This document shows, one piece after another, positions 1-64,000 of a stretch of 64,000 bases of DNA (the stretch's first letter is position 1; the number at the start of each line of letters is the position of its first letter). The notes under the pieces are model-generated. The model had not been told where the DNA came from and did not search any database. It worked only from the letters and a program-made list of their open reading frames with translations. A program made the translations under genes and the position numbers. The DNA lies in NCBI GenBank assembly GCA_048270185.1, contig JBLWTJ010000002.1:64001-128000 (forward strand), given 5' to 3'. Source of the DNA: Bacteriovoracaceae bacterium. Lineage in GTDB: Bacteria; Bdellovibrionota; Bacteriovoracia; Bacteriovoracales; Bacteriovoracaceae.

Positions 1-64
1 AACTTATTAACAATACCCAATAGAGCAATGAGTGCTATTAAGTACTTTGCATATTAAATAAAAA

Positions 65-388
65 TTAAGAAAAGAGTGGTGGCCTAAAGACCAAGTCAGG
101 AAAAGGTGGATGGTAGTGAATATTGTAATTACAGTCTACTTTTGAAGAGATTGGAGAGCCGACACAAGAAACTTCGTCACTGGTCGCGATATAGAATGAA
201 GAAATACAGGCGCTATGTTTCTCGCAGCAATTCTCTTCATCATTACAATCACTATGCTCTTTATGCTGATCATCCGCACAGTGAACCTTTTCGGCCTGTA
301 CAGTATTAAATGCAATTTCTTTAACTTCAACTGCTGAAGCAGTTAAGATTGAAAAAATTGAAAATATGTAGATGATTCTTAACAACAT
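65..388 (-). CDS. Cys/His-rich small exported protein ending in an RPP motif (DUF2946-like leader candidate)
   Basis: N-terminal hydrophobic segment, HCADDQHKEHSDC..CCEKHSAC, C-terminal LVFRPPLFS. Start chosen at MLLRII. Confidence 0.55.
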   Translation of the reverse strand: MLLRIIYIFSIFSILTASAVEVKEIAFNTVQAEKVHCADDQHKEHSDCNDEENCCEKHSACISSFYIATSDEVSCVGSPISSKVDCNYNIHYHPPFPDLVFRPPLFS

Positions 389-466
389 TAATCTAATATT
401 ACCCAGAAACACGGTGAAAGACAATAGAAGCAATAAATGTGAGAGTTAGGATTTAAACTACTGAAA

Positions 467-1375
467 TTAAAAGAAGCTTAAATATCTCTCTCTGATATAA
501 TTTCTTAACCACTGATGAGAAGAAGAGTTTTCGCGACTCTTATGCCAAACCATTTGATGCCTGAAGGGACTTACCTCAAATGGAACTTCAAAAGTCCTTA
601 GATCGTAGTACTTAGAGACTCTCTTACCAAAAGCTTCTGGAACAATAGTGAGAAGATCTCTATTTTCGATAAGCATTGGAATCGAATTAAGATATGAAGT
701 TCTCATGATTATTCTTCGACTCTCTCCAATACTTTGTAGGTAATTATCAATATCACTGCCAGGCTTCTCTGTTGGGGTATAAAGAACATGATCAGCTTTC
801 AAGTATTGCTTAAGTGTTATCTTCTTGCGGTATTGCTTACTGGCCTTATTGGCAAGAATACAAAAATTATGAATACCAAGTGTTTCAATGCTGAAGTTAC
901 TTATTTCATCGAGATTTCCGGCAAAGCTTAAGTCGATATCACCTCTTGTCATACGTTCTAAGAAGTCTTCTAAAACAATCCCCTTCATGGTGATGCTAAT
1001 ATTTGGAGCATCGTCCGTTAGAGAATTTAAAAGTTTCGGAACCCACATATAGGAATCAAATGCGGTACCAGAGACTTTAAAGTCCTTATTAGAGTTCGCA
1101 GCTGACCACCCACTTGACTCAAAAAGTCTACTCTCAAGATCACTTAAGTGGCCTTCCACAAATGAACCAAGCTCCATCGCCTTATCCGTTGGGATAAAAC
1201 TTCGGCCAGAGCGAATGAATAACTCATCATTAAGACTATCTCTTAAACGACTTAAAGCGTGGCTTACGGCCGGTTGAGAAAGGCCCAAATTAGTCGCAGT
1301 TTGACTTACATTTAAGGTATTAAATAAATCCTTAAAGATAACGAGTAGGTTTAAATCGAAATTCCTTATATTCAT
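467..1375 (-). CDS. LysR-family transcriptional regulator
   Basis: MNIRNFDLNLL..SQPAVSHALSRLR HTH; divergent from an oxidoreductase gene. Confidence 0.95.
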   Translation of the reverse strand: MNIRNFDLNLLVIFKDLFNTLNVSQTATNLGLSQPAVSHALSRLRDSLNDELFIRSGRSFIPTDKAMELGSFVEGHLSDLESRLFESSGWSAANSNKDFKVSGTAFDSYMWVPKLLNSLTDDAPNISITMKGIVLEDFLERMTRGDIDLSFAGNLDEISNFSIETLGIHNFCILANKASKQYRKKITLKQYLKADHVLYTPTEKPGSDIDNYLQSIGESRRIIMRTSYLNSIPMLIENRDLLTIVPEAFGKRVSKYYDLRTFEVPFEVSPFRHQMVWHKSRENSSSHQWLRNYIRERYLSFF

Positions 1376-1466
1376 ATAACTAATACCTAAAATTAACAAT
1401 ATTCATTTAATTTATATAGCGAGAGAGAGTAAAATGCAATTCAAACGGGCATAAATGGAGAAAGTT

Positions 1467-2024
1467 ATGAAAGTATTAATTATAAATGCACACCCTGATC
1501 TTGAGAGTTTCACTTCAAAAATTGCACATAAGATTCATGAGACAAGTCTTACTCGAGGACAAGAGGCCCATCTATTAAATATTGCATCTCTAAAATTTGA
1601 TCCAAATTTTAAAGGCTTCTCTGATCGCCAAAAAATAGATTCCCTGGAACCAGATCTCGTGAATGCGCAAAAGCTAATAAAAGACAGTGATCATATTATC
1701 ATCACAACACCAATATGGTGGTCAACCTACCCTGCTATTCTAAAGGGCTTCTTTGATCGCACACTTCTACCGGGCTTTGCCTTCAAGTATCAAAAAGGCA
1801 AGATGTTACAAGAAAAGCTCCTAACGGGAAAAACTGCTAAGCTCATTCTCTTAAGTGATGCTCCGGTATGGTATCGACGCTTTATTCAACGAGATCCCGC
1901 GGCGCAAATTTTAAAAAGAGATATCCTTGGTTTTTGTGGCATCAAAGTCAATCGAATACAGCGCATCGGAAAAGTCGGAAAACTAGGTGCAGACGAGAGA
2001 GAAAAGATTATTGCAAGTTATTAA
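1467..2024 (+). CDS. NAD(P)H-dependent oxidoreductase, flavodoxin-2 (quinone reductase) family
   Basis: IINAHPD..SF, PIWWSTYPAILKGFFDR motifs; GGAG SD before ATG 1467. Confidence 0.92.
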   Translation: MKVLIINAHPDLESFTSKIAHKIHETSLTRGQEAHLLNIASLKFDPNFKGFSDRQKIDSLEPDLVNAQKLIKDSDHIIITTPIWWSTYPAILKGFFDRTLLPGFAFKYQKGKMLQEKLLTGKTAKLILLSDAPVWYRRFIQRDPAAQILKRDILGFCGIKVNRIQRIGKVGKLGADEREKIIASY

Positions 2025-2124
2025 AAATTAATTCGAATAAACCTTAGGAGATGCTTCGCGTATTAAGCTTAGGCCTTGGCCAGTGTATGATGGTAATTCA
2101 ATCACAAATAAATGGAGGTATTCA

Positions 2125-2358
2125 TTGAGTGACAAACCAGAAATTACACCTAATATTCCGGAGCATCCAACACCTTCGCCCAAACCAGAGACTCCAAAGC
2201 CTCATAAAACACCTGAGACTCCAGAGATACCGCGCGAGGTTCCAGAACCACCGGATACGCCTAATAACCCTCCGGTTGAAGTTCCACCTGATGTTCCAGA
2301 AAGGCCACCAGTGAAGGACCCGGAAAAACCATTTGATCCGCCAAAGGCAGGGCCTTAG
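2125..2358 (+). CDS. Proline-rich 77-aa hypothetical protein
   Basis: GGAGGT SD then TTG at 2125; P/E/T/D-rich low-complexity sequence. Confidence 0.6.
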   Translation: MSDKPEITPNIPEHPTPSPKPETPKPHKTPETPEIPREVPEPPDTPNNPPVEVPPDVPERPPVKDPEKPFDPPKAGP

Positions 2359-2377
2359 AAAGGCCCTACTAATTCAG

Positions 2378-2725
2378 TTACTTTCCAGTAAAATTTGCGG
2401 CAACAAATTCACCTGAAAGTTTTAAGAAAATATAAAGCTTTTTACCTTTAACACCTTTTTCATTATCAAATGTAACAACCCATTCAGTCTTCTTACCAAA
2501 AGTCTTTTTCACTGACTGATTGTATGTAGAGTTTTTCCAAGAGGCATCAATCTTGCCGGCCTTAATAAGTCTAATGATATGACCTTGGCCGATTTCAACC
2601 GTTTTCTCTTTAGAAACTGCCGGGACTCCATGAGAGTGACTATGACCATGGGAATGGCCATGTCCAGGACCAGCAAAGTTTGAAAAAGAAAAAAGTAAAG
2701 TTCCAATTAAAAATAAGTTTCTCAT
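2378..2725 (-). CDS. His-rich exported metal-binding protein (DUF6488-like)
   Basis: Signal peptide, GPGHGHSHGHSHSHG, EWVVTFDN..LYIFL..SGEFVAANFTG. Confidence 0.75.
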   Translation of the reverse strand: MRNLFLIGTLLFSFSNFAGPGHGHSHGHSHSHGVPAVSKEKTVEIGQGHIIRLIKAGKIDASWKNSTYNQSVKKTFGKKTEWVVTFDNEKGVKGKKLYIFLKLSGEFVAANFTGK

Positions 2726-2735
2726 ATGTATTCCC

Positions 2736-3512
2736 CTATAAATTATCGTGTTTGATTTCATCAGTTTGTGATTCATTCATTTTCATATGATGGTGAAGAT
2801 GATTGTCCTCACTAAATCCAAACTCATCACTGCCAGTAGAGTGAAGGTAGCCATGTAATTGCATCAAAAGAAGCATAAACCCAGCTAACATAATCCCATC
2901 ATTAAAAACTCTTGAAAGTCTTGCAAATAAATGAAGCTTTCTCATTTGAGTAATAATTAAAAGCATTATAACTAGTCCTACGATTTGACCTAATTCAACA
3001 CCAATATTAAATGAGATAATTCTCACTAGCATTTCAAAACCTTTATCACCTAATGGCAGCTGTTGAAGACGAGTTGAAAGTCCAAAGCCGTGAATTAGGC
3101 CAAAGATAAAGACCATCCAAAGTAAGTTTGGTGATTTCTTTAATCCAAAATACTCTTGAAATCCTTTATTATTATCGAAACCCTTATAGATAACAGATAT
3201 GGCAATAACAGCATCAATGAGCCAGTAGTTGGCCGCAATTCCCATAAACGTTGCAAAGATAAGTGTAATACTATGGCCTAAAGTAAAGATACTTATAAAC
3301 TTAACGATATCTTTAAAAGTCTTTAAAAAGAATATGACACCAAAAAGAAAAAGTAAGTGATCATATCCTGTAATCATGTGCTCAGCACCAAGGATGATAT
3401 ATTTTAAATAACCACCTTCAATCATTGCACGTCTTGCTTCTTCACTTATTCCATGAGCAAATGAGTTTGCAGCATAGAAAGAAGTAAGAATACTTAATAA
3501 AATTTTAAACAT
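2736..3512 (-). CDS. HupE/UreJ-family Ni/Co transporter-like membrane protein
   Basis: GAEHMITGYDHLLFL, FTLGHSITL, FGLIHGFG, FNIGVELGQ motifs; GGAG SD before ATG 3512. Confidence 0.9.
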   Translation of the reverse strand: MFKILLSILTSFYAANSFAHGISEEARRAMIEGGYLKYIILGAEHMITGYDHLLFLFGVIFFLKTFKDIVKFISIFTLGHSITLIFATFMGIAANYWLIDAVIAISVIYKGFDNNKGFQEYFGLKKSPNLLWMVFIFGLIHGFGLSTRLQQLPLGDKGFEMLVRIISFNIGVELGQIVGLVIMLLIITQMRKLHLFARLSRVFNDGIMLAGFMLLLMQLHGYLHSTGSDEFGFSEDNHLHHHMKMNESQTDEIKHDNL

Positions 3513-3549
3513 AATTTCTCCAATTTTTAGTTTTAATGATTTTAAAAAA

Positions 3550-3930
3550 CTAAGAATGCATTGGAGGACGATAGATTTTACTTGGGTGAGGATTTGATAG
3601 TAATACTTTTTCAAGAAAGCCTAACTTAAGTTCTACAACAGTAACTTTTCCAAAGACTTTTACCGTGCGACTCAAGAGCTTAACTTCTGATTGCGTAACC
3701 TTTGAGTGATCATGATTGTGCTCATGTTCTTCACCATCCTCACTATGCTTATGCTTGTGAGTATGGGGACGCTCATCAATATTATCATGATGACTATTAT
3801 TATAATTTAAAAATTCTACGAGATGAGAGTTGAGCTCATTTTCACTATCAATGAGACTAGGCCCCGTCATAACTACGATGATAGCTAATGAAGAAACAAG
3901 AATAGCTTTAAAGAAAGCGTCTAGGGCCAT
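3550..3930 (-). CDS. His-rich membrane-anchored protein ending in an RPP motif
   Basis: N-terminal TM, HTHKHKHSEDGEEHEHNHDH, C-terminal KIYRPPMHS. Confidence 0.7.
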   Translation of the reverse strand: MALDAFFKAILVSSLAIIVVMTGPSLIDSENELNSHLVEFLNYNNSHHDNIDERPHTHKHKHSEDGEEHEHNHDHSKVTQSEVKLLSRTVKVFGKVTVVELKLGFLEKVLLSNPHPSKIYRPPMHS

Positions 3931-3997
3931 AATCTAATTATATTTATATTTCACTATATGTAAGTAAAAAAAGACACAGATCTTTTAATAACACTTA

Positions 3998-4393
3998 CTA
4001 TTTTTGGATTTCACCGCAAGTAAGCATTTTCTTTCCATAATATGGATTACTAATAGAAGAACCTTTCTGTATCCATCGAGCATTTGCCATCGGACATTTA
4101 ACGATTTTAAGATCGCTATTTTCAAGTGATTTTCCATTCTTAATATAGATTTCAGAAAGAAGCTTAAACGAATTTCTTAAAGCACTAATACTACTTAAGT
4201 TCTTGTCACAATCATCGTATTTATAATCTTTAGCATAGTGTCCAAGCTCTTTTTTACACATTGTTTTCCAAGACTTAAGTCCCTGACTTAGATCTTCCTC
4301 TACTAGTGACTTTTGAAGGCTTAAGTAATTCTGATATTCTAACTCATGGCAAAAAACGTTGAAAGATAATACCAAAGCTATAAGTAATTTCAT
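3998..4393 (-). CDS. DUF3347-like exported heavy-metal-binding protein
   Basis: Signal peptide; CPMA..W..ISNPYYGKKMLTCG. Confidence 0.85.
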   Translation of the reverse strand: MKLLIALVLSFNVFCHELEYQNYLSLQKSLVEEDLSQGLKSWKTMCKKELGHYAKDYKYDDCDKNLSSISALRNSFKLLSEIYIKNGKSLENSDLKIVKCPMANARWIQKGSSISNPYYGKKMLTCGEIQK

Positions 4394-4425
4394 GACTTTC
4401 TCCTATGAAAAGTATGATAATCATC

Positions 4426-4442
4426 ATACCCCCCTAGGGTAT
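4426..4442. promoter_or_regulatory. CsoR/RcnR/FrmR-family operator overlapping the promoter of the metal operon
   Basis: ATACCC-CCCTA-GGGTAT palindrome with a C-tract, adjoining a minus-strand TATGAT -10 (4423-4428). Confidence 0.75.
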
Positions 4443-4510
4443 ATCGTAAAAAACATAAAATCAAATTAATTAAAGGTTCCTGGATACTTTTCGGGATGCG
4501 CAACAGCATC

Positions 4511-4984
4511 CTAATTCTCTGAAGCAATCTCACGATTAGACTTACACCAGTCAATCTTCTTCTTGGTGCCACCATCATAAGCATAGGCCAGCCCATTCTT
4601 AAGAAGATAGTATGATAGAGACTTACCATCAATCTTTACATCGGCCACCACACGGAAATACTTCCCGCGAGACACATTCTCAAGATCGATTCTCTTGGCA
4701 TGCTTTAAGAGATTGGCAACGATCTTCTTGGCATCTCTGCCCTTACTTTTCTCACACTTATTCTTCGTTCGTATCTCAGGCGTATCCACTCCACTCACTC
4801 GCACATTAATTCGACTCCCAATGAGTGGATGTACATTTGGAATATCAAATGTCACGGTATCGGCGTCGTAGTTCTTCACATATTTAACACAGCGGAAGTT
4901 ACTGGCGTCGTGGGTGCAGTCTGAGGTCGCTAGTGTTGTTAGCTGGAGGAATGAAAATAAAAATATACAAATTATAAATCTCAT
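4511..4984 (-). CDS. Exported thermonuclease (SNase family)
   Basis: YDADT, VRVSGVDTPE, GKYFRVVA, GLAYAYDGG. Confidence 0.92.
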   Translation of the reverse strand: MRFIICIFLFSFLQLTTLATSDCTHDASNFRCVKYVKNYDADTVTFDIPNVHPLIGSRINVRVSGVDTPEIRTKNKCEKSKGRDAKKIVANLLKHAKRIDLENVSRGKYFRVVADVKIDGKSLSYYLLKNGLAYAYDGGTKKKIDWCKSNREIASEN

Positions 4985-5028
4985 ACGTCACCTATCGGAT
5001 AATTATCAAAATAAATTAGTTACAAAGC

Positions 5029-5319
5029 TTACTCTCCTACCTCCTCAAAACCACTAACATGCCTCTCCTTCAAAAATGTAACGATCACAAATGAATCTGG
5101 ATCACATAGGGCAAAGAACTCAATTTCTTTAAAGGTTCCATGATAACAGCTTAGAATGGATTTCTCCTCAAATCGATTAAAACGCCCGAGGTATTGAACG
5201 TCATCAAGTTGATACTTAAGCATCATTTGCATATGTCTTAGCTCTTCGACAGATATCTCATGACCATATCGAGAGAAGAATCTTGCTTGTGCATGCTTTG
5301 TTGTTATTTCGCTAGACAT
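5029..5319 (-). CDS. Small hypothetical protein, possible RelE/BECR-like fold
   Basis: ITTKHAQARFFSRYG at the N-terminus and VIVTFL near the C-terminus. Confidence 0.5.
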   Translation of the reverse strand: MSSEITTKHAQARFFSRYGHEISVEELRHMQMMLKYQLDDVQYLGRFNRFEEKSILSCYHGTFKEIEFFALCDPDSFVIVTFLKERHVSGFEEVGE

Positions 5320-5592
5320 GTATTAACCCTCACTTTGAAATATAATAAAAAAATGCAACCCCAGCTAATTCCACAATATCGCTTATCACCCACCTTAGAA
5401 GATAAGAATTCATCTTCTGGCCAAAAGGAAGTTTCAATTCGGCCCACTGATAGAATCTAAAATGCTTAGCAAATTTTTGAATTAGTGTTGTGTAGCCAAA
5501 TAGAACAATCGCAATACCTGCAAATTCCTCTCCTCCATTAATAAGAATGATAAAGTACAAAAGGATTACAATATTCTTTCTTATAATGCCTC

Positions 5593-5952
5593 CTAGGCCA
5601 ATACATCATAAATAATTAACATCTGCTGCGTTGATAAAACCATCCCTACAAAAGGTAATAGGAATACTATAGGTGAAATTTTCATATTACTTATGAGATA
5701 AGTTATAAATGCAATTGATACTCCATAGAGAAAAGAAAGTAGTGAGACAGCAATAGCAGGCCCCATGGCCTTTGGATCAGAAATATTCTGCAGTAGTAAA
5801 ATATAACCAATAATAGGGCCTAAGAAAGAAGCAAAGAGCGCTGAATTAATAATATAATCTTTGCGGACTTCTTTTTTTACAATAAGAGTCAATGCAATTA
5901 GCCCTAGAACAATTAATAATGAATACCAATCAACAAATATCATAAGATTCAT
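5593..5952 (-). CDS. Truncated MotA/TolQ/ExbB-like membrane protein
   Basis: GPIIGYILLLQNISDPKAMGPAIAVSLLSFLYG matches the MotA TM3-TM4 pattern; only 119 aa. Confidence 0.7.
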   Translation of the reverse strand: MNLMIFVDWYSLLIVLGLIALTLIVKKEVRKDYIINSALFASFLGPIIGYILLLQNISDPKAMGPAIAVSLLSFLYGVSIAFITYLISNMKISPIVFLLPFVGMVLSTQQMLIIYDVLA

Positions 5953-5961
5953 AAGTCTCCC

Positions 5962-7515
5962 CTAGAACTCAAAACCAATTCCGATTTTGACTTCTTCTTC
6001 ATTAAAATTTCTGAACTCGTTTCTTTTAATATAGAGATTCAAGTAAGCATTCTTATCTCGATTACCATATTGAAACATGGTCATTCCCATATTGAAGTTA
6101 TAAGACTGGGCACTTCTTTGGGTTGCCGAGATTTCACTGTCATATCGATTATCATTGTAATAATGTGTCTTTTGCTCTTTTAAGAAACCATATCCTAAGT
6201 TAGCGTAGCCCTTTGCACTCTTATAAATAACGAGATTCACCCCAGACTCAGTGCGTGTAGTATCCTCAACCGTGTCGTCATCATTCTCGATTGAGTTGTA
6301 CTCAATTTCACTATAGACCCAAAGGTATGAGAAAAGCTTATAGTCGAGGCGTATTGGAAGTTGAGCAAACTCTCCCTTTCCTTCTCTGACAACAGCGGGA
6401 TTATAATTGATAATCCAATTTCCTTCGATATAAGGAGGAGTTTTAGATAGAGAGATTGTCTCCTCTGGCATGAAACGATTTGGCGTAAATTTTAATTGCC
6501 CCTCATAGACAACATAATCTTGCTTTACTAATTTTAGTTTCGACTCCTTGTCATAGCGAATAAGGATTGGTGTTACTCCTTTGTATTCATCATCAAGATA
6601 AACAGAAGCGCCGATTGGATTAGAGCGAATCATTACACGACTCTCTCTAGGTCGCATTTTCAAGTTAAGATCAAGGACCTCACTCTCTCCTATAGAAACG
6701 GGATAGATCATCGAGTAATAATCGGGGTGAGAAAGTGTAATTTGATGCTCAACTGACGCCTTAAGGGTTAGTCGATCATCATTACTTTTCTTACCATTTA
6801 CCTTAACCTGAGCATTTCGAGGATAAGTGCTTAGCTTAATCTTTCCAGTCGCTTCTTTTAAAATAATATTTTGAGAGATCTTGCCTTGAATTAGGATATT
6901 TCGAGTAACTTGCTGATAACCTCTTTTGTTAATTACCAGTAAGTACTTTCCATGTTCAAGAGAGACACTACAATTTGTCGTTGCATAGCGCTTTGAGTTC
7001 TTCTCAAGATTGATGATCTCAACATTTGCATCTGCTGGAGCAGTTGTCAGAGTCAAGACACTCTTTAGGGCGCGGTCACCATAGAGATTAAGAAGCTCAT
7101 CTTTATTTTGGCGACGTCTCTTCTCTTTCTCAATAGAAACCTTTGAGTAGCGAACTTGGCGGTAAACAATATAAGCACCATCCTTTGTTTTAACCGTTTC
7201 TTTAAATGGCGCAAGCCCTTCAATATTAATATTCTTATTTCTAAGCACAGAGCTTTCTTGAATCTGAGTTTCATCAAGGTCAGATAGAATTGAACTTGAG
7301 TACTCGAGATTGACCCCGTAATTATGAATAACAGCTTCATTAAGGGCATTGTAGTAGGCCTCTCTGTAAGCTTCATTGAGCTTCTTCTTCCCTTCAGAAA
7401 TTCCGACATAGTATTGGTAATCCTTATCCTCACTATAGACCTTGGAAGTCCAATCACCACTGGCAAGCAGTGATGACTGGAGGATAAGAAAGGCGTTGAG
7501 CCATTTAAAGAACAT
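5962..7515 (-). CDS. Exported protein with LPP20-like domain, tandem PEGA domains and a probable C-terminal beta-barrel
   Basis: Signal peptide; TTAPADANV, STYPRNAQV and RSNPIGASVYLD..GVTP PEGA repeats; ends GIGFEF. Confidence 0.75.
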   Translation of the reverse strand: MFFKWLNAFLILQSSLLASGDWTSKVYSEDKDYQYYVGISEGKKKLNEAYREAYYNALNEAVIHNYGVNLEYSSSILSDLDETQIQESSVLRNKNINIEGLAPFKETVKTKDGAYIVYRQVRYSKVSIEKEKRRRQNKDELLNLYGDRALKSVLTLTTAPADANVEIINLEKNSKRYATTNCSVSLEHGKYLLVINKRGYQQVTRNILIQGKISQNIILKEATGKIKLSTYPRNAQVKVNGKKSNDDRLTLKASVEHQITLSHPDYYSMIYPVSIGESEVLDLNLKMRPRESRVMIRSNPIGASVYLDDEYKGVTPILIRYDKESKLKLVKQDYVVYEGQLKFTPNRFMPEETISLSKTPPYIEGNWIINYNPAVVREGKGEFAQLPIRLDYKLFSYLWVYSEIEYNSIENDDDTVEDTTRTESGVNLVIYKSAKGYANLGYGFLKEQKTHYYNDNRYDSEISATQRSAQSYNFNMGMTMFQYGNRDKNAYLNLYIKRNEFRNFNEEEVKIGIGFEF

Positions 7516-7518
7516 GGC

Positions 7519-8097
7519 CTACTCCTGGCCAAGTTTAGTAATCTGTCCTTGAAGGTGGTTATCAACAGCGGCCTTGAACTCTTTCGATAGTCCTTTTTCG
7601 TGATTTAAGGCGTACTTCATTGCTTTCTTAAGCTTTGATTCTTTTAACGAGATAAGGCTATAGATCTTTAGCACATACTTTGGTGCCCCATCTTCATCAA
7701 AAGTCTTAACTTTTTCCCAGTACCTTTCTTCTTGGTAAATTCCCGAGCTGATATGCTTTGAGAACTCGTTACCATAGAACCTTGCAAGCTCTCCGGAATT
7801 CTCAACACCTTCCTCAGCGTTTTGGAAGATGAAGCTCATCTCATTAACAATGGTACGAGAAATTTCGTGACGAGCATTATTGTCTGCCACTCTTGCCAAG
7901 GCAGTAACCTTCGCATTAATTGAGGCTTCGGCTACACCAACACTATAGACCTTGCCTTCCTTTTTAAACATCGGCTTTGTGATGTCGGCCCATGCTGGTT
8001 TGCTCTCATAATTAGAGCTGTGAGAGATAACTTTCTCAGTAAATGATGAACATGAATAAATGATGAATAAAGAAAGTAAAATAATGTAGTTCCTCAT
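7519..8097 (-). CDS. LPP20-like lipoprotein
   Basis: Lipobox IIYSC; KPAW..VYSVGVA..ADNNARHEIS..ERYWEKV. Confidence 0.75.
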   Translation of the reverse strand: MRNYIILLSLFIIYSCSSFTEKVISHSSNYESKPAWADITKPMFKKEGKVYSVGVAEASINAKVTALARVADNNARHEISRTIVNEMSFIFQNAEEGVENSGELARFYGNEFSKHISSGIYQEERYWEKVKTFDEDGAPKYVLKIYSLISLKESKLKKAMKYALNHEKGLSKEFKAAVDNHLQGQITKLGQE

Positions 8098-8116
8098 ATC
8101 GTCCTCCTATAGACTC

Positions 8117-8149
8117 ATCATAGAAGAAGCGAATCCAAGAATATGAGAC
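8117..8149 (-). promoter_or_regulatory. Conserved promoter motif copy 1 (GTCTCA-N6-TGGAT-N10-TATGAT)
   Basis: Same sequence and spacing as the copies at 10735-10767 and 15397-15429. Confidence 0.75.
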
Positions 8150-8243
8150 TCTGCACTCAAGACATATATTTATAAGACTTTGAAATTACTTATATATTTC
8201 ATATTTACTAAATAACCGACTCCAGTACTCCGATAAAATCCTT

Positions 8244-9251
8244 ATGAGTTCGACAGTGGAAAAATTCTTTAATGTCATTGAGGCCATCCTTTGTCATAGC
8301 AAGGGGCAAATCAGTGAAGAAGAGCTTAAGAGTGTTCTAGGTGATCCACCAAGATCGACTTGGTTTAAGCATAAGAAAGAACTCATTAATGAGAATTATG
8401 GGCTTCTTGATGAAGTTAAGTCACCAGAAGGTCTGTCCTATTTCTCCCTTAAACCATTTAATAACCAATTTAATTATTTAGAGAAGAGAGAGCTCTATAT
8501 CATGGAAGCCTATAAGCACTTAGGCTTCCTTCTTGATGCAAATTTTGATTCCATTAAGTTTCAAAGCTCTCAAGATGTCTCGACAAAAGATTTAAATGAG
8601 TTGTCACGTAAGTTCTTCTATCTTTCAAAGAATCACGCAAAGGATACTTCAAAAGAACAAAAAGAAATTTATGAAAATCTAACGACGTCACTTCTTCAGA
8701 ATAAAGAAGTCTTCATTCACTATCCTTCTGCAAATGATATCGATGGGACAAGACTTCGAAGGGTTCGCCCTCTCACGATTTGCTATCACCTTGATGACCT
8801 CTATCTGCTCGCTAATGAAGAGAAAATCGTCGATGGAAAAGCGAGTTGGGTTGATCGAAATTTTAAGATGAGTCGAATCAAGTCTCTGACTCTTTCTAAT
8901 AATAGTTTTAATTATCCAAGTGCTACTAAGTGGAATCCAAAGAAGGAGTATGAAAATACTAGTGGACTCTATAAGGGTGAAGTCAGGGTGGCCACAGCAA
9001 ATATCTATGGGGTCCTGAGAAAGCTCTTAAAAGAGAAGAATATCATCAACTCATCTCTCATTAGTGAGCATGATGACTTTGATACATATGAATTTAAATA
9101 CACAGATGAAGTCGAGTTTCTTGGAAAGTTTTTAACCTGGGCCGATTCATTTGAAATTCTATCCCCCTTAACTCTAAAGGATCACTTCATCCAAAAGCTA
9201 GAAGCTGCAATAACTTTAAATAGCTCTAAGAAGCTAAAGAAAGCTGCTTAA
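8244..9251 (+). CDS. WYL-domain transcriptional regulator (wHTH-WYL-WCX)
   Basis: RRVRPLTI..LYLLA..RNFKMSRIKSL; C-terminal FEILSPLTLKD. Confidence 0.9.
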   Translation: MSSTVEKFFNVIEAILCHSKGQISEEELKSVLGDPPRSTWFKHKKELINENYGLLDEVKSPEGLSYFSLKPFNNQFNYLEKRELYIMEAYKHLGFLLDANFDSIKFQSSQDVSTKDLNELSRKFFYLSKNHAKDTSKEQKEIYENLTTSLLQNKEVFIHYPSANDIDGTRLRRVRPLTICYHLDDLYLLANEEKIVDGKASWVDRNFKMSRIKSLTLSNNSFNYPSATKWNPKKEYENTSGLYKGEVRVATANIYGVLRKLLKEKNIINSSLISEHDDFDTYEFKYTDEVEFLGKFLTWADSFEILSPLTLKDHFIQKLEAAITLNSSKKLKKAA

Positions 9252-10713
9252 CGAGCTTCTTTGCGACCTTTTGAGAAAGCTTACTTGGCCTACAATTACT
9301 CTTGCCCTTATGCTGAACGACTTGAAAATCTCGATGAAAGTATTCTCTTCTAATCTCTATTGTCGAGCGCTCTCCTAATACCTCAAGGGATAAGATACGC
9401 GAACTTCCTGACTCAACTAAGCGATCATAACCATGCGTTCCCACACAGTGATCCATCTCCTTAGTCTCTTGTTCGAGATCAAACCTTGTTAGAAGCTCTC
9501 TTAACTCAACCTTCTCTAGGCTACTCACTGCAGACAAGTCCAGAGGCGTATTAAGCTTTGCATATCGACCTTTAAACTCTTCTGCTTCAATCAGAGACGC
9601 TAAGACATTGTACATCAAGTAAGGATTTATTCTCTGGGCCGGATACTGTTGGCATACATTCTTTAATGTCACAAAGAAGATATCTCCATATGTCTTTATC
9701 TGTTTCTTGAAAATAAAAAGGTCATTAACCAGTTCGTGAAAACATATTTCCGGGCGAGACAAGTAATTAGAAAATTCAAACCGTCCCATATAAGAGCTTA
9801 CAAAGTTTAACTTCTCTTTTGAAATGGCCTGTGGAAGAGTTTCTTGAAAACTATCAATACTATAATTTGATTTTTCAACGAGAAATGAAAAGACATCTGG
9901 ATAGGTCAAGAGATCGGCCATTCTTCTTACGAGTCCCTTAGGCTTTGAGTGATATAACTGCATACAAAAGTGCATAAGCCTTTTATCATCTTGGATGAGA
10001 GGATGAATCTGTCCTAATGGCATCTCTTCATTAACTTCACTAATGAGCTCGTTATACCCCGAAATACGCTCTTCACTTCGAACAATCATTCCCATAAAGC
10101 ACGAACCATAGGCTCCTTCAAAAGAGGCCATATAAGCTAAGGAGTTAATCTCATGCATGACATTCACATAGCACTCTTCTTCGCTCTTGGCCGACTTTAA
10201 GACATTAACTAAGGACTTATCAATATCCTCTTTTCTTTGAGGTGTCGCATAGACCTGCTTCTTCTTTTCAAAATCTGCAAATTCTGAGGTAGCTAGAAAT
10301 TGCCTCGAAAAAATATCGTAGGCAATTTGATGAGAGTTGATTGTTGCGCTCTTTATAATCTCATCGATTGGATTTCCCTTTGTCGAAAATGGCTTTATAA
10401 TCAAACCCTTTTGGCTATAAGACCTTAGAAAAACTGTTTCTTTACCGGCTCGATGAAGCTCACTTCGATACGTATGCTTATAAATCGTTAGGGTATCAGG
10501 AAGTGTTAACTCTCTTTTTAGAAATCCCTGATAGATCGTAAAAAGGTCTTCTCCTGTAATAAAAAAGCTAGAAGTTGGATTCTTCATTCGTAAGCGTTGA
10601 ATATCAAACTGGCCAGAGAAGATTCTAAGTAGCAGCTTCTCAAACGTCAGAGACTTTGATTGCAGCGTATTCTTTATGTAATTTAATTGTAGATGATCTA
10701 AAATCAGTCCCAT
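9226..10713 (-). CDS. PcfJ-domain protein
   Basis: C-terminal LEQETKEMDHCVG..Y..ILSL..STIEI..VVQHKGKSN. Confidence 0.8.
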   Translation of the reverse strand: MGLILDHLQLNYIKNTLQSKSLTFEKLLLRIFSGQFDIQRLRMKNPTSSFFITGEDLFTIYQGFLKRELTLPDTLTIYKHTYRSELHRAGKETVFLRSYSQKGLIIKPFSTKGNPIDEIIKSATINSHQIAYDIFSRQFLATSEFADFEKKKQVYATPQRKEDIDKSLVNVLKSAKSEEECYVNVMHEINSLAYMASFEGAYGSCFMGMIVRSEERISGYNELISEVNEEMPLGQIHPLIQDDKRLMHFCMQLYHSKPKGLVRRMADLLTYPDVFSFLVEKSNYSIDSFQETLPQAISKEKLNFVSSYMGRFEFSNYLSRPEICFHELVNDLFIFKKQIKTYGDIFFVTLKNVCQQYPAQRINPYLMYNVLASLIEAEEFKGRYAKLNTPLDLSAVSSLEKVELRELLTRFDLEQETKEMDHCVGTHGYDRLVESGSSRILSLEVLGERSTIEIRREYFHRDFQVVQHKGKSNCRPSKLSQKVAKKLVKQLSLAS

Positions 10714-10734
10714 GACTTACTCCCCCTCTAGCGA

Positions 10735-10767
10735 ATAATAGAGGAAGCACGTCTAGGATATTGAGAC
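10735..10767 (-). promoter_or_regulatory. Conserved promoter motif copy 2 (GTCTCA-N6-TAGAC-N10-TATTAT)
   Basis: Upstream of the PcfJ gene SD. Confidence 0.75.
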
Positions 10768-10769
10768 TT

Positions 10770-11255
10770 TTAAGCTTTACAGAGAATTGGCCAACCAAAC
10801 TCTGAGCGAACGACATTTTCTACGAATACTCTCAAGGCCTTACTATCATCACTAACGTCAATATAGCCTTCAAGCTTATCCTTGAGGCACTTTTCATAAA
10901 TGACAGCATATTCATAATTAACTTTATATCGACCTAACGCCAAGCAGGCCGTCCCCTTGTAGCCATTTTCAGAGAAGTGGGCATTAAGCCTATTCTTAAC
11001 ATTCTTTGCCATGCCAAAATAATGAAACTTCTTACTCTCAATATTCTTTAAGCCAGAATTAGCTTTAATGGTATTAGGGATATGCACATGCTTACTTGCC
11101 TTAAGAGGATTCTGTTTTATCTTATTAAGTCCTATAACTTTTATTAGATACCATCCAGGCTTACCTTTGATACTTTCGAAACCATCACTCTTCATTTTCT
11201 TGATAGCATCTTCAACTTCTTCACGAATTATTGATCTTACTGTATCGAGGCTCAT
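10770..11255 (-). CDS. GIY-YIG-like nuclease
   Basis: PGWYLI...HYFGMAKNVKNRLNAHF...E. Confidence 0.75.
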   Translation of the reverse strand: MSLDTVRSIIREEVEDAIKKMKSDGFESIKGKPGWYLIKVIGLNKIKQNPLKASKHVHIPNTIKANSGLKNIESKKFHYFGMAKNVKNRLNAHFSENGYKGTACLALGRYKVNYEYAVIYEKCLKDKLEGYIDVSDDSKALRVFVENVVRSEFGWPILCKA

Positions 11256-11429
11256 GTTATACTCCCTAGCTGTATTCTTAATAGCTTAACTCTTTAACCA
11301 CACAATTTATTGTCATAATTTTAGAGAACGCCACTATTAGTATATACCCAACAAGCTGTTTTTCCGTACAAAATATATTTCATTTAAAATCTTCCATCTT
11401 GACTGACATAAAAAGAGAGAGATTTAGAA

Positions 11430-12710
11430 ATGAAAGAATACACGCCAAAACACTTCTACACGATTTTTGATCCATTTTTAAAAGCCGAGTTATTCACAAA
11501 AGAAAATGAAAAGAACACTCAAGGCCATGAGTTTCAAAGGCAGCTCAAGGAGAAATACCAGAATATGAAAGATGGTGATAACTGCCTTCAGTATATGTAC
11601 TGGGGAAAGATCTCTGTCTCTCAAAAGGCTTCTAAATTGGGAACTGAGCTAAATGAGCTTGTTGAAAAAAACAGAAAGCATAATTTTACGACTCACCTAT
11701 TTATTAGTGACTTCAATCACCTCTGGGTCGCAAAGGTTGAAGAAGTATGCTTTGGTGACGATGAAGAGTTCTATGCAAATGCTTTGGACTTCTACCGAGA
11801 GTTTCAAGGTAAGGGGCAAATCGAAGCTTGGTTTAAGATCTCAGATATTGATCTCATTGGAAATAATGCTGAAGAAACTCATCAGTATATTTCTAGTCTT
11901 GAAACAATTATCAACTCGAATAAAGTTTATATCACTCCATACGTCAGTAACTTAAGATACCCTGTCATTGTCAAAGACTTCGCCTGTGTGGAACCAGTCC
12001 ACTTTGATACATCAAGGCCACTTGTACTGGAGAACTTAATCGAGAATGAATCCTTCTATGAGAAGATAAAAATGATCATTACAAAGTATAGTATTCCTAA
12101 AGAAGAGTTCGAAAAGCTTAAGCCAACAGTCCAAAAAGAAATCATTCGAACGGAAATGGACTTCTTTGATCAGAAGGCCAAGAATTGGAATAGTCTCTAC
12201 TTCTCATATTTTAAGGCCCTTGAGTGGCAGCTCAATCATGTGGTTCTAAACTTCCTTAAGTCAGAGTATAAAGATGGAGAAATTCAAGTTCTTAGAAAGA
12301 ATAATAATTGTGCGACTTTCTACTTTCCTGACAATCCAAATAATCAACCAGGAGATGAATGTATTCCACTAAATGAATACCATGGTAACTTCTCAATCAA
12401 GGTTATTATGAATTGTCTGTTTTCAGGAAGTAATAAGGTCGTCTCAAAGAAAGGTAACCGCCAAGTCTTCTCGGCCCTCCCTGGCCTCTATCAATATGTC
12501 TCAGAAGACTTAAAGAGTTTTCTCAATCTAAATAAAATCGTAGATACCAGAAATATCATTGTTCACAATGATTCATTAGAAGTTACTGAAGCCGACTTTA
12601 AAAAGATACGAAATGAGCTTCTAGGGATCGCAAAGACTGGGATTCTCGTGGAGCTTGCAAATTACACAACTAAGGAACAAAACAAAGCAAGACTCAAGGT
12701 TGCGGCTTAA
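11430..12710 (+). CDS. HP0729-like N-terminal domain with C-terminal HEPN-like motif
   Basis: YWGKI..LFISDFNHLWVAKV..IEAWFKISDI; RNIIVH (RxxxxH) near the C-terminus. Confidence 0.6.
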   Translation: MKEYTPKHFYTIFDPFLKAELFTKENEKNTQGHEFQRQLKEKYQNMKDGDNCLQYMYWGKISVSQKASKLGTELNELVEKNRKHNFTTHLFISDFNHLWVAKVEEVCFGDDEEFYANALDFYREFQGKGQIEAWFKISDIDLIGNNAEETHQYISSLETIINSNKVYITPYVSNLRYPVIVKDFACVEPVHFDTSRPLVLENLIENESFYEKIKMIITKYSIPKEEFEKLKPTVQKEIIRTEMDFFDQKAKNWNSLYFSYFKALEWQLNHVVLNFLKSEYKDGEIQVLRKNNNCATFYFPDNPNNQPGDECIPLNEYHGNFSIKVIMNCLFSGSNKVVSKKGNRQVFSALPGLYQYVSEDLKSFLNLNKIVDTRNIIVHNDSLEVTEADFKKIRNELLGIAKTGILVELANYTTKEQNKARLKVAA

Positions 12711-12816
12711 ATATCTGTAATCACAAAAGAGACAGAGGTTTGTGCTCAAGTAATTTCGCTTATGGCCCGAAAAGTAAAGATAGCTTGAAAAGTAATAAGA
12801 AAATAGGAAAGGATAT

Positions 12817-14544
12817 ATGCCATTACATATCTTAAAAACTTCTCCAAAGCTTGGAGAGAAGAAAGTACTTAAGCATATTGAAGAATTATATAAAGATGTT
12901 GAGCGCGATGTTTATGTCATCAGTGATAATCTTCTAAGTATTGATGAAGGTGTTTCTTTTAAGCCAGACTTTATCATTCTTGATCCAACTTACGGAATTT
13001 CAATTATTGAAGTAAAGAGCTACAAAGAAGATAGTATCGACAAGCTCGATAATTTTACCATCACATTCACTAATGGTGATACCGACTTATCCCCTTTCAA
13101 AAAGTGTCAGGACTATCGCTTTAAATTATCAGACTATTTAAATGCCAATGAACTAGATATTTCCATGAAGAAGATTAAAACACTTCTCGTCTTCACAAAT
13201 ATCAAAGAAGACCTATTTAGAGAATATGACTATGTGGAGTCTCACTATAAGAACTTTCAAGAAACTTTAAATCTTGAAACTCTATTTCCACAAACACCTA
13301 TTCAAAAGAAGAAGATAAACGATATCTACATGGCCATGAATCCAGTTATGTACTTTAATATTGAAACACAGGACACCGCCAGTTCATCATTTGATAAATT
13401 AGATGAAGACCAGCTCGACTTTGTAAAAAAGCCAATTGGTGGCCACTACCTAATCTCAGGAATTCCAGGAAGTGGTAAATCCGTCGCTGTTGTCTCTCGT
13501 GCAATCTATATCGCCAATGAGAAGCCTGATTGGAAAATCCTCGTCCTTTCTGAAAATAAGTTTTTAAAAGAGAAGAATGAGAAGGCCATTAGAGAGCGCA
13601 CAAAGAATTTTAATAAGCTTGGAAACGATACTGAGAATAATATCGTCTGCATGACCTTAATGAAGCTTCTCACAGACACTTCACCAGAAGAAGCTGACAA
13701 GTTTATGAAGTATCCTGACAAGGTCGACTTTCTAACCAATGCCATTCTTGATTCTGAAATTGTCGCGAAGTATGACGCCGTCTTAATCGATGAGTACCAA
13801 GACTTCTCAGATGATCATATACGCATTGCAAAGCTTGTCACTAAGAAGAAATCAACAATTATTAATAATGAAGAAAGGCTCATTGAAAATATCTTTCTAT
13901 CTGGAGACCGATTACAAAAGGTTAAAGAAAAAGGCAGTTCAGGAAATTGGATTGATATTGGTATTGAAATTTCAGGGCGCAGTAAGAAGCTAAAAGGAAG
14001 CTATCGCTGTGGACGAGAGATTATCGACATCGCCTTAAGCTTTTTAAAGTCTGCCGGAAAAGTCGTAAAAGACGAAGTTGAATCCTACTACGAAGGAACT
14101 GATACTATTGAGTATCTTGGAGACTTAACAGGAAGCTTCTCGACCTTCACAGGTTGGGATGATCTTGGAGTTGCAAAGATTCACAATTGGGTCAATGCAC
14201 TAACCTCAAAAGGTGTTCCTCCATCTGATATCTTAATTATCACACCTAATAATACAACCTTGGTTAATAAACTTAAGAAAGCATTTCACAATGAAGTCTC
14301 AGAAGGCCTACTCATTGGAATGCCAAGTAATATCAAAGGCCTTGAAGCAGGTCACTGCGCTATCTATAACTTTGATAGCATTGGTTACCATTCATCTTCA
14401 CAGTCAAATAAGTATAAGCAAATCTACATGTGCTTAACGAGGGCCAGATCAAGTATCTTCATCAACTGCTGGAAGGCCGGCAATGAAGACTTTGAGAAGC
14501 TTGAAGAAATTATCGCATCAAAGACAGATTTTGAAGCGGCTTAG
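12817..14544 (+). CDS. NERD nuclease + SF1 (UvrD-like) helicase fusion
   Basis: PDFIILDP..IIEVKS; Walker A GIPGSGKS; DEYQDF; KGLE; YMCLTRAR. Confidence 0.92.
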   Translation: MPLHILKTSPKLGEKKVLKHIEELYKDVERDVYVISDNLLSIDEGVSFKPDFIILDPTYGISIIEVKSYKEDSIDKLDNFTITFTNGDTDLSPFKKCQDYRFKLSDYLNANELDISMKKIKTLLVFTNIKEDLFREYDYVESHYKNFQETLNLETLFPQTPIQKKKINDIYMAMNPVMYFNIETQDTASSSFDKLDEDQLDFVKKPIGGHYLISGIPGSGKSVAVVSRAIYIANEKPDWKILVLSENKFLKEKNEKAIRERTKNFNKLGNDTENNIVCMTLMKLLTDTSPEEADKFMKYPDKVDFLTNAILDSEIVAKYDAVLIDEYQDFSDDHIRIAKLVTKKKSTIINNEERLIENIFLSGDRLQKVKEKGSSGNWIDIGIEISGRSKKLKGSYRCGREIIDIALSFLKSAGKVVKDEVESYYEGTDTIEYLGDLTGSFSTFTGWDDLGVAKIHNWVNALTSKGVPPSDILIITPNNTTLVNKLKKAFHNEVSEGLLIGMPSNIKGLEAGHCAIYNFDSIGYHSSSQSNKYKQIYMCLTRARSSIFINCWKAGNEDFEKLEEIIASKTDFEAA

Positions 14545-14560
14545 TAACTAGTTTAGAAGT

Positions 14561-15166
14561 TTAGACAAAGTACTTCTTATAGTGCTCTAGACGGTAGTCA
14601 TAAGTTGGCTTCTTCCCTGTATATGAAAGTTTCCAATTCTTATACTCTGCATTTCGCCCAATGCCTCGCGAAGCCTGCCCAGACGGTGAAATCAAAACAA
14701 CTTCAACAACCTGTCCGACTACATTCGGCTTAATATTTTCACAAAACCAATCTCTTACCTGCTGTGAAGTAAAATAGATTTTTTCGATTTTATTCTCATT
14801 AATAATATTCGCAAGTCCGTGATTCCAAGTTTGCTCATGAAGATCTGCATCTGATGCACTCCCCTTGTGACGCTGGCATGAGTGAATAACATCAGAGATA
14901 CCGATATTTCGTGCACTCAACTCTTCCTTAATCGCTTCCTTACTTGTAAGCTTTCGTCCGAAGCAATCCCCTAATAATCGCCAAAGAAGATTCTGATTTC
15001 CACCATAGTAGAAGTTAACCTCACCTTCATTGATCTCATCACTTCTTTCAGGATTCGTGAACTTTCCAATGGGAAATGATCCGACAATAAGCTTACGACA
15101 TCCTTCTGGAATATAGTCGCCAAATGGATGAACCTCTACTGGCCCTAAATCTAGTTTCTTACTCAT
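14561..15166 (-). CDS. Uracil-DNA-glycosylase superfamily protein (family 6 / hypoxanthine glycosylase-like)
   Basis: HPF, LIVGSFP, NFYYG..NLLW, GISDVI, LISPS. Confidence 0.8.
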   Translation of the reverse strand: MSKKLDLGPVEVHPFGDYIPEGCRKLIVGSFPIGKFTNPERSDEINEGEVNFYYGGNQNLLWRLLGDCFGRKLTSKEAIKEELSARNIGISDVIHSCQRHKGSASDADLHEQTWNHGLANIINENKIEKIYFTSQQVRDWFCENIKPNVVGQVVEVVLISPSGQASRGIGRNAEYKNWKLSYTGKKPTYDYRLEHYKKYFV

Positions 15167-15190
15167 TCATTCCTCCGAAAACTATCACTA

Positions 15191-15376
15191 TTATAACTTA
15201 AATATATCAAATGATACTAATCGATAGATTTTATTATAGATAAACCTCTTAGGTGACCTAAGCCATCCCCATCCCCTTGGCATCTTAATTCCAAGGCCAT
15301 GAACTGCCCTTCTCCTAATGGATGTCCTAGCTGATATCCTCTTTTTCAATGAAAACTTTCTTGCGCCAAACTTCAT
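15191..15376 (-). CDS. Small basic protein resembling prophage/island-associated MKFG.RK.S.KK family
   Basis: GGAG SD; MKFGARKFSLKKRISARTS..GWGWLRSPKRFIYNKIY. Confidence 0.7.
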   Translation of the reverse strand: MKFGARKFSLKKRISARTSIRRRAVHGLGIKMPRGWGWLRSPKRFIYNKIYRLVSFDIFKL

Positions 15377-15396
15377 GAGTGATCTCCCTTTTTTAG

Positions 15397-15429
15397 AGTA
15401 TAGACAATGGAGGTCTCGGATTGTGAGAC
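15397..15429 (-). promoter_or_regulatory. Conserved promoter motif copy 3 (GTCTCA-N6-GAGAC-N10-TATACT)
   Basis: Most palindromic copy, upstream of the small basic gene. Confidence 0.75.
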
Positions 15430-15495
15430 AAAAGTCATGCATAATACAATAACTAAACACTAAATAAAACACCCTTATTAACCGATAGGATTGCT

Positions 15496-17493
15496 ATGAA
15501 GTATTTAACAAAGTCTAAGTTCAAGCTAGGTCTCGAATGTCCTACAAAGCTCTACTATAACGAAGATAAAGAGTACGCTAACGCCAATCTAGATGACCCA
15601 TTTCTTGCGGCTTTAGCAAAGGGAGGCTTTCAAGTTGGAGAACTTGCAAAGTGTTACTATCCTGAAGGTTTTGATATCGTTGAGTTAGACTATGAAACTT
15701 CAACATCTAAAACGAGCAAACTCATGGAAGCTCAAGATGTCACAATCTTTGAAGCAGCAATCCAATACAAGAACCTCTTTGTAAGAGTTGATATTTTAGA
15801 AAAGGTTGGAAATACCATCAACCTGATCGAAGTAAAATCAAAATCAGTTGACCCTGGTCAATTTGAAGACCAGCTCTGGAGTAAAACTGCGGCGAAAAAG
15901 GGAGAGCAAAAGCTTCTCTCAACATGGAAGTCCTATATTTATGACGTGGCCTTCCAAGCCTATGTCTTAAAAAAGGCCTTCCCAAATATGACGATCAATA
16001 GCCATCTCATGTGCGCAGACAAATCAACGATTGCCACAGTCGATGGCCTCAATCAGAAGTTTGTTCTTAAAGAAGAAAATGGACGAAGCTACGCTGAGGT
16101 CAATGGCGACATCAGTCCAGACGCCCTTGGCGAAGAGATCCTTTGTAAAATCCCTCTTAACGAGGTCGTTGAAATTATTCATAGTGAAAATGAGATGAGT
16201 GAACGCTTCAACGGACTTGGGTTTGAAGCAGCAATTTGGCAATTTGCTGACTCCCTTACTCAAGGAGAGAAGATTGAATCAGTGGTTTCTTCAAAGTGCA
16301 AGAATTGTGAATTTAGAGCAAGTGAAGAAGGCAAGAAATCAGGGTTTAATGAATGTTGGTCCCTCGCTCATGGCCTCTCACAAGAAGAACTCGAACAGCC
16401 TCTTGTCTTTGATGTTTGGAATTTTCGAGGTGGAGACAAAGCGCTTGAAAGTGGCAAAGTCCTACTTGAAGACCTCGATGCTACCGATATAAAAACAAAC
16501 CCAAGAAAAGACGGTATCGGACTCTCAAATGGAGAGCGCCAGCTTCTGCAAGTCGAGAAAGTTAAAGACCATGATGACACATCCTTTATTGATATCGAAG
16601 GACTTGCATTAGAAATGAACACATGGAACTACCCTCTTCATATGATCGATTTTGAAACATGTATGGTGGCAATTCCCTTTAATAAAGGACAGGCACCGTA
16701 TGAGCAAATTGCCTTTCAATTCAGTCATCATATCATTCATGAAGATGGTAAGATCGAACATGCAAATGAGTATATCAATGCAACTCAAGGCTTCCACCCA
16801 AACTTTGAGTTTGTCAGACGTCTAAGAGATGCCCTTGGCGACAAAGGTTCGATCTTTCGCTACTCAAACCATGAGAACACAGTACTCTGCCAAATTAGAC
16901 AGCAACTTCTTGATTCTGAGGAAAGCGATGCTGATGAGTTAATCAAATTCATCGAAACAATAACAAATAAGAAATCTGGAAAAGAATATGCCTGGAAGGG
17001 AGATCGCGACATGATTGACCTTTGTGAGATGGTTAAGAAGTACTACTACTCACCACTTACCAATGGCTCTAATTCAATCAAGTACGTACTACCTGCAATC
17101 CTAAATGAATCCAACTTCATTCAAGAAAAGTATTCTAAGCCAATCTACGGTAAAGGCCATGAGATCGAATCTAAGAATTTTGACTCGCATACTTGGATCT
17201 CACTAGACGAGAGCGGCGATGTCATTAACCCATATAAGACACTTCCACCAGTATTTGATAATTATGACTACGATGAACTTGAATTAGTTGGTGAGAATGA
17301 TATTGCAAATGGTGGAGCGGCCCTTACAGCATATGCCATGATGCAATTCACTCATATGTCAGATATCGAGCGAGAGAAAGTAAAGTCAGCGCTTCTTCGC
17401 TATTGTGAATTAGATACCCTCGCGATGGTTATGATTTGGGAGCATTGGAATCATTTAATTACGGAGTCTCAAACAGAGAGAGAGGCATCATAA
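15496..17493 (+). CDS. DUF2779-domain protein (RecB-like PD-(D/E)XK plus RNase H-like nuclease)
   Basis: LTKSKF..CP.KLY, RVDIL..LIEVKS, IDFET, FQFSHH, GSNSIKYVLP, YCELDT. Confidence 0.88.
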   Translation: MKYLTKSKFKLGLECPTKLYYNEDKEYANANLDDPFLAALAKGGFQVGELAKCYYPEGFDIVELDYETSTSKTSKLMEAQDVTIFEAAIQYKNLFVRVDILEKVGNTINLIEVKSKSVDPGQFEDQLWSKTAAKKGEQKLLSTWKSYIYDVAFQAYVLKKAFPNMTINSHLMCADKSTIATVDGLNQKFVLKEENGRSYAEVNGDISPDALGEEILCKIPLNEVVEIIHSENEMSERFNGLGFEAAIWQFADSLTQGEKIESVVSSKCKNCEFRASEEGKKSGFNECWSLAHGLSQEELEQPLVFDVWNFRGGDKALESGKVLLEDLDATDIKTNPRKDGIGLSNGERQLLQVEKVKDHDDTSFIDIEGLALEMNTWNYPLHMIDFETCMVAIPFNKGQAPYEQIAFQFSHHIIHEDGKIEHANEYINATQGFHPNFEFVRRLRDALGDKGSIFRYSNHENTVLCQIRQQLLDSEESDADELIKFIETITNKKSGKEYAWKGDRDMIDLCEMVKKYYYSPLTNGSNSIKYVLPAILNESNFIQEKYSKPIYGKGHEIESKNFDSHTWISLDESGDVINPYKTLPPVFDNYDYDELELVGENDIANGGAALTAYAMMQFTHMSDIEREKVKSALLRYCELDTLAMVMIWEHWNHLITESQTEREAS

Positions 17494-17531
17494 GATAAGA
17501 ATGAAGAAGTCTCTAAAAAAGGTAAACTGCT

Positions 17532-18806
17532 TTAAGCTGCAATTGAATTACTTTTGATGACCTTCTCTACACTAACAGAATCTATTTTATCGATTAACCT
17601 CAGAAAATCGGTATACTTGTGTATTAACTCTAGAGTCTCATAAAGATTTTCCATCGTTTTTGGAGATGCAAGTCGTCGTTTATTTCCTAGATAGCTCTTT
17701 GGATCACTAAGTATTCCACGGTATACATTCAAGGCCATCACTTCAAGAAAATTTATAATTTGGTCTCTTGGAATTTTTGAAGGAACGAGAATTCGCTTAA
17801 AGCTTCTCTTTCCATGATATTCATCTTCGATAATGAATGATAAATCACTATCAAGCTTGAGCTTCAGTTTCTTAGCATGGTGCCTAGGAGGAGTAATTAT
17901 TAAAGTTTTACTTCTTAAGGATTCTCTCGATTTTGGGTGTAAAGTCCATTGTCCTGGTACATCATCACTTTTTAAACGATTGAGGGACTCTGTGAAGCAC
18001 TCACCGAAACTCCAAAGAATATCTAACTTTGCCTCATGAATAATATCATTATTACTACCATTCTTATCAAGGCGTATATTATTGAGAGCATTTAAAAACT
18101 CTAAGACATTTATTAAATTCTTTACTCGTTTATTCTTAGTAGGATTTTTAAGATTTAATGAGTGTAGTATTTCAAGAATATCCTTAGTCCAAGACAATTG
18201 AACCCAATACTTTGCTTCAATTCCATCCTTGCCTGAATCGTGTGCTTTAGGAGGAACACCAAGCAAAGTTAAATAAACATACTCCTGGTACTTCTCACGA
18301 TAAAATACTTCATTAAAATATTTACGATAATAATATAATTGATCTTTGTGATTATGAGTAAATAGTTTATTTTCTACGACGAGTGTAAAACTATCCTTCT
18401 TATCTAAGTCTAGAAGGACTATATCGCACTGTCCATACTTATCCTTTGAATTGACGGCCCCCAATGGAAACTCTCTTATGACACCTGCATTAGTAATCCC
18501 GCGCGCTAGATCACTAACTGACTTTCGAGATGAATTTGTACGATGCTTTCTTAAAACTAACTTATTCTTCTTAGACTTTAGTCCGTTAGCTTCCTCAGCT
18601 CTATTCGCTGCAATTTTAGTAATAAACTTTTTTGGGAAGGAACTACCAAAATAGCTCTTTTCTCTCGAATCCAGTAAGGCCGCAAACATATTCGAAAACC
18701 ACTCTTCACTCATTGAAAAGTGAATCAAGTCCTGCCAATCTTTGTGATCTTTAGAAATTTTATCAAAAATAGCTTTTAACTTACTGAGATTACGTTGAGT
18801 CGTCAT
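17532..18806 (-). CDS. PD-(D/E)XK nuclease family protein
   Basis: VIREF..CDIVLLD..LVVENK..DQLYYY..YVYLT. Confidence 0.85.
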   Translation of the reverse strand: MTTQRNLSKLKAIFDKISKDHKDWQDLIHFSMSEEWFSNMFAALLDSREKSYFGSSFPKKFITKIAANRAEEANGLKSKKNKLVLRKHRTNSSRKSVSDLARGITNAGVIREFPLGAVNSKDKYGQCDIVLLDLDKKDSFTLVVENKLFTHNHKDQLYYYRKYFNEVFYREKYQEYVYLTLLGVPPKAHDSGKDGIEAKYWVQLSWTKDILEILHSLNLKNPTKNKRVKNLINVLEFLNALNNIRLDKNGSNNDIIHEAKLDILWSFGECFTESLNRLKSDDVPGQWTLHPKSRESLRSKTLIITPPRHHAKKLKLKLDSDLSFIIEDEYHGKRSFKRILVPSKIPRDQIINFLEVMALNVYRGILSDPKSYLGNKRRLASPKTMENLYETLELIHKYTDFLRLIDKIDSVSVEKVIKSNSIAA

Positions 18807-18842
18807 ACCTCCTTATCGGTATGACTAAATAAAAGTTAAGTG

Positions 18843-19403
18843 CTACCCCAGAATTAAGTTTAACCATCTCTCATCACGATCAGGCCTCTTATCCTCGGTA
18901 ATCCAATCTTTCTCTATCCTCAGATTCGAAGGCAAAAACTCTTTAATCGTCTCAAGAGTTTGATCATTGAAGAAGCGACCATTCCTCTCCCCTTCATGCT
19001 CTCCATATTTGAAAGAACAGTAAAAGACCGCATCGTCATTCATAAGGTTTGATATTTTTAATAAGACATCTTTAAGTTCGTTTGAGGGCACATGTAACAG
19101 AGAAGCACATGCCCAGATTCCATCAAATTTAGAATCAAGACTTACTTCCTGAAGTGTTCCGAGATGAACAACACAACCACTGTGAGAACGAGCAAATTGC
19201 GCGAGTTTCTCACTTGGTTCAAGACCTATAGCTTCATATCCATGATCTTTAAAATACTTGAGATCTCGTCCCGGGCCACAGCCGATGTCTAAGATCAATC
19301 CGCCATCCTTTACGTTTTCGAGAAATGGTTTGTAAAGATGTGACAGGTCTAAATCTAGAGTTGAATCAATGAATTCTTGGTTATTCTTATCGTAGTAATT
19401 CAT
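18843..19403 (-). CDS. Class I SAM-dependent methyltransferase
   Basis: ILDIGCGPGRD, FDGIWACASLLHV. Confidence 0.92.
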   Translation of the reverse strand: MNYYDKNNQEFIDSTLDLDLSHLYKPFLENVKDGGLILDIGCGPGRDLKYFKDHGYEAIGLEPSEKLAQFARSHSGCVVHLGTLQEVSLDSKFDGIWACASLLHVPSNELKDVLLKISNLMNDDAVFYCSFKYGEHEGERNGRFFNDQTLETIKEFLPSNLRIEKDWITEDKRPDRDERWLNLILG

Positions 19404-19464
19404 AATACTAGATTACTCGAAATTTATAATCGCATCAAATCTATTTAGACGATATAATATCTCC

Positions 19465-20373
19465 ATGATCGAAGATTTTATCCAATGGTACGACAATATT
19501 AATAAGGCACGTGCAAAAGACTATTATGCGCCTCACAAGCCAATAACAATCCTATATGCACTTGTCAAAGCAGCGAAAAATGTACGCTGGATTGAATTCA
19601 ATAGAGATCGTGAAGAGCTTGAGTCTATTATTAGTGAGTTTACTAAGTATTCAACAAGGCCAAATTGTCTTCAGCCTCTTTGGCGACTTACAAATGACTC
19701 TAAAGCAATGCCTTATTGGACAACACAGCCTGCTAATATTGTTTTAAACAATAAAGGTGATATCCCTACTGGAACAGCAAAAGAGATTAATTTTAAAGCT
19801 GGCTTTAGTGACGAGATCTATAACAAGCTTAAAAATAATAAAGCTCACATACATGCTCTCATTCGCTATATAACTGAAGACAACTTCCCGGACAGTCTCC
19901 ATGAAACACTTTGGGAGCTACTTGGTGTCTTTGACCTAGAAGCTCAAGCTCCTTCAGAAGAAACTATCACGACAACAGTGACAAAAGTGAAGAGAGATCC
20001 AAAGTTTCCAAAACTTATTCTGTCCCTCTATGGTAACCAATGTGCTTGCTGTGGATTAAAGATTAACTTCAAAAATAACACCGCTCTATCAATGGAAGCT
20101 GCTCATATCAAGTGGAAAGCTCGCGGTGGAGACTGTAATGAGTACAATGGCCTAGCCCTATGTCCAACTCACCACTACACTTTTGATCGTGGTATCTGGA
20201 CACTTAACTCTGATTATAGAATTGAACTTAGTGACTCAATTTTAATTGACCGCAAAAATGACACTTTCTTTACACCCTATATTGGTAAATCTATTGGAAG
20301 GTTTATTCTAAATGAGGAGTTACTACCGAGTGCAGGGAATATTGAGTGGCATAGGAAGAATATTTTGAAATAA
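19465..20373 (+). CDS. SBD-HNH phosphorothioate-dependent restriction endonuclease (putative type IV)
   Basis: APHKP and PLWRL sulfur-binding-domain motifs; CACC..EAAHI..NGLALCPTHH..FDRG. Confidence 0.85.
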   Translation: MIEDFIQWYDNINKARAKDYYAPHKPITILYALVKAAKNVRWIEFNRDREELESIISEFTKYSTRPNCLQPLWRLTNDSKAMPYWTTQPANIVLNNKGDIPTGTAKEINFKAGFSDEIYNKLKNNKAHIHALIRYITEDNFPDSLHETLWELLGVFDLEAQAPSEETITTTVTKVKRDPKFPKLILSLYGNQCACCGLKINFKNNTALSMEAAHIKWKARGGDCNEYNGLALCPTHHYTFDRGIWTLNSDYRIELSDSILIDRKNDTFFTPYIGKSIGRFILNEELLPSAGNIEWHRKNILK

Positions 20374-20374
20374 T

Positions 20375-21403
20375 TTAGTTAAACTCATGAAGAAATGAGT
20401 CTCCTATTTTATGTATATGTACAGTCCTCTCATACCCAAGCCTTAATTCATGAACTTTAACAACGATACAATTAAACATAAGTCTAGCATCTATAATATT
20501 AAAGTGATGACAGGTGTTCTTTGCAAGAGGATTACTGCTTCGTATTTGATTGTAGTAACCTTCTAATATTTTAACTTGCAGCTTCTCAAATACCAAAAAC
20601 TGCAGCGGAGAATGCCAGCCAGACTGAATACAAGAACTCGTTAAAGATGATATCTGTTCCAAACTAGAGTCTACAACATAACTTCTCTCTATTTTTTCTA
20701 CATCTTTTCTTTTTCTAACCACTTTCTTAATTCTTATATAGCGCTTAGATAAGTCGGAATGCACTTCATACAAAATATCCTTTAGTCCGCCTCTGATTTT
20801 TGTCTTTTCTATAAAATTCACTTTAGAAACAGCATATAAATAGTGGTCCCCATGTATAACTGCCAAATAAAACACCTTGTTTGCTTCTTCCTCTTCTTCA
20901 CTTCTAAAATCAATGAAGATTGGTTTATTTGATTTTTTCCAGTTTCTAAGGACTCTTAGATTAAAATCCTTCAGATCAATCACTTTTTCTTTAAGTTGGC
21001 TACACACTATGCTTAGATCAGATTGACATCGACTTCCATCAACAATCCAGACCATATTATGATAAAACTTCTCTCTTGCATGAATCTCTTCCTCATCTAA
21101 TCGAGAATGTTGTATTTCTATAAAGAAACCATCTGGCCTTTTAACATCTGCTATATGCTTTTCGCCATTTGCATCGAAATGTACAACCTCTTGCCATTCT
21201 TCATCATAATGATTCTTCCAAGCTCTATGCCATTCACTTTCTCGTTCCCACCAATCATCACATTCGTTTTTTGCTTTATGAGCCCAATGCCAGGCCATAA
21301 TTTTTCCACATTTGGCTATGAGTTCAGATTTACAATAAGAACAAACTCCTTTTAGCTTCGGGAGCGCTTCAGATTTTATTCCATCAACAAGTCCGAATTT
21401 CAT
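20375..21403 (-). CDS. CoiA-like nuclease
   Basis: CSYC..AKCG..HWAH, ESEWHRAWK, HIADV, IEIQHS, WIVDG. Confidence 0.88.
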   Translation of the reverse strand: MKFGLVDGIKSEALPKLKGVCSYCKSELIAKCGKIMAWHWAHKAKNECDDWWERESEWHRAWKNHYDEEWQEVVHFDANGEKHIADVKRPDGFFIEIQHSRLDEEEIHAREKFYHNMVWIVDGSRCQSDLSIVCSQLKEKVIDLKDFNLRVLRNWKKSNKPIFIDFRSEEEEEANKVFYLAVIHGDHYLYAVSKVNFIEKTKIRGGLKDILYEVHSDLSKRYIRIKKVVRKRKDVEKIERSYVVDSSLEQISSLTSSCIQSGWHSPLQFLVFEKLQVKILEGYYNQIRSSNPLAKNTCHHFNIIDARLMFNCIVVKVHELRLGYERTVHIHKIGDSFLHEFN

Positions 21404-22050
21404 TATTCGCTCGTTTTTAAAACTTTTATTAGTCTTCGAGCTTTTCCAGACTTCTGAATAATATCCATTTTAGGCTCTTTATACCCTATTCTTCCTGCAA
21501 CACGCTCTAAAGTAAGATTTGTCTCACCCAACTCTAGATACTCATTACTTGAGTTTTTACTAGTGTGAATGACACTTATTTTCACAAAATCTTTCTGACT
21601 ATCTACTTCGACAATATGATCGAGCTTTATATCTACTATCTGTTTAAAGATAGAATTCCATCGTTTACTATTTTCAATATAAAATTGTGTAAAAGATTTA
21701 TAATTTCGAAACGGAGGATAATTACTTTTATATAAAGAGAAATCCGAGAATAATGCGGTATAAAATGGTTCACCTAACTTATAACTATCAGGTAGTGAAT
21801 CTGAAATACATTGTAGATCATCTCTACGATTATTGATCTCAGAATCATCAATCATGACTATGATATCGGCTTCTTCTAGTCGACTTATAGGAAACCGTAC
21901 ATCTGCAAGCATCGAGTTTTTTGACTTATAACCAAAATACGCCGCCACTAGCTCATGAGCATGAGCTGCTTTTAACTTAATATCGTAATTTTCTTTAGTG
22001 AATGAGCGCAGTGAATCTGCACATTTTTTTGAAATCTCTTGAATAGACAT
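21403..22050 (-). CDS. Hypothetical protein with Glyoxalase_8-like N-terminal motif
   Basis: KLKAAHAHELVAAYFGYKS; SD GGAG before ATG 22050. Confidence 0.6.
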   Translation of the reverse strand: MSIQEISKKCADSLRSFTKENYDIKLKAAHAHELVAAYFGYKSKNSMLADVRFPISRLEEADIIVMIDDSEINNRRDDLQCISDSLPDSYKLGEPFYTALFSDFSLYKSNYPPFRNYKSFTQFYIENSKRWNSIFKQIVDIKLDHIVEVDSQKDFVKISVIHTSKNSSNEYLELGETNLTLERVAGRIGYKEPKMDIIQKSGKARRLIKVLKTSE

Positions 22051-22286
22051 CTTAAACTCCATTAAACGAGCTGGACTTAAATTTAGTTGTTATGTGCGTT
22101 CAATACAACTAAGCCAGCAATTTAATAAAGTATAAAAGTGCTTCTTAGAGTTTATATAACTATCGTCTTTTCGGGCGCACACACCTGAGGCAAATCGACT
22201 CCTTGGATCAAGGTATCTGATTCATATAAGATGAGCAAGTTAATTTTTTACTAACCGCTAGTACATATAATGGTGGACGTTCGACA

Positions 22287-22745
22287 ATGCTAGACGAACT
22301 CTGCGACTACGCGAATTATGTGCCTGTTATCATTACTCATTTCTTCAACAAACCCATTCAAAATTCGGAACTTTTGCGGAAACTGTACTTAGAAAAAGAC
22401 CTTTCTAGCTATGAAATTTCAAAATTAACAGGCTGGCCTCGCTCTTCAATAAGTGATGCAACTCGTGCCCTTGGATTCAAAAAAGAAGAAGTGAAAGCAC
22501 CTACTCTTCGCTTCGGTGAAAAGCTTATTGGGACTACGCGTGTAGTTCATAAAGGAGAACAAAAGGTAATTGAAAAGATGATTTCCCTTCGAGAGAAAGG
22601 TTATTCATTCAAGCGAATCTCTGAATACTTAAACGATAAAAACATACCAACTAAACTCGGAGGGTCATGGTACCCATCTACAGTAAAAGACATTGTTAAG
22701 CGAGAGCTTAAGAAAAGGGAGGCATATCATGCGTGCGATAATTGA
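22287..22745 (+). CDS. Serine-recombinase DNA-binding (recombinase) domain only, with no catalytic domain
   Basis: EQKVIEKMISLREKGYSFKRISEYLN..IPTKLGGSW..STV. Confidence 0.75.
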   Translation: MLDELCDYANYVPVIITHFFNKPIQNSELLRKLYLEKDLSSYEISKLTGWPRSSISDATRALGFKKEEVKAPTLRFGEKLIGTTRVVHKGEQKVIEKMISLREKGYSFKRISEYLNDKNIPTKLGGSWYPSTVKDIVKRELKKREAYHACDN

Positions 22746-22893
22746 GATAATTCTTGCGATAATTTTTACAGTGATTTCAGGAACCACGGTTTTGAATCTT
22801 TCAAGTAAGGCCATAAAAAAGGAAGCCATCATTAAAGTTCATATGGGACTTCCTTCGTTAGAGAGCTTTACTAAAAAGATGACGAAGAAATAG
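22729..22893 (+). CDS. Small single-TM hypothetical protein
   Basis: GGAGG SD; MRAIIEIILAIIFTVISG. Confidence 0.55.
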   Translation: MRAIIEIILAIIFTVISGTTVLNLSSKAIKKEAIIKVHMGLPSLESFTKKMTKK

Positions 22894-22902
22894 CCTCAAA
22901 AG

Positions 22903-23316
22903 CTAAAGGATCAGTGTGTTTTCTTTATTTGATGACATCTTCATTAAAGAGACTGAAATAAATATCCAAAAAACAGTGCGGACAGTCATTGCACCAACGG
23001 TTCTCATTTCATAGGGATTTCCTAAGAATATATGAACACCAAAGGCTATAAATACTAATAATGTTAATGTTGCTAAAGCAGAGGATAACTTTAAAGCCCA
23101 CTTGGTTCTTAAGCTGATACCTATTCCAGATATTACATAGAAAAATCCTGCAATAAAATTAAACCAGAGTACAAATGGGACATACTTACCAGCAAATTCT
23201 TTTCCATCTATACCACCAAAAAGAGCAAATCCCCCAGACTTTATCGTCATAACTCCAAATCCTATAGCCAGTAGGCCAAGAATTAAGACGATAATTTTTT
23301 CTCGTTTATGATTCAC
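22903..23316 (-). CDS. 4-TM hypothetical membrane protein
   Basis: YVPFVLWFNFIAGFFY..YEMRTVGAMTVR; coupled to the upstream operon. Confidence 0.8.
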   Translation of the reverse strand: MNHKREKIIVLILGLLAIGFGVMTIKSGGFALFGGIDGKEFAGKYVPFVLWFNFIAGFFYVISGIGISLRTKWALKLSSALATLTLLVFIAFGVHIFLGNPYEMRTVGAMTVRTVFWIFISVSLMKMSSNKENTLIL

Positions 23317-23588
23317 TTTAAAAACTCCACATGAAATTCAACATCACCCAAGGGCTCTATATGATGAGGAACTTGAGGCTCAACAACTCCAAATTTTTCA
23401 GGTGTTAGCTCAATAGCCTCTTGTGGTTCTGTCTCTATTGTATATAGTAATTTCCCTTTGGAGACACAAATTTTTCCCCATGTACCTTCTTTTGTTGTAT
23501 GCGCCTTTAGCAGCCCAGCGGGGACAGTTTTTTCATTAAAGTCAGGGGTGCGTTTATATACGCTTACATTTTCGGGTAGTTTCTTCAT
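23313..23588 (-). CDS. DUF1971 (TehB N-terminal cupin-like) protein
   Basis: YKRTPDF..TVPAGLLKAHTTKEGTWGKI. Confidence 0.88.
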   Translation of the reverse strand: MKKLPENVSVYKRTPDFNEKTVPAGLLKAHTTKEGTWGKICVSKGKLLYTIETEPQEAIELTPEKFGVVEPQVPHHIEPLGDVEFHVEFLK

Positions 23589-23591
23589 ATC

Positions 23592-26500
23592 TTACTCCAT
23601 ATAGGTTTTTAAATATTCATCTGTTTTTCCAACAGTAAAATATAAATTAAGAGCTGTTATTTCATTTAAATAGTTTAGAGCTATAACTTGTAATGAACTT
23701 CGATCAAAGGTCTCTTGTAGCTTTACATAGTCTAATGTCGTAATCCTTCCGTTTTTAAACCTTTTATTTTCAGCTTTCAAAATACTAAGCTGCTGCTTTT
23801 TCATTTTTTCAAGGAATACGATCTGTTCTTTATTGGACTTTACTTTTTCTTTTAAAGTCTTAACTCCCTTAACAAGCTGAAGCTTTGTTTTATCTCTCCT
23901 ATAGTCGGCTTGCCTCTTACGACTCATCGCTGTCGCTTTAGCAGAATCGTTTTTCTTGGTTCCTAAGTCAAAGTCCCAAGTGATACCAGCAAACACCTCA
24001 TACTTATCTTGTGTGTTTTCACTAATTGAGTTGCTGAGGTCATCACCACGTCCAAAGCTCTTTAAAGACACAAAGAAATCGACATTTGATTTAGATTTTT
24101 CATTTTCAACTAAAACTAACTCATTAAAAAGTTCACTATTGTTTTGCATTTGTTTAAATGTAAGACCTGATTCTACTAAATTAAGTTCAGAATTATTGTT
24201 GCTGTTTAGAAGTGAACTTGATGCTTTCATTTTATCATTTTCGATTAGAACAGAAGATTCTAATTCTAAAACACTTTCTAAGCTTAATTTTTCCGTTCTT
24301 ATCCTTGACTCTAAATCTTTTAAAATTTTCTCACGACTGGTAATTTCAACCTCAGAGGTCAAGAACTCGGCTCTGCTAATAATTCCTGATTTCTTTTTCG
24401 TTACGTTTAACTTATGTAGTTCTTTAAATCTAGCAAGTGAGTTCTGAGCAATAATTCGCTCTTCTTCTAACTTAACAATAGACCAATAATACTTTACGGC
24501 TTCTATAATTAGCTTGTCTTTTAAAGACTTACTTTGAAGATTTTGAGTTTCCTTTTTTAAAACTGCAGCGTTTTTGTTTAAGTGATACTCCTGACTACCA
24601 AAATTTCGCCAAAGAGGAACTGCAAGAGTGGCCTTATATACACTATCCATAGCATCAAGACTAAATTGATTATTTGTCGGTACAGTTCCAAGCTCTTTAT
24701 CCTCAAACCCAACACCCAATCCAAGCTGAACACCAAATGAAGTCATTTTTTCATAATCAATACTAAGCCCGTATCCCTCTCTTTCTGAATCAAGAGAAAT
24801 TGGTGGGTTGGGATAGTTCACTGAGGAATACTTGAAAAGTTTTGATTTTAGTTTTGAATCAAGCATTCCATCAACAGCGTCAATGTCAAATTCTGACTGA
24901 CTCACAGACTCATTTTGAATTTTAAATTCATTGGTGTTTTCGACAAGCTCTACAATCCTTTTAATATTTATTTTTTCTTCAGCTTTAACATCTTGCGTAT
25001 GGAAACCGATTAATAAAGGAATTAATAAAACTGATAAATGTGCTGCCTTTTTGTTACCTTTAAATTTTTTTATAAAGTTCCCTATGTCATTACCAATAAC
25101 ATACATATTTGGCATAAAAATAAGAACGACTGTTGTTCCAAACAAAAGTCCATACAATATCGCCAATGATAGTGGAGACAACAGAGGATCATAACCTCCA
25201 ATAGCGTAGCCCGTTGGGGCCACCGCGAGAATTGTGCTTACTGTAGTCAGAGAAATTGGACGAAGCCGTTCTTTGGCTCCTTGAATAAGAATCTCCTTGG
25301 AGAACTTACCATTTTCTTTGAGAAGTTGACTTATGTGGTCTACGAGAACAATTGAATCATTAACCACAATTCCTGAAAGTCCAATTAGTCCGATTCCTGC
25401 AAACATTGAAATAGGTAAACCATGAGCAAAAAAGGATAAAAATATTCCAACGACTCCAAAAGGGATTACAGTCAAAATCAAAAAGGGTTTTGCATAAGAA
25501 TCAAACATCAAGCTCAAGATAAAATAGATTCCAACAATCGCAAGTAACGCTGCAATTTTTAGTCCTGAGAATATTTTTTCTTCTTCTACTGGTCGACCAC
25601 TTATTGTGTATTTTACGTTTTTATCCTTAACAAATTTTTCATTGAATTGCCCAAGCATTTCAACTGCTGTAATTTTCTGAGTATTTATATTTCCTGTAAT
25701 AGATGTTGAACGCTGACCATTAAAGTGCTTTATTTCTGCAAAGGATGGTCTTTGCTCATACTCAATCATTGTATTTAGCTTTATAAGCTGACCACGTTTA
25801 TTTGCTATTGGAAGGTTAGAAACAAAATCAAAATCACCCCTCGATTTTTTATTCAACCTTAATCGAAAATCATAAGTATTATTAATTGACGAATAATCTG
25901 TAACAACTTGGCCATCAAAAGCAATTCTTAAAGTTCTGATAATATCTGCTGGTGTTAAGCCTGCTTGTGCAACTTTTTTATAATTAAGTCTTAGGTTAAT
26001 TTCGTCTTTTCCTTCTATTTGATCGTCTTTCACATCTGAAAGCCCCTCAATTGTCTTTAGAAAGTTGGCAACTTTTAAAGATGAGCTTGCACGATTTTCA
26101 TTATTATTAGAAGAAACGATAATTTCAAATGGCTCACCAAGTGGGGGGCCAATTCTCATCAGATCGAATTCTAAATCATATCCTTTTTCTGTATAAAGTT
26201 TATAATGCCTATCTCGAAGCTCATTTACAATTTCTTGAGCCGTTCTGTTTCGTTCACTATATGGTGTTAAATAAACCATAAAGGCGACTAAATTTTCTTC
26301 GGTTCCCAAGTTTGTGAGAGAACTCAAACTGTGTGTACCAATTCTAGTCGTATAGCCTACAAGTTCGCTCTTTTTTAGATTTTGGATACTCTTTTCTAAT
26401 CCGCTGATTATTTCTTCAACTTTTTCAGGTGCATATCCTTTTTTAAGGATCGCTTTTATTGTAAACCCTTCTGAGGCCTCTTGAGGAAATGAGTCTTTTC

Positions 26501-28118
26501 TAACTTTGGTAGCTCCGATAAATACGCTAAAGCCAAGTATTAAAAGAAAGCCAAGCATCACAAAGTAACGAAAATCAATGAGCCTGCGAAGCATTTTTTC
26601 ATAGAGGTTTTCCCAGATTATAACAACCTTGCTTTTTTGGTATTGTCCTCGTTTACTAGCTCCGTGTGCTAAGTGAGCAGGGAGTAATAAATAGCAATCT
26701 ATTAAGGAAACAAATAGGGCCATCATAACAACCGTTGGCATTTGCCATATGAACTTCCCCGGAAGCCCACCAAGAGACAAAAGAGGCATGAATGCTGTAA
26801 TGGTCGTTAGTGAAGCTGCTAAAACTGGTCGCCAAAGCCTTCCAACAGCATTACTGGCCGCTTCCTCTGGGGATTGCCCATCTTCGATATTTACATCAAA
26901 TCTTTCACTTATCACCATAGCATCATCAACAATCATCCCAAGAACGATTACAAATGCCCCCATTGAAACTGAGTTTAGAGTCATTCCCATAGGAACAAAC
27001 ATAATCATGCTTCCAAAGACCGTGAAAGGAATTCCAAAAGCAGTCCAAAAGGCTGGCTTTCCACCAAGAAAGTAAAAAAGTAGTATTAAAACTAGAGTAA
27101 ACCCTATCAAGCCATTATTTTTAAGAAGTGAAAATTTACTTCTAGCATTATCAGAAACATCATTATTTAGCTTATAAGATACTCCATCGGGGAGTTCTTT
27201 ATTTTGTAAAAACTCTTTAATTTTATCAGAGACTTTCAATTGATCTACGCCGCTTCTGATGGCCACTAATATTGAAGCTCCGCGATTTCCATTGTTACGA
27301 ACAATGAGTTTTTCATCTTTTGGTCTATAGTTGATTTCAGCAACATCACTTAAATAAACACCTTGCCCGTCGGGAGACATTCTAATTACAGTATTTAAAA
27401 CATCTTCTGCTTTTTCGTATTTATTGAAAGAAACAATCTTTTTTTGAGACAAAAAAGATTCCAATGTTCCACCAGTTCCTACTTGATTTCTAGTATTGAT
27501 GGCAAAATATATTGAATTGAGATCAATTTCTTTTTCTTGGGCCTTCTGCGCATCTACTTCAATATGAATTTCTTCATCGGGCAGTCCAACCAAAGTAACA
27601 TTTGAGACACCTGATACTTTACGAAGATCATTTTCTATTTCATGTAAGGCATTTTTTAAGTGGTTATAATCTCCAGCAAAGGCAATCTCCATTATTGGGC
27701 GATCTTCTGTAGTGACACTGGTAATAATGGGTTGTCCTTCAATATCTGACGGAAAATCATCAATTTTGTCTACTTCAGTTTGTATGTCTGACAAAAGGTC
27801 TTTAAATTGAAGCTCGTTGAGATTATCGTCTGCGAATATTGTTACCCTCGAAACGCTTTCAATTGAACTTGAACGATATTCTTTAATATTTCCAATTTCA
27901 GCAATCTTCTCCTCTAACTTCGCTGTGACATTCAATTCAACATCTTTTGCCGATGCTCCCGGGTACTTAGTCACAATAACAACCTGGTTCATTGAAACCC
28001 CAGGAAAAGCTTCTTTAGGAACTTTGTATATAAAGTAACCACCAATAATAAAATTGAGTGCCAGAATAAAGTTCACCAATATTGGTCTTTTTATAAAATA
28101 AAGGGTTAAATTTTTCAT
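23592..28118 (-). CDS. RND efflux permease fused to a TolC-family outer-membrane factor
   Basis: YPGASAKDVE, GMIVDDA, GIVVNDSIV, RLRPISLT; last ~460 aa OMF-like (LAVPLWRN, AVKYYW, RFKNGRITTLD). Confidence 0.9.
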   Translation of the reverse strand: MKNLTLYFIKRPILVNFILALNFIIGGYFIYKVPKEAFPGVSMNQVVIVTKYPGASAKDVELNVTAKLEEKIAEIGNIKEYRSSSIESVSRVTIFADDNLNELQFKDLLSDIQTEVDKIDDFPSDIEGQPIITSVTTEDRPIMEIAFAGDYNHLKNALHEIENDLRKVSGVSNVTLVGLPDEEIHIEVDAQKAQEKEIDLNSIYFAINTRNQVGTGGTLESFLSQKKIVSFNKYEKAEDVLNTVIRMSPDGQGVYLSDVAEINYRPKDEKLIVRNNGNRGASILVAIRSGVDQLKVSDKIKEFLQNKELPDGVSYKLNNDVSDNARSKFSLLKNNGLIGFTLVLILLFYFLGGKPAFWTAFGIPFTVFGSMIMFVPMGMTLNSVSMGAFVIVLGMIVDDAMVISERFDVNIEDGQSPEEAASNAVGRLWRPVLAASLTTITAFMPLLSLGGLPGKFIWQMPTVVMMALFVSLIDCYLLLPAHLAHGASKRGQYQKSKVVIIWENLYEKMLRRLIDFRYFVMLGFLLILGFSVFIGATKVRKDSFPQEASEGFTIKAILKKGYAPEKVEEIISGLEKSIQNLKKSELVGYTTRIGTHSLSSLTNLGTEENLVAFMVYLTPYSERNRTAQEIVNELRDRHYKLYTEKGYDLEFDLMRIGPPLGEPFEIIVSSNNNENRASSSLKVANFLKTIEGLSDVKDDQIEGKDEINLRLNYKKVAQAGLTPADIIRTLRIAFDGQVVTDYSSINNTYDFRLRLNKKSRGDFDFVSNLPIANKRGQLIKLNTMIEYEQRPSFAEIKHFNGQRSTSITGNINTQKITAVEMLGQFNEKFVKDKNVKYTISGRPVEEEKIFSGLKIAALLAIVGIYFILSLMFDSYAKPFLILTVIPFGVVGIFLSFFAHGLPISMFAGIGLIGLSGIVVNDSIVLVDHISQLLKENGKFSKEILIQGAKERLRPISLTTVSTILAVAPTGYAIGGYDPLLSPLSLAILYGLLFGTTVVLIFMPNMYVIGNDIGNFIKKFKGNKKAAHLSVLLIPLLIGFHTQDVKAEEKINIKRIVELVENTNEFKIQNESVSQSEFDIDAVDGMLDSKLKSKLFKYSSVNYPNPPISLDSEREGYGLSIDYEKMTSFGVQLGLGVGFEDKELGTVPTNNQFSLDAMDSVYKATLAVPLWRNFGSQEYHLNKNAAVLKKETQNLQSKSLKDKLIIEAVKYYWSIVKLEEERIIAQNSLARFKELHKLNVTKKKSGIISRAEFLTSEVEITSREKILKDLESRIRTEKLSLESVLELESSVLIENDKMKASSSLLNSNNNSELNLVESGLTFKQMQNNSELFNELVLVENEKSKSNVDFFVSLKSFGRGDDLSNSISENTQDKYEVFAGITWDFDLGTKKNDSAKATAMSRKRQADYRRDKTKLQLVKGVKTLKEKVKSNKEQIVFLEKMKKQQLSILKAENKRFKNGRITTLDYVKLQETFDRSSLQVIALNYLNEITALNLYFTVGKTDEYLKTYME

Positions 28119-28747
28119 TAATCCACCTTCTTAATTCCTTGAATCACAATCTTCACTCTTTGCTCTATGGCCTCGTCTGTCGTAAGTTTTTTAGTTATTG
28201 CTTTCAGTCCGACATCGAAGACTTTATTTACTCCCAATTGGCCTAGGACTTCAGGTATTAAATTAGAAAGACCAATACTTCCTGCAATCTGCGTTAGAAT
28301 TAAAGGAATGGGAGCATCAATGATTTCACCTGATTTCTGGCAAGACCTTAGAGTTTTTACCAGAATCATAAAGTGCTTTCTCATCTTAGATTTAGCGAAC
28401 TTTTGAACGGCCTTTTCACCATTCAAAATATCATTGAGTAAAACTAGAATCAGGTGTCTGTTATCCCGAGCAAACTTGCCCATTAATGTCAATTGAAGCT
28501 CTAGGGTGCTAAGCTTTGATTCAGCTTCGACTAGCTCAAAGTCGGCTAAAAAGCTTTCGTATATATCCATTAGGATTTTTTCAATAAACTTATCTTTACT
28601 ACCAAAATGGTAGTTAAACATTCCAAGGTTAACCCCGGCCTTATCGCAGACTTCACGGACGCTAAAATTAGATGCTCCCTTTTTAATTAAGAGCTTACGT
28701 CCTTGGTCAAAAAGTTTTTTATCCGTATGGGTAGATTTTCTAGACAT
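28118..28747 (-). CDS. TetR/AcrR-family regulator
   Basis: SVREVCDKAGVNLGMFNYHFGSKD. Confidence 0.95.
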   Translation of the reverse strand: MSRKSTHTDKKLFDQGRKLLIKKGASNFSVREVCDKAGVNLGMFNYHFGSKDKFIEKILMDIYESFLADFELVEAESKLSTLELQLTLMGKFARDNRHLILVLLNDILNGEKAVQKFAKSKMRKHFMILVKTLRSCQKSGEIIDAPIPLILTQIAGSIGLSNLIPEVLGQLGVNKVFDVGLKAITKKLTTDEAIEQRVKIVIQGIKKVD

Positions 28748-28767
28748 CTATTTTCCTCATTGACTTT

Positions 28768-28799
28768 ATTACACACTTGTATAATTATACGACCGTATA
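28768..28799. promoter_or_regulatory. Putative TetR operator pair
   Basis: TATACG-AC-CGTATA palindrome plus adjacent similar TACACA-CT-TGTATA in the divergent intergenic region. Confidence 0.5.
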
Positions 28800-28832
28800 G
28801 TAACTAATGCAATAATAAAAACTGGAGATGAT

Positions 28833-29246
28833 ATGAAACGTGCCACTTTACCCACATTACTGATATTACTTACTTTTTCAGCATTTTCTGCTGACAAGAT
28901 ACCTACTCTTAAAAGTGTTATGCAGGGCCTTGGAGATTCAATGGATGAGCTTAATCGAGGAATTTTTTATGAAGATTTCAAAGTCATAGAAAAAGCAGCA
29001 TTTAAAGTGGCCAATCACCCAAAGCCAAAAACTCAACTTCCTACAGTTATAAAAACTCTCAATATTAGAATGCCCAAGTTTAAAGCTTTTGATTCTAAGG
29101 TTCATGATTCAGCAATGGAAATTGTAGAATTCGCAAAGAAAAGAGATATGGACAATATTCTTAAGAAACATAAAGTAATTATGAACAACTGCGTTGCTTG
29201 CCATACTCAATTTAGAAGTGAAATTTCAAAAGCATTAGCTGAGTAG
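28833..29246 (+). CDS. Cytochrome c'-like four-helix cytochrome
   Basis: Signal peptide; C-terminal CVACH. Confidence 0.85.
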   Translation: MKRATLPTLLILLTFSAFSADKIPTLKSVMQGLGDSMDELNRGIFYEDFKVIEKAAFKVANHPKPKTQLPTVIKTLNIRMPKFKAFDSKVHDSAMEIVEFAKKRDMDNILKKHKVIMNNCVACHTQFRSEISKALAE

Positions 29247-29460
29247 AAAGCTCTAAATATGAATTACACAAGGTAATACAATATATTAGGTCACATAAAA
29301 TTTATTCAATTTTAAACTTAAATATGCTAATATAAAGAGATGAGTTTTATAATCTTAAAACACATTCTACACCGAAATACAGCTTCACTTGTTCAAGTGG
29401 TTAAATAGCTGCTTTTAACCTAAACTCACATAAATAATTATTTAAAAATGGAGGTAATCA

Positions 29461-29862
29461 GTGGAAACTGATAGAATTTTAATAACAGAAAAAGACTATT
29501 TAAGACTTACAAATTTAATGGGAAGTAATACAAATCACAATTTTGAAGATTTAGAGATCGAGTTAGATCGAGCTTCTATAATTTCAGATCATGAAGTCCC
29601 TAACGATCTTGTAACTATGAATTCAAAAGTTAAGTTTTTAGATTTAAAAACTAATAAAGATTCAATTATTACTATTGTATATCCACAAGATGCTAATACA
29701 AATGAAGCTAAGATTTCAATTTTTGCTCCTTTGGGCTCTGCTCTAATTGGTTTAAAGAAAAATCAAAAAATAAACTGGAAGTTTCCTAATGGCAAAACAA
29801 AGTCTCTAAAGGTTGTAGAAATACTTTATCAGCCAGAGGCTGCAAAGGATTGGCACCTCTAA
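29461..29862 (+). CDS. rnk: Nucleoside diphosphate kinase regulator (Gre family)
   Basis: VTMNSKV, IVYP, ISIFAPLGSALIGL, ILYQPEA. Confidence 0.92.
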   Translation: METDRILITEKDYLRLTNLMGSNTNHNFEDLEIELDRASIISDHEVPNDLVTMNSKVKFLDLKTNKDSIITIVYPQDANTNEAKISIFAPLGSALIGLKKNQKINWKFPNGKTKSLKVVEILYQPEAAKDWHL

Positions 29863-29872
29863 GAGGTTATAA

Positions 29873-30184
29873 ATGTCTATTAAGTTTAAAGCTATAATAT
29901 TGGCATTACTAATCGCTGTATCGAGCGGTAGTATATATTTCTATCTTGATAAACAAGTAGTCGAAATTGGTTGGGTCTATGGACAACTTCTCGATTCAAG
30001 TGACTCAAACTCTATTAATCTAGATGTTTCAGGAAAAGAGTACCATTTTATAAATAAAAATACTCCAAACAAAAAAGAACTAAGTAGCTTGTCTCGTGAG
30101 TTCATTAAAGTGCATTACCAAAAGAAGTTTTTTGATAAACTTCCTAAATCAACATTTTATTTAATATCTTGGGAGAAAATATAG
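29873..30184 (+). CDS. Hypothetical membrane-anchored protein
   Basis: GAGG SD; N-terminal TM. Confidence 0.6.
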   Translation: MSIKFKAIILALLIAVSSGSIYFYLDKQVVEIGWVYGQLLDSSDSNSINLDVSGKEYHFINKNTPNKKELSSLSREFIKVHYQKKFFDKLPKSTFYLISWEKI

Positions 30185-30186
30185 TC

Positions 30187-31350
30187 TTAATATGGTTTGC
30201 CGTCAGGCCTTTGAGTCGTTAGAGTTTTAAAGTACTTAATTATGAATATTCCAAAACCAAGCGTCCAAAGTCCACTAGCAAAATGTAAACTTCTTACGTA
30301 AATATCAGGGAAGAAAACAGGAACAAATACTCTTATTAAGCTACCCACAACTATTGCTGAGTATGATAAACAAGTCCAGAAATCTGCTCTAATTTTCCTA
30401 CCAGTATGCCCCAAACTAACTCTTGTCATTATCCCAATTCCCACAACTCCTAATCCTCCTGCCATTAGTAGATGTAGTGCCGCTTGTGTATAATGAACTT
30501 GGTCATTAAATAAACCTATCAACTCCATCAATAACTCAATATTTATTAGTGCTATTCCTATGTGTAACACATAAAGAATAGGAACTTTAAAAGTTACCCA
30601 AGGTTTCCACAAAGCCTGTCTCGAAACATTAGCTATAAGTGCTAAAGTTAATATTGCTCCAAGTACGAATCTTGGCACAGCTTCAGGCCAAGGAATAGCA
30701 ATTAATGCGACAGGAATTAAACTTAAAGGATTAATCCAATTCGGAAGATTTATGTCTATTCCCTTTATCTTCTTTCTAGTAAAAAATGGGATAACTCTGC
30801 CAGCGATCAAAAGAATGATAAATCGAATTAGACCAATTGCGATTTCTCTTCCTGAATTTTCAAGATAGTCCACAGAGTAAAGATAACCCCAACTATGGAG
30901 AACCTTAGCTACAGTTATCCCAAGTATTATTGGTATAAATATATTTCTCTGTTTTGGAAAATTCCTCAATTTTTTAAATAGCATTAAAGTTAAAATAGGG
31001 AAAAATAAATTCATTGCCAAAAGCTGAAGATGTTCACCATTAAAGATAAAGTATGAAAATCTTTCCACTAACCAGACCGTGATCAACAATAAAAGGCTAT
31101 TTCCTTGATATGGAGTAGAATTAGTCCAATTAGCACTAGCTGTTAAAATAAATCCTGCAATCAAAGCTCCTGTAAAGCCAAAAATCATTTCATGCCCATG
31201 CCAAAAAAGTGGATCAACAACTACGAGCGGAATTGACATTTTACCTAAATAATTAAGAATCCAAATGCTTGGATTAATAATCGCAATTAATGCTGCAAGA
31301 ATAAAAAATGGCCTGAAACTTATAGATAGTATTGGATTATTTTTTATCAA
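30187..31350 (-). CDS. nnrS: NnrS-family protein
   Basis: FRPFF, WHGHEMIFGF, GRVIPFFT, MTRVSLGHTGR, RPDGKP. Confidence 0.95.
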   Translation of the reverse strand: MIKNNPILSISFRPFFILAALIAIINPSIWILNYLGKMSIPLVVVDPLFWHGHEMIFGFTGALIAGFILTASANWTNSTPYQGNSLLLLITVWLVERFSYFIFNGEHLQLLAMNLFFPILTLMLFKKLRNFPKQRNIFIPIILGITVAKVLHSWGYLYSVDYLENSGREIAIGLIRFIILLIAGRVIPFFTRKKIKGIDINLPNWINPLSLIPVALIAIPWPEAVPRFVLGAILTLALIANVSRQALWKPWVTFKVPILYVLHIGIALINIELLMELIGLFNDQVHYTQAALHLLMAGGLGVVGIGIMTRVSLGHTGRKIRADFWTCLSYSAIVVGSLIRVFVPVFFPDIYVRSLHFASGLWTLGFGIFIIKYFKTLTTQRPDGKPY

Positions 31351-31374
31351 AGTAGTGTTCCTTTTACTCTTTAG

Positions 31375-31908
31375 TTAACTACAGCTTCCACAACAACCAT
31401 CAACTTCACTTAAAGCTTTAGGAAATAAGATATTATTTTCTGTTCCAATATGTTCCATTAGTTCACGCTCTAGAGTTTGCGCTCCTTGGTATAGTGCATT
31501 CCAACTTCCACATGCATCATCTGGAATCTCAAAGTTGTGTGCCAATTTTCGTAATTCAAGCAGATTCTCTCCATGACTCACATGTTCATGGGTCATTACA
31601 GAAATCGGCCCTTGCGCCATTGAACCTTGACCTGATTTTATCATAGGGAAAAGTATTTTTTCTTCTTTTTGCATATGAGATTCAAGCTCAAATTGCAATT
31701 TCATTAAAAAATCTGAAAGTCCAGTTGGACACTCTGGTTTATCAGAGTGTACCGACTCAACTTTTTTAGCAAGAGGAATCAAATACTCTAAGTCCTCTCT
31801 GTGCTTTTTATGAAACTTTTCTAAAATTTCATCGACAAGAGTTCCAAGAGGCATTTTATCCCACAAAAGGCTATCACTATCCTTTGAGTTATTTCTTCCC
31901 AAGCTCAT
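31375..31908 (-). CDS. ric: Hemerythrin-domain Fe-S repair protein (Ric/YtfE-like, lacking the N-terminal domain)
   Basis: HKKHRE, KVESVH, HMQKEEKILFP, EH, ACGSW..LY, EHIGTENNILFP. Confidence 0.85.
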   Translation of the reverse strand: MSLGRNNSKDSDSLLWDKMPLGTLVDEILEKFHKKHREDLEYLIPLAKKVESVHSDKPECPTGLSDFLMKLQFELESHMQKEEKILFPMIKSGQGSMAQGPISVMTHEHVSHGENLLELRKLAHNFEIPDDACGSWNALYQGAQTLERELMEHIGTENNILFPKALSEVDGCCGSCS

Positions 31909-31927
31909 AAGGTTCTCCTTTTTTCTT

Positions 31928-34201
31928 TTAATTTTCAACCACCAACTCACCTTCAAATTCCGATTCGTCTGACTTTAATTTGTATAGACCCGTTTTATCT
32001 AATATGGCCAAAGCATAAAAAACTGCGCCAAGAGCAAAAATCACATCACCTATAACTCTTAACCACCTTAGATTCTGTATCAGATCTGACTGCATTACTT
32101 CGCTACCTCTTGCGTACCATAGACCAACTTCAAGAGACGCATCAAACTGAATCAAGCCGATTGGAAGGAGACTTAAAATAATCATTAGTCCTAAACCAAT
32201 ATTCATTCCCCAAAAACCATATCCCATTATCTTGTCATTCCACTTACGTTCTTGGAATGTTGTTTGCACAATAAATAGAACTAGTCCAAGAGAGAGAAGG
32301 CCATACACTCCAAATGTCGCTCCATGCGCATGAACAGCAGTTGTATTTAAACCTTGCAAGTAATAAAGAGCAATTGGAGGATTGATTAAAAATCCAAATA
32401 TTCCAGCACCTACTAAGTTCCAAAAAGCGACTCCCACAAAGAAAGTAATTGGCCATTTATAGTTTTTTGTCCAACTCGTAAGTTTTTGAACTTTAAAAGT
32501 ATGAAATGCCTCAAAGCCAATCAGAACAAGAGGAACAACTTCAAGAGCAGAAAAGCATGCACCAATAGCACTAATTGAAATTGGTGTCCCACTAAAATAT
32601 AAGTGATGAAATGTACCCGGAATTCCACCAACTAAAAATATCGATGTCGAAAGTAAAGAAGCTTTAGTCGCAGACCTAGGTTTTATTAAACCAAGTGTAA
32701 CAAATATAAATGCTAATGCTACTGTTGCGAAAACTTCAAAGAAGCCCTCAACCCAAAGATGGACAACCCACCATCGCCAAAACTCCATAATACTTATGTG
32801 AGTCCTTGCTCCATAAAAAAGACCTCCTCCATAAAAGAGTCCAATTGCAATCGTTGAAGCAGAAAATAAAAGAAGTAATTGCTTATTATCTTTAGCAATC
32901 TTAAGAGCAGGAGCAATACATCTTAACATTAATGTTAGCCAAACACCTAATCCCACTAAAAGTAATATTTGCCATACTCTTCCTAAGTCAACGTACTCGT
33001 AGCCTTGATGACCAAACCAAAAACTTAGATCAAAATCTAATAACTGGTGAATGGCGAGTGCTTCTCCTGTTAGGGAACCAAAAACAACTACAAGTAATGC
33101 ACCAAAAAGAAAGTTTACACCAAATCGTTGATACTTTGGATCTTCACCACCATTAATTATGGGGGCGATAAATAAACCTGCTGCAAGAAAAGATGTAGCA
33201 ATCCAAAACAACGCAATTTGAATATGCCAAGTTCTCGCTAATGTATATGGTAAGAACTTTGATAATGGAAAACCATAAAAGTCCTGTCCCTCAACAGTGT
33301 AATGGGCAAGTATCCCTCCAAGTCCTATTTGAATAATGAAAAGAACAACCACAACACCCCAATACTTCCAAAGGGACTTCATTGAAGGTGTAAGCTTAAA
33401 ATTCTTAAGTGGATCATTACTTGGAAGTTCAGAGTTTACATCATCCTCTTCTTTTTTAAATGCATAATACCAAACAAGAAAACCTATAGAAGTTAAGAGT
33501 AGAATTACTGAAATTATTGACCAAAAAATATTTTCACTTGTCGGCACATTGTCTATTAGCGGTTCATGAGGCCAGTTATTAGTGTAAGTATGATTTTCCC
33601 CAGGTCTATTCGCTGAAGCTGCCCAAGTTGACCAATGAAAGAAGGCCATCATTTTTTCTCTTCTCTCGGCAGAAGGCAAAACTTCCTCATGAATTGCATA
33701 GGCCTTTCTTGTTTCTCTCAATTCAGGACTATTGCTAAATAAACTTAAGTAATACTCTTTTGTCTTTAAGTATGCTTGATATCTAATATCTGAGATTAAA
33801 ACTTTATCATTTTCAACTTTTGACTCTCGGTAGTCTTCTAACATCGAAGCTTTAACCAACATTTTTTCTTGTTTTGAGAGATCATTAAAGCTTTTTCCAA
33901 GCTTATTTTTACTATAAATTGTTTGGTAATTTACTAGTTCTCTATGTAACCAGTCCGCTGTCCAGTCTGGAGCTTGATAAGCTCCATGCCCCCAAATAGA
34001 GCCAATCTGTTGGCCACCAATGGATTGCCAAACTTCTTGACCATCCAAAATATCATCTTTGGTATAGATAACCCCCTGAGAGCTTGAATTTATGCTTTCG
34101 TACAAAGGAGGTGCCTTTTTATATACCTCACTTCCAAAAAAACCTAATATTGTAAATGTTCCGACAAGAACAAATACTAGTGTCCACCAATACTTTTTCA
34201 T
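31928..34201 (-). CDS. norB: Quinol-dependent nitric oxide reductase (qNor)
   Basis: GSIWGHGAYQAPDWTADWLH, WRWWVVHLWVEGFFEVFAT, GTFHHLYF, VHAHGA. Confidence 0.97.
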   Translation of the reverse strand: MKKYWWTLVFVLVGTFTILGFFGSEVYKKAPPLYESINSSSQGVIYTKDDILDGQEVWQSIGGQQIGSIWGHGAYQAPDWTADWLHRELVNYQTIYSKNKLGKSFNDLSKQEKMLVKASMLEDYRESKVENDKVLISDIRYQAYLKTKEYYLSLFSNSPELRETRKAYAIHEEVLPSAERREKMMAFFHWSTWAASANRPGENHTYTNNWPHEPLIDNVPTSENIFWSIISVILLLTSIGFLVWYYAFKKEEDDVNSELPSNDPLKNFKLTPSMKSLWKYWGVVVVLFIIQIGLGGILAHYTVEGQDFYGFPLSKFLPYTLARTWHIQIALFWIATSFLAAGLFIAPIINGGEDPKYQRFGVNFLFGALLVVVFGSLTGEALAIHQLLDFDLSFWFGHQGYEYVDLGRVWQILLLVGLGVWLTLMLRCIAPALKIAKDNKQLLLLFSASTIAIGLFYGGGLFYGARTHISIMEFWRWWVVHLWVEGFFEVFATVALAFIFVTLGLIKPRSATKASLLSTSIFLVGGIPGTFHHLYFSGTPISISAIGACFSALEVVPLVLIGFEAFHTFKVQKLTSWTKNYKWPITFFVGVAFWNLVGAGIFGFLINPPIALYYLQGLNTTAVHAHGATFGVYGLLSLGLVLFIVQTTFQERKWNDKIMGYGFWGMNIGLGLMIILSLLPIGLIQFDASLEVGLWYARGSEVMQSDLIQNLRWLRVIGDVIFALGAVFYALAILDKTGLYKLKSDESEFEGELVVEN

Positions 34202-34217
34202 ACAACCTCACAGATTT

Positions 34218-34255
34218 GGTATATTTTACATATATTAATATATATAAAATATATC
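34218..34255. promoter_or_regulatory. Putative NsrR/Rrf2 operator region
   Basis: 38-bp imperfect palindrome (2 mismatches) between divergent norB and the Rrf2 gene; very AT-rich. Confidence 0.5.
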
Positions 34256-34291
34256 ATTGTAAATGTAAAATATGAATGGCATAAATAATTT

Positions 34292-34681
34292 ATGCGATTG
34301 AAAACAAAAACAGACTATTGCATTAGAGTATTAATTTACCTTCAAATGAATGAAGGAAAAGTAAGAATTCAAGATATTGCAGATAGTTATAATATTTCGA
34401 AAAACCATTTGAGCGTTGCAGTAAATAAACTGTCTGAGCTAGGATATGTTATCTCAACTCTTGGCCCAAAAGGTGGAATTGAATTCAATAAAGATTATGA
34501 ACACAAATCAATAGGAGAACTTGTTTCTCAAGTTGAAGATTTTGATATTGTCGAGTGCTTTAATCCCGAAAAAAATACGTGTACTTTAAATCCAAAGTGC
34601 AAACTTAAAGGTATGCTTAATAAAGCAACAAATGCCTTTCTATTAGAATTAAAAAAGCACAAAATCAAAGACCTTGTGTGA
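34292..34681 (+). CDS. nsrR: Rrf2-family NO-responsive regulator
   Basis: MRL..KTDY..R.LIYL, ISKNHL, three Cys (VECF..NTC..KC); divergent from norB. Confidence 0.85.
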   Translation: MRLKTKTDYCIRVLIYLQMNEGKVRIQDIADSYNISKNHLSVAVNKLSELGYVISTLGPKGGIEFNKDYEHKSIGELVSQVEDFDIVECFNPEKNTCTLNPKCKLKGMLNKATNAFLLELKKHKIKDLV

Positions 34682-34944
34682 GTATTTTTAAATTTAACAA
34701 CCAAATTGTCCCATATAGAAATAGTGAACAAACAGTACTTGAAGCTTTAGAAGAAAGTGGTTTCTACATTCCATCATCTTGTCTCTCTGGAAGATGTAAT
34801 TTTTGCTTGCTCCAACTGGACAATGGAGAAGTAAATGAGTCATCTCAGTATAACTTAAGTGAAAAAATGTTAAAGAGAAGCCTATTCAAGTCTTGTGTAG
34901 CTAAAGCGAATAATAGTATTCAGTGTAACGATAAATATATCTAA
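34678..34944 (+). CDS. 2Fe-2S ferredoxin-like protein
   Basis: SSCLSGRCNFC...SC. Confidence 0.85.
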   Translation: MSIFKFNNQIVPYRNSEQTVLEALEESGFYIPSSCLSGRCNFCLLQLDNGEVNESSQYNLSEKMLKRSLFKSCVAKANNSIQCNDKYI

Positions 34945-34969
34945 AAATTACTATTAAAAAATTTAAGTT

Positions 34970-35256
34970 TAAAGCCGTCTTGATCTTCTACGGGCTGGAT
35001 ACCTGCGAGGTATCATAACGATTTGTTGCCTTTGTCTATTCCTTTCCAATTGAAGGAAAAGTGATCTGTAGTCTTGTACGCATTTATCTAGAAAGGTTAT
35101 AAAGTCCGTGTTTAATTTTCCAAGATGAAAATCTATAAAATTTTGTCTTGAAAATGGAACAACGTAAGACCACCCATCTTCCTTAAGTGGCATAAGGAAA
35201 GGGGCTTCCACCACCGGAATCCGATGGTGGAGGTGGTGGTAACCTTCGATCACCTT
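34970..35256 (-). ncRNA. Candidate structured RNA (overlaps a 104-aa ORF of uncertain status)
   Basis: At least six hairpins and a three-way junction; G-U pairs favour the minus strand. Confidence 0.4.
35224..35239. repeat. 16-bp direct repeat of the tmRNA 3' end (att-like)
   Basis: ATGGTGGAGGTGGTGG identical to 45314-45329. Confidence 0.65.
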
Positions 35257-35339
35257 AATATTATTGATATAGCAAGAAGTCATTACTACAAATCACTACA
35301 TTACATTTTTTTAATTTTAAAATCCAAAATATTATCAAT

Positions 35340-36200
35340 TTAAGACTCGTCTTCTTCTATTCTTCTAGTAACTAAATTATTTTGTACGTCTCTAATCCAG
35401 GCTGCGACTCCATTTGAATTTTCTAGACCTGAAAAAAATATAGAGAACCAATTATTGAAAGATTCAAACTCTAAATCTTTATCATCTCGTGTTGAAATAA
35501 ATGAATTTTGCACCTCTTGCTCAGTTACATATCTTCCCCTAGGAAGATGCGGAAGCATTGCCTGGGGAGACCTTACAAGGCTGGCCCACTTGTCACTTAA
35601 CCAATTTAGAATATTCGTCTTTTCTACAACATTATTGATATGAAAAGTAACTGTCTGATTTGCACCCAATTGCCTCAATCTAACAACTGGTGCAGATAAA
35701 TCACCAGAGAATTCACAAGTGATTAACCTTTGGTTTAAAAAGTTATCAAAATATGGATGAATGATTCTTTCATTGGCATTTACTCCAGTAATCACGTTAC
35801 CTCTTTTTGAATTACATAAACATGAAGGTATCAGATTTCGTGAGTGTATTGTAAATTCGGGGTGAGTTGACTGTGGTAGGTAATGATCAACAGTCCCTGT
35901 CCCAATACTCCCACACATAGGGCAACAACTTGTAGAAACTTCATACCTTACTTGAGAAATAAAGCTTAAGCATTTTAGTGGATTTTTATAATGGTATTCT
36001 AGAGCATTTCTCAGTTCTGTGCCAATTTGCACAGAAGGACAGAGATATGGGTTTCCATTATTGTTTATAAATTGCTGATACTGAGCAAGCATAATTAGAT
36101 ACTCATGAGAAAGATAAGGATGACACTTAATGTGAGTCTTGCTACATAAATCTTTTAGCAACTGAATATCATCAATATTTGGCATATTTACTGATTTCAT
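35340..36200 (-). CDS. HNH endonuclease (Septu PtuB-like)
   Basis: CPMCG..TVDHYLP..HPEF..NLIPSC.CN; IIHPYFD. Confidence 0.85.
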   Translation of the reverse strand: MKSVNMPNIDDIQLLKDLCSKTHIKCHPYLSHEYLIMLAQYQQFINNNGNPYLCPSVQIGTELRNALEYHYKNPLKCLSFISQVRYEVSTSCCPMCGSIGTGTVDHYLPQSTHPEFTIHSRNLIPSCLCNSKRGNVITGVNANERIIHPYFDNFLNQRLITCEFSGDLSAPVVRLRQLGANQTVTFHINNVVEKTNILNWLSDKWASLVRSPQAMLPHLPRGRYVTEQEVQNSFISTRDDKDLEFESFNNWFSIFFSGLENSNGVAAWIRDVQNNLVTRRIEEDES

Positions 36201-36203
36201 ACT

Positions 36204-37868
36204 TTAACCACTAATTTCTCGTTTTAACGACATCAATACTTCTGTAGATAACTCTGACTTGAGTGTATCGAGGTCAAAATCAATGTTACCTTTTTTATCA
36301 CGAATGTTTTCTAGAATATTATTAGTTAATTTATCATCAATATTGTCATCGAATACAAAGTGAGAAATGTCTCCGATATTAGCTCCATAGGTTTTCAACC
36401 TGGGATTCACAATACTAATACCTCTATCAGGCATCTCTTTAAAAACGTGAACTTGTTCTCTTGATATTTCTCTCACAAAATAAGCAGAATGGGTTGCAAT
36501 AATAGAGTAAGAGCCTGTAGCCCTTAGTAGCGTATTTAGCAATGATATAAAGTCAGAAATTAAATTAGGATGTAAGTGAGTTTCAGGCTCATCTAGTAAC
36601 AAGAGAGAACCGTTCTCGATATGTAAACAAGCTAACAATGCAACTTTAAAAAAAGAAAGCTGACCACTGCTTAAAGGATATAATGTGCCATCTCTAAATA
36701 TTTTGGGCTCAGCCTTCTCACTTATTGCTCCTAATAATAGAAGTCTTCTTTGTTCACCTATATTTCTTTTAAGAAATCCCGACAATGGATAAAACGGAGG
36801 AAGTCCGTCATATTGTTCTATTGGAATTACAATATCCTCAACAGGTAAACAATTACTTACTGAGTTGTAAAAAATATTATATCGAAACTGATTACCAATT
36901 ACATCTTCACTTCTAAGAAGCTGTTGAAAAGATTCCCCTGTTGCCGCATTTATACTTTTACTGTTCCTTATCATATTGAGTAGTTTATATTTTATTCTAG
37001 GCCTCTTAACATTCAGACGTGGAAATGTATTATAAACTTCACCTGGCGTCCCAATGGCAATAAGTCTATTTATTAATGGTCGACCAGTTTTTCCATTTGG
37101 GTCGCGTAAAATATTCAAATGATCTGTTCTTCCTACTAAAGCACTGACAATTTTACTTAATGCCTGGCTTTTACCTAAACCATTTTTACCAATCATAATA
37201 TTAATTCTTTTTGGTAAAACTGAGTCTTGGCTAAAAGTGAATTTTATTTGATGAGGGTTAGAAAATGAATCTAATTGAAATTTTAAATCTAAGTTTTTTG
37301 ATATTATATCGAAGCTTTCAAAGTCAAGGCCTTTTAGAATTTCTCCTGCACTGTGATAAGCAAAATAACTTTCAGAATTCCTCATAAATGCTTCACGAAA
37401 GGCCAAAGATTTCTTTCCCTTTATAAGCCAATCATCTGTTTTTTGTTGTTGTCCTTCCCAGAACACTAAATCTGAAACTGACTTTAGTACAGAATTTGCA
37501 ATTTCAGGTGTTACTGTTTTCACTAATTTTCTATACTCTCCAATAGTTGGCAACATTGTAAAGAATGCTTCGAAGTTTTCAACAGGGATTAATTCTTTTA
37601 CGGAGTTAGTTTTTTGTATATACTCTTGTAGCCTTGACCGAAGTCCAATTTCTACTTCGCTAGTTGTTTCAGGGACAAAAGCGAGAAAACTTTCAAAGGA
37701 AAATAAATCATTATTAGTTTTTAAATAAATTAGTGCTTTAATCTTATGTTTGAAATCATTCCACTGGTCCTCACTTGGAATTATTAAGATTTCTCCAGCC
37801 TCTAATTTGTCAGTATTTTTTTCGAGTGAGAATAAGACCTTCCATTCAGTTATTTTTTTGCTTTCCAT
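36204..37868 (-). CDS. ABC-type ATPase (Septu PtuA-like)
   Basis: GKNGLGKS, LSSGQ, LLLLDEPETHLHP, IIATHS. Confidence 0.88.
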   Translation of the reverse strand: MESKKITEWKVLFSLEKNTDKLEAGEILIIPSEDQWNDFKHKIKALIYLKTNNDLFSFESFLAFVPETTSEVEIGLRSRLQEYIQKTNSVKELIPVENFEAFFTMLPTIGEYRKLVKTVTPEIANSVLKSVSDLVFWEGQQQKTDDWLIKGKKSLAFREAFMRNSESYFAYHSAGEILKGLDFESFDIISKNLDLKFQLDSFSNPHQIKFTFSQDSVLPKRINIMIGKNGLGKSQALSKIVSALVGRTDHLNILRDPNGKTGRPLINRLIAIGTPGEVYNTFPRLNVKRPRIKYKLLNMIRNSKSINAATGESFQQLLRSEDVIGNQFRYNIFYNSVSNCLPVEDIVIPIEQYDGLPPFYPLSGFLKRNIGEQRRLLLLGAISEKAEPKIFRDGTLYPLSSGQLSFFKVALLACLHIENGSLLLLDEPETHLHPNLISDFISLLNTLLRATGSYSIIATHSAYFVREISREQVHVFKEMPDRGISIVNPRLKTYGANIGDISHFVFDDNIDDKLTNNILENIRDKKGNIDFDLDTLKSELSTEVLMSLKREISG

Positions 37869-38175
37869 AATCTACCTATAATATATATTTACATGTAATT
37901 ATAGAGTAAAAACTAAAAACATAAAACTTACCTGTTTCTAGTTCCTACCTCTTTATAGAATCAATTACTTAAGGAAAGTAAATCTCTATCTTTTCATGTC
38001 TTGAAAAAGAGTTGTTTTATGGACATTTATATTTAGATTAATAACTCTTTAGAAAGATGTAATATTATTACCAGGCACTTTCAATCTAATACAAGCTAGT
38101 TAGTGTGATCACTTTAGTATAAAGTGAAAGTAATCTATTGCTACGCTTACCAGAATTTAAGCTAGTTATGACTTT

Positions 38176-38898
38176 CTATTCTAAAAGTAAATTAGATTTT
38201 TTAGCTAAGTAATCTACACTAGATTGATAATCTGGAAGGAAATTAGATATTAGATTCCAAAACTCTTTACCATGATTACGTTCCTTAAGGTGACACAGTT
38301 CATGTACTACAATATATCTAATTATATATTTAGGTAGAAAGGCCATTCTCCAATCTAATTTAATTACTCCATTATCTTCACATAGCGCCCAAACATCTTT
38401 TCTATCTATAAACTTTAGTTCTGGAGTTTTTATAATTAACTTTGATTCATACATTGAGGTGATTTTAATGTATTCCGTTTCAAGACTTTTCTTAAAAAAT
38501 GAAATAAATGAATCTTTAATTACTTCATTTCTAAATTTTAAAGGTATATCTATTGGAACATTAACATTAAATCCTCTAATAGAATGAGCTATTTCAACTT
38601 CATTCGTCTCGACAGCAGATATATTTATCATCTCATAGCGGTCGTGAAATAGAACCTTTGAACCACTCATAAAGTTTTCCGGCCATGGGTCACGAATCTC
38701 TCTATGACCTAACTCATACCACTGATTGAATATCCACTCTTCATTCTTTCTAAGAAATTCACTATTATCTGATAGCTGGGAACTAGGAACCTCTAACTCT
38801 ATTCCTAAAGGGGTTACATTTAGCCTTCTAGACTTCAATCTCTTATTTAGCGATACCTTACATGGTATTTTAGTTTTACCTACTTCAAAAAAATCCAT
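38176..38898 (-). CDS. YgjP-like M48 metallopeptidase associated with type I R-M
   Basis: YIVVHELCHLKERNH..FW. Confidence 0.9.
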   Translation of the reverse strand: MDFFEVGKTKIPCKVSLNKRLKSRRLNVTPLGIELEVPSSQLSDNSEFLRKNEEWIFNQWYELGHREIRDPWPENFMSGSKVLFHDRYEMINISAVETNEVEIAHSIRGFNVNVPIDIPLKFRNEVIKDSFISFFKKSLETEYIKITSMYESKLIIKTPELKFIDRKDVWALCEDNGVIKLDWRMAFLPKYIIRYIVVHELCHLKERNHGKEFWNLISNFLPDYQSSVDYLAKKSNLLLE

Positions 38899-41800
38899 TT
38901 AAACCTTTATAAAATTCTTTAATGCGTACTCTTCAACTCTATTTGGAATCTCTTTTTGCCAGCCTTGTAACTTAACTGGTTGCAATATACGTCTTACTTT
39001 CTGCCTCAATTCTTTTCTAAGTTGCTCCATATGATTCCATCCTTTTGGTGCAGAATCATTAGAAGCATAGACTTCCTCTACTTCTTTAGCTATTTCTTTC
39101 AATTTGTTAATAACTTCTTTAGAGAGACCTTCACTTTTTTCATTTTTGGAATCATCATCAGACTTTTCTTCTGACTCATATCTGAAAGCTTCTAATATTT
39201 TTAAAATATCATACCCTCTTTCTGTTAAACCTGAGTCCTTATAAGCTTTATCTTCTTTGTTTAACTCTCCAGATAACTTTTCCATTTCTTTTAGAGCTTC
39301 TGATGCTTCAAGTTGTTTCTCTTCAAGTAATTTAATAATCTCAAGTAATCTTTCTGAAAACTTTTTATAGCGAAGCTCGTTATCATCAACTTTTTCACGA
39401 GTTATTTTCTTTAACTCAGTTGCTTTTCGAGTTGCTGCTTCTTTAATATCTTCAGGTGACTTCCCTTCTGTTTTAAAATCATTTTGAAACTCTGGGTCAG
39501 TTAACTTTCTAAGCTTAATAGTTGTTTTAAGACCTGTTACTTCTAAATGCTCATCAAGCATGGCCCTAATCTTTTCACTGTAATTCCCTAGAGGTTCAGC
39601 TTCTTTTTTCTCAAATGAAGGAGTTGCATATTGTAGGAATGCTACTGTCAGTTTTAAATCTTTTTGAAATTGAAGAATAAATGGTTCTGGACTAAGGATT
39701 TCATAAGCAGAAATAAATTCTTTAGCTTTCTTCTTAAATACAAGCCATCTGTCTTTAGTCTCAATAATCTCAATCAATTTTATGAATTCAGCCCTCAGGT
39801 TTGGCTGATTCCCATCAATCTCTTTTAAATATGCTGATACTTCCTCATGACTTCTAGTCAGATTCTCTTCTAATTTAGAAAAGTCTCTAGTTGCATTCTG
39901 AACATCTTCTTTTCTATAGCACTCTAGGGCCTTATCAAGTTTCTTAGTGATACCAATATAATCTACGATGAGACCACAGTCTTTACGACCTTCACTCCAA
40001 ACTCTATTTGCTCTAGCAATGGCTTGTAGTAAATTATGGTCTGTTAATGGGTTATCAACATACATGACACCTTCAATTGGAGCATCAAAACCAGTTAAAA
40101 GTTTGCTACATACAATTAAAAAAGAAGGCTCTTTGCTTTTTGTCTTAAAGTTATCTTTGATTTCAATTTCTTTATCTTTGTCAGCATAATATTTTTGGAG
40201 GTCTCCTCTTAACTCTTGGATGTACTCCTCCTCGCTTGGCTTAGCATCTTCTTGATTTCCTGAGTAAACACAAGCACTCATCTCATCAGCTTGTTTCTCA
40301 GCCTCTTCTTGTGAAAGTCCAGACTTTACTAAATCAGCAGTAATTACTTTATTTAATGCTCTTTTATATAAAATAATAGCTTCTCTATCATAAGCAACGA
40401 TTTGGGCTTTTAACCCATCTGGTTTTGCATATGCTTTATAGTGAGTCCAAATATCATAAGCTATAAGGTCAATTCTCTTTGGAAACTTAATTAACATTCC
40501 TAACGAGATACCTTTCTCTTTTAAAGCAGAGATGACTTCCTCGGGTTCATTGGCAAACCATTGGTCAAAAAGAATATCCATCTTAGCTGTTTCAACATTC
40601 CACTCAGTCATTCTCGCTGTGTGATGTATAGGAACTGTTGCACCATCTGCTACAGCATCATCAATATCATACTTATCAATGTAACCTTCACCTTCTGGAC
40701 TAAAGTTCGCATAAGTATCCATATCATTCTTTTTAACTGGTGTTCCTGTGAATCCAAAGAACTTAGCTTTTGGAAATGTTGCTCTAAGGTAAGCACCTAA
40801 ATCCTTCTCTTGAGTTCTGTGGCACTCATCTACTAAAAGAATCCAATTTTCACTATTTGGGATTGGGTCCTTTGAACCTTGAAACTTGAAAATAGTTGTA
40901 ACAACTGTAAGGCCCGTTGCCTCTGACTTAATCGTATCTCTTAACTGTGAGACACTCGTCATGTGTTTCGGATTTCTAATACCACAAGCTACAAACGTAT
41001 TCTTGATTTGTGTATCAAGGTCAACTCTATCTGTTAAAACTAGAATATTTGGATTCTCTAATGTCTTTGCATCCAATGTTAGGTGTGTTTTTAGCTTAAT
41101 TGCTGAAAAAACCATTGTTAAAGACTTTCCACTTCCTTGGGTATGCCAAACAAGACCTTTATTCTGTTCATCTTTTACAACTCTATCAACAATCTTGTTT
41201 ACTGCTCTAAACTGTTGGTAACGACATATCTTTTTGATGATATGAGTGTGACCGTCTTTATCCTTCTCTCTTTCAAAAACAATAAAGTGAGCTATTAAAT
41301 CTAAAAGGTTGTCTGGTTGGAGAAGTGCCCATAATGCTTTTTTAAGAGGGTCATTACTCAGGTCTTCATCTGTTTTTGGCCACGGATTTCTCCAATAACC
41401 ATAATATTTTGAACTCGAACCAGTTGCTCCATACAATGTGTTCTTTTCATTTGTTACAATATTGAAACAATTAGAAAAGAAAAGCCTTGGAATATCTCTT
41501 TCATATTGCTTTATCTGGTCAAAGGCTTCACCTGTTTTATCTTTATATGCAAAAGGACTCTTGGCCTCAATTACAACAACAGGAATACCGTTGATAAAAA
41601 TAACAACATCAGGCTTTCTAGAATGTTGAGACTTAACATAATACTGATTAGTAACAGTGAAAGTGTTATTTTCTGTATTCTTAAAATCAATTAGAAATAT
41701 AGTCTTTTTATCTGACTGTCCAGGAACGCTTTTACTATAGTCTCCTTTGATTATCTTTAACCATTTTTCATTATCAGAAAGGTTCAATAAATCTTGATAA

Positions 41801-42039
41801 ACAGAGTTTGCTACCTCGTCATCAACATCATTTATTCTTTTTATTGCAGCAAGAAGTTCATTTCTTAAAATGACATTTGTCTCACCATCTCTTTCTTGAG
41901 AATGTTTAGCTGGTTGGAGGTATTTATATCCTACAGTCTTATCATTACTCTTAAATAAATCGTCCTTACATAAGAAATCAAGAATTGGCACTTCAACCAT
42001 TCTCGTTTCTGGACCATATCCATCGGTCTCATAGCTCAT
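38899..42039 (-). CDS. hsdR: Type I restriction endonuclease subunit R
   Basis: PDVVIFINGIPVVVIEAK, WHTQGSGKS, DECHR, GFTGTP, LLTGFDAP, QAIARANR. Confidence 0.97.
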   Translation of the reverse strand: MSYETDGYGPETRMVEVPILDFLCKDDLFKSNDKTVGYKYLQPAKHSQERDGETNVILRNELLAAIKRINDVDDEVANSVYQDLLNLSDNEKWLKIIKGDYSKSVPGQSDKKTIFLIDFKNTENNTFTVTNQYYVKSQHSRKPDVVIFINGIPVVVIEAKSPFAYKDKTGEAFDQIKQYERDIPRLFFSNCFNIVTNEKNTLYGATGSSSKYYGYWRNPWPKTDEDLSNDPLKKALWALLQPDNLLDLIAHFIVFEREKDKDGHTHIIKKICRYQQFRAVNKIVDRVVKDEQNKGLVWHTQGSGKSLTMVFSAIKLKTHLTLDAKTLENPNILVLTDRVDLDTQIKNTFVACGIRNPKHMTSVSQLRDTIKSEATGLTVVTTIFKFQGSKDPIPNSENWILLVDECHRTQEKDLGAYLRATFPKAKFFGFTGTPVKKNDMDTYANFSPEGEGYIDKYDIDDAVADGATVPIHHTARMTEWNVETAKMDILFDQWFANEPEEVISALKEKGISLGMLIKFPKRIDLIAYDIWTHYKAYAKPDGLKAQIVAYDREAIILYKRALNKVITADLVKSGLSQEEAEKQADEMSACVYSGNQEDAKPSEEEYIQELRGDLQKYYADKDKEIEIKDNFKTKSKEPSFLIVCSKLLTGFDAPIEGVMYVDNPLTDHNLLQAIARANRVWSEGRKDCGLIVDYIGITKKLDKALECYRKEDVQNATRDFSKLEENLTRSHEEVSAYLKEIDGNQPNLRAEFIKLIEIIETKDRWLVFKKKAKEFISAYEILSPEPFILQFQKDLKLTVAFLQYATPSFEKKEAEPLGNYSEKIRAMLDEHLEVTGLKTTIKLRKLTDPEFQNDFKTEGKSPEDIKEAATRKATELKKITREKVDDNELRYKKFSERLLEIIKLLEEKQLEASEALKEMEKLSGELNKEDKAYKDSGLTERGYDILKILEAFRYESEEKSDDDSKNEKSEGLSKEVINKLKEIAKEVEEVYASNDSAPKGWNHMEQLRKELRQKVRRILQPVKLQGWQKEIPNRVEEYALKNFIKV

Positions 42040-42049
42040 TTTAATTTCC

Positions 42050-43210
42050 TTATATTACTTTTTTATCTCCTGTAAAAAAGTCTTTCTTTAATCCTTTTTT
42101 AATATACTCAAGTCGCTCAATTTTTTTATTCAACGTTGAAATCAAGGAGTCAATTTCTCTAATTACTTTTACAACTTCATCTTGTTGTTTCAGAGACGGT
42201 AAAGGTACGGGAATCTTTGAAAAGTCCGCATAATAAAGCCTTAACCTGTCATTGGTTAAACCGTAAGAATATTGATGAAACAATCTAATAAATTTCTCAG
42301 TTTGAAAGAGGTAATTATAAAACTGTGTATTTATATTTTTATTTTTTGGCTCCAGAACCACATATGCTGGACTTACTAGGAAATCTTGATTAGCAATGCC
42401 TTGAACGCCTTGCCACATTCTCATCATGTTATAAGCAATCCAACCTTTTTTAACCCATAGATGGTCTTCTGCTTTTAAGTTTGTCTCAACTTTTTTCTCT
42501 TCTTCACTACGAGGAACAATTCCACGTCCTTTAGTTACAGAAGCAAGAGGTATTCCATCAACTCCCTTGAGTTTGGAATCCTTAAATATATCTCCCATTT
42601 TAACAACATCAAATGTACTACTATCTTTTAATACTTTCCCCTCTTCCAAACATAATTGATAAAGGTCATTCATAACTCCTTTTTTAAGAGCCTGAGTTTT
42701 AATAATCCGTTTTTTGAATGCTTTTAATGTTGACTCTATAGAGTCTAAGATTTCCACAATTCTAGCTTGTTCTTTATTTGAAGGGATTGCAATTGGTATC
42801 TTTAAGATTTCTGGTTCAGAAATTTCTTTTTGGCCTGTTCCGCCAATTAAATTATCTACTTTTTTATAAAAACCATACCACTGAAATAACAACTCAATAA
42901 ACTTATCATTCTCATTTTCCTTGCACTTAAAACTAGATATTGCATTCGATGCAATTAAGCCATCTAAACTTTTTGGTACAATTCCAATCCCACCGTTATG
43001 GAAGTTTTGCCGACCGATTAAAATCTCACCTTCGTTTCTGATATAATACGGTCTCCCCCTCTCTGTAGGAACAGGTCTTTTACCTGAGTTTTTTATACCT
43101 TTACCGTGAAGCTGTACTGTTAAAGCATAATAATTTTGTGGAGATTCAACCTTTTCCTTTTTTACAATCTCTAGAACATCTCCAATTTTACACTTCCTCC
43201 AACTATTCAT
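42050..43210 (-). CDS. hsdS: Type I R-M specificity subunit
   Basis: Two TRDs with IPSNKEQARIV and LPSLKQQDEVV conserved regions. Confidence 0.93.
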   Translation of the reverse strand: MNSWRKCKIGDVLEIVKKEKVESPQNYYALTVQLHGKGIKNSGKRPVPTERGRPYYIRNEGEILIGRQNFHNGGIGIVPKSLDGLIASNAISSFKCKENENDKFIELLFQWYGFYKKVDNLIGGTGQKEISEPEILKIPIAIPSNKEQARIVEILDSIESTLKAFKKRIIKTQALKKGVMNDLYQLCLEEGKVLKDSSTFDVVKMGDIFKDSKLKGVDGIPLASVTKGRGIVPRSEEEKKVETNLKAEDHLWVKKGWIAYNMMRMWQGVQGIANQDFLVSPAYVVLEPKNKNINTQFYNYLFQTEKFIRLFHQYSYGLTNDRLRLYYADFSKIPVPLPSLKQQDEVVKVIREIDSLISTLNKKIERLEYIKKGLKKDFFTGDKKVI

Positions 43211-44906
43211 AGCCCAACTCTTTTAAAAAACTATTCAGTTTCTTTTCAGTTTGACCTAGTTGTTCATTAACTTGATTTAATGAAAAAGTGTAATTATCCC
43301 AGATATTTGACAATAAATTAAAGAGTGCGACTCTTTCGTCGCCAATTACTTTTTTCAAATCCGATTTAAGTTTAAAGACAGGCTGAAAGCGAATTGAATC
43401 GCCCTTTATTTCAAATACTGATTCAACATCTAATCCTTCCATCAACTCAATAAAATATTCATCTTCAAGTTCATATTTAGGAATGCCTCCCTTTAGAATA
43501 TGTTCGACATCATAATTCGTTAAAGGAGGTGCCGTATCTATATATCTTCTGATGTTTAAGTTGTAGTCATTTTCACCTAGTTCTTTATGTGAAACGACGA
43601 TAGAGAACCTATTTTCTTCAGTGTAGTTTGAGTAAGTTTCAACAATCTTATCAATGTCTGAAGACCTCAACCTTCTTTGGATTTTCCTATCCTCATAAAG
43701 CAACTCTGCATTTATAAACAACAATTTCTTTTTTCTATTCTCATCTCTTTTCTTTTTAAAAATTAACAGTGCTGTTGGAATCCCTGTTCCATAAAACAAT
43801 CCCTCAGGTAATCCAATAACAGCATCCAGAATATCCTCATTTTCAAATAAAGCTGTTCTTATTTTTCCTTCAGCATTTCCCCTAAACAAAATACCATGTG
43901 GAACGATAACTCCTAGCCTTCCATTTGAATTGAGGCTTTTTATCATATGCTGAACGAATGCAAAGTCTGCATAACTCTTGGGCGGACAACCAAATAAGTC
44001 TCTTCCGTAAGGGTCACCACCTTTCCATATCTCTTGTCCCCAGTTTTTTAATGAAAATGGAGGATTTGCTATAACAAAATCAAAAGTTTTAATTTTCTTT
44101 GATGCTTCATCATCAAATAAGAGAGGTTTTTTTAAAGTATCACCATGAACGACACGAGCATCATCAATATCATGAAGGAAAAGGTTCATCTGAGAAATTG
44201 CCCATGTATTTATGTTTTTCTCTTGCCCAAAAAGTCTTAACGACTTGGGATTTTTTTTATTTCTCTCCATATAATGAAAAGCCTCAAGTAACATACCTGC
44301 TGAACCACATGTAGGGTCATAAACACTTGCTCCTTCACTAGGCTTTAACAACTCTACGATTAACTGGACTACTTCTTTGGGAGTATAGAATTCACCACCT
44401 TTTGAACCTGCATCGTCTGCAAACTTTGCAATTAAGTATTCATATGCATTTCCAAGCATGTCCGATGGGACATTCTTTTTCATTAGAGAGTATTTATCAA
44501 AATGCTGGATAAGCAATTCTAATGTAGAATCAGGAAACCTTCTCTTATTATTAAAATCTACATCCTGGAATACTCCATTTAACCTCTTGTTAGAATCTTC
44601 AATTGCTCTAAATGAGGAATTTAATGCTTCTCCAATATTTGTTGTCTTCTTTTTTACATCAGACCAAAAACAACCTTCAGGGATATGAAAGCGGTGCTCT
44701 TCAGGGTCCTTAGCAAGTTCTTCGTCTTCAAACTCCTTCAACCTTTCTTCGTACTCCTCTACCCATACATCTGAAAGACGCTTATAAAATAGAAGTCCAA
44801 AAATATAATGTTTATAGTCGGCCGCATCGATGGCACCTCTTAAAATATCGGCTGCTCCCCAGAGATGCGACTCAAGTTCTTGTTGTGTCAGTTTCTTATT
44901 TTCCAT
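43203..44906 (-). CDS. hsdM: Type I R-M N6-adenine methyltransferase
   Basis: LWGAADILRG, GEFYTP, YDPTCGSAGML, NPPF. Confidence 0.97.
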   Translation of the reverse strand: MENKKLTQQELESHLWGAADILRGAIDAADYKHYIFGLLFYKRLSDVWVEEYEERLKEFEDEELAKDPEEHRFHIPEGCFWSDVKKKTTNIGEALNSSFRAIEDSNKRLNGVFQDVDFNNKRRFPDSTLELLIQHFDKYSLMKKNVPSDMLGNAYEYLIAKFADDAGSKGGEFYTPKEVVQLIVELLKPSEGASVYDPTCGSAGMLLEAFHYMERNKKNPKSLRLFGQEKNINTWAISQMNLFLHDIDDARVVHGDTLKKPLLFDDEASKKIKTFDFVIANPPFSLKNWGQEIWKGGDPYGRDLFGCPPKSYADFAFVQHMIKSLNSNGRLGVIVPHGILFRGNAEGKIRTALFENEDILDAVIGLPEGLFYGTGIPTALLIFKKKRDENRKKKLLFINAELLYEDRKIQRRLRSSDIDKIVETYSNYTEENRFSIVVSHKELGENDYNLNIRRYIDTAPPLTNYDVEHILKGGIPKYELEDEYFIELMEGLDVESVFEIKGDSIRFQPVFKLKSDLKKVIGDERVALFNLLSNIWDNYTFSLNQVNEQLGQTEKKLNSFLKELGYE

Positions 44907-45258
44907 GTAAAAAATAGTATATTAAAGATAACGCTTTTTGAATTGAAACTTATCTCAATTTCAATGAGTTAAGTTCTCTTCATTTAAATTTTGTAGTTAG
45001 AATTTTTGAAGGAATGTTTTGTTGTTAATCAATACAGTTTTAAAAACTTGTTTTAACTTCAACTCATTAGTGTCCATTAAACCTCTCAACACCTTTCGGA
45101 CTGAATGTATGACTATCACTTCGTCTTGGAAGTTTTGTTTCTTAAAAGTGCTATTAAATTTGTAGTTTGTTTGGGCCTCAAACTACGGCCACCAACTACA
45201 AAGTGTTGCAACAGGGCTTATTTTAAGTGATTTCTACTGACATTGAGCTAGTTAGCAA

Positions 45259-45312
45259 AGCATCAAGTCGTTGAGATTACTGAAGCCAAAACTCAACAAT
45301 TTCAACGCCTTG
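45259..45312 (-). terminator. Long hairpin directly downstream of tmRNA
   Basis: CAAG.CGTTGA...TCAACG.CTTG stem followed by a weak U-rich tail. Confidence 0.5.
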
Positions 45313-45314
45313 CA

Positions 45315-45682
45315 TGGTGGAGGTGGTGGGAATCGAACCCACGTCCGAAATGATTTCTTGATAGCGGCCTACGTGCGTAGTCTTCGGTTATCGTCAGAAG
45401 ACAAGACTGTCCGTGATACGTGACCTCGGCGAACCCCGGTGAGTGATTAACGAGCAGGCCCGGCGGGCTCGAAACCTAGTTAGCCAGCAGATTCAACTGG
45501 GTCGCTACATTCTGTTTCTTGGCAGTAGCGCCTCACAAGACTAATCCTAATTAATTAGGCAGCCATTGGCATTGCATAATCGTCTGCAATTAACGGTGGA
45601 CTCCTTTTTACCAGGACCGTGGAGACCAACCTGGACACGCCCGGATACCTGTCTACCATCCCGTCGAAACCAGGGCACCCCC
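45315..45682 (-). ncRNA. ssrA: tmRNA; tag peptide (A)ADDYAMPMAA
   Basis: 5' GGGGGTG..GGTTTCGAC and 3' GTGGGTTCGATTCCCACCACCTCCACCA form an acceptor stem with G3-U. Internal tag ORF ends in AA-stop. Extended -10 TGcTATACT at 45727-45735. Confidence 0.97.
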
Positions 45683-45787
45683 ATGAGATTTTGACACGGA
45701 TATTTGAACAAATATTCGTAAGCGGCAGTATAGCACAGCATTTCAAATGTGGAAAGAAATGGATTTTCGGTGATTTGATATAGTCTC

Positions 45788-45865
45788 AAAAAGAAGAACC
45801 CCGTAAAACGGGGTGCTTCTTTGGCAAGTCATAGAATTGTGATCTCGAAGGGCACAACCTATTTA
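45788..45865 (-). ncRNA. Putative antitoxin sRNA 1
   Basis: TGgTAAAAT extended -10 (45872-45880); ACCCCGT/ACGGGGT terminator with U-tract; 18+17 nt complementary to peptide-1 mRNA. Confidence 0.75.
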
Positions 45866-45939
45866 CAAAGAATTTTACCATACTTTGCCGATTTCCTCCA
45901 TTCTTCCTCAATGAGGAGGACTCTTTTTTGGAGATGTTC

Positions 45940-46014
45940 ATGGAAGGACTTTGGCAAGTCATAGAAATCATAGTGCTTATTATTCAGTTAATTCTGGTTC
46001 TAAGAAAGTTGTGA
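45940..46014 (+). CDS. Putative type I toxin peptide 1, MEGLWQVIEIIVLIIQLILVLRKL
   Basis: GGAG SD, single TM helix with basic tail, own terminator, paralog 253 bp downstream. Confidence 0.8.
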   Translation: MEGLWQVIEIIVLIIQLILVLRKL

Positions 46015-46020
46015 TTTCGG

Positions 46021-46047
46021 AGGGCGTAGTGAAAGCTGCGCCCTTTT
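46021..46047 (+). terminator. Intrinsic terminator of peptide-1 mRNA
   Basis: AGGGCGTAG-tgaaag-CTGCGCCCT-TTT. Confidence 0.8.
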
Positions 46048-46049
46048 AT

Positions 46050-46120
46050 AAACAACAAAACCCCGTAAGAACGGGGTTAAGTTTTTGGTTACTACTAGAA
46101 ATCCTCGGAGGGCACTAGAT
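46050..46120 (-). ncRNA. Putative antitoxin sRNA 2
   Basis: TGcTATAAT extended -10 (46127-46135); AACCCCGT/ACGGGGTT terminator; 19+10 nt complementary to peptide-2 mRNA. Confidence 0.75.
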
Positions 46121-46192
46121 TAATCAATTATAGCATAATTCTAACCATAGCTCCACTTTCTCCGCCCAATGAAGGGAGTCTAGGAGAAAGTC

Positions 46193-46267
46193 ATGGATGA
46201 CTATTGGTTACTACTAGAAATCATGACCTATGTAGTTCAAATTATTTTGATCTTACGGAAGTTGTGA
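46193..46267 (+). CDS. Putative type I toxin peptide 2, MDDYWLLLEIMTYVVQIILILRKL
   Basis: AGGAG SD, same length as peptide 1 with conserved W5, EI, Q16 and LRKL. Confidence 0.8.
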   Translation: MDDYWLLLEIMTYVVQIILILRKL

Positions 46268-46273
46268 TTTCGG

Positions 46274-46302
46274 GGGGCGCAGTGAAAGCTGCGCCCCTTT
46301 TT
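46274..46302 (+). terminator. Intrinsic terminator of peptide-2 mRNA
   Basis: GGGGCGCAG-tgaaag-CTGCGCCCC-TTTTT. Confidence 0.85.
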
Positions 46303-46304
46303 CC

Positions 46305-46787
46305 CTACTCCCCACTCCTAGCACGAGCAATATCGTAGAATCCCTCATAGATCAGGTAAATAGGAATCATAACGATCAGCTGAACGGCCACGACTTTCAC
46401 CAAGAATAAAGCCGAGTAAACACTACTTGGAAAGAAGTACAAGAGCGTTGCGATTTGAAAGGTTCCAGCCCCAAAGACGCTGGCATTCTTAAAAGATCGA
46501 GAAATGAAGTCATAAGGAGAACGGATATCTTTAAGCGTAATCTTTGCTTTCATATCCTCACCCTTTGCAAGCTTTTTAAAATTTGCAAATCCTCCTAGGA
46601 TTGCAACGAGGAGGAAGTGCGCCAGAGTTAGCCCTATAATAACTGATAAAATCACAAGATAGAGGTCAAGTGAGCTCTCAATACTTGAGCCTCTTCTCTC
46701 ATAACCACAAACTCCTCCAAGCACAAGACCTGAAAGGTAGATCATCACAATTGAATAATTTAATTTAAACTTACTCATCACTATCAT
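46305..46787 (-). CDS. 4-TM hypothetical membrane protein
   Basis: Four hydrophobic segments; coupled to the upstream gene. Confidence 0.7.
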   Translation of the reverse strand: MIVMSKFKLNYSIVMIYLSGLVLGGVCGYERRGSSIESSLDLYLVILSVIIGLTLAHFLLVAILGGFANFKKLAKGEDMKAKITLKDIRSPYDFISRSFKNASVFGAGTFQIATLLYFFPSSVYSALFLVKVVAVQLIVMIPIYLIYEGFYDIARARSGE

Positions 46788-47184
46788 TCTCTGTCTTATT
46801 TAAAAACTTATAGACCGCCTCAATAACAATCATAAAAACTGAACAATAGAAAATCGTATACAAGAGAGTCGAACCGATTGCATGATAATAAGATCTCCCC
46901 TCAGTTAGATAATTATACATGCAAAGCATAATTATCGTTGCGGCTCCAAAACCATGAGCAAGATAACCATAAGCTTCACCACTTCTGCTTTTTTGACAGT
47001 CTTGATAAAAGCAATAAAGAGCATAAAGTCCTAGTCCAGTAACCATGGCATAGGCAAAGCCAGTACTTAGAATTACGATAAGATCATTATTGTTAATACC
47101 GTATGTTTCGGCGACTCCAAGTCCAAATGCAGATAATAAGCATAGGCTTATAAGACTTTTAATTTTTCTATCGAGTAACATCAT
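46771..47184 (-). CDS. 4-TM hypothetical membrane protein
   Basis: Four hydrophobic segments; AGGAG SD. Confidence 0.7.
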   Translation of the reverse strand: MMLLDRKIKSLISLCLLSAFGLGVAETYGINNNDLIVILSTGFAYAMVTGLGLYALYCFYQDCQKSRSGEAYGYLAHGFGAATIIMLCMYNYLTEGRSYYHAIGSTLLYTIFYCSVFMIVIEAVYKFLNKTENDSDE

Positions 47185-47189
47185 TTCTC

Positions 47190-48542
47190 CTACATTCCAA
47201 ACTGCGGTCTACCGTAGTTAATCTGTAATTCTTTAAGATTTATATTTAGATCTCTATTTAAGTTTACATTATCATCGATAACATCAATATCATTTTTTAC
47301 TCTGCCTAAAAGATCGATCATTCTACCATCCGAACAGTCCTTCTTCCCCTTGCACTCACCCTCATCTTCAGGTTTCTTTGGGTTTGTAGGTTTATCGTCA
47401 CCTTTCGGGGTATCGTCGCCTTTCGGCGTATCATCACCTTTTGGCGTATCGTCGCCCTTCGGCGTATCGTCACCTTTTGGTTGATCTCCGCCACCAGTTC
47501 TTGGATTATCTACTTTAGGAGTATCTGGCTTTTCTGGTTTATCTTCAGGAATATCTGGAGCACCACCTGTTCTCGGATTATCAACCTTAGGTGTATCAGA
47601 TTTAGGCTTGTCTTGTTTTTGATTCTTTCCTTTATAATATTCTTTAAGTTCTGAATTACAGTTCATCATGCATACGCCACCGGCAATTAGAGCTGCTCCT
47701 ACGCCAACATATGGACCTAGCTTACTTCCAGCTAGCCCGCCCATAAGCGTCGTTATTCCACAATTAACTAAACAAGTTTTAACATCTCCACTGCTCGTCG
47801 AGCTAGTTGAGTACAAAAGACTATTCTTATCCCTCTCAAGTTTATTACCTAAAAGAGGACTAATCATTTCATCACCATCATTAAAGCTTGGATCACCACC
47901 CATTCTTGGACCAAGGCCAAAGTCTTGCTTACCTCTTGATGGCATTTGATCGCCACCTAAGTCTCCACCAAATTGACCATCTTCATGGCCCATTCTCGGT
48001 CCACCAAAGTCAGGTTTATTTGAGCGAGAAAGAGGTGGATCAAAAGAAGGTCTTGAAGGATCAACAGTGCGGTCGATTTCGATGCCGAAAGTTTTTTCAA
48101 CTTCATCACCAATTGCAGGGTTTAGTTTATTGATGATACTTGCAACTTGAGAAACCTTATCCATCTTTCCCATCGATGCGAACATATCCATCGTCACAAC
48201 AGATGGAAAAAGAAGACCGTCGTGAAGTCCCTTACTTTTGATATTATCTTTTATCCCTTTCATCATCATAAGCTTATCAACCATTCCAAGAGAACCATCG
48301 ACATCTGAAATTTGAACTAAGCGACTGACAAGTCGATCAAGAGTTGCACTTGGAAATTTTTTAGAAAGCTCATTAGTAAAGTCGACTTCAGCCTTTAAAA
48401 ATATTTTAAAGTTTTGTGCTCTCTCTTTAAGACACTCAACATCTCCAGCACAAGCATCTAGAGATTGTGCCACTACATTAAAAGACGATAGCAAGACGAT
48501 CATCATAAGCATTGAAAATTTGTGTAAGTAAATCACTCTCAT
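47190..48542 (-). CDS. Secreted repeat-containing protein with a Cys-flanked glycine-zipper segment
   Basis: Signal peptide; CLVNC..GGLAGSKLGPYVGVGAALIAGGVCMMNC; PKGDDT repeats. Confidence 0.8.
   Translation of the reverse strand: MRVIYLHKFSMLMMIVLLSSFNVVAQSLDACAGDVECLKERAQNFKIFLKAEVDFTNELSKKFPSATLDRLVSRLVQISDVDGSLGMVDKLMMMKGIKDNIKSKGLHDGLLFPSVVTMDMFASMGKMDKVSQVASIINKLNPAIGDEVEKTFGIEIDRTVDPSRPSFDPPLSRSNKPDFGGPRMGHEDGQFGGDLGGDQMPSRGKQDFGLGPRMGGDPSFNDGDEMISPLLGNKLERDKNSLLYSTSSTSSGDVKTCLVNCGITTLMGGLAGSKLGPYVGVGAALIAGGVCMMNCNSELKEYYKGKNQKQDKPKSDTPKVDNPRTGGAPDIPEDKPEKPDTPKVDNPRTGGGDQPKGDDTPKGDDTPKGDDTPKGDDTPKGDDKPTNPKKPEDEGECKGKKDCSDGRMIDLLGRVKNDIDVIDDNVNLNRDLNINLKELQINYGRPQFGM
47395..47482. repeat. 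Coding 18-bp tandem repeat (PKGDDT, about 5 copies)
   Basis: Degenerate third positions with conserved amino acids. Confidence 0.9.
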
Positions 48543-48763
48543 TCTTTCTCCTAATTTGTATTTCGCAAATATATATATTCAATCTTGTTGCCAATAACAT
48601 GGAGGTATAAACAACTGAAATCACGAATATTTACAAAGACACCTGGTCTATATCAGACTACTTAGTCCAGATAAGACTTAAACTAGAACGAAAGTAGCAG
48701 GTCCTGCCTACACAAGCTAAGTACTTTCAAAATGAAATGGAGATTTTCAATATTAGAATATTT

Positions 48764-49363
48764 TTAAGATAACGCTTTAAGCATTTCCGCAAGCCCGCGA
48801 GCTTGTTCACCCTCACTCACCTTCTCAAACTCAGGCAGGTGAATGAAGCCGGCCTTAGCGCGCATCTTCTTCTCATCAATAATGTGGCGGATGCCGTAGA
48901 AGATGTGATTGCACACATAGCGGCCACAATCTCTTGAGATGGCAACAGGAATCTGCGCTGCTAACAGGGCGTCTTCCATCTCCTTAATTGGCAGAGTCGA
49001 CGCAAGAGTAGCCGCCCCCTCTGCAAAGATCTTCTCACCTTCGGGTTTATTTCCCTCATTATCGGCAATGCGGGCCTCATCAAGATTATGAGCAAGGACT
49101 TCGAGATTGATCTCACTTGCCTTGGCATTGAGGCCAAAGCACAGAATATAATCGGGATTTAAAAGAAAGGCTTCCTTCTTTAAAATGGTCAGGGCCTTAC
49201 CAAAGACCACCGGAAGGATGAGTTTTGAGACCTCAATTTCTTCTATTTCATTTTTATAATTTTCAACGAGAATTTGGGAGGGGTTGGAATCCCCTCCATC
49301 GAATGGTTCAAAACCCGTTATGAGTATTTTTTTTGATCGATTAGCGCGATTAGTATGAAACAT
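48764..49363 (-). CDS. pcp: Pyroglutamyl-peptidase I
   Basis: ILITGFEPF..NPS, ARIADNEG, GRYVCNHIFY, GFIHLP. Confidence 0.95.
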   Translation of the reverse strand: MFHTNRANRSKKILITGFEPFDGGDSNPSQILVENYKNEIEEIEVSKLILPVVFGKALTILKKEAFLLNPDYILCFGLNAKASEINLEVLAHNLDEARIADNEGNKPEGEKIFAEGAATLASTLPIKEMEDALLAAQIPVAISRDCGRYVCNHIFYGIRHIIDEKKMRAKAGFIHLPEFEKVSEGEQARGLAEMLKALS

Positions 49364-50171
49364 ATTCTAACTTGAAACCAAAGGCCTTCTCATCAACGCT
49401 TACACGTGGATAAATTGTGCCAGCACTCTGGTTATATCTCGTCTCACATGATCCCTCAGTCACTTCATCCATTGTCAGGAAGTTTGTGCGAGTCACATAT
49501 CCAGTCTCAGTCGAGATGGCGATCTCAGCATCACCGTATGTGAAGCTAATTTCAGAGTCGTCGTAATTGATCTCTAATTCATTCTTTGTCTTATACTTCT
49601 TAGCAAGGACCTTAACATTCGTGTGGTAGTTCATATACTGATCCATCACGAAGAAATTATCCTTTGATAGAATCATCTTTCTAAAAGAATACTCATCACT
49701 TGAGTACTCACCGATACACTTATCTAGAGTATTAAATTCAAATTTTCCACCAAGACTCTTTAGGATTGTCTTGCCTTGTGCATTCTCAGTTGTCGTATGC
49801 CCAAGCCAAATTTGATGATTACAGCTTGAATTAACCTCAAGGCCATTCGTGTACTTTGTCACAACATCCCCTGGATGCTGCTCCTTAATCACGTCAGTAT
49901 TAAAGCGACAGTCATATTGTTTTGGGACGCCATAAGATTCGTAGCAATATTCCAGCTCGCTCTTATAGGCCTTTAAAGTATTGATTTTAGAGTTGATCAT
50001 TGCCTTAAACTCGTCGCGGTCAGACTTTGAAGTTGAGACAACAGTTGTTGTGGCCGCATTCATTAGATCCTGCTTATAGCTATCAGTGATCGTCTCGAGC
50101 ATGGCACACTCATTCATTTCAAAGGCAGAAGCCGTAAGGCATAGTAATGACGTAAAAATTATCTTTTTCAT
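49350..50171 (-). CDS. Secreted hypothetical protein
   Basis: Signal peptide ending TASA; several Cys. Confidence 0.8.
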   Translation of the reverse strand: MKKIIFTSLLCLTASAFEMNECAMLETITDSYKQDLMNAATTTVVSTSKSDRDEFKAMINSKINTLKAYKSELEYCYESYGVPKQYDCRFNTDVIKEQHPGDVVTKYTNGLEVNSSCNHQIWLGHTTTENAQGKTILKSLGGKFEFNTLDKCIGEYSSDEYSFRKMILSKDNFFVMDQYMNYHTNVKVLAKKYKTKNELEINYDDSEISFTYGDAEIAISTETGYVTRTNFLTMDEVTEGSCETRYNQSAGTIYPRVSVDEKAFGFKLEYVSY

Positions 50172-50185
50172 GGTGTAATCATAGC

Positions 50186-50217
50186 AAAAAAAAGGCCCTC
50201 CGTGGACAAGGAGGGCC
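50186..50217 (-). terminator. Intrinsic terminator
   Basis: GGCCCTCC/GGAGGGCC stem plus U8 after the 1252-aa gene. Confidence 0.9.
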
Positions 50218-50249
50218 TAATTTATATTTACTGTCTAAGTTTAGGACAA

Positions 50250-53200
50250 TTATTTTGCTTTAACGTCGATTACCTTAGTTGCAAGTAATTCACCGTTGTA
50301 AGAGACTTGAACTTTAAACTTTAGTTTGTCGTCCTTTGTCTTCTTCTTAAACTTGTAAGTTAGTGCTCCAGTAGCTGTTACACCCTTACCTGGTGAAGCG
50401 ATCTTTGTTGCGGCCTTCTTAAGGTCAACATATTTTTCACCTTCAAGAACACTGATTGCAACATCATATTCACCTGGTACGAAGTCACGTAGACCAGTTA
50501 ACTTAACCTTTACATCGTGGCTTCTGTAACGACAGTTAAATAATCCAAGAGTACACTTACGATCTTTAACTTCGTCAGAGAAATCAAGTCCTACTTGGAT
50601 CTCTGGGTTAACAAGTACGTTTGACGTAAATGTTGCCAGTTCAGTGTAGCTTGATCCTACTGCATCCCCTGGGTAAGTTAGCTCAATTTGCATTGAAACT
50701 TCTGAACCTGGACGAGCATTATTTGCAACTTTAGCTTGGATTACATCTGATAGATCAATCTGAGCTTGAGCTGGAAGAGTTCTTAAGTTAACTGTTGGAT
50801 CAACAACCACAACATTTGATGTGCTTGATACAACCTTAGCACTGATTGCTCCGCGGTTTGTTGCAAGTTTACCGAAGTTAACAAGCCCAAGACCAACTGA
50901 GAATTTACCATTTTGAGTTAACCCTTTTGGATCTTCAGTCTTAACTGTTGTCTGCCCAGCTTTTGCAAGACGAACAACACCTGTTGTTGCAAATAGTTTT
51001 TTCGCATCTGACTTACCAAGTGCTAGCATTTCAGATTTAAGTTTTGCGATATTCTCATCAAATCCTGCTTCTTCACCTGCATCAGCTCCGTTCTGGTAAG
51101 CTGCTCCCTCACCTTCTAAACGCGCTTCTGCGTAAGCAATCTTGTAGGCCTTATCAAATCCACTTTGCGTGTCTTTTGAAAAGTTACCTGCGCTAGCTTC
51201 GTCGCGAGCTTGCGAGAAGTACGCCACGTAACCGGCGAAGTAAGTGTCTTTGTGAGAAGACGTAAATTGCATTTTGTAAGCTGAATCGTAAGACTTACCA
51301 CAGGCTTGCTTAAACTCAGAAACACCTTTGTAAACATCAAAACAATTCTTGAAATCTTCATCAATGTCGATACGCGTAGGCGCAGTGTAAACGTATTGAG
51401 GAAGAGCTTTCGCTTTTTCTTTATTATTTTCATAAGCTTCAATCTCTGCTCGCACTCTTGAAACTTCTTGATCAACTCTTGAAGTGAATGACTTAAGAGC
51501 TCTTTCAGGAGCGGCATATTCAGGTGTGATGAAGTCATAAGTATCTGTTAGTGCATTCGTCATTTCACTTGCGAAAGCAAATGCTTTCTCCATGAAGATA
51601 CTTCCATTCACACTATTTGATAGAACGATTTTATTTGTTGGAAGATTAGAGAATGCTTCGTTCTTTACACTCTCGTAACCTTGTGGGTAGCTTTCAGACT
51701 TTGCTAATTTCTTAGCAGTCTCAACACCGACCTCATATCCTTTTGCATAACCTTCATCATAGCTTGACTGAGAATTTAGTCCATCAGCGTATCCCGCTTC
51801 AAGTCCATCATCCTTACCATCAAGAAGACCAGCAAGGTATCCTTTAAGTTCTCCAATTTTTAAACCATTGATTTTACCGAAGTGTTGACCATCTTCGCTT
51901 ACATCACGGCTTCCCTTGTACTCACCAGCAGTTGCTCCAGCTGTTTCACCTTGTGAAGCTCCAAGTTCTCTCGCTTCACCTTCGTATTGAGAGTAAAGAT
52001 CCTTACGTTCTTCGTAAGCAGAGAATTTACTTGCTGTGATTGACTCAAGTTCATTTGCAACTGTATCAGCTTTTGCAAACTCAGCTTCCTTAACATATTT
52101 CTTATCTTGTAGGCTTTCGTTTTGTCTTTGAAGATCTTGGATGCGTGACTCAGCACTTGCAATCATTGATCTCTTAGATGAGATTGCTTGTGAGTTCTGA
52201 TCCATTGTCGTGTTGGCCTGATTAATCGTTTGTTGATTCTGAGCAAATTGCTGAGAGAAACGATCTTGATCTTCACGACTTGCAAGAAGTCTTGCATGGA
52301 CATCATCAAGGCGATCCATGATCACTCTGATATCGGCCATCACAACTGAAAGACGACGCTCGTAAGATTCTCTTTCAGCAACGAGTGCTTTTTGAGTATT
52401 TCTTAAGCTTGCAACTGCACGACGGTTACTATCAAATTGATCCTGCTCTTTCTTAAGATCTCTCTTAAGTTTCTTGATATCAGAATTTACAAGAGCAAGT
52501 CTCTGTGTCGCTTCGCCCTTCTCTTTTTGAAGTTTAGCTATATCTTGCTGAAGACGAGTGATATCTTTTTTAACTTGTGCAAGTTTAGCACTCTTCTCAT
52601 CAAGCTTAGCTTTTGCTTGTACTTGAGTACGAGTTACATTTGTAAACTCAGACTTTAAAGTAGCAAGTCTTTGCTTTAATTTATCTAACTGAGGTGATGC
52701 GTTTGCAATCTCAGTTTCAACTGCTTTAAGTTGATTTGCCGCTTGTTGTGCCTTTTGTTTTGCACTAGCAACAGCACTTTGAAGTGCATTGATTTTACCT
52801 TGCCCTTGAGCAATGATTTGCTCAGTAGCTTTAAGATCCGCTTGCGCCTTTGTTAAGTCTGCTGAAACTTTAGTTATCTTAGTTTCAGTCTCAGCGATCT
52901 TATCACGTAGCGCTTTTCTTCTAAGTCTTAGCTCCTTGATTTGTTGACCTTTACCTGGATCACGTCCGCCACCAGTCAGATCTTTTAAGGCCGTTTCAAC
53001 AACGGCAAGATCCGCTTCCATCTTAGACTTCTTATTTTCTAACTGAGCTTTTTGAGAAGCTAGTAAATCTTTTTGTGACTTTAAAGTATCAACTTTTCCT
53101 TTGGCGTCAGCTAGTTCTTTCTTCGCTGAATTAAGCTCTGAAGTCTTTGATGAAACTTCAGACTGAGCAGCTGAAAGTTGTTGCTTTAATTTATTACGCT

Positions 53201-54008
53201 TTTGGATAAGAGGTCCGATGGCCTCTTCTTGCTTCTTTATTTTATTTTCAACTTGATCAATCTTAGTCTTGATATCGGCTACAGCTTGGTTTGCTGCTTG
53301 AAGCTCAGTCTTTGCTTGGCTTACCTGTGACTCAAAAGTTGAAACTTGAGACTGGGCCTGAGAAAGATTCTGCTTTGTTTGATTAAGATCTTTTTGAATA
53401 TTTGGTATTCTCTTTTGTAGACGATCATGCTCATCGATTGCTTTAGTGATTTTAGATTCGAGGGATTGAATCTCATCTTTGTTACGGTTAAAGATCTTCT
53501 GTGCACGCTCAAGATCATCGCCATTCTTCTGAATACTCTTTTCAACTGAATTAAGAGCACGTCTTAGGTTTTGTTCCGAATTTCTTGGCCCGGCCAAATC
53601 TCCTTCTAAACGATACTGATCATTTTCAAGAGCTTTAATATTTTGAGCTAATCTAATTAACTCATCATTAAGTCCTAAGTTCTCTTCACCTAGTTGAGCG
53701 ATTGTTGTTTCAAGATCCATATTCTCAGAACTAAGCTGAGTAATTAAAGCAACAGCTTCATCGATATCTCTTTCAGTAGCGTTGATCGTGCTTCCATTGA
53801 TTTCTAATTGTGCAACGATATCGTTGATTAGACTCTTTAGCTGATCAGCACTCATTCTCGCTGAGTCTGATTGAGACTTTGCTTGAGTGTAAGATGATAG
53901 ATAAGTTCGATAATCGATCTCATCTGGAAGTGTAGCGTTAGCATTTGCGGCCATGGCCAAAACAGACAATAGAACAACATTCTTGCTCAAAGCAATTGAT
54001 CTCATCAT
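50250..54008 (-). CDS. Large secreted coiled-coil protein with GxxxG repeats and beta-rich C-terminal domains
   Basis: Signal peptide ending ANA; ~650 aa of heptads; GYxxGxxxG repeats. Confidence 0.88.
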   Translation of the reverse strand: MMRSIALSKNVVLLSVLAMAANANATLPDEIDYRTYLSSYTQAKSQSDSARMSADQLKSLINDIVAQLEINGSTINATERDIDEAVALITQLSSENMDLETTIAQLGEENLGLNDELIRLAQNIKALENDQYRLEGDLAGPRNSEQNLRRALNSVEKSIQKNGDDLERAQKIFNRNKDEIQSLESKITKAIDEHDRLQKRIPNIQKDLNQTKQNLSQAQSQVSTFESQVSQAKTELQAANQAVADIKTKIDQVENKIKKQEEAIGPLIQKRNKLKQQLSAAQSEVSSKTSELNSAKKELADAKGKVDTLKSQKDLLASQKAQLENKKSKMEADLAVVETALKDLTGGGRDPGKGQQIKELRLRRKALRDKIAETETKITKVSADLTKAQADLKATEQIIAQGQGKINALQSAVASAKQKAQQAANQLKAVETEIANASPQLDKLKQRLATLKSEFTNVTRTQVQAKAKLDEKSAKLAQVKKDITRLQQDIAKLQKEKGEATQRLALVNSDIKKLKRDLKKEQDQFDSNRRAVASLRNTQKALVAERESYERRLSVVMADIRVIMDRLDDVHARLLASREDQDRFSQQFAQNQQTINQANTTMDQNSQAISSKRSMIASAESRIQDLQRQNESLQDKKYVKEAEFAKADTVANELESITASKFSAYEERKDLYSQYEGEARELGASQGETAGATAGEYKGSRDVSEDGQHFGKINGLKIGELKGYLAGLLDGKDDGLEAGYADGLNSQSSYDEGYAKGYEVGVETAKKLAKSESYPQGYESVKNEAFSNLPTNKIVLSNSVNGSIFMEKAFAFASEMTNALTDTYDFITPEYAAPERALKSFTSRVDQEVSRVRAEIEAYENNKEKAKALPQYVYTAPTRIDIDEDFKNCFDVYKGVSEFKQACGKSYDSAYKMQFTSSHKDTYFAGYVAYFSQARDEASAGNFSKDTQSGFDKAYKIAYAEARLEGEGAAYQNGADAGEEAGFDENIAKLKSEMLALGKSDAKKLFATTGVVRLAKAGQTTVKTEDPKGLTQNGKFSVGLGLVNFGKLATNRGAISAKVVSSTSNVVVVDPTVNLRTLPAQAQIDLSDVIQAKVANNARPGSEVSMQIELTYPGDAVGSSYTELATFTSNVLVNPEIQVGLDFSDEVKDRKCTLGLFNCRYRSHDVKVKLTGLRDFVPGEYDVAISVLEGEKYVDLKKAATKIASPGKGVTATGALTYKFKKKTKDDKLKFKVQVSYNGELLATKVIDVKAK

Positions 54009-54639
54009 GATTCCCTCTCCTTTTGATCACGTTGAATAAATTAGTTGTATAAAATGCTTGGAGATTTGTGGAGATTACTTAGTGAATTTGTAGATGTTAT
54101 ATGTTTATTGTAAGAATTTTTCAGAATATTACATTCATCTCTGTAAATATTTCAAATAACTGGACCTATAAAAGTGCCAAAGTGGTCCTATGGAGGTTGC
54201 AAAATGCTAATGATATTTAAAGTTTTGGGGATTTTTTAAGAATGTGAAGATTGAAAAATGCCTGGCCGTTACTTAAGCAGAGACAGGAAAAGACGACGGC
54301 CAGGCTTTTACACACAAGATAAGGACTTTTCAATAACCTCAAATAAACATTATTGTCTGCTATTCACATTGTAAATGGCCTCTTGCAAACTTTACTTTTT
54401 CTTTAACTCACACCCTATTTTTATGGGCAATTTTTAGATGTTTTTCGGGTTTTCATCAATCCTCAATTTTTAGGCCATTTCAAATCTCAAGTTATCGTTA
54501 TTAAATAGTCCGACCATTTTTCTCGGATGAATCTTCTTTTTCTGCCTGTATCTAAACACCTAAATTTATTATATACTTTACTAGTAATTCTATTTTCATT
54601 GAACGCAAATAACTCAACTTATATGGAAAGGGGGAATGA

Positions 54640-55131
54640 ATGAAAAAATTATTTACATTACTACTATTAGGTTCTGCACTTGTTATGACTTCATGTGGTT
54701 CTTCATCAAAAACAGATGATGCAACTTCAGTTGAGTCAGTAGATTATGACAACGCTTCTTTAGAAGTTAACGGTGACTCAGACTCAGGTAAAGCTGGTGC
54801 TCTTAGAACTGTTTACTTTGCATTTAATTCTGCAGGGCTTTCTTCATCAACTAAATCAACTCTTGAAGCTAACGCTGACTTCTTAAAGTCAAACACTTCA
54901 GTTGAAGTACAAGTTGAAGGTCACGCTGATGAAAGAGGTGGACGCGAGTACAACATGGCACTTGGTGAAAACCGTGCACGTGCAATTAAGAACTACCTAG
55001 TAGCTCTTGGTATTGAAGGTTCAAGAATCTCAACTACTTCTTACGGGAAGGAAAGACCAATTTCTTTTGGTCACTCTGAAGACTCTTGGTCACAAAACAG
55101 AAGAGGAAACTTCGTAATTATTGCAAAGTAA
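54640..55131 (+). CDS. pal: Peptidoglycan-associated lipoprotein
   Basis: Lipobox MTSC; VYFAFNS, EGHADERG..EYNMALGENRA, SYGKERP, NRR. Confidence 0.96.
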   Translation: MKKLFTLLLLGSALVMTSCGSSSKTDDATSVESVDYDNASLEVNGDSDSGKAGALRTVYFAFNSAGLSSSTKSTLEANADFLKSNTSVEVQVEGHADERGGREYNMALGENRARAIKNYLVALGIEGSRISTTSYGKERPISFGHSEDSWSQNRRGNFVIIAK

Positions 55132-55141
55132 TTAAAACAAA

Positions 55142-55453
55142 ATGAAAGAATTAAAAACTAAACTACTATTTTTAATTTTACTTCTATCTTTGGGTAGCTG
55201 CGGTCTTACGACCGTACGCCCTAAGTTAGAAATGACTTATGCACAAGTTGCTTTCCTTGCGGCCAAGGAAGCAGGCGGACAAACACTCGCCCCTAACTTC
55301 TACAGAAAGGCCGAATTCTATTACTTAAAAGCTAAATCGAGCTACAAGAGAAAATTCTTTAACAAAGCTAAGAAATACGCCATTTTATCTAAGCAATTTT
55401 CAGAAAAGGCCGAATTCAAGGCTTATCGTAAGAAGACTCTCGATAGCATCTAA
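55142..55453 (+). CDS. Small lipoprotein (DUF4398-like)
   Basis: Lipobox LGSC; AAKEAGG..LAP..Y.KA helical pattern. Confidence 0.75.
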   Translation: MKELKTKLLFLILLLSLGSCGLTTVRPKLEMTYAQVAFLAAKEAGGQTLAPNFYRKAEFYYLKAKSSYKRKFFNKAKKYAILSKQFSEKAEFKAYRKKTLDSI

Positions 55454-55491
55454 TTATATTTGCATCCTCTCGGATGCTTGGAGAATTTCTC

Positions 55492-56274
55492 ATGAAGAAA
55501 ACTTCCCTACTCTCAACACTTACATTAATTACCTTAATCGGCGCAACAGTATCTTGTAAGACACAAGAGCAAATTGAGCGCGAACAAAAGATCAACACGA
55601 TGTCAGTGCAAATGCAACAAAACCAAAAGTTAAATGCAGATGCCATCGCTAAAATGCAAGAAATGCAAGATTCTGTTCTTCTTGTACAAGGTAAGTTTGA
55701 AGAGTATTCAAATACTAAGAATCAAGAGCTTGAAGCTGTTAATCAAAAAGTTTTAAAGCTTGAAGAACAGAATACGACTCTAACAGATGAAGTAACAAAA
55801 CTTACAGCTAAGATTGAGCAGCAAGAAAAATATATCCAAGAGGTTCTTGCTCTTCTAAAAAAAAAAGAAAGTAAGAAGAAAGCGGCCGCTGCTGCAAAGA
55901 AGCGCTCTCCATATGAAGAAGGCATGCATCTTTATGGAAAAGGTCGCTATAACGAATCTCGCGCAATCCTAGAAGATCTTTATAAAGCAAATAAGATTAA
56001 AGGGAAAAGACGTGAGCGAATCATTCATAATCTAGGAATGATTTCTTATATTCAAAAAAGAAATGATGATGCCGTCACTTATTTTTCAACTTTATATACA
56101 TCGGTTCCAAAATCAGTCTATAACGCAAACGGACTGGTTTATCTAGCTCGCACATTTAAACGTCAAGGACAGACTGAGCAAGCAGTAATCACACTTGAAG
56201 AAATGCTTAAGTCATTTCCTAAGAGTCGTCACGTACCTACTGCAAAGAAGCTACTAGCTAGTTACAAGAAGTAA
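55492..56274 (+). CDS. cpoB: CpoB/YbgF-like TPR protein
   Basis: Lipobox, coiled coil, TPRs ending FPKS..AKKLL; downstream of pal. Confidence 0.75.
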   Translation: MKKTSLLSTLTLITLIGATVSCKTQEQIEREQKINTMSVQMQQNQKLNADAIAKMQEMQDSVLLVQGKFEEYSNTKNQELEAVNQKVLKLEEQNTTLTDEVTKLTAKIEQQEKYIQEVLALLKKKESKKKAAAAAKKRSPYEEGMHLYGKGRYNESRAILEDLYKANKIKGKRRERIIHNLGMISYIQKRNDDAVTYFSTLYTSVPKSVYNANGLVYLARTFKRQGQTEQAVITLEEMLKSFPKSRHVPTAKKLLASYKK

Positions 56275-56283
56275 GAGGAAACT

Positions 56284-57897
56284 ATGAAGAAAATATTGGG
56301 AATAATAACCTTAGCACTAACCTTCTCGTGCCAGAGTATTATTGATTTTGATAAAGACACAGAAGAAGTAAAAATTGAAGGCCCTAAGTTTTCAATACTA
56401 TTCTCCCACTCAATCTCTGGTGAAACACATCCATGTGGTTGTCGTCAATTTCCACTAGGTGGCCTACCTCAAGTGGCAGGCTTTATGAATGACTTTAAAA
56501 AAGATCATCAGTATCTCTATATTGATACTGGCGATATGCTCTTTCCATCTTCTGTTGTTCCACCTCATATTGCCAGGTCTCAAAAATTTGCGGCCATGTC
56601 CTTAGCAAAGGGACTCGATAAGCTTGGACTTAAGTACACTCTCCCAGGAGACCAAGATCTCGCTGCAGGAATTGAGTTTTATAAAGAAGTTCTCTCACAA
56701 GTTAAATTTAAGGCACTTGTTTCAAATGTTATTAATCCAAAAGAGGAAGCATTATTTCCTCATGAAGAATTTGCGACAATCAAATTTGGTAAGAAGACGA
56801 TTTACTTAACTGGTATCGTTGACCCTAATAGCCTCCACCCGAGACATCAGGAGCTATTCACACCACCAGTTGAAAGCTTCCCTACGACACTTAAGAAGTT
56901 AAAAGAAGCCGGCTATGACGAGAAGAATCCACTTAATGAATTAGTTGTTATGTCTCACTCTGGACTAGATTTTGATAAACTCTTTGCAGAGAAATTTCCT
57001 ATGATTACTTGGATTATAGGCTCACACTCACAAAGCTTTACCAATAACACTATTGATGTAGGTAAAACTCAAATTGTTCAAGTTCTCTCTAAGAACCACT
57101 ACCTTGGTGAAGTTGCCTTCTCTCCTGATACAAAGAAGCCTGAGAAAGAATTCTTTTATCATGAAATGCGTGAGCAATTAGGTGAAAAGATACCTAATAA
57201 CCCATTTACTGCTTATATTAATGATCACAAAACTGAACTTGATAAAATTCGCGATGATGAACAAAAGGTATTTTCTTTTGAAGAAACAGGGATCAAGCGT
57301 CTAGCTGATGCAAAGAGCTGTCTGGAGTGTCACACAGATCAGGCCAAGCACTGGCAACAAACACCACACTCAATTTCCTTTGCCACTCTCATCATTGCAA
57401 AAGAAGAAAATAAAACTTCATGTATGGAGTGTCACTCTCTTGGAATGAATCAAGAAGGTGGTTATATTAATCATAATGATCTGATGCACTTTAAAGATCT
57501 AAAGACAACTGACGCTAAATTCGAAGCTCACAAGGCCAAGTACTGGGCCGATGTTTCAAAGGCGTTTAAAGATGTGAAATCAATTCGTAAGCTTGCGCCA
57601 AAGAGGATAGAGGCCATTCGTGTAGCTTGGGATAAGACCAACGAAAAGCACGGTGTTGAGCACTCATTTGCCAATGTTCAGTGCTTAAATTGTCACACAA
57701 CAATGACAGATCACCCTTTTGCCATTGAAAGTGAAGATCATAAGAAATTAAATCAGAAGGCCCATATCAAGACAAAATGTCTTGGATGCCACACTTCAGA
57801 TCAATCCCCTGAATGGTACAATAAAGATGGTGATGGAATCTATACAGGTGTTAACGAAGATTACTTTGAAAAAATGTATAAGAAAATGGTGCACTAA
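56284..57897 (+). CDS. Lipoprotein: UshA/5'-nucleotidase-like domain plus tetraheme cytochrome c
   Basis: GETHPCGC..PLGGL, IDTGD, VVMSH, IIGSH; CLECH, CMECH, CLNCH, CLGCH. Confidence 0.88.
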   Translation: MKKILGIITLALTFSCQSIIDFDKDTEEVKIEGPKFSILFSHSISGETHPCGCRQFPLGGLPQVAGFMNDFKKDHQYLYIDTGDMLFPSSVVPPHIARSQKFAAMSLAKGLDKLGLKYTLPGDQDLAAGIEFYKEVLSQVKFKALVSNVINPKEEALFPHEEFATIKFGKKTIYLTGIVDPNSLHPRHQELFTPPVESFPTTLKKLKEAGYDEKNPLNELVVMSHSGLDFDKLFAEKFPMITWIIGSHSQSFTNNTIDVGKTQIVQVLSKNHYLGEVAFSPDTKKPEKEFFYHEMREQLGEKIPNNPFTAYINDHKTELDKIRDDEQKVFSFEETGIKRLADAKSCLECHTDQAKHWQQTPHSISFATLIIAKEENKTSCMECHSLGMNQEGGYINHNDLMHFKDLKTTDAKFEAHKAKYWADVSKAFKDVKSIRKLAPKRIEAIRVAWDKTNEKHGVEHSFANVQCLNCHTTMTDHPFAIESEDHKKLNQKAHIKTKCLGCHTSDQSPEWYNKDGDGIYTGVNEDYFEKMYKKMVH

Positions 57898-57909
57898 GAA
57901 ACTAGGTGT

Positions 57910-58359
57910 CTAGTTGTAGTCACCTTTTCTTAGTTTCTTCTCAACGTCTTTCTTCTGCTGGTCAGAGCGCTTATCGTGAAGCTTTTTCCCTTTTGCCAAG
58001 GCAATCTCAAGCTTTACACGAGATCCCTTAAAATAAATTATTGTTGGAACAATTGTTAAGCGCTCGGCCTTAGCACGGTGAGCGATCTCAGCAATTTCTT
58101 TCTCATTTAAAAGAAGCTTTCTCTTTCTCGCCTCTTCATGATTGAATTGATTTCCAAATTCGTACTCAGGAATTTTGATATTATTGGCCCAAACTTCGCC
58201 ATTCTTATCAATTGTAATATGGGCCTCAGCAATTGAAACCTTACCTGCACGCAAAGACTTCACTTCTGTCCCCACTAGCATCATGCCAGCTTCATAAAGT
58301 TCAAGTAATTGATAATCGAACTTTGCTCTCTTATTCTTAGCTATTATTTTCTTTCCCAT
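57910..58359 (-). CDS. smpB: SsrA-binding protein
   Basis: NKRAKFDY, EAG..L.GTEVKSLR, RKLLL, KGKKLHDKR. Confidence 0.98.
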   Translation of the reverse strand: MGKKIIAKNKRAKFDYQLLELYEAGMMLVGTEVKSLRAGKVSIAEAHITIDKNGEVWANNIKIPEYEFGNQFNHEEARKRKLLLNEKEIAEIAHRAKAERLTIVPTIIYFKGSRVKLEIALAKGKKLHDKRSDQQKKDVEKKLRKGDYN

Positions 58360-58361
58360 AA

Positions 58362-59168
58362 TTACTCATTTAGAAATTTATATAAGTTTTGTAGATCTTC
58401 TAATTTTAGCGCTTCTGCCCTAACTGTCAAAGGTTGATTGATGCTTTCAAGGCCTGCAGCAATTCTCTCGGCCGGTGCATAGCTCTTTAGAACCTTTCCA
58501 ATTTGCTTGCGTTTAAATTGGAAGACTGCTCTTAAGAATTTCTCAAATTTTGGAAAGTCTTCTAATGCAATGACAGGATTTTCAATTCTCTCAAAGCTGA
58601 TAACGGCAGAGTCAACTTTTGGAGGAGGAGTAAATGCTCCTGGAGGCGCCTTAACTAATAATGATGTCTTAAAGTATGTCTGAGATAAGGCCATGAGAGA
58701 TCCCATGAAATTTTTCTTTGTCGCAAAAGCAAAAACCTTATCGGCCACTTCTCTTTGAAACATCAAAGTCATATATTTGATCTTTGGAGTTTGTAAAAAC
58801 TTTAGAAGTAGTGGCGTTGAGATATTATATGGAAGATTTGAAACGAGCCAACACTCCTCTCCAATTCCCTTATCATTAATGAATTGATCAAAGTCTAATG
58901 CAAGTGCATCGGTGAAAAGAATATTTTCTTCTTTGACGATTGGACCTAGGTACTCAATCATACGCGTATCCATTTCAACAACATTTAAGTTGCTATCATG
59001 TGCAGCAAGATGCTTTGTCAAAACACCAGGCCCTGGACCGACTTCAATAATATGTTTGGCACGATCTGCAAAATCGTCCGTAATCTTAGTAATAATATTT
59101 TGATTATTTAAAAAGTGTTGCCCGAGTTCTTTATTGGCCCAAGGGAGTTTTGACTTTGATTCTTCCAT
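58362..59168 (-). CDS. rsmA: 16S rRNA dimethyladenosine transferase
   Basis: LGQHFL, EVGPGPG, SNLPYNIST, PPPKVDS. Confidence 0.97.
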   Translation of the reverse strand: MEESKSKLPWANKELGQHFLNNQNIITKITDDFADRAKHIIEVGPGPGVLTKHLAAHDSNLNVVEMDTRMIEYLGPIVKEENILFTDALALDFDQFINDKGIGEECWLVSNLPYNISTPLLLKFLQTPKIKYMTLMFQREVADKVFAFATKKNFMGSLMALSQTYFKTSLLVKAPPGAFTPPPKVDSAVISFERIENPVIALEDFPKFEKFLRAVFQFKRKQIGKVLKSYAPAERIAAGLESINQPLTVRAEALKLEDLQNLYKFLNE

Positions 59169-59170
59169 GA

Positions 59171-60244
59171 TTATGACTTCCTATGGTCCTTCTTATTAAT
59201 AAAACGAGAGCGAGCATCAATACTTAGAGTTTGTGGGTACTTGATACGATCATTAAAATTTCTGAAAGCATAATTAGCAATCATTGCCCCATTATCAGTA
59301 CAGTACTTCGGTTCGACAAAGAAGACATTCTTATATTTTTCTTTAAGTTGTGATCTTAAGTAACTATTGCATGCAACACCACCACCAACGACAATAGGAA
59401 GATTCTGGTGTCCCATTTCACGTGCTTTTTCGATGGCATAGCGAAGCTTAAGCTTAAGGGCCCCAACGATAGCGTGTTGATAAGAAGCACAAATATCTTT
59501 TGTATCTTGATTGATATCTTCAAGTGATTTAACTAAGTACTCTGGATTCTTATCGAGGAAAGTTCTAAGGGCCGTTTTTACTCCCGAAAAGCTTAGGTTA
59601 CAGTCCTTAGAAGATTTGAGCCCGATAGGAAATTCAAAACGCTTGATATCCCCTTCTTTTGCTAGATCATCAATAATTCTGCCAGCAGGATAACCAAGCC
59701 CCATAAGCTTTCCACCTTTATCATAGGCTTCACCGGCAGCATCATCAATTGTTGAACCAAGCACCTCTATTTCATCGCTTGCCGTGACAAGAGTATAGAG
59801 ACTGTGCCCACCACTTACAAGTAATCCAATATATGGGTAGCTTACTTCTTGGCTTAAGTGAATGGCCTCAAGGTGAGCAAAGAGATGATTAACAGCAAAG
59901 AGGTCAACCTTCTTTAAAAGAGAAATTGTTTTGGCCGCATTAAGGCCTGTTAAAAGTGGCCCTAGCAAGCCAGGGAAAGTCGTCACTCCGATAAGATCAA
60001 TTTGCGATAACTCCACATCTGCTTTCTTAAGAGTAGAGGCCAGCAGTGGTGCTAATTTATCTAAGTGATTTCGAGAAGCAATTTCAGGAACAACTCCACC
60101 CCATTGGGCCAGCATTTGCTCTTGCGTAAATAATTCAAAGGCCAAGATTTCAGGGCGCGCGTTACTATTCGGATCGCCTTTTAAAACAGCAACCGATGTA
60201 TCATCACAACTTGTTTCTATCCCTAAAATATATTTACTTGTCAC
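59171..60244 (-). CDS. tsaD: tRNA t6A synthesis protein
   Basis: LGIETSCDDT, GGVVPEIASRNH, LLVSGGH, DDAAGEAYDK, CTDNGAMI. Confidence 0.98.
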   Translation of the reverse strand: MTSKYILGIETSCDDTSVAVLKGDPNSNARPEILAFELFTQEQMLAQWGGVVPEIASRNHLDKLAPLLASTLKKADVELSQIDLIGVTTFPGLLGPLLTGLNAAKTISLLKKVDLFAVNHLFAHLEAIHLSQEVSYPYIGLLVSGGHSLYTLVTASDEIEVLGSTIDDAAGEAYDKGGKLMGLGYPAGRIIDDLAKEGDIKRFEFPIGLKSSKDCNLSFSGVKTALRTFLDKNPEYLVKSLEDINQDTKDICASYQHAIVGALKLKLRYAIEKAREMGHQNLPIVVGGGVACNSYLRSQLKEKYKNVFFVEPKYCTDNGAMIANYAFRNFNDRIKYPQTLSIDARSRFINKKDHRKS

Positions 60245-60292
60245 ACTGACTTCCGCTTTTAAATGATTGATTAAATAAGGGGCAACGTATCA

Positions 60293-61627
60293 CTATTTTA
60301 AGATATTTTCGACAATTTTGACGATTTTTTCAAAGTGATCATGTGAAAAACTATCCTGAATTTCAGCTAAAATAGCATTACTTTCCTCAAGATCGTAATT
60401 CTTTAGCTCAATTAGTCTCGAAAGTTCGTGAGCAACGATAAAGACGGCCGTTAGTGGCTTGATTTGCTTTGCATAGAGCCCGCGAGGAAAGCCTGATCCA
60501 TCAGGTCTTTCGTGGTGGTTAACTAGAATGGCGTGGATATTCTGGTCACTAATTCCCTCTTTCTCAAGAAGTTCAGCAACAAGTCGTCCATGTCCTAATA
60601 CTAAATTCTTATCATAGTCAGCAAGGTCAGCTTTTAGCACCCCTTCCTGATTCCAAATACGTGCTAAAGTTTCATTTTCAAGAAGTAGATCATGATAAAC
60701 AGCAGCGTGGATAATTGATTCAATATTATCTTTCTTTCCCCAGTCTAATTGCTTTAAGATCTCAACGGCCAAAAGGCTTGTGAGATAGCAATGATCATAG
60801 AGGTAATTAGTCATATTCTCTCTTTCTCTTAGAAGGTTTTTAAGTTTCACACTTCCTTGAGTAAGCTTCTTTAGATTTGAAACATAGCTGTCAACGACTG
60901 CTGAAGTACCTTCACTAATACCGTAGCGGCTAACAAGACGCTTAAGTGTCATGATTGATTTCTGGGCAACGTCTAAGTGTTCGGCCGGAGTCGAAGGCTC
61001 ATACTTCAGGAAAGAAACTTCACCTGCAGAGATAACATATTCTTCAATATCATCTTTATTAATATAGAGATAATTGATATCGCGATCGAGATAGCTTTCT
61101 ATTTGAGAGATGGTAAATGTATCTCCCCTATGAATAACTTTAACAAATTTTGAATCACTGAGTTTGACATAGGTATCACAAATCGCAAGGGTACCTCTTA
61201 AAAAGTACTCAGTATTTATTTTCTTATAAGCACTGCGAGACTGGACAAAAGTTGAAGTCCCACTAAGTTGAGTAATTACATTTTCAAAATTAACAAATGA
61301 GAATGGCTTTGGTAAGTGCTCACGCTTTAAGTGATAAGTTACATCGTCTTTAAAGTTAATAAATTCAGCTTCTGTAAAGGATGTGATAACAAGAGTTGGA
61401 ATATTTAAACCCCTACCATCCATAAAGTTAAAAATATCTTCTTTGCCATCACGAAAGTACTCTGTGATTATGATTTGATAATTACCAGAAGAGCTTAGCT
61501 TGGCCTTAAATTCTTTATAATTTGAAACGCGCGTAATCTTCACATCTTGAAATGTATTCTCGACACCTACGACATAGATATCACTTAATTCAAAATCTGG
61601 CTCGGCGATAAGGACCTGTAAACTCAT
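60293..61627 (-). CDS. Receiver-like domain plus HD-GYP domain protein
   Basis: AAVYHD, HHERPDGSGFPRGL; degenerate N-terminal REC. Confidence 0.88.
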   Translation of the reverse strand: MSLQVLIAEPDFELSDIYVVGVENTFQDVKITRVSNYKEFKAKLSSSGNYQIIITEYFRDGKEDIFNFMDGRGLNIPTLVITSFTEAEFINFKDDVTYHLKREHLPKPFSFVNFENVITQLSGTSTFVQSRSAYKKINTEYFLRGTLAICDTYVKLSDSKFVKVIHRGDTFTISQIESYLDRDINYLYINKDDIEEYVISAGEVSFLKYEPSTPAEHLDVAQKSIMTLKRLVSRYGISEGTSAVVDSYVSNLKKLTQGSVKLKNLLRERENMTNYLYDHCYLTSLLAVEILKQLDWGKKDNIESIIHAAVYHDLLLENETLARIWNQEGVLKADLADYDKNLVLGHGRLVAELLEKEGISDQNIHAILVNHHERPDGSGFPRGLYAKQIKPLTAVFIVAHELSRLIELKNYDLEESNAILAEIQDSFSHDHFEKIVKIVENILK

Positions 61628-61679
61628 AGGAGATATTTTAGCACTCTCCTAAGTTTTTCCCTAGATGGAAGTATCTTCT

Positions 61680-62618
61680 TTATCTAATCCAATAAATAAC
61701 CATTAGAATATAACCTGCTAAAAATACTGCTCCCGATAAGCGATAAAATGACCTTTTAGCGAAAGAAATCACTAATAAGAACACTGCAGCAAATGACAGA
61801 GCAGACAACTCAGGAACAAAATTCTCGACAATTGGAACTTTATAGAAAACTAAACTTCCCAGAACAAAGGCAACGTTGAAAATATTAGATCCAATAATAT
61901 TTCCCGTAATAATATCTGAGTTCTTTCCTTTACGAACAGTCATAATGGCCGTCACAAGCTCTGGAAATGAAGTACCAAAGGCCACGAAAATAGCAGAGAT
62001 AACATAACTTGAAATACCAAAATTAAGAGCAAGGGCCGTTCCACTGGTAACAAGTAACTCCCCTCCTCCATAGAGTAGAGCAAAGCCAGCAAAGAGATGA
62101 ATGATATCCTTTGTACCTATTTTTTCATCTGTATGATGAGGATGTTCTTGATCACCTAAGTGGGCCCTTTGCTTCTTCATATCTCTAAAGGTATCCCATA
62201 GATAGAAGGCCATATACCCTAGTAATAGAGCACTTCCCCACCATTGAATTTCGTCTTGTAATAACACTAGCCACATAATGGCAGTTAAGAAGAAATGCAG
62301 AATCAGTTGCTTTTTTATATCGTGACCAACAAGAAAGAGTCTTCCCATCAGTCCCGATACACCGAGAATAAGAAAGAGGTTGGCGATATTGGAGCCCACA
62401 ATATTTCCTAGAGCAATACCTGGCTCTCCACGGTAGCTTGCCAGTTGAGAAACAAAGAATTCAGGAAGTGATGTCCCAAAACCAACAATGAGCAGCCCAA
62501 TAACAAGAGGCGATAGTCCGAGAACCAGACCAATTTTTTCAGCAGACTCTAGCGCAAACTCTGCTCCGTAATAAAGCATAACAATGGCAAGAATTAATAA
62601 CACAACTTGTAATATCAT
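61680..62618 (-). CDS. Calcium/sodium antiporter (CaCA, YrbG-like)
   Basis: GTSLPE/GTSFPE and GNIVGSNIAN/GNIIGSNIFN repeats. Confidence 0.95.
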   Translation of the reverse strand: MILQVVLLILAIVMLYYGAEFALESAEKIGLVLGLSPLVIGLLIVGFGTSLPEFFVSQLASYRGEPGIALGNIVGSNIANLFLILGVSGLMGRLFLVGHDIKKQLILHFFLTAIMWLVLLQDEIQWWGSALLLGYMAFYLWDTFRDMKKQRAHLGDQEHPHHTDEKIGTKDIIHLFAGFALLYGGGELLVTSGTALALNFGISSYVISAIFVAFGTSFPELVTAIMTVRKGKNSDIITGNIIGSNIFNVAFVLGSLVFYKVPIVENFVPELSALSFAAVFLLVISFAKRSFYRLSGAVFLAGYILMVIYWIR

Positions 62619-62641
62619 AAAATTTTTCCAATAATTAATAT

Positions 62642-63133
62642 ATGTTTAATTCAAAAGATATTTATCCCAAGTTTAGCAAAAAGAAATTCAAAATTCTAAA
62701 CATTTCGTCGTGTCTCTTTGCTGATTCGTTAATCTCTTACTATATCTACATGATGTATGCCAGGCCTGAAGAATATAAGAAATTCTTTAAGGAAGTTTTA
62801 CCTATTTTGAAACAATTAGACCCTAATAGTGCACAAATTGCGGCGGATCCTATGTTTCGAGAGCAGCTTACATCAGTAATGGTTCAAACCGCCATTTCTC
62901 TAATCTGCTTCTATCTCATTGTGCACCTACTCATTTATGTAGCTCGAGTTTATGAAAAGGCCTTTGCTAATAGTTACATTAAATTCTATGCATGGTCGGC
63001 GGGAATTCTTATGACATTAACTGCACTGCTTAATTTAGGAAATGCCAGAATTGGAATCTTTATCATTCCAGGACTTCTTTTCTTATTTAATGCGTTTGGA
63101 TTTAAATACGTTAATCAAATGCAGGAAGAATAA
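62642..63133 (+). CDS. Hypothetical membrane protein
   Basis: Four hydrophobic segments. Confidence 0.7.
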   Translation: MFNSKDIYPKFSKKKFKILNISSCLFADSLISYYIYMMYARPEEYKKFFKEVLPILKQLDPNSAQIAADPMFREQLTSVMVQTAISLICFYLIVHLLIYVARVYEKAFANSYIKFYAWSAGILMTLTALLNLGNARIGIFIIPGLLFLFNAFGFKYVNQMQEE

Positions 63134-64000
63134 AATTAGTTAAATGGGGCTGCGTCCAATCAGGCATACTACGAGCTTTACCTTTGGCCTTTTGAAGTCC
63201 AGACACAGCAAGTAAGAATGAGTCGAAGGCCCTAACATTTTTTACAATCACTTCGAGATCGTGATCGTAAATAAAGATACCTAATTTATTTTCAATCTTC
63301 TTTACGATATCAAGTCTTGCTTCAATTCCTAAATCGAGATCACTAAGATTTGAAACATTCTTCTTTAGTAGAATTTTACTCTTTAATAACTCAATAAGAA
63401 TGAGGTTTACATGACCTTCATAGAAATTACATTCATTTGGAAAGTGTCTCTTCATATATGAAAAGCGTGAAAGCATCATAAGAGATGTATTTCCAAAGGA
63501 ATCGAAAGTTGAATTAAATATTTCGAGAAGTAGGTCGTGGTATGTACACCAAATCCAGAAATCAAGAGAACGATTCCAATATGGAATGAAACCCTTTTTC
63601 AGTCTTCTCTTAAAAGAGCGAGATAACATAAAATCCTGAGACTCTTTCTTAAAAGTATCACGATCAAAATGTGTCATTTCTTCAAAATTTCTCTTTCTTT
63701 CGTACTCTTTTGGATTCTCTCTTTCCATCTTACGATCGATCTCTAAGATGGAAGCGATATCTTCACGAACCTTAACCACGTCCCCTACAGGACACTTGGC
63801 CACACCGGGACACTTTAACTCACAATTATGGCAAGCAGGGCGCGAGAGGGGAAAATCCACAATAACATGTTCTAAATTATACTTATCAATCCATTGGTTG
63901 AGAGCATCGTCTCCATCTTGAATCTCCTCTTCATCTTTAACGTGAAGAATTGATTTAAGAAACCAGCGGCCACTTTCTTGGTGATGATCAAGTAGACAAA
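63111..64000 (-). CDS. 5'-truncated hypothetical protein, DUF429/RNase H-like candidate
   Basis: Frame is open to the window edge; VIVDFPLS..C..C..CPG...C and AFDSFLLA. Confidence 0.65.
   Translation of the reverse strand, partial: CLLDHHQESGRWFLKSILHVKDEEEIQDGDDALNQWIDKYNLEHVIVDFPLSRPACHNCELKCPGVAKCPVGDVVKVREDIASILEIDRKMERENPKEYERKRNFEEMTHFDRDTFKKESQDFMLSRSFKRRLKKGFIPYWNRSLDFWIWCTYHDLLLEIFNSTFDSFGNTSLMMLSRFSYMKRHFPNECNFYEGHVNLILIELLKSKILLKKNVSNLSDLDLGIEARLDIVKKIENKLGIFIYDHDLEVIVKNVRAFDSFLLAVSGLQKAKGKARSMPDWTQPHLTNFILPAFD

Follow-up and report, generated by a model that had tools for sequence, protein, structure and literature searches.

Two divergent gene pairs beside the tmRNA gene

A tandem pair of tiny modules from a marine predatory bacterium adjoins the tmRNA gene in the 64-kb window, by which we mean the whole stretch of DNA that was analysed. 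Each unit holds an ORF for a hydrophobic 24-aa peptide, with a sequestered Shine-Dalgarno (SD) sequence and a terminator, and a predicted sRNA gene with an extended -10 motif and a terminator. A first-pass annotation had described a 253-bp unit that is present twice, and the spacing between the units is indeed 253 nt. The two genes of a unit are divergent and have two separate terminators, and the predicted sRNA stops short of the mRNA start, leaving no overlap. The features, in window coordinates, are:

45315..45682, minus strand: tmRNA gene (ssrA), a neighbour listed for context only
45755..45727: tmRNA promoter-like site, just past the sRNA-1 terminator
45788-46047: unit 1, 24-aa hydrophobic ORF and divergent minus-strand sRNA gene
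45788..45865, minus: predicted sRNA-1 gene, about 78 nt, from a terminator-like site and the fold, with the 5' end placed from the -10
45798-45814, minus: sRNA-1 terminator stem, U run from 45797 down
45819..45836, minus: site-1 copy in the sRNA-1 gene, plus strand identical to 45949-45966
45837..45858, minus: site-2 copy in the sRNA-1 gene, differing from 46009-46030 only in G-U-compatible ways
45872..45880, minus: extended -10 of sRNA-1, TGGTAAAAT on the minus strand, read from the sequence
45879..45884, plus: uncertain candidate -10 of mRNA 1, CATACT, from a conserved CCATA motif at the 5' end of the leader alignment
45891..46047, plus: predicted peptide mRNA 1, about 157 nt, from folds, consensus fold and leader-helix covariation
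45902-45920, plus: mRNA 1 leader hairpin with a CAAUGA loop
45930-45933, plus: mRNA 1 SD, GGAG
45940..46014 including the stop codon, plus: peptide ORF 1, 24 aa, MEGLWQVIEIIVLIIQLILVLRKL
45949..45966, plus: target site 1 of mRNA 1, CDS nt +10 to +27, codons 4-9
45964-46018, plus: mRNA 1 CDS hairpin
46009..46030, plus: target site 2 of mRNA 1, spanning the last codon, the stop codon and the terminator's 5' arm
46019-46046, plus: mRNA 1 terminator
46050-46300: unit 2, 24-aa hydrophobic ORF and divergent minus-strand sRNA gene
46050..46122, minus: predicted sRNA-2 gene, about 70 nt, from repeats, terminator and fold
46059-46078, minus: sRNA-2 terminator stem, a minus-strand terminator-like hairpin
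46085-46103, minus: site-1 copy in the sRNA-2 gene, equal to 46204-46222
46103-46115, minus: site-2 copy in the sRNA-2 gene
46127..46135, minus: extended -10 of sRNA-2, TGCTATAAT on the minus strand, read from the sequence
46134-46139, plus: uncertain candidate -10 of mRNA 2, CATAAT
46146..46300, plus: predicted peptide mRNA 2, from sequence, fold and leader covariation
46156-46163, plus: mRNA 2 anti-SD, CTTTCTCC
about 46165-46176, plus: mRNA 2 leader hairpin
46182-46186, plus: mRNA 2 SD, AGGAG
46193..46267 including the stop codon, plus: peptide ORF 2, 24 aa, MDDYWLLLEIMTYVVQIILILRKL
46204..46222, plus: target site 1 of mRNA 2, CDS nt +12 to +30
46217-46271, plus: mRNA 2 CDS hairpin
46268..46280, plus: target site 2 of mRNA 2, in the terminator's 5' arm just past the stop codon
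46272-46299, plus: mRNA 2 terminator

The annotated elements bore inspection. Both 24-aa ORFs are present, the ATG at 45940 lying within a listed TTG-started ORF (45928-46014) and 46193-46267 encoding 24 aa; the two extended -10 motifs can be read from the sequence; the claimed minus-strand terminators coincide with terminator-like hairpins at 45814..45798 and 46078..46059; and both mRNAs are predicted to sequester the SD in their minimum-free-energy folds. Terminator-like sites number five in the region versus 0.9 expected. A two-hexamer promoter scan of the region listed no mRNA promoter, and it left the sRNA -10 motifs unlisted because a -35 is absent. A TG-extended -10 is also found at the neighbouring tmRNA gene. 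From 5' to 3', sRNA-1 is predicted to consist of a small hairpin with the site-2 complement, a single-stranded site-1 complement, and the terminator. Four RNA runs, found with a query that included the tmRNA gene (shares 0.13-0.19) and containing only tmRNA-like contigs, covered 45300-45706 with relatives' tmRNA and were zero over 45707-46400; they are uninformative on expression of the units.

The sRNA gene resembles the peptide gene minus its middle, i.e., the hairpin interior of 42-46 nt. At site 1, the exact repeats claimed earlier are 18 nt long in unit 1 (45819-45836 = 45949-45966) and 19 nt long in unit 2 (46085-46103 = 46204-46222), and each has two occurrences in the window versus 0.00 expected (100 shuffles). 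At site 2, the annotated match of unit 1 (45837-45853 vs 46009-46025) does have just two differences, C/T and A/G, both of which give G-U pairs; with wobbles allowed, it grows to 22-24 nt (45835-45858 vs 46007-46030, 7 wobbles). The corresponding match of unit 2 (46104-46113 vs 46269-46278) likewise has its two G-U positions and lies in a wobble-tolerant run of 13 nt (46103-46115 vs 46268-46280, 4 wobbles).

Two earlier claims were refined. Specificity for the cognate mRNA was borne out at site 1; site 2 cross-reacts between both window units and does not discriminate them, sRNA-1 on mRNA 2 reaching -37.5 kcal/mol. The 42-46 nt of the mRNA proposed to be looped out would not form a passive loop: the segment is a conserved hairpin inside the CDS, and the complex is therefore predicted to be a three-way junction. 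Base pairs of this CDS hairpin show compensatory changes in the consensus fold. One point against the clamp is that the mRNA's own predicted fold buries site 2, which falls within the CDS hairpin's 3' arm and the terminator's 5' arm; in the consensus fold this purine-rich, SD-like tract pairs with the leader anti-SD (4 pairs).

Peptides, leaders and their distribution

Peptide 1 has a GRAVY of 1.69 and a pN/pS of 0.20-0.43 versus relatives. Across peptides of 24-28 aa, GRAVY ranges from 1.0 to 2.0, and pN/pS was 0.07-0.43 in 15 of 15 peptide pairs. Judged by these substitution ratios, the peptides are under purifying selection and the ORF is coding. Peptides of the two-part units examined, i.e., those with upstream copies of both sites, are 24-25 aa long with one exception of 28 aa (G126), and they share an acidic N-terminus, a hydrophobic core, and a C terminus that is mostly basic or aromatic. 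They are thus small hydrophobic peptides (<~60 aa) with a predicted membrane helix, a criterion for type I systems. The hydrophobic core of the window peptides is free of proline and glycine, and a PXXXG motif is absent. Five peptides searched against Pfam and NCBIfam hit no family, one chance-level match aside, and an exact-sequence look-up of five peptides found none of them in a collection of 15 billion proteins. Rfam at E up to 10 placed the tmRNA alone above threshold. No described family matched in Rfam, Pfam, or NCBIfam, in line with the novelty claimed by the first-pass annotation.

The mRNA leader reaches further than the pair itself. BLASTN found no further copy of the pair in its own genome and a single match among 61 relatives (G002). 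Among 151 genomes of the family, 41 carry the leader, with up to nine copies apiece; its presence is patchy across 69 genera, and the leader family is invisible to gene callers. A second leader class concerns peptides that begin ME[ED]xxRV and a 27-aa class. In an alignment of 26 leaders, which was fitted to the structural model, 91.6% of cells were paired, against 38-59% once the partners had been slid, and both sides had changed in 10 of 13 leader pairs. Within that fitted alignment, the comparison shows that the SD-sequestering helix co-varies. A conserved upstream ORF starting at the AUG of the CAAUGA loop was also considered and dropped, as its frame and length vary between units.

An upstream two-part copy is absent in most leader copies outside the genus of the window; 10 of 27 leader-family units lacked it in a first set and 24 of 25 in a second. 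Hence, a clamp by the sRNA would not be the sole way in which these mRNAs are handled. Tandem copies are seen in the window pair and at G034:C86, three copies are decayed (through a nonsense codon, loss of the start, and a shifted frame), and in two independent deletion relics everything between the site-1 repeats has been removed. Such copy number, patchiness, tandems, decayed copies, and relics are typical of modules of this kind.

We propose that the units are type I toxin-antitoxin-like modules, in each of which a predicted divergent sRNA clamps two sites of the mRNA, and we put the probability of this at about 0.75. When overproduced, the peptide would act as a toxin on the membrane, at which the decayed copies and two-gene deletion relics hint indirectly. 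Instead, it might be a small membrane protein with an ordinary role, e.g., in modulating a transporter or sensor, that is tuned by the antisense RNA and is no toxin at all. Purifying selection is expected for any useful small protein, and unit 1 has kept its position beside ssrA in two species. We nevertheless regard this as unlikely, given that genomes carry from 0 to 9 copies in a patchy pattern over 69 genera, that tandem duplications, decayed copies, and clean two-gene deletion relics occur, and that a private, co-varying antisense RNA per copy fits selfish toxin-antitoxin modules better.

Two-part complementarity in relatives

Several searches looked for relatives. Peptide profile searches of 237 genomes returned mostly noise, G002, G007, and G012 being the only real matches; other listed matches that were inspected were rejected, as ORF, terminator, and repeats were absent. 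A strict DNA pattern run on a genome-contig collection (apparently without G002 and G012) found the G007 record only, and none of 17 pattern-based related loci in genome contigs was confirmed. A relaxed pattern gave 21 loci in metagenome contigs, two of them real (L083, and L099, identical to G012) and the remaining 19 unrelated.

The two-part layout recurred, with differing sequences, in 15 units by a test that is blind to mismatch type and in 18 units by eye. The test applied blind score cut-offs and was passed by 14 of 27 units and 1 of 25 further units; window unit 2, L103_1501, and L124 are the three added by eye. These units range over five genera of one Bdellovibrionota family, one represented by G000, G002, G004, G007, G009, and G012 and the four others by G034, G257, G113, and G126, together with one metagenome contig, L083. 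All share the same order: an sRNA terminator, a site-1 copy (from CDS +9 to +13), a site-2 copy (from stop -7 to +3) after a gap of 0-8 nt, and an opposing extended -10. A TGnTAnnnT motif on the opposite strand sits where the layout calls for it in 16 of 17 units, and every one of these has a terminator hairpin as well.

Site 1 differs in every lineage yet matches its own mRNA. We evaluated pairing by windowed energies, cofolding, and ungapped alignments; whole-RNA duplex prediction was set aside for its over-extended duplexes and long loops. Cognate site-1 duplexes (-21 to -29 kcal/mol) were stronger than non-cognate ones (mostly -9 to -17.5 kcal/mol); the L083 sRNA is the exception, at -21 kcal/mol on the G012 mRNA and -24 kcal/mol on the G007 mRNA. 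Summed site energies lay 5.2-7.7 sd below those of shuffled sRNAs. The predicted dimer involves both sites in five of six units (site 1 only in G007), with a binding gain of -8 to -22 kcal/mol.

The substitutions between the two copies are directional. Aligned blind to mismatch type, the sRNA-gene copies differ from the mRNA by 31 G-U-compatible transitions versus 2 incompatible ones: an A in the sRNA gene opposite a G in the mRNA occurs 20 times and the reverse never, and a C opposite a T occurs 11 times and the reverse twice. There are also 12 transversions within the aligned sites, some of them at over-extended ends. With near-identical lineages collapsed, the counts are 22 versus 2 (binomial p = 3.6e-5, a value that overstates independence because the units are mutually related). 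The sole explanation we can give for this direction is that the complement of the upstream copy, i.e., the minus-strand RNA, pairs with the mRNA. Gene conversion between close direct repeats could hold site 1 identical without selection for pairing, but it is insufficient here because it would not give rise to the wobble bias. The recurrence of the two-part copy and the direction-specific transitions therefore support the annotated pairing of the sRNA with two stretches of its mRNA, the early CDS on the one hand and the stop codon with the terminator base on the other. In relatives, the predicted sRNA:mRNA pairing is, on this comparative evidence, under selection, and for that reason the modules look like a new family of RNA-controlled toxin-antitoxin modules.

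The same counts bear on whether the sRNA functions at all. Upstream segments do look like peptide genes with the middle deleted, and recombination between the repeats does occur; they could thus be dead fragments of a duplication with internal deletion whose likeness reflects ancestry or gene conversion. Such fragments should show transitions both ways, and we found 31 compatible versus 2 incompatible. The upstream copy is the GC-richer one in 11 cases, so AT-biased decay does not account for the C/T class. In 16 of 17 units the copy lies between a terminator and an extended -10 that points the other way, and the layout has lasted across five genera despite sequence turnover. We consider non-functional fragments very improbable. 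Least credible of all is a small non-autonomous mobile or repeat element with hairpins as terminal structures in place of terminators: the units do measure about 255 nt, occur in several copies, at times in tandem, and are bounded by a hairpin at either end, but the end hairpins are not inverted copies of one another, the own genome holds no further copy, an unsystematic look revealed no target-site duplication, and a conserved ORF under purifying selection with a co-varying SD-sequestering helix has the features of a gene.

Proposed mechanism and known type I systems

As a type I toxin-antitoxin-like module, each unit might work as follows. From the plus strand, the 24-aa hydrophobic peptide would be encoded by an mRNA of only about 155 nt with extensive structure, in which an anti-SD tract of the leader pairs with the SD, a CDS hairpin joins codons 8-11 with the last codons, and a strong terminator follows directly. 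An extended -10 promoter, back to back with the mRNA promoter, would drive a minus-strand sRNA of about 70-80 nt. Since the sRNA gene equals the peptide gene minus the hairpin interior, this sRNA would be complementary to both flanks of the hairpin. Site 1 (codons 4-9), predicted to be single-stranded in both RNAs, is the likely seed and determinant of cognate specificity, and site 2 would comprise the stop codon and the terminator base. Binding would create a three-way junction with about 30-40 paired bases. As the duplex begins 9-12 nt past the start codon, within the stretch covered by an initiating ribosome, it would be expected to block initiation, and a duplex of this length probably also marks the mRNA for double-strand-specific cleavage. 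We infer both transcripts, their ends, repression by the sRNA, and toxicity of the peptide.

A bolder version, which we hold to be rather doubtful, treats the two-site clamp as a new control principle that combines removal of a 3' decoy, selected G-U divergence, and an antitoxin born from the toxin gene. Here, pairing of site 2 with the anti-SD would be an alternative to the anti-SD:SD helix. By covering codons 4-9 and removing the 3' decoy, the sRNA would force the anti-SD onto the SD, and the three-way-junction switch would sense the coding region at its start and its end. Divergence of the antitoxin gene by G-U-compatible changes only would be selected, as it may weaken the sRNA's own hairpin and also lower the DNA homology through which the module is deleted (compare the two relics). 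If this bolder version were true, the family would show an antitoxin arising from its own toxin gene via internal deletion.

According to one published account, type I toxin-antitoxin systems had until then been reported from no groups other than Proteobacteria, Firmicutes, and Tenericutes (PMC12390103). Full-text searches on Bdellovibrio and Halobacteriovorax, judged by titles and abstracts, gave no description of a type I system in these predators. The family also points to a simple way for an antitoxin to arise, through loss of the middle part from a duplicate of the toxin gene. The natural cognate and non-cognate pairs, together with wobble-only substitutions, would provide a ready series for studying antisense specificity, three-way junctions, and orthogonal RNA regulators.

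Known systems share single traits with the units. In the passages cited, complementarity in the par system of E. faecalis pAD1 (Fst RNA I/RNA II) arises from opposite transcription across direct repeats (PMC7472228, PMC4147584). Like par/Fst/Ldr, as portrayed there, the units have direct repeats that are read oppositely, a terminator-region contact, an SD-sequestering stem-loop, and several interaction sites. However, par is described as convergent with one shared bidirectional terminator, whereas the genes here are divergent and non-overlapping with terminators of their own; the par repeats span the SD and the initiation codon, whereas here codons 4-9 fall under site 1 and the stop codon under site 2; and the PXXXG-type motif reported for Fst (PMC7472228) is absent from the peptides here.

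A similar arrangement in the excerpts cited is that of tisB/istR-1, shoB/ohsC, zor/orz, as well as dinQ/agrB of E. coli, in which a divergent antitoxin gene sits 5' of the toxin gene without overlapping it (PMC4147584, PMC8594479, PMC2887945). Their peptides are small and hydrophobic too, and zor/orz also forms a tandem pair. The sRNAs of this group, by the same excerpts, bind a long 5' UTR and avoid the initiation site and the CDS (PMC4147584), whereas here there are two targets, in and behind the CDS (CDS +9 to +30 and the stop codon/terminator). Similarity to the sRNAs or peptides of this group was not seen in Rfam at E up to 10, Pfam, or NCBIfam.

With ibs/sib of E. coli, the units share two mRNA recognition domains, one of them in the CDS, a repeated locus, and cognate discrimination, to go by the section cited (PMC4147584). 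Sib is read from the strand exactly opposite ibs, with full complementarity to it, while the sRNA here has its gene at another place and leaves out 42-46 nt of the CDS. From what the cited parts relate of ralR/ralA of E. coli, its sRNA is likewise trans-encoded with complementarity inside the toxin CDS (PMC4041452, PMC4147584), but RalR is a DNase with a single 16-nt site in another layout, in contrast to a small hydrophobic peptide with two sites here. In hok/sok, ldr/rdl, ibs/sib, and aapA/isoA the antisense RNA overlaps its mRNA (PMC8594479), unlike here. To the known geometries of cis overlap and 5'-UTR targeting, these modules would add a third, a trans-encoded divergent antitoxin that takes hold of the coding region at its two ends, on either side of a conserved hairpin.

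Layout of the two units and their relatives

The tmRNA gene flanks region 45788-46302 on one side; on the other is a block of three minus-strand genes whose products are membrane or secreted proteins. Within the region are two units spaced 253 nt apart. Re-reading the window sequence bore out the exact repeats, ORFs, SDs and two opposed terminators per unit that the first-pass annotation had described. Positions 45819-45836 are repeated exactly at 45949-45966, and 46085-46103 at 46204-46222; each sequence occurs twice in the window vs 0.00 times expected in shuffles. Fold prediction places a strong terminator hairpin after the ORF on the plus strand in both units.

Features of the two units in the window
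45315-45682, minus: tmRNA gene (neighbour)
45930-45933, plus: SD of unit 1, GGAG
45940-46014, plus: 24-codon ORF of unit 1
complement of 45872-45880, minus: extended -10 motif of sRNA-1
45814..45798, minus: terminator-like hairpin with U run, sRNA-1
46182-46186, plus: SD of unit 2, AGGAG
46193-46267, plus: 24-codon ORF of unit 2
complement of 46127-46135, minus: extended -10 motif of sRNA-2
46078..46059, minus: terminator-like hairpin with U run, sRNA-2

Neither unit had a match in Rfam and neither peptide in Pfam or NCBIfam, and none of five peptides was present, by exact-sequence look-up, in a 15-billion-protein collection. A DNA search for relatives returned one other genome only (G002, of the same genus), whose unit 1 also adjoins the tmRNA gene; a peptide profile with a repeat test added genomes G012 and G007, and a pattern scan of metagenomes added locus L083. 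R1, a covariance model of leader plus early CDS, gave many more matches within the same bacterial family: in all six sampled genomes of the genus and also in genomes G034, G109, G257, G113 and others. Outside the family, no model match was found at E <= 0.01 in 127 genomes from 24 other families of the phylum. R2, a second model built from 26 leaders, matched 41 of the 151 family genomes (16/69 genera), with up to nine matches per genome.

A two-part copy of the peptide gene in the predicted sRNA gene

In plus-strand order, the predicted sRNA gene consists of its own terminator, a copy of site 1 (codons 4-9 of the peptide gene) and, directly adjoining, a copy of site 2, which runs from the last codon through the stop codon into the 5' arm of the mRNA terminator. 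The 42-46 nt that separate the two sites in the peptide gene are absent from the sRNA gene. In the predicted fold these nucleotides form the interior of an mRNA hairpin, at whose base the end of site 1 is joined to the start of site 2; this hairpin's base pairs have changed in a compensatory way among six homologous mRNAs. As the gapped copy corresponds to the flanks of this CDS hairpin, a minus-strand transcript would pair with both of them. Cofolding predicted a three-way junction in five of six units, with an energy gain of -8 to -22 kcal/mol relative to the two RNAs folded separately; the G007 unit was the exception and used site 1 only. The proposal that the sRNA clamps early CDS and terminator, looping out ~42-46 nt, agrees with the predictions for those five.

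To look for this layout in homologs, we compared two target regions, the early CDS and the stop region, with the 110 nt of sequence upstream of each leader; the alignments carried no gaps, and their scoring took no account of mismatch type (site 1 score >= 10, site 2 score >= 8, -3 to 12 nt between copies). The layout recurred in 15 units: 14 of 27, then one of 25 further units. In three others (window unit 2, L103_1501 and L124) it is visible by eye and a cut-off was missed. Passing units come from five genera and encode several peptide classes (M[ED][GD]LW..., MEDFLLLLELVICLLNLLIILSKF, MEDILLSIELTIIILKLLLLVLRR, MEEILLNFLKALILLMSFLICKPCF and others). The start of site 1 invariably falls at CDS +9 to +13, that of site 2 at stop -7 to +3; TGnTAnnnT was present on the opposite strand in 16/17 units, each with a terminator hairpin. 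Judged by these alignments, the two-part design is conserved though the sequences differ.

Mismatches in the 15 passing units, counted within the blind alignments, are strongly skewed.

Mismatches between sRNA-gene copy and mRNA
sRNA-gene A, mRNA G: 20
sRNA-gene G, mRNA A: 0
sRNA-gene C, mRNA T: 11
sRNA-gene T, mRNA C: 2
Transversions: 12

Supposing that the upstream copy's complement pairs with the mRNA, A/G and C/T are precisely the differences that preserve a G-U pair; C-A or A-C would result from the opposite changes (G/A, T/C). When each near-identical lineage is represented by a single unit (12 units), the counts are 22 vs 2 (p = 3.6e-5, only a guide since units share ancestry). AT-ward decay of a dead copy cannot produce the C/T class. 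We regard this bias as the strongest evidence for the predicted minus-strand RNA and its binding to the mRNA.

The cognate co-variation claimed at first pass is borne out at site 1 alone. Predicted site 1 duplexes reach -21 to -29 kcal/mol for cognate pairs vs mostly -9 to -17.5 for non-cognate pairs, with the L083 sRNA giving -21 on the G012 mRNA and -24 on the G007 mRNA. Site 2 is common to units within a subtype, and sRNA-1 is predicted to bind mRNA-2 more strongly than its own mRNA (-37.5 vs -33.0).

Leader, peptide and genomic behaviour

Sequestration of the SD, also proposed earlier, appeared in 6/6 minimum-free-energy folds as pairing with an anti-SD tract, and the helix covaries in 26 leaders. 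Across this set, pairing reaches 89% in the anti-SD:SD helix and 95% in the leader hairpin, with both-sided changes at 10/13 pairs and only 38-59% of cells paired for slid partners, in an alignment whose fitting to the model favours the structure. The hairpin loop (window 45911-45916 and 46167-46172) reads CAAUGA in 23 of the 26 leaders of alignment A7 and differs at one position in the other three, and its stem co-varies; such conservation suggests that a protein or another RNA makes contact there. The predicted window sRNAs contain no complement to the loop. Site 2 is buried in the mRNA's own predicted fold. In the consensus fold of alignment A5 (columns 40-43 with 184-187), leader CUCC pairs with a GGAG that lies within site 2, immediately past the stop codon; this alternative to the anti-SD:SD helix consists of four pairs only and shows little variation. 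All 15 within-class peptide pairs have pN/pS of 0.07-0.43, and peptide GRAVY is 1.0-2.0.

Most of the leader family has no two-part copy upstream. This second, larger class (L107-L109, L125-L130 and L140-L159, from G005, G006, G109, G139, G033, G251 and other genomes) shares the CAAUGA-loop hairpin and sequestered SD and encodes ME[ED]xxRV... (23-27 aa) or MDEFMRFLK... (27 aa) peptides. At many of its loci the 3' end is a conserved TTTAGG-hairpin-CCACCT region, and in some the only copy is a site-1-like one of 10-13 nt at the very start of the leader.

Tandem pairs occur in the window and on G034:C86, three of the 31 model matches examined are decayed copies, and two independent relics are fused.

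Decayed copies and fused relics
L105 (G011:C1:1701217): nonsense, TTA to TAA at codon 10
L126 (G006:C21:124031): start lost, ATG to ATA
L131 (G005:C32:22254): one-base deletion, frameshift
L016 4376-4500 (G002): fused relic
L075 about 745-870, minus (G007:C127): fused relic

In both relics the remainder of the peptide CDS, with its terminator, follows immediately on the sRNA terminator and site 1, an arrangement that recombination between site-1 repeats would be expected to leave. Such an event would have taken out both promoters at once, along with the copy of site 2, the leader and the start codon. Tandems, decayed copies and relics fit addictive or selfish modules and do not prove them.

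On the tmRNA side, a promoter-like site for that gene (45727-45755, minus: TTTCCA, 17 nt, TATACT with TG) follows the sRNA-1 terminator at a distance of ~35 nt, so this terminator would also shield ssrA from read-through. Past the tmRNA gene's 3' end, where the genes of G002 differ from the window's, is a 567-aa ORF (43203-44906, minus), which we take to resemble a type I restriction-modification methylase subunit from N6-methylase-like motifs read by eye in its translation. That side of ssrA may be an island inserted there. On the other side, a 450-aa protein (47190-48542, minus) combines a signal-like N-terminus with a stretch of PKGDDT repeats and has no match in Pfam; its 499-aa G002 homologue (L016 2791-4290) has KPKKDED repeats instead. 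Its gene block follows both units in the window and lies between unit 1 and the unit-2 relic in G002.

Comparison with known type I systems

The titles and abstracts of the papers returned by full-text searches contain no description of a type I system in these predators. The texts of the T1TAdb paper (PMC8594479) and of Fozo et al. 2010 (PMC2887945), as far as consulted, do not mention these bacteria; their supplementary tables, with thousands of candidate ORFs, could hold related entries. In the excerpts consulted, the sRNAs of the tisB/istR-1, shoB/ohsC, zor/orz plus dinQ/agrB group pair in the 5' UTR (PMC4147584, PMC8594479). Like that group, the window units carry the putative antitoxin gene 5' of the toxin-like gene, divergent and without overlap. 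As in par/Fst, complementarity in the window units comes from direct repeats read in opposite directions, and a terminator is involved (for par, sections of PMC7472228). In par, unlike the window units, transcription converges on a single terminator shared by both RNAs, and the repeats span the start codon (same sections). Since a defining feature of each group compared is lacking, we class these units as a novel variant within the type I systems and not as members of a described family.
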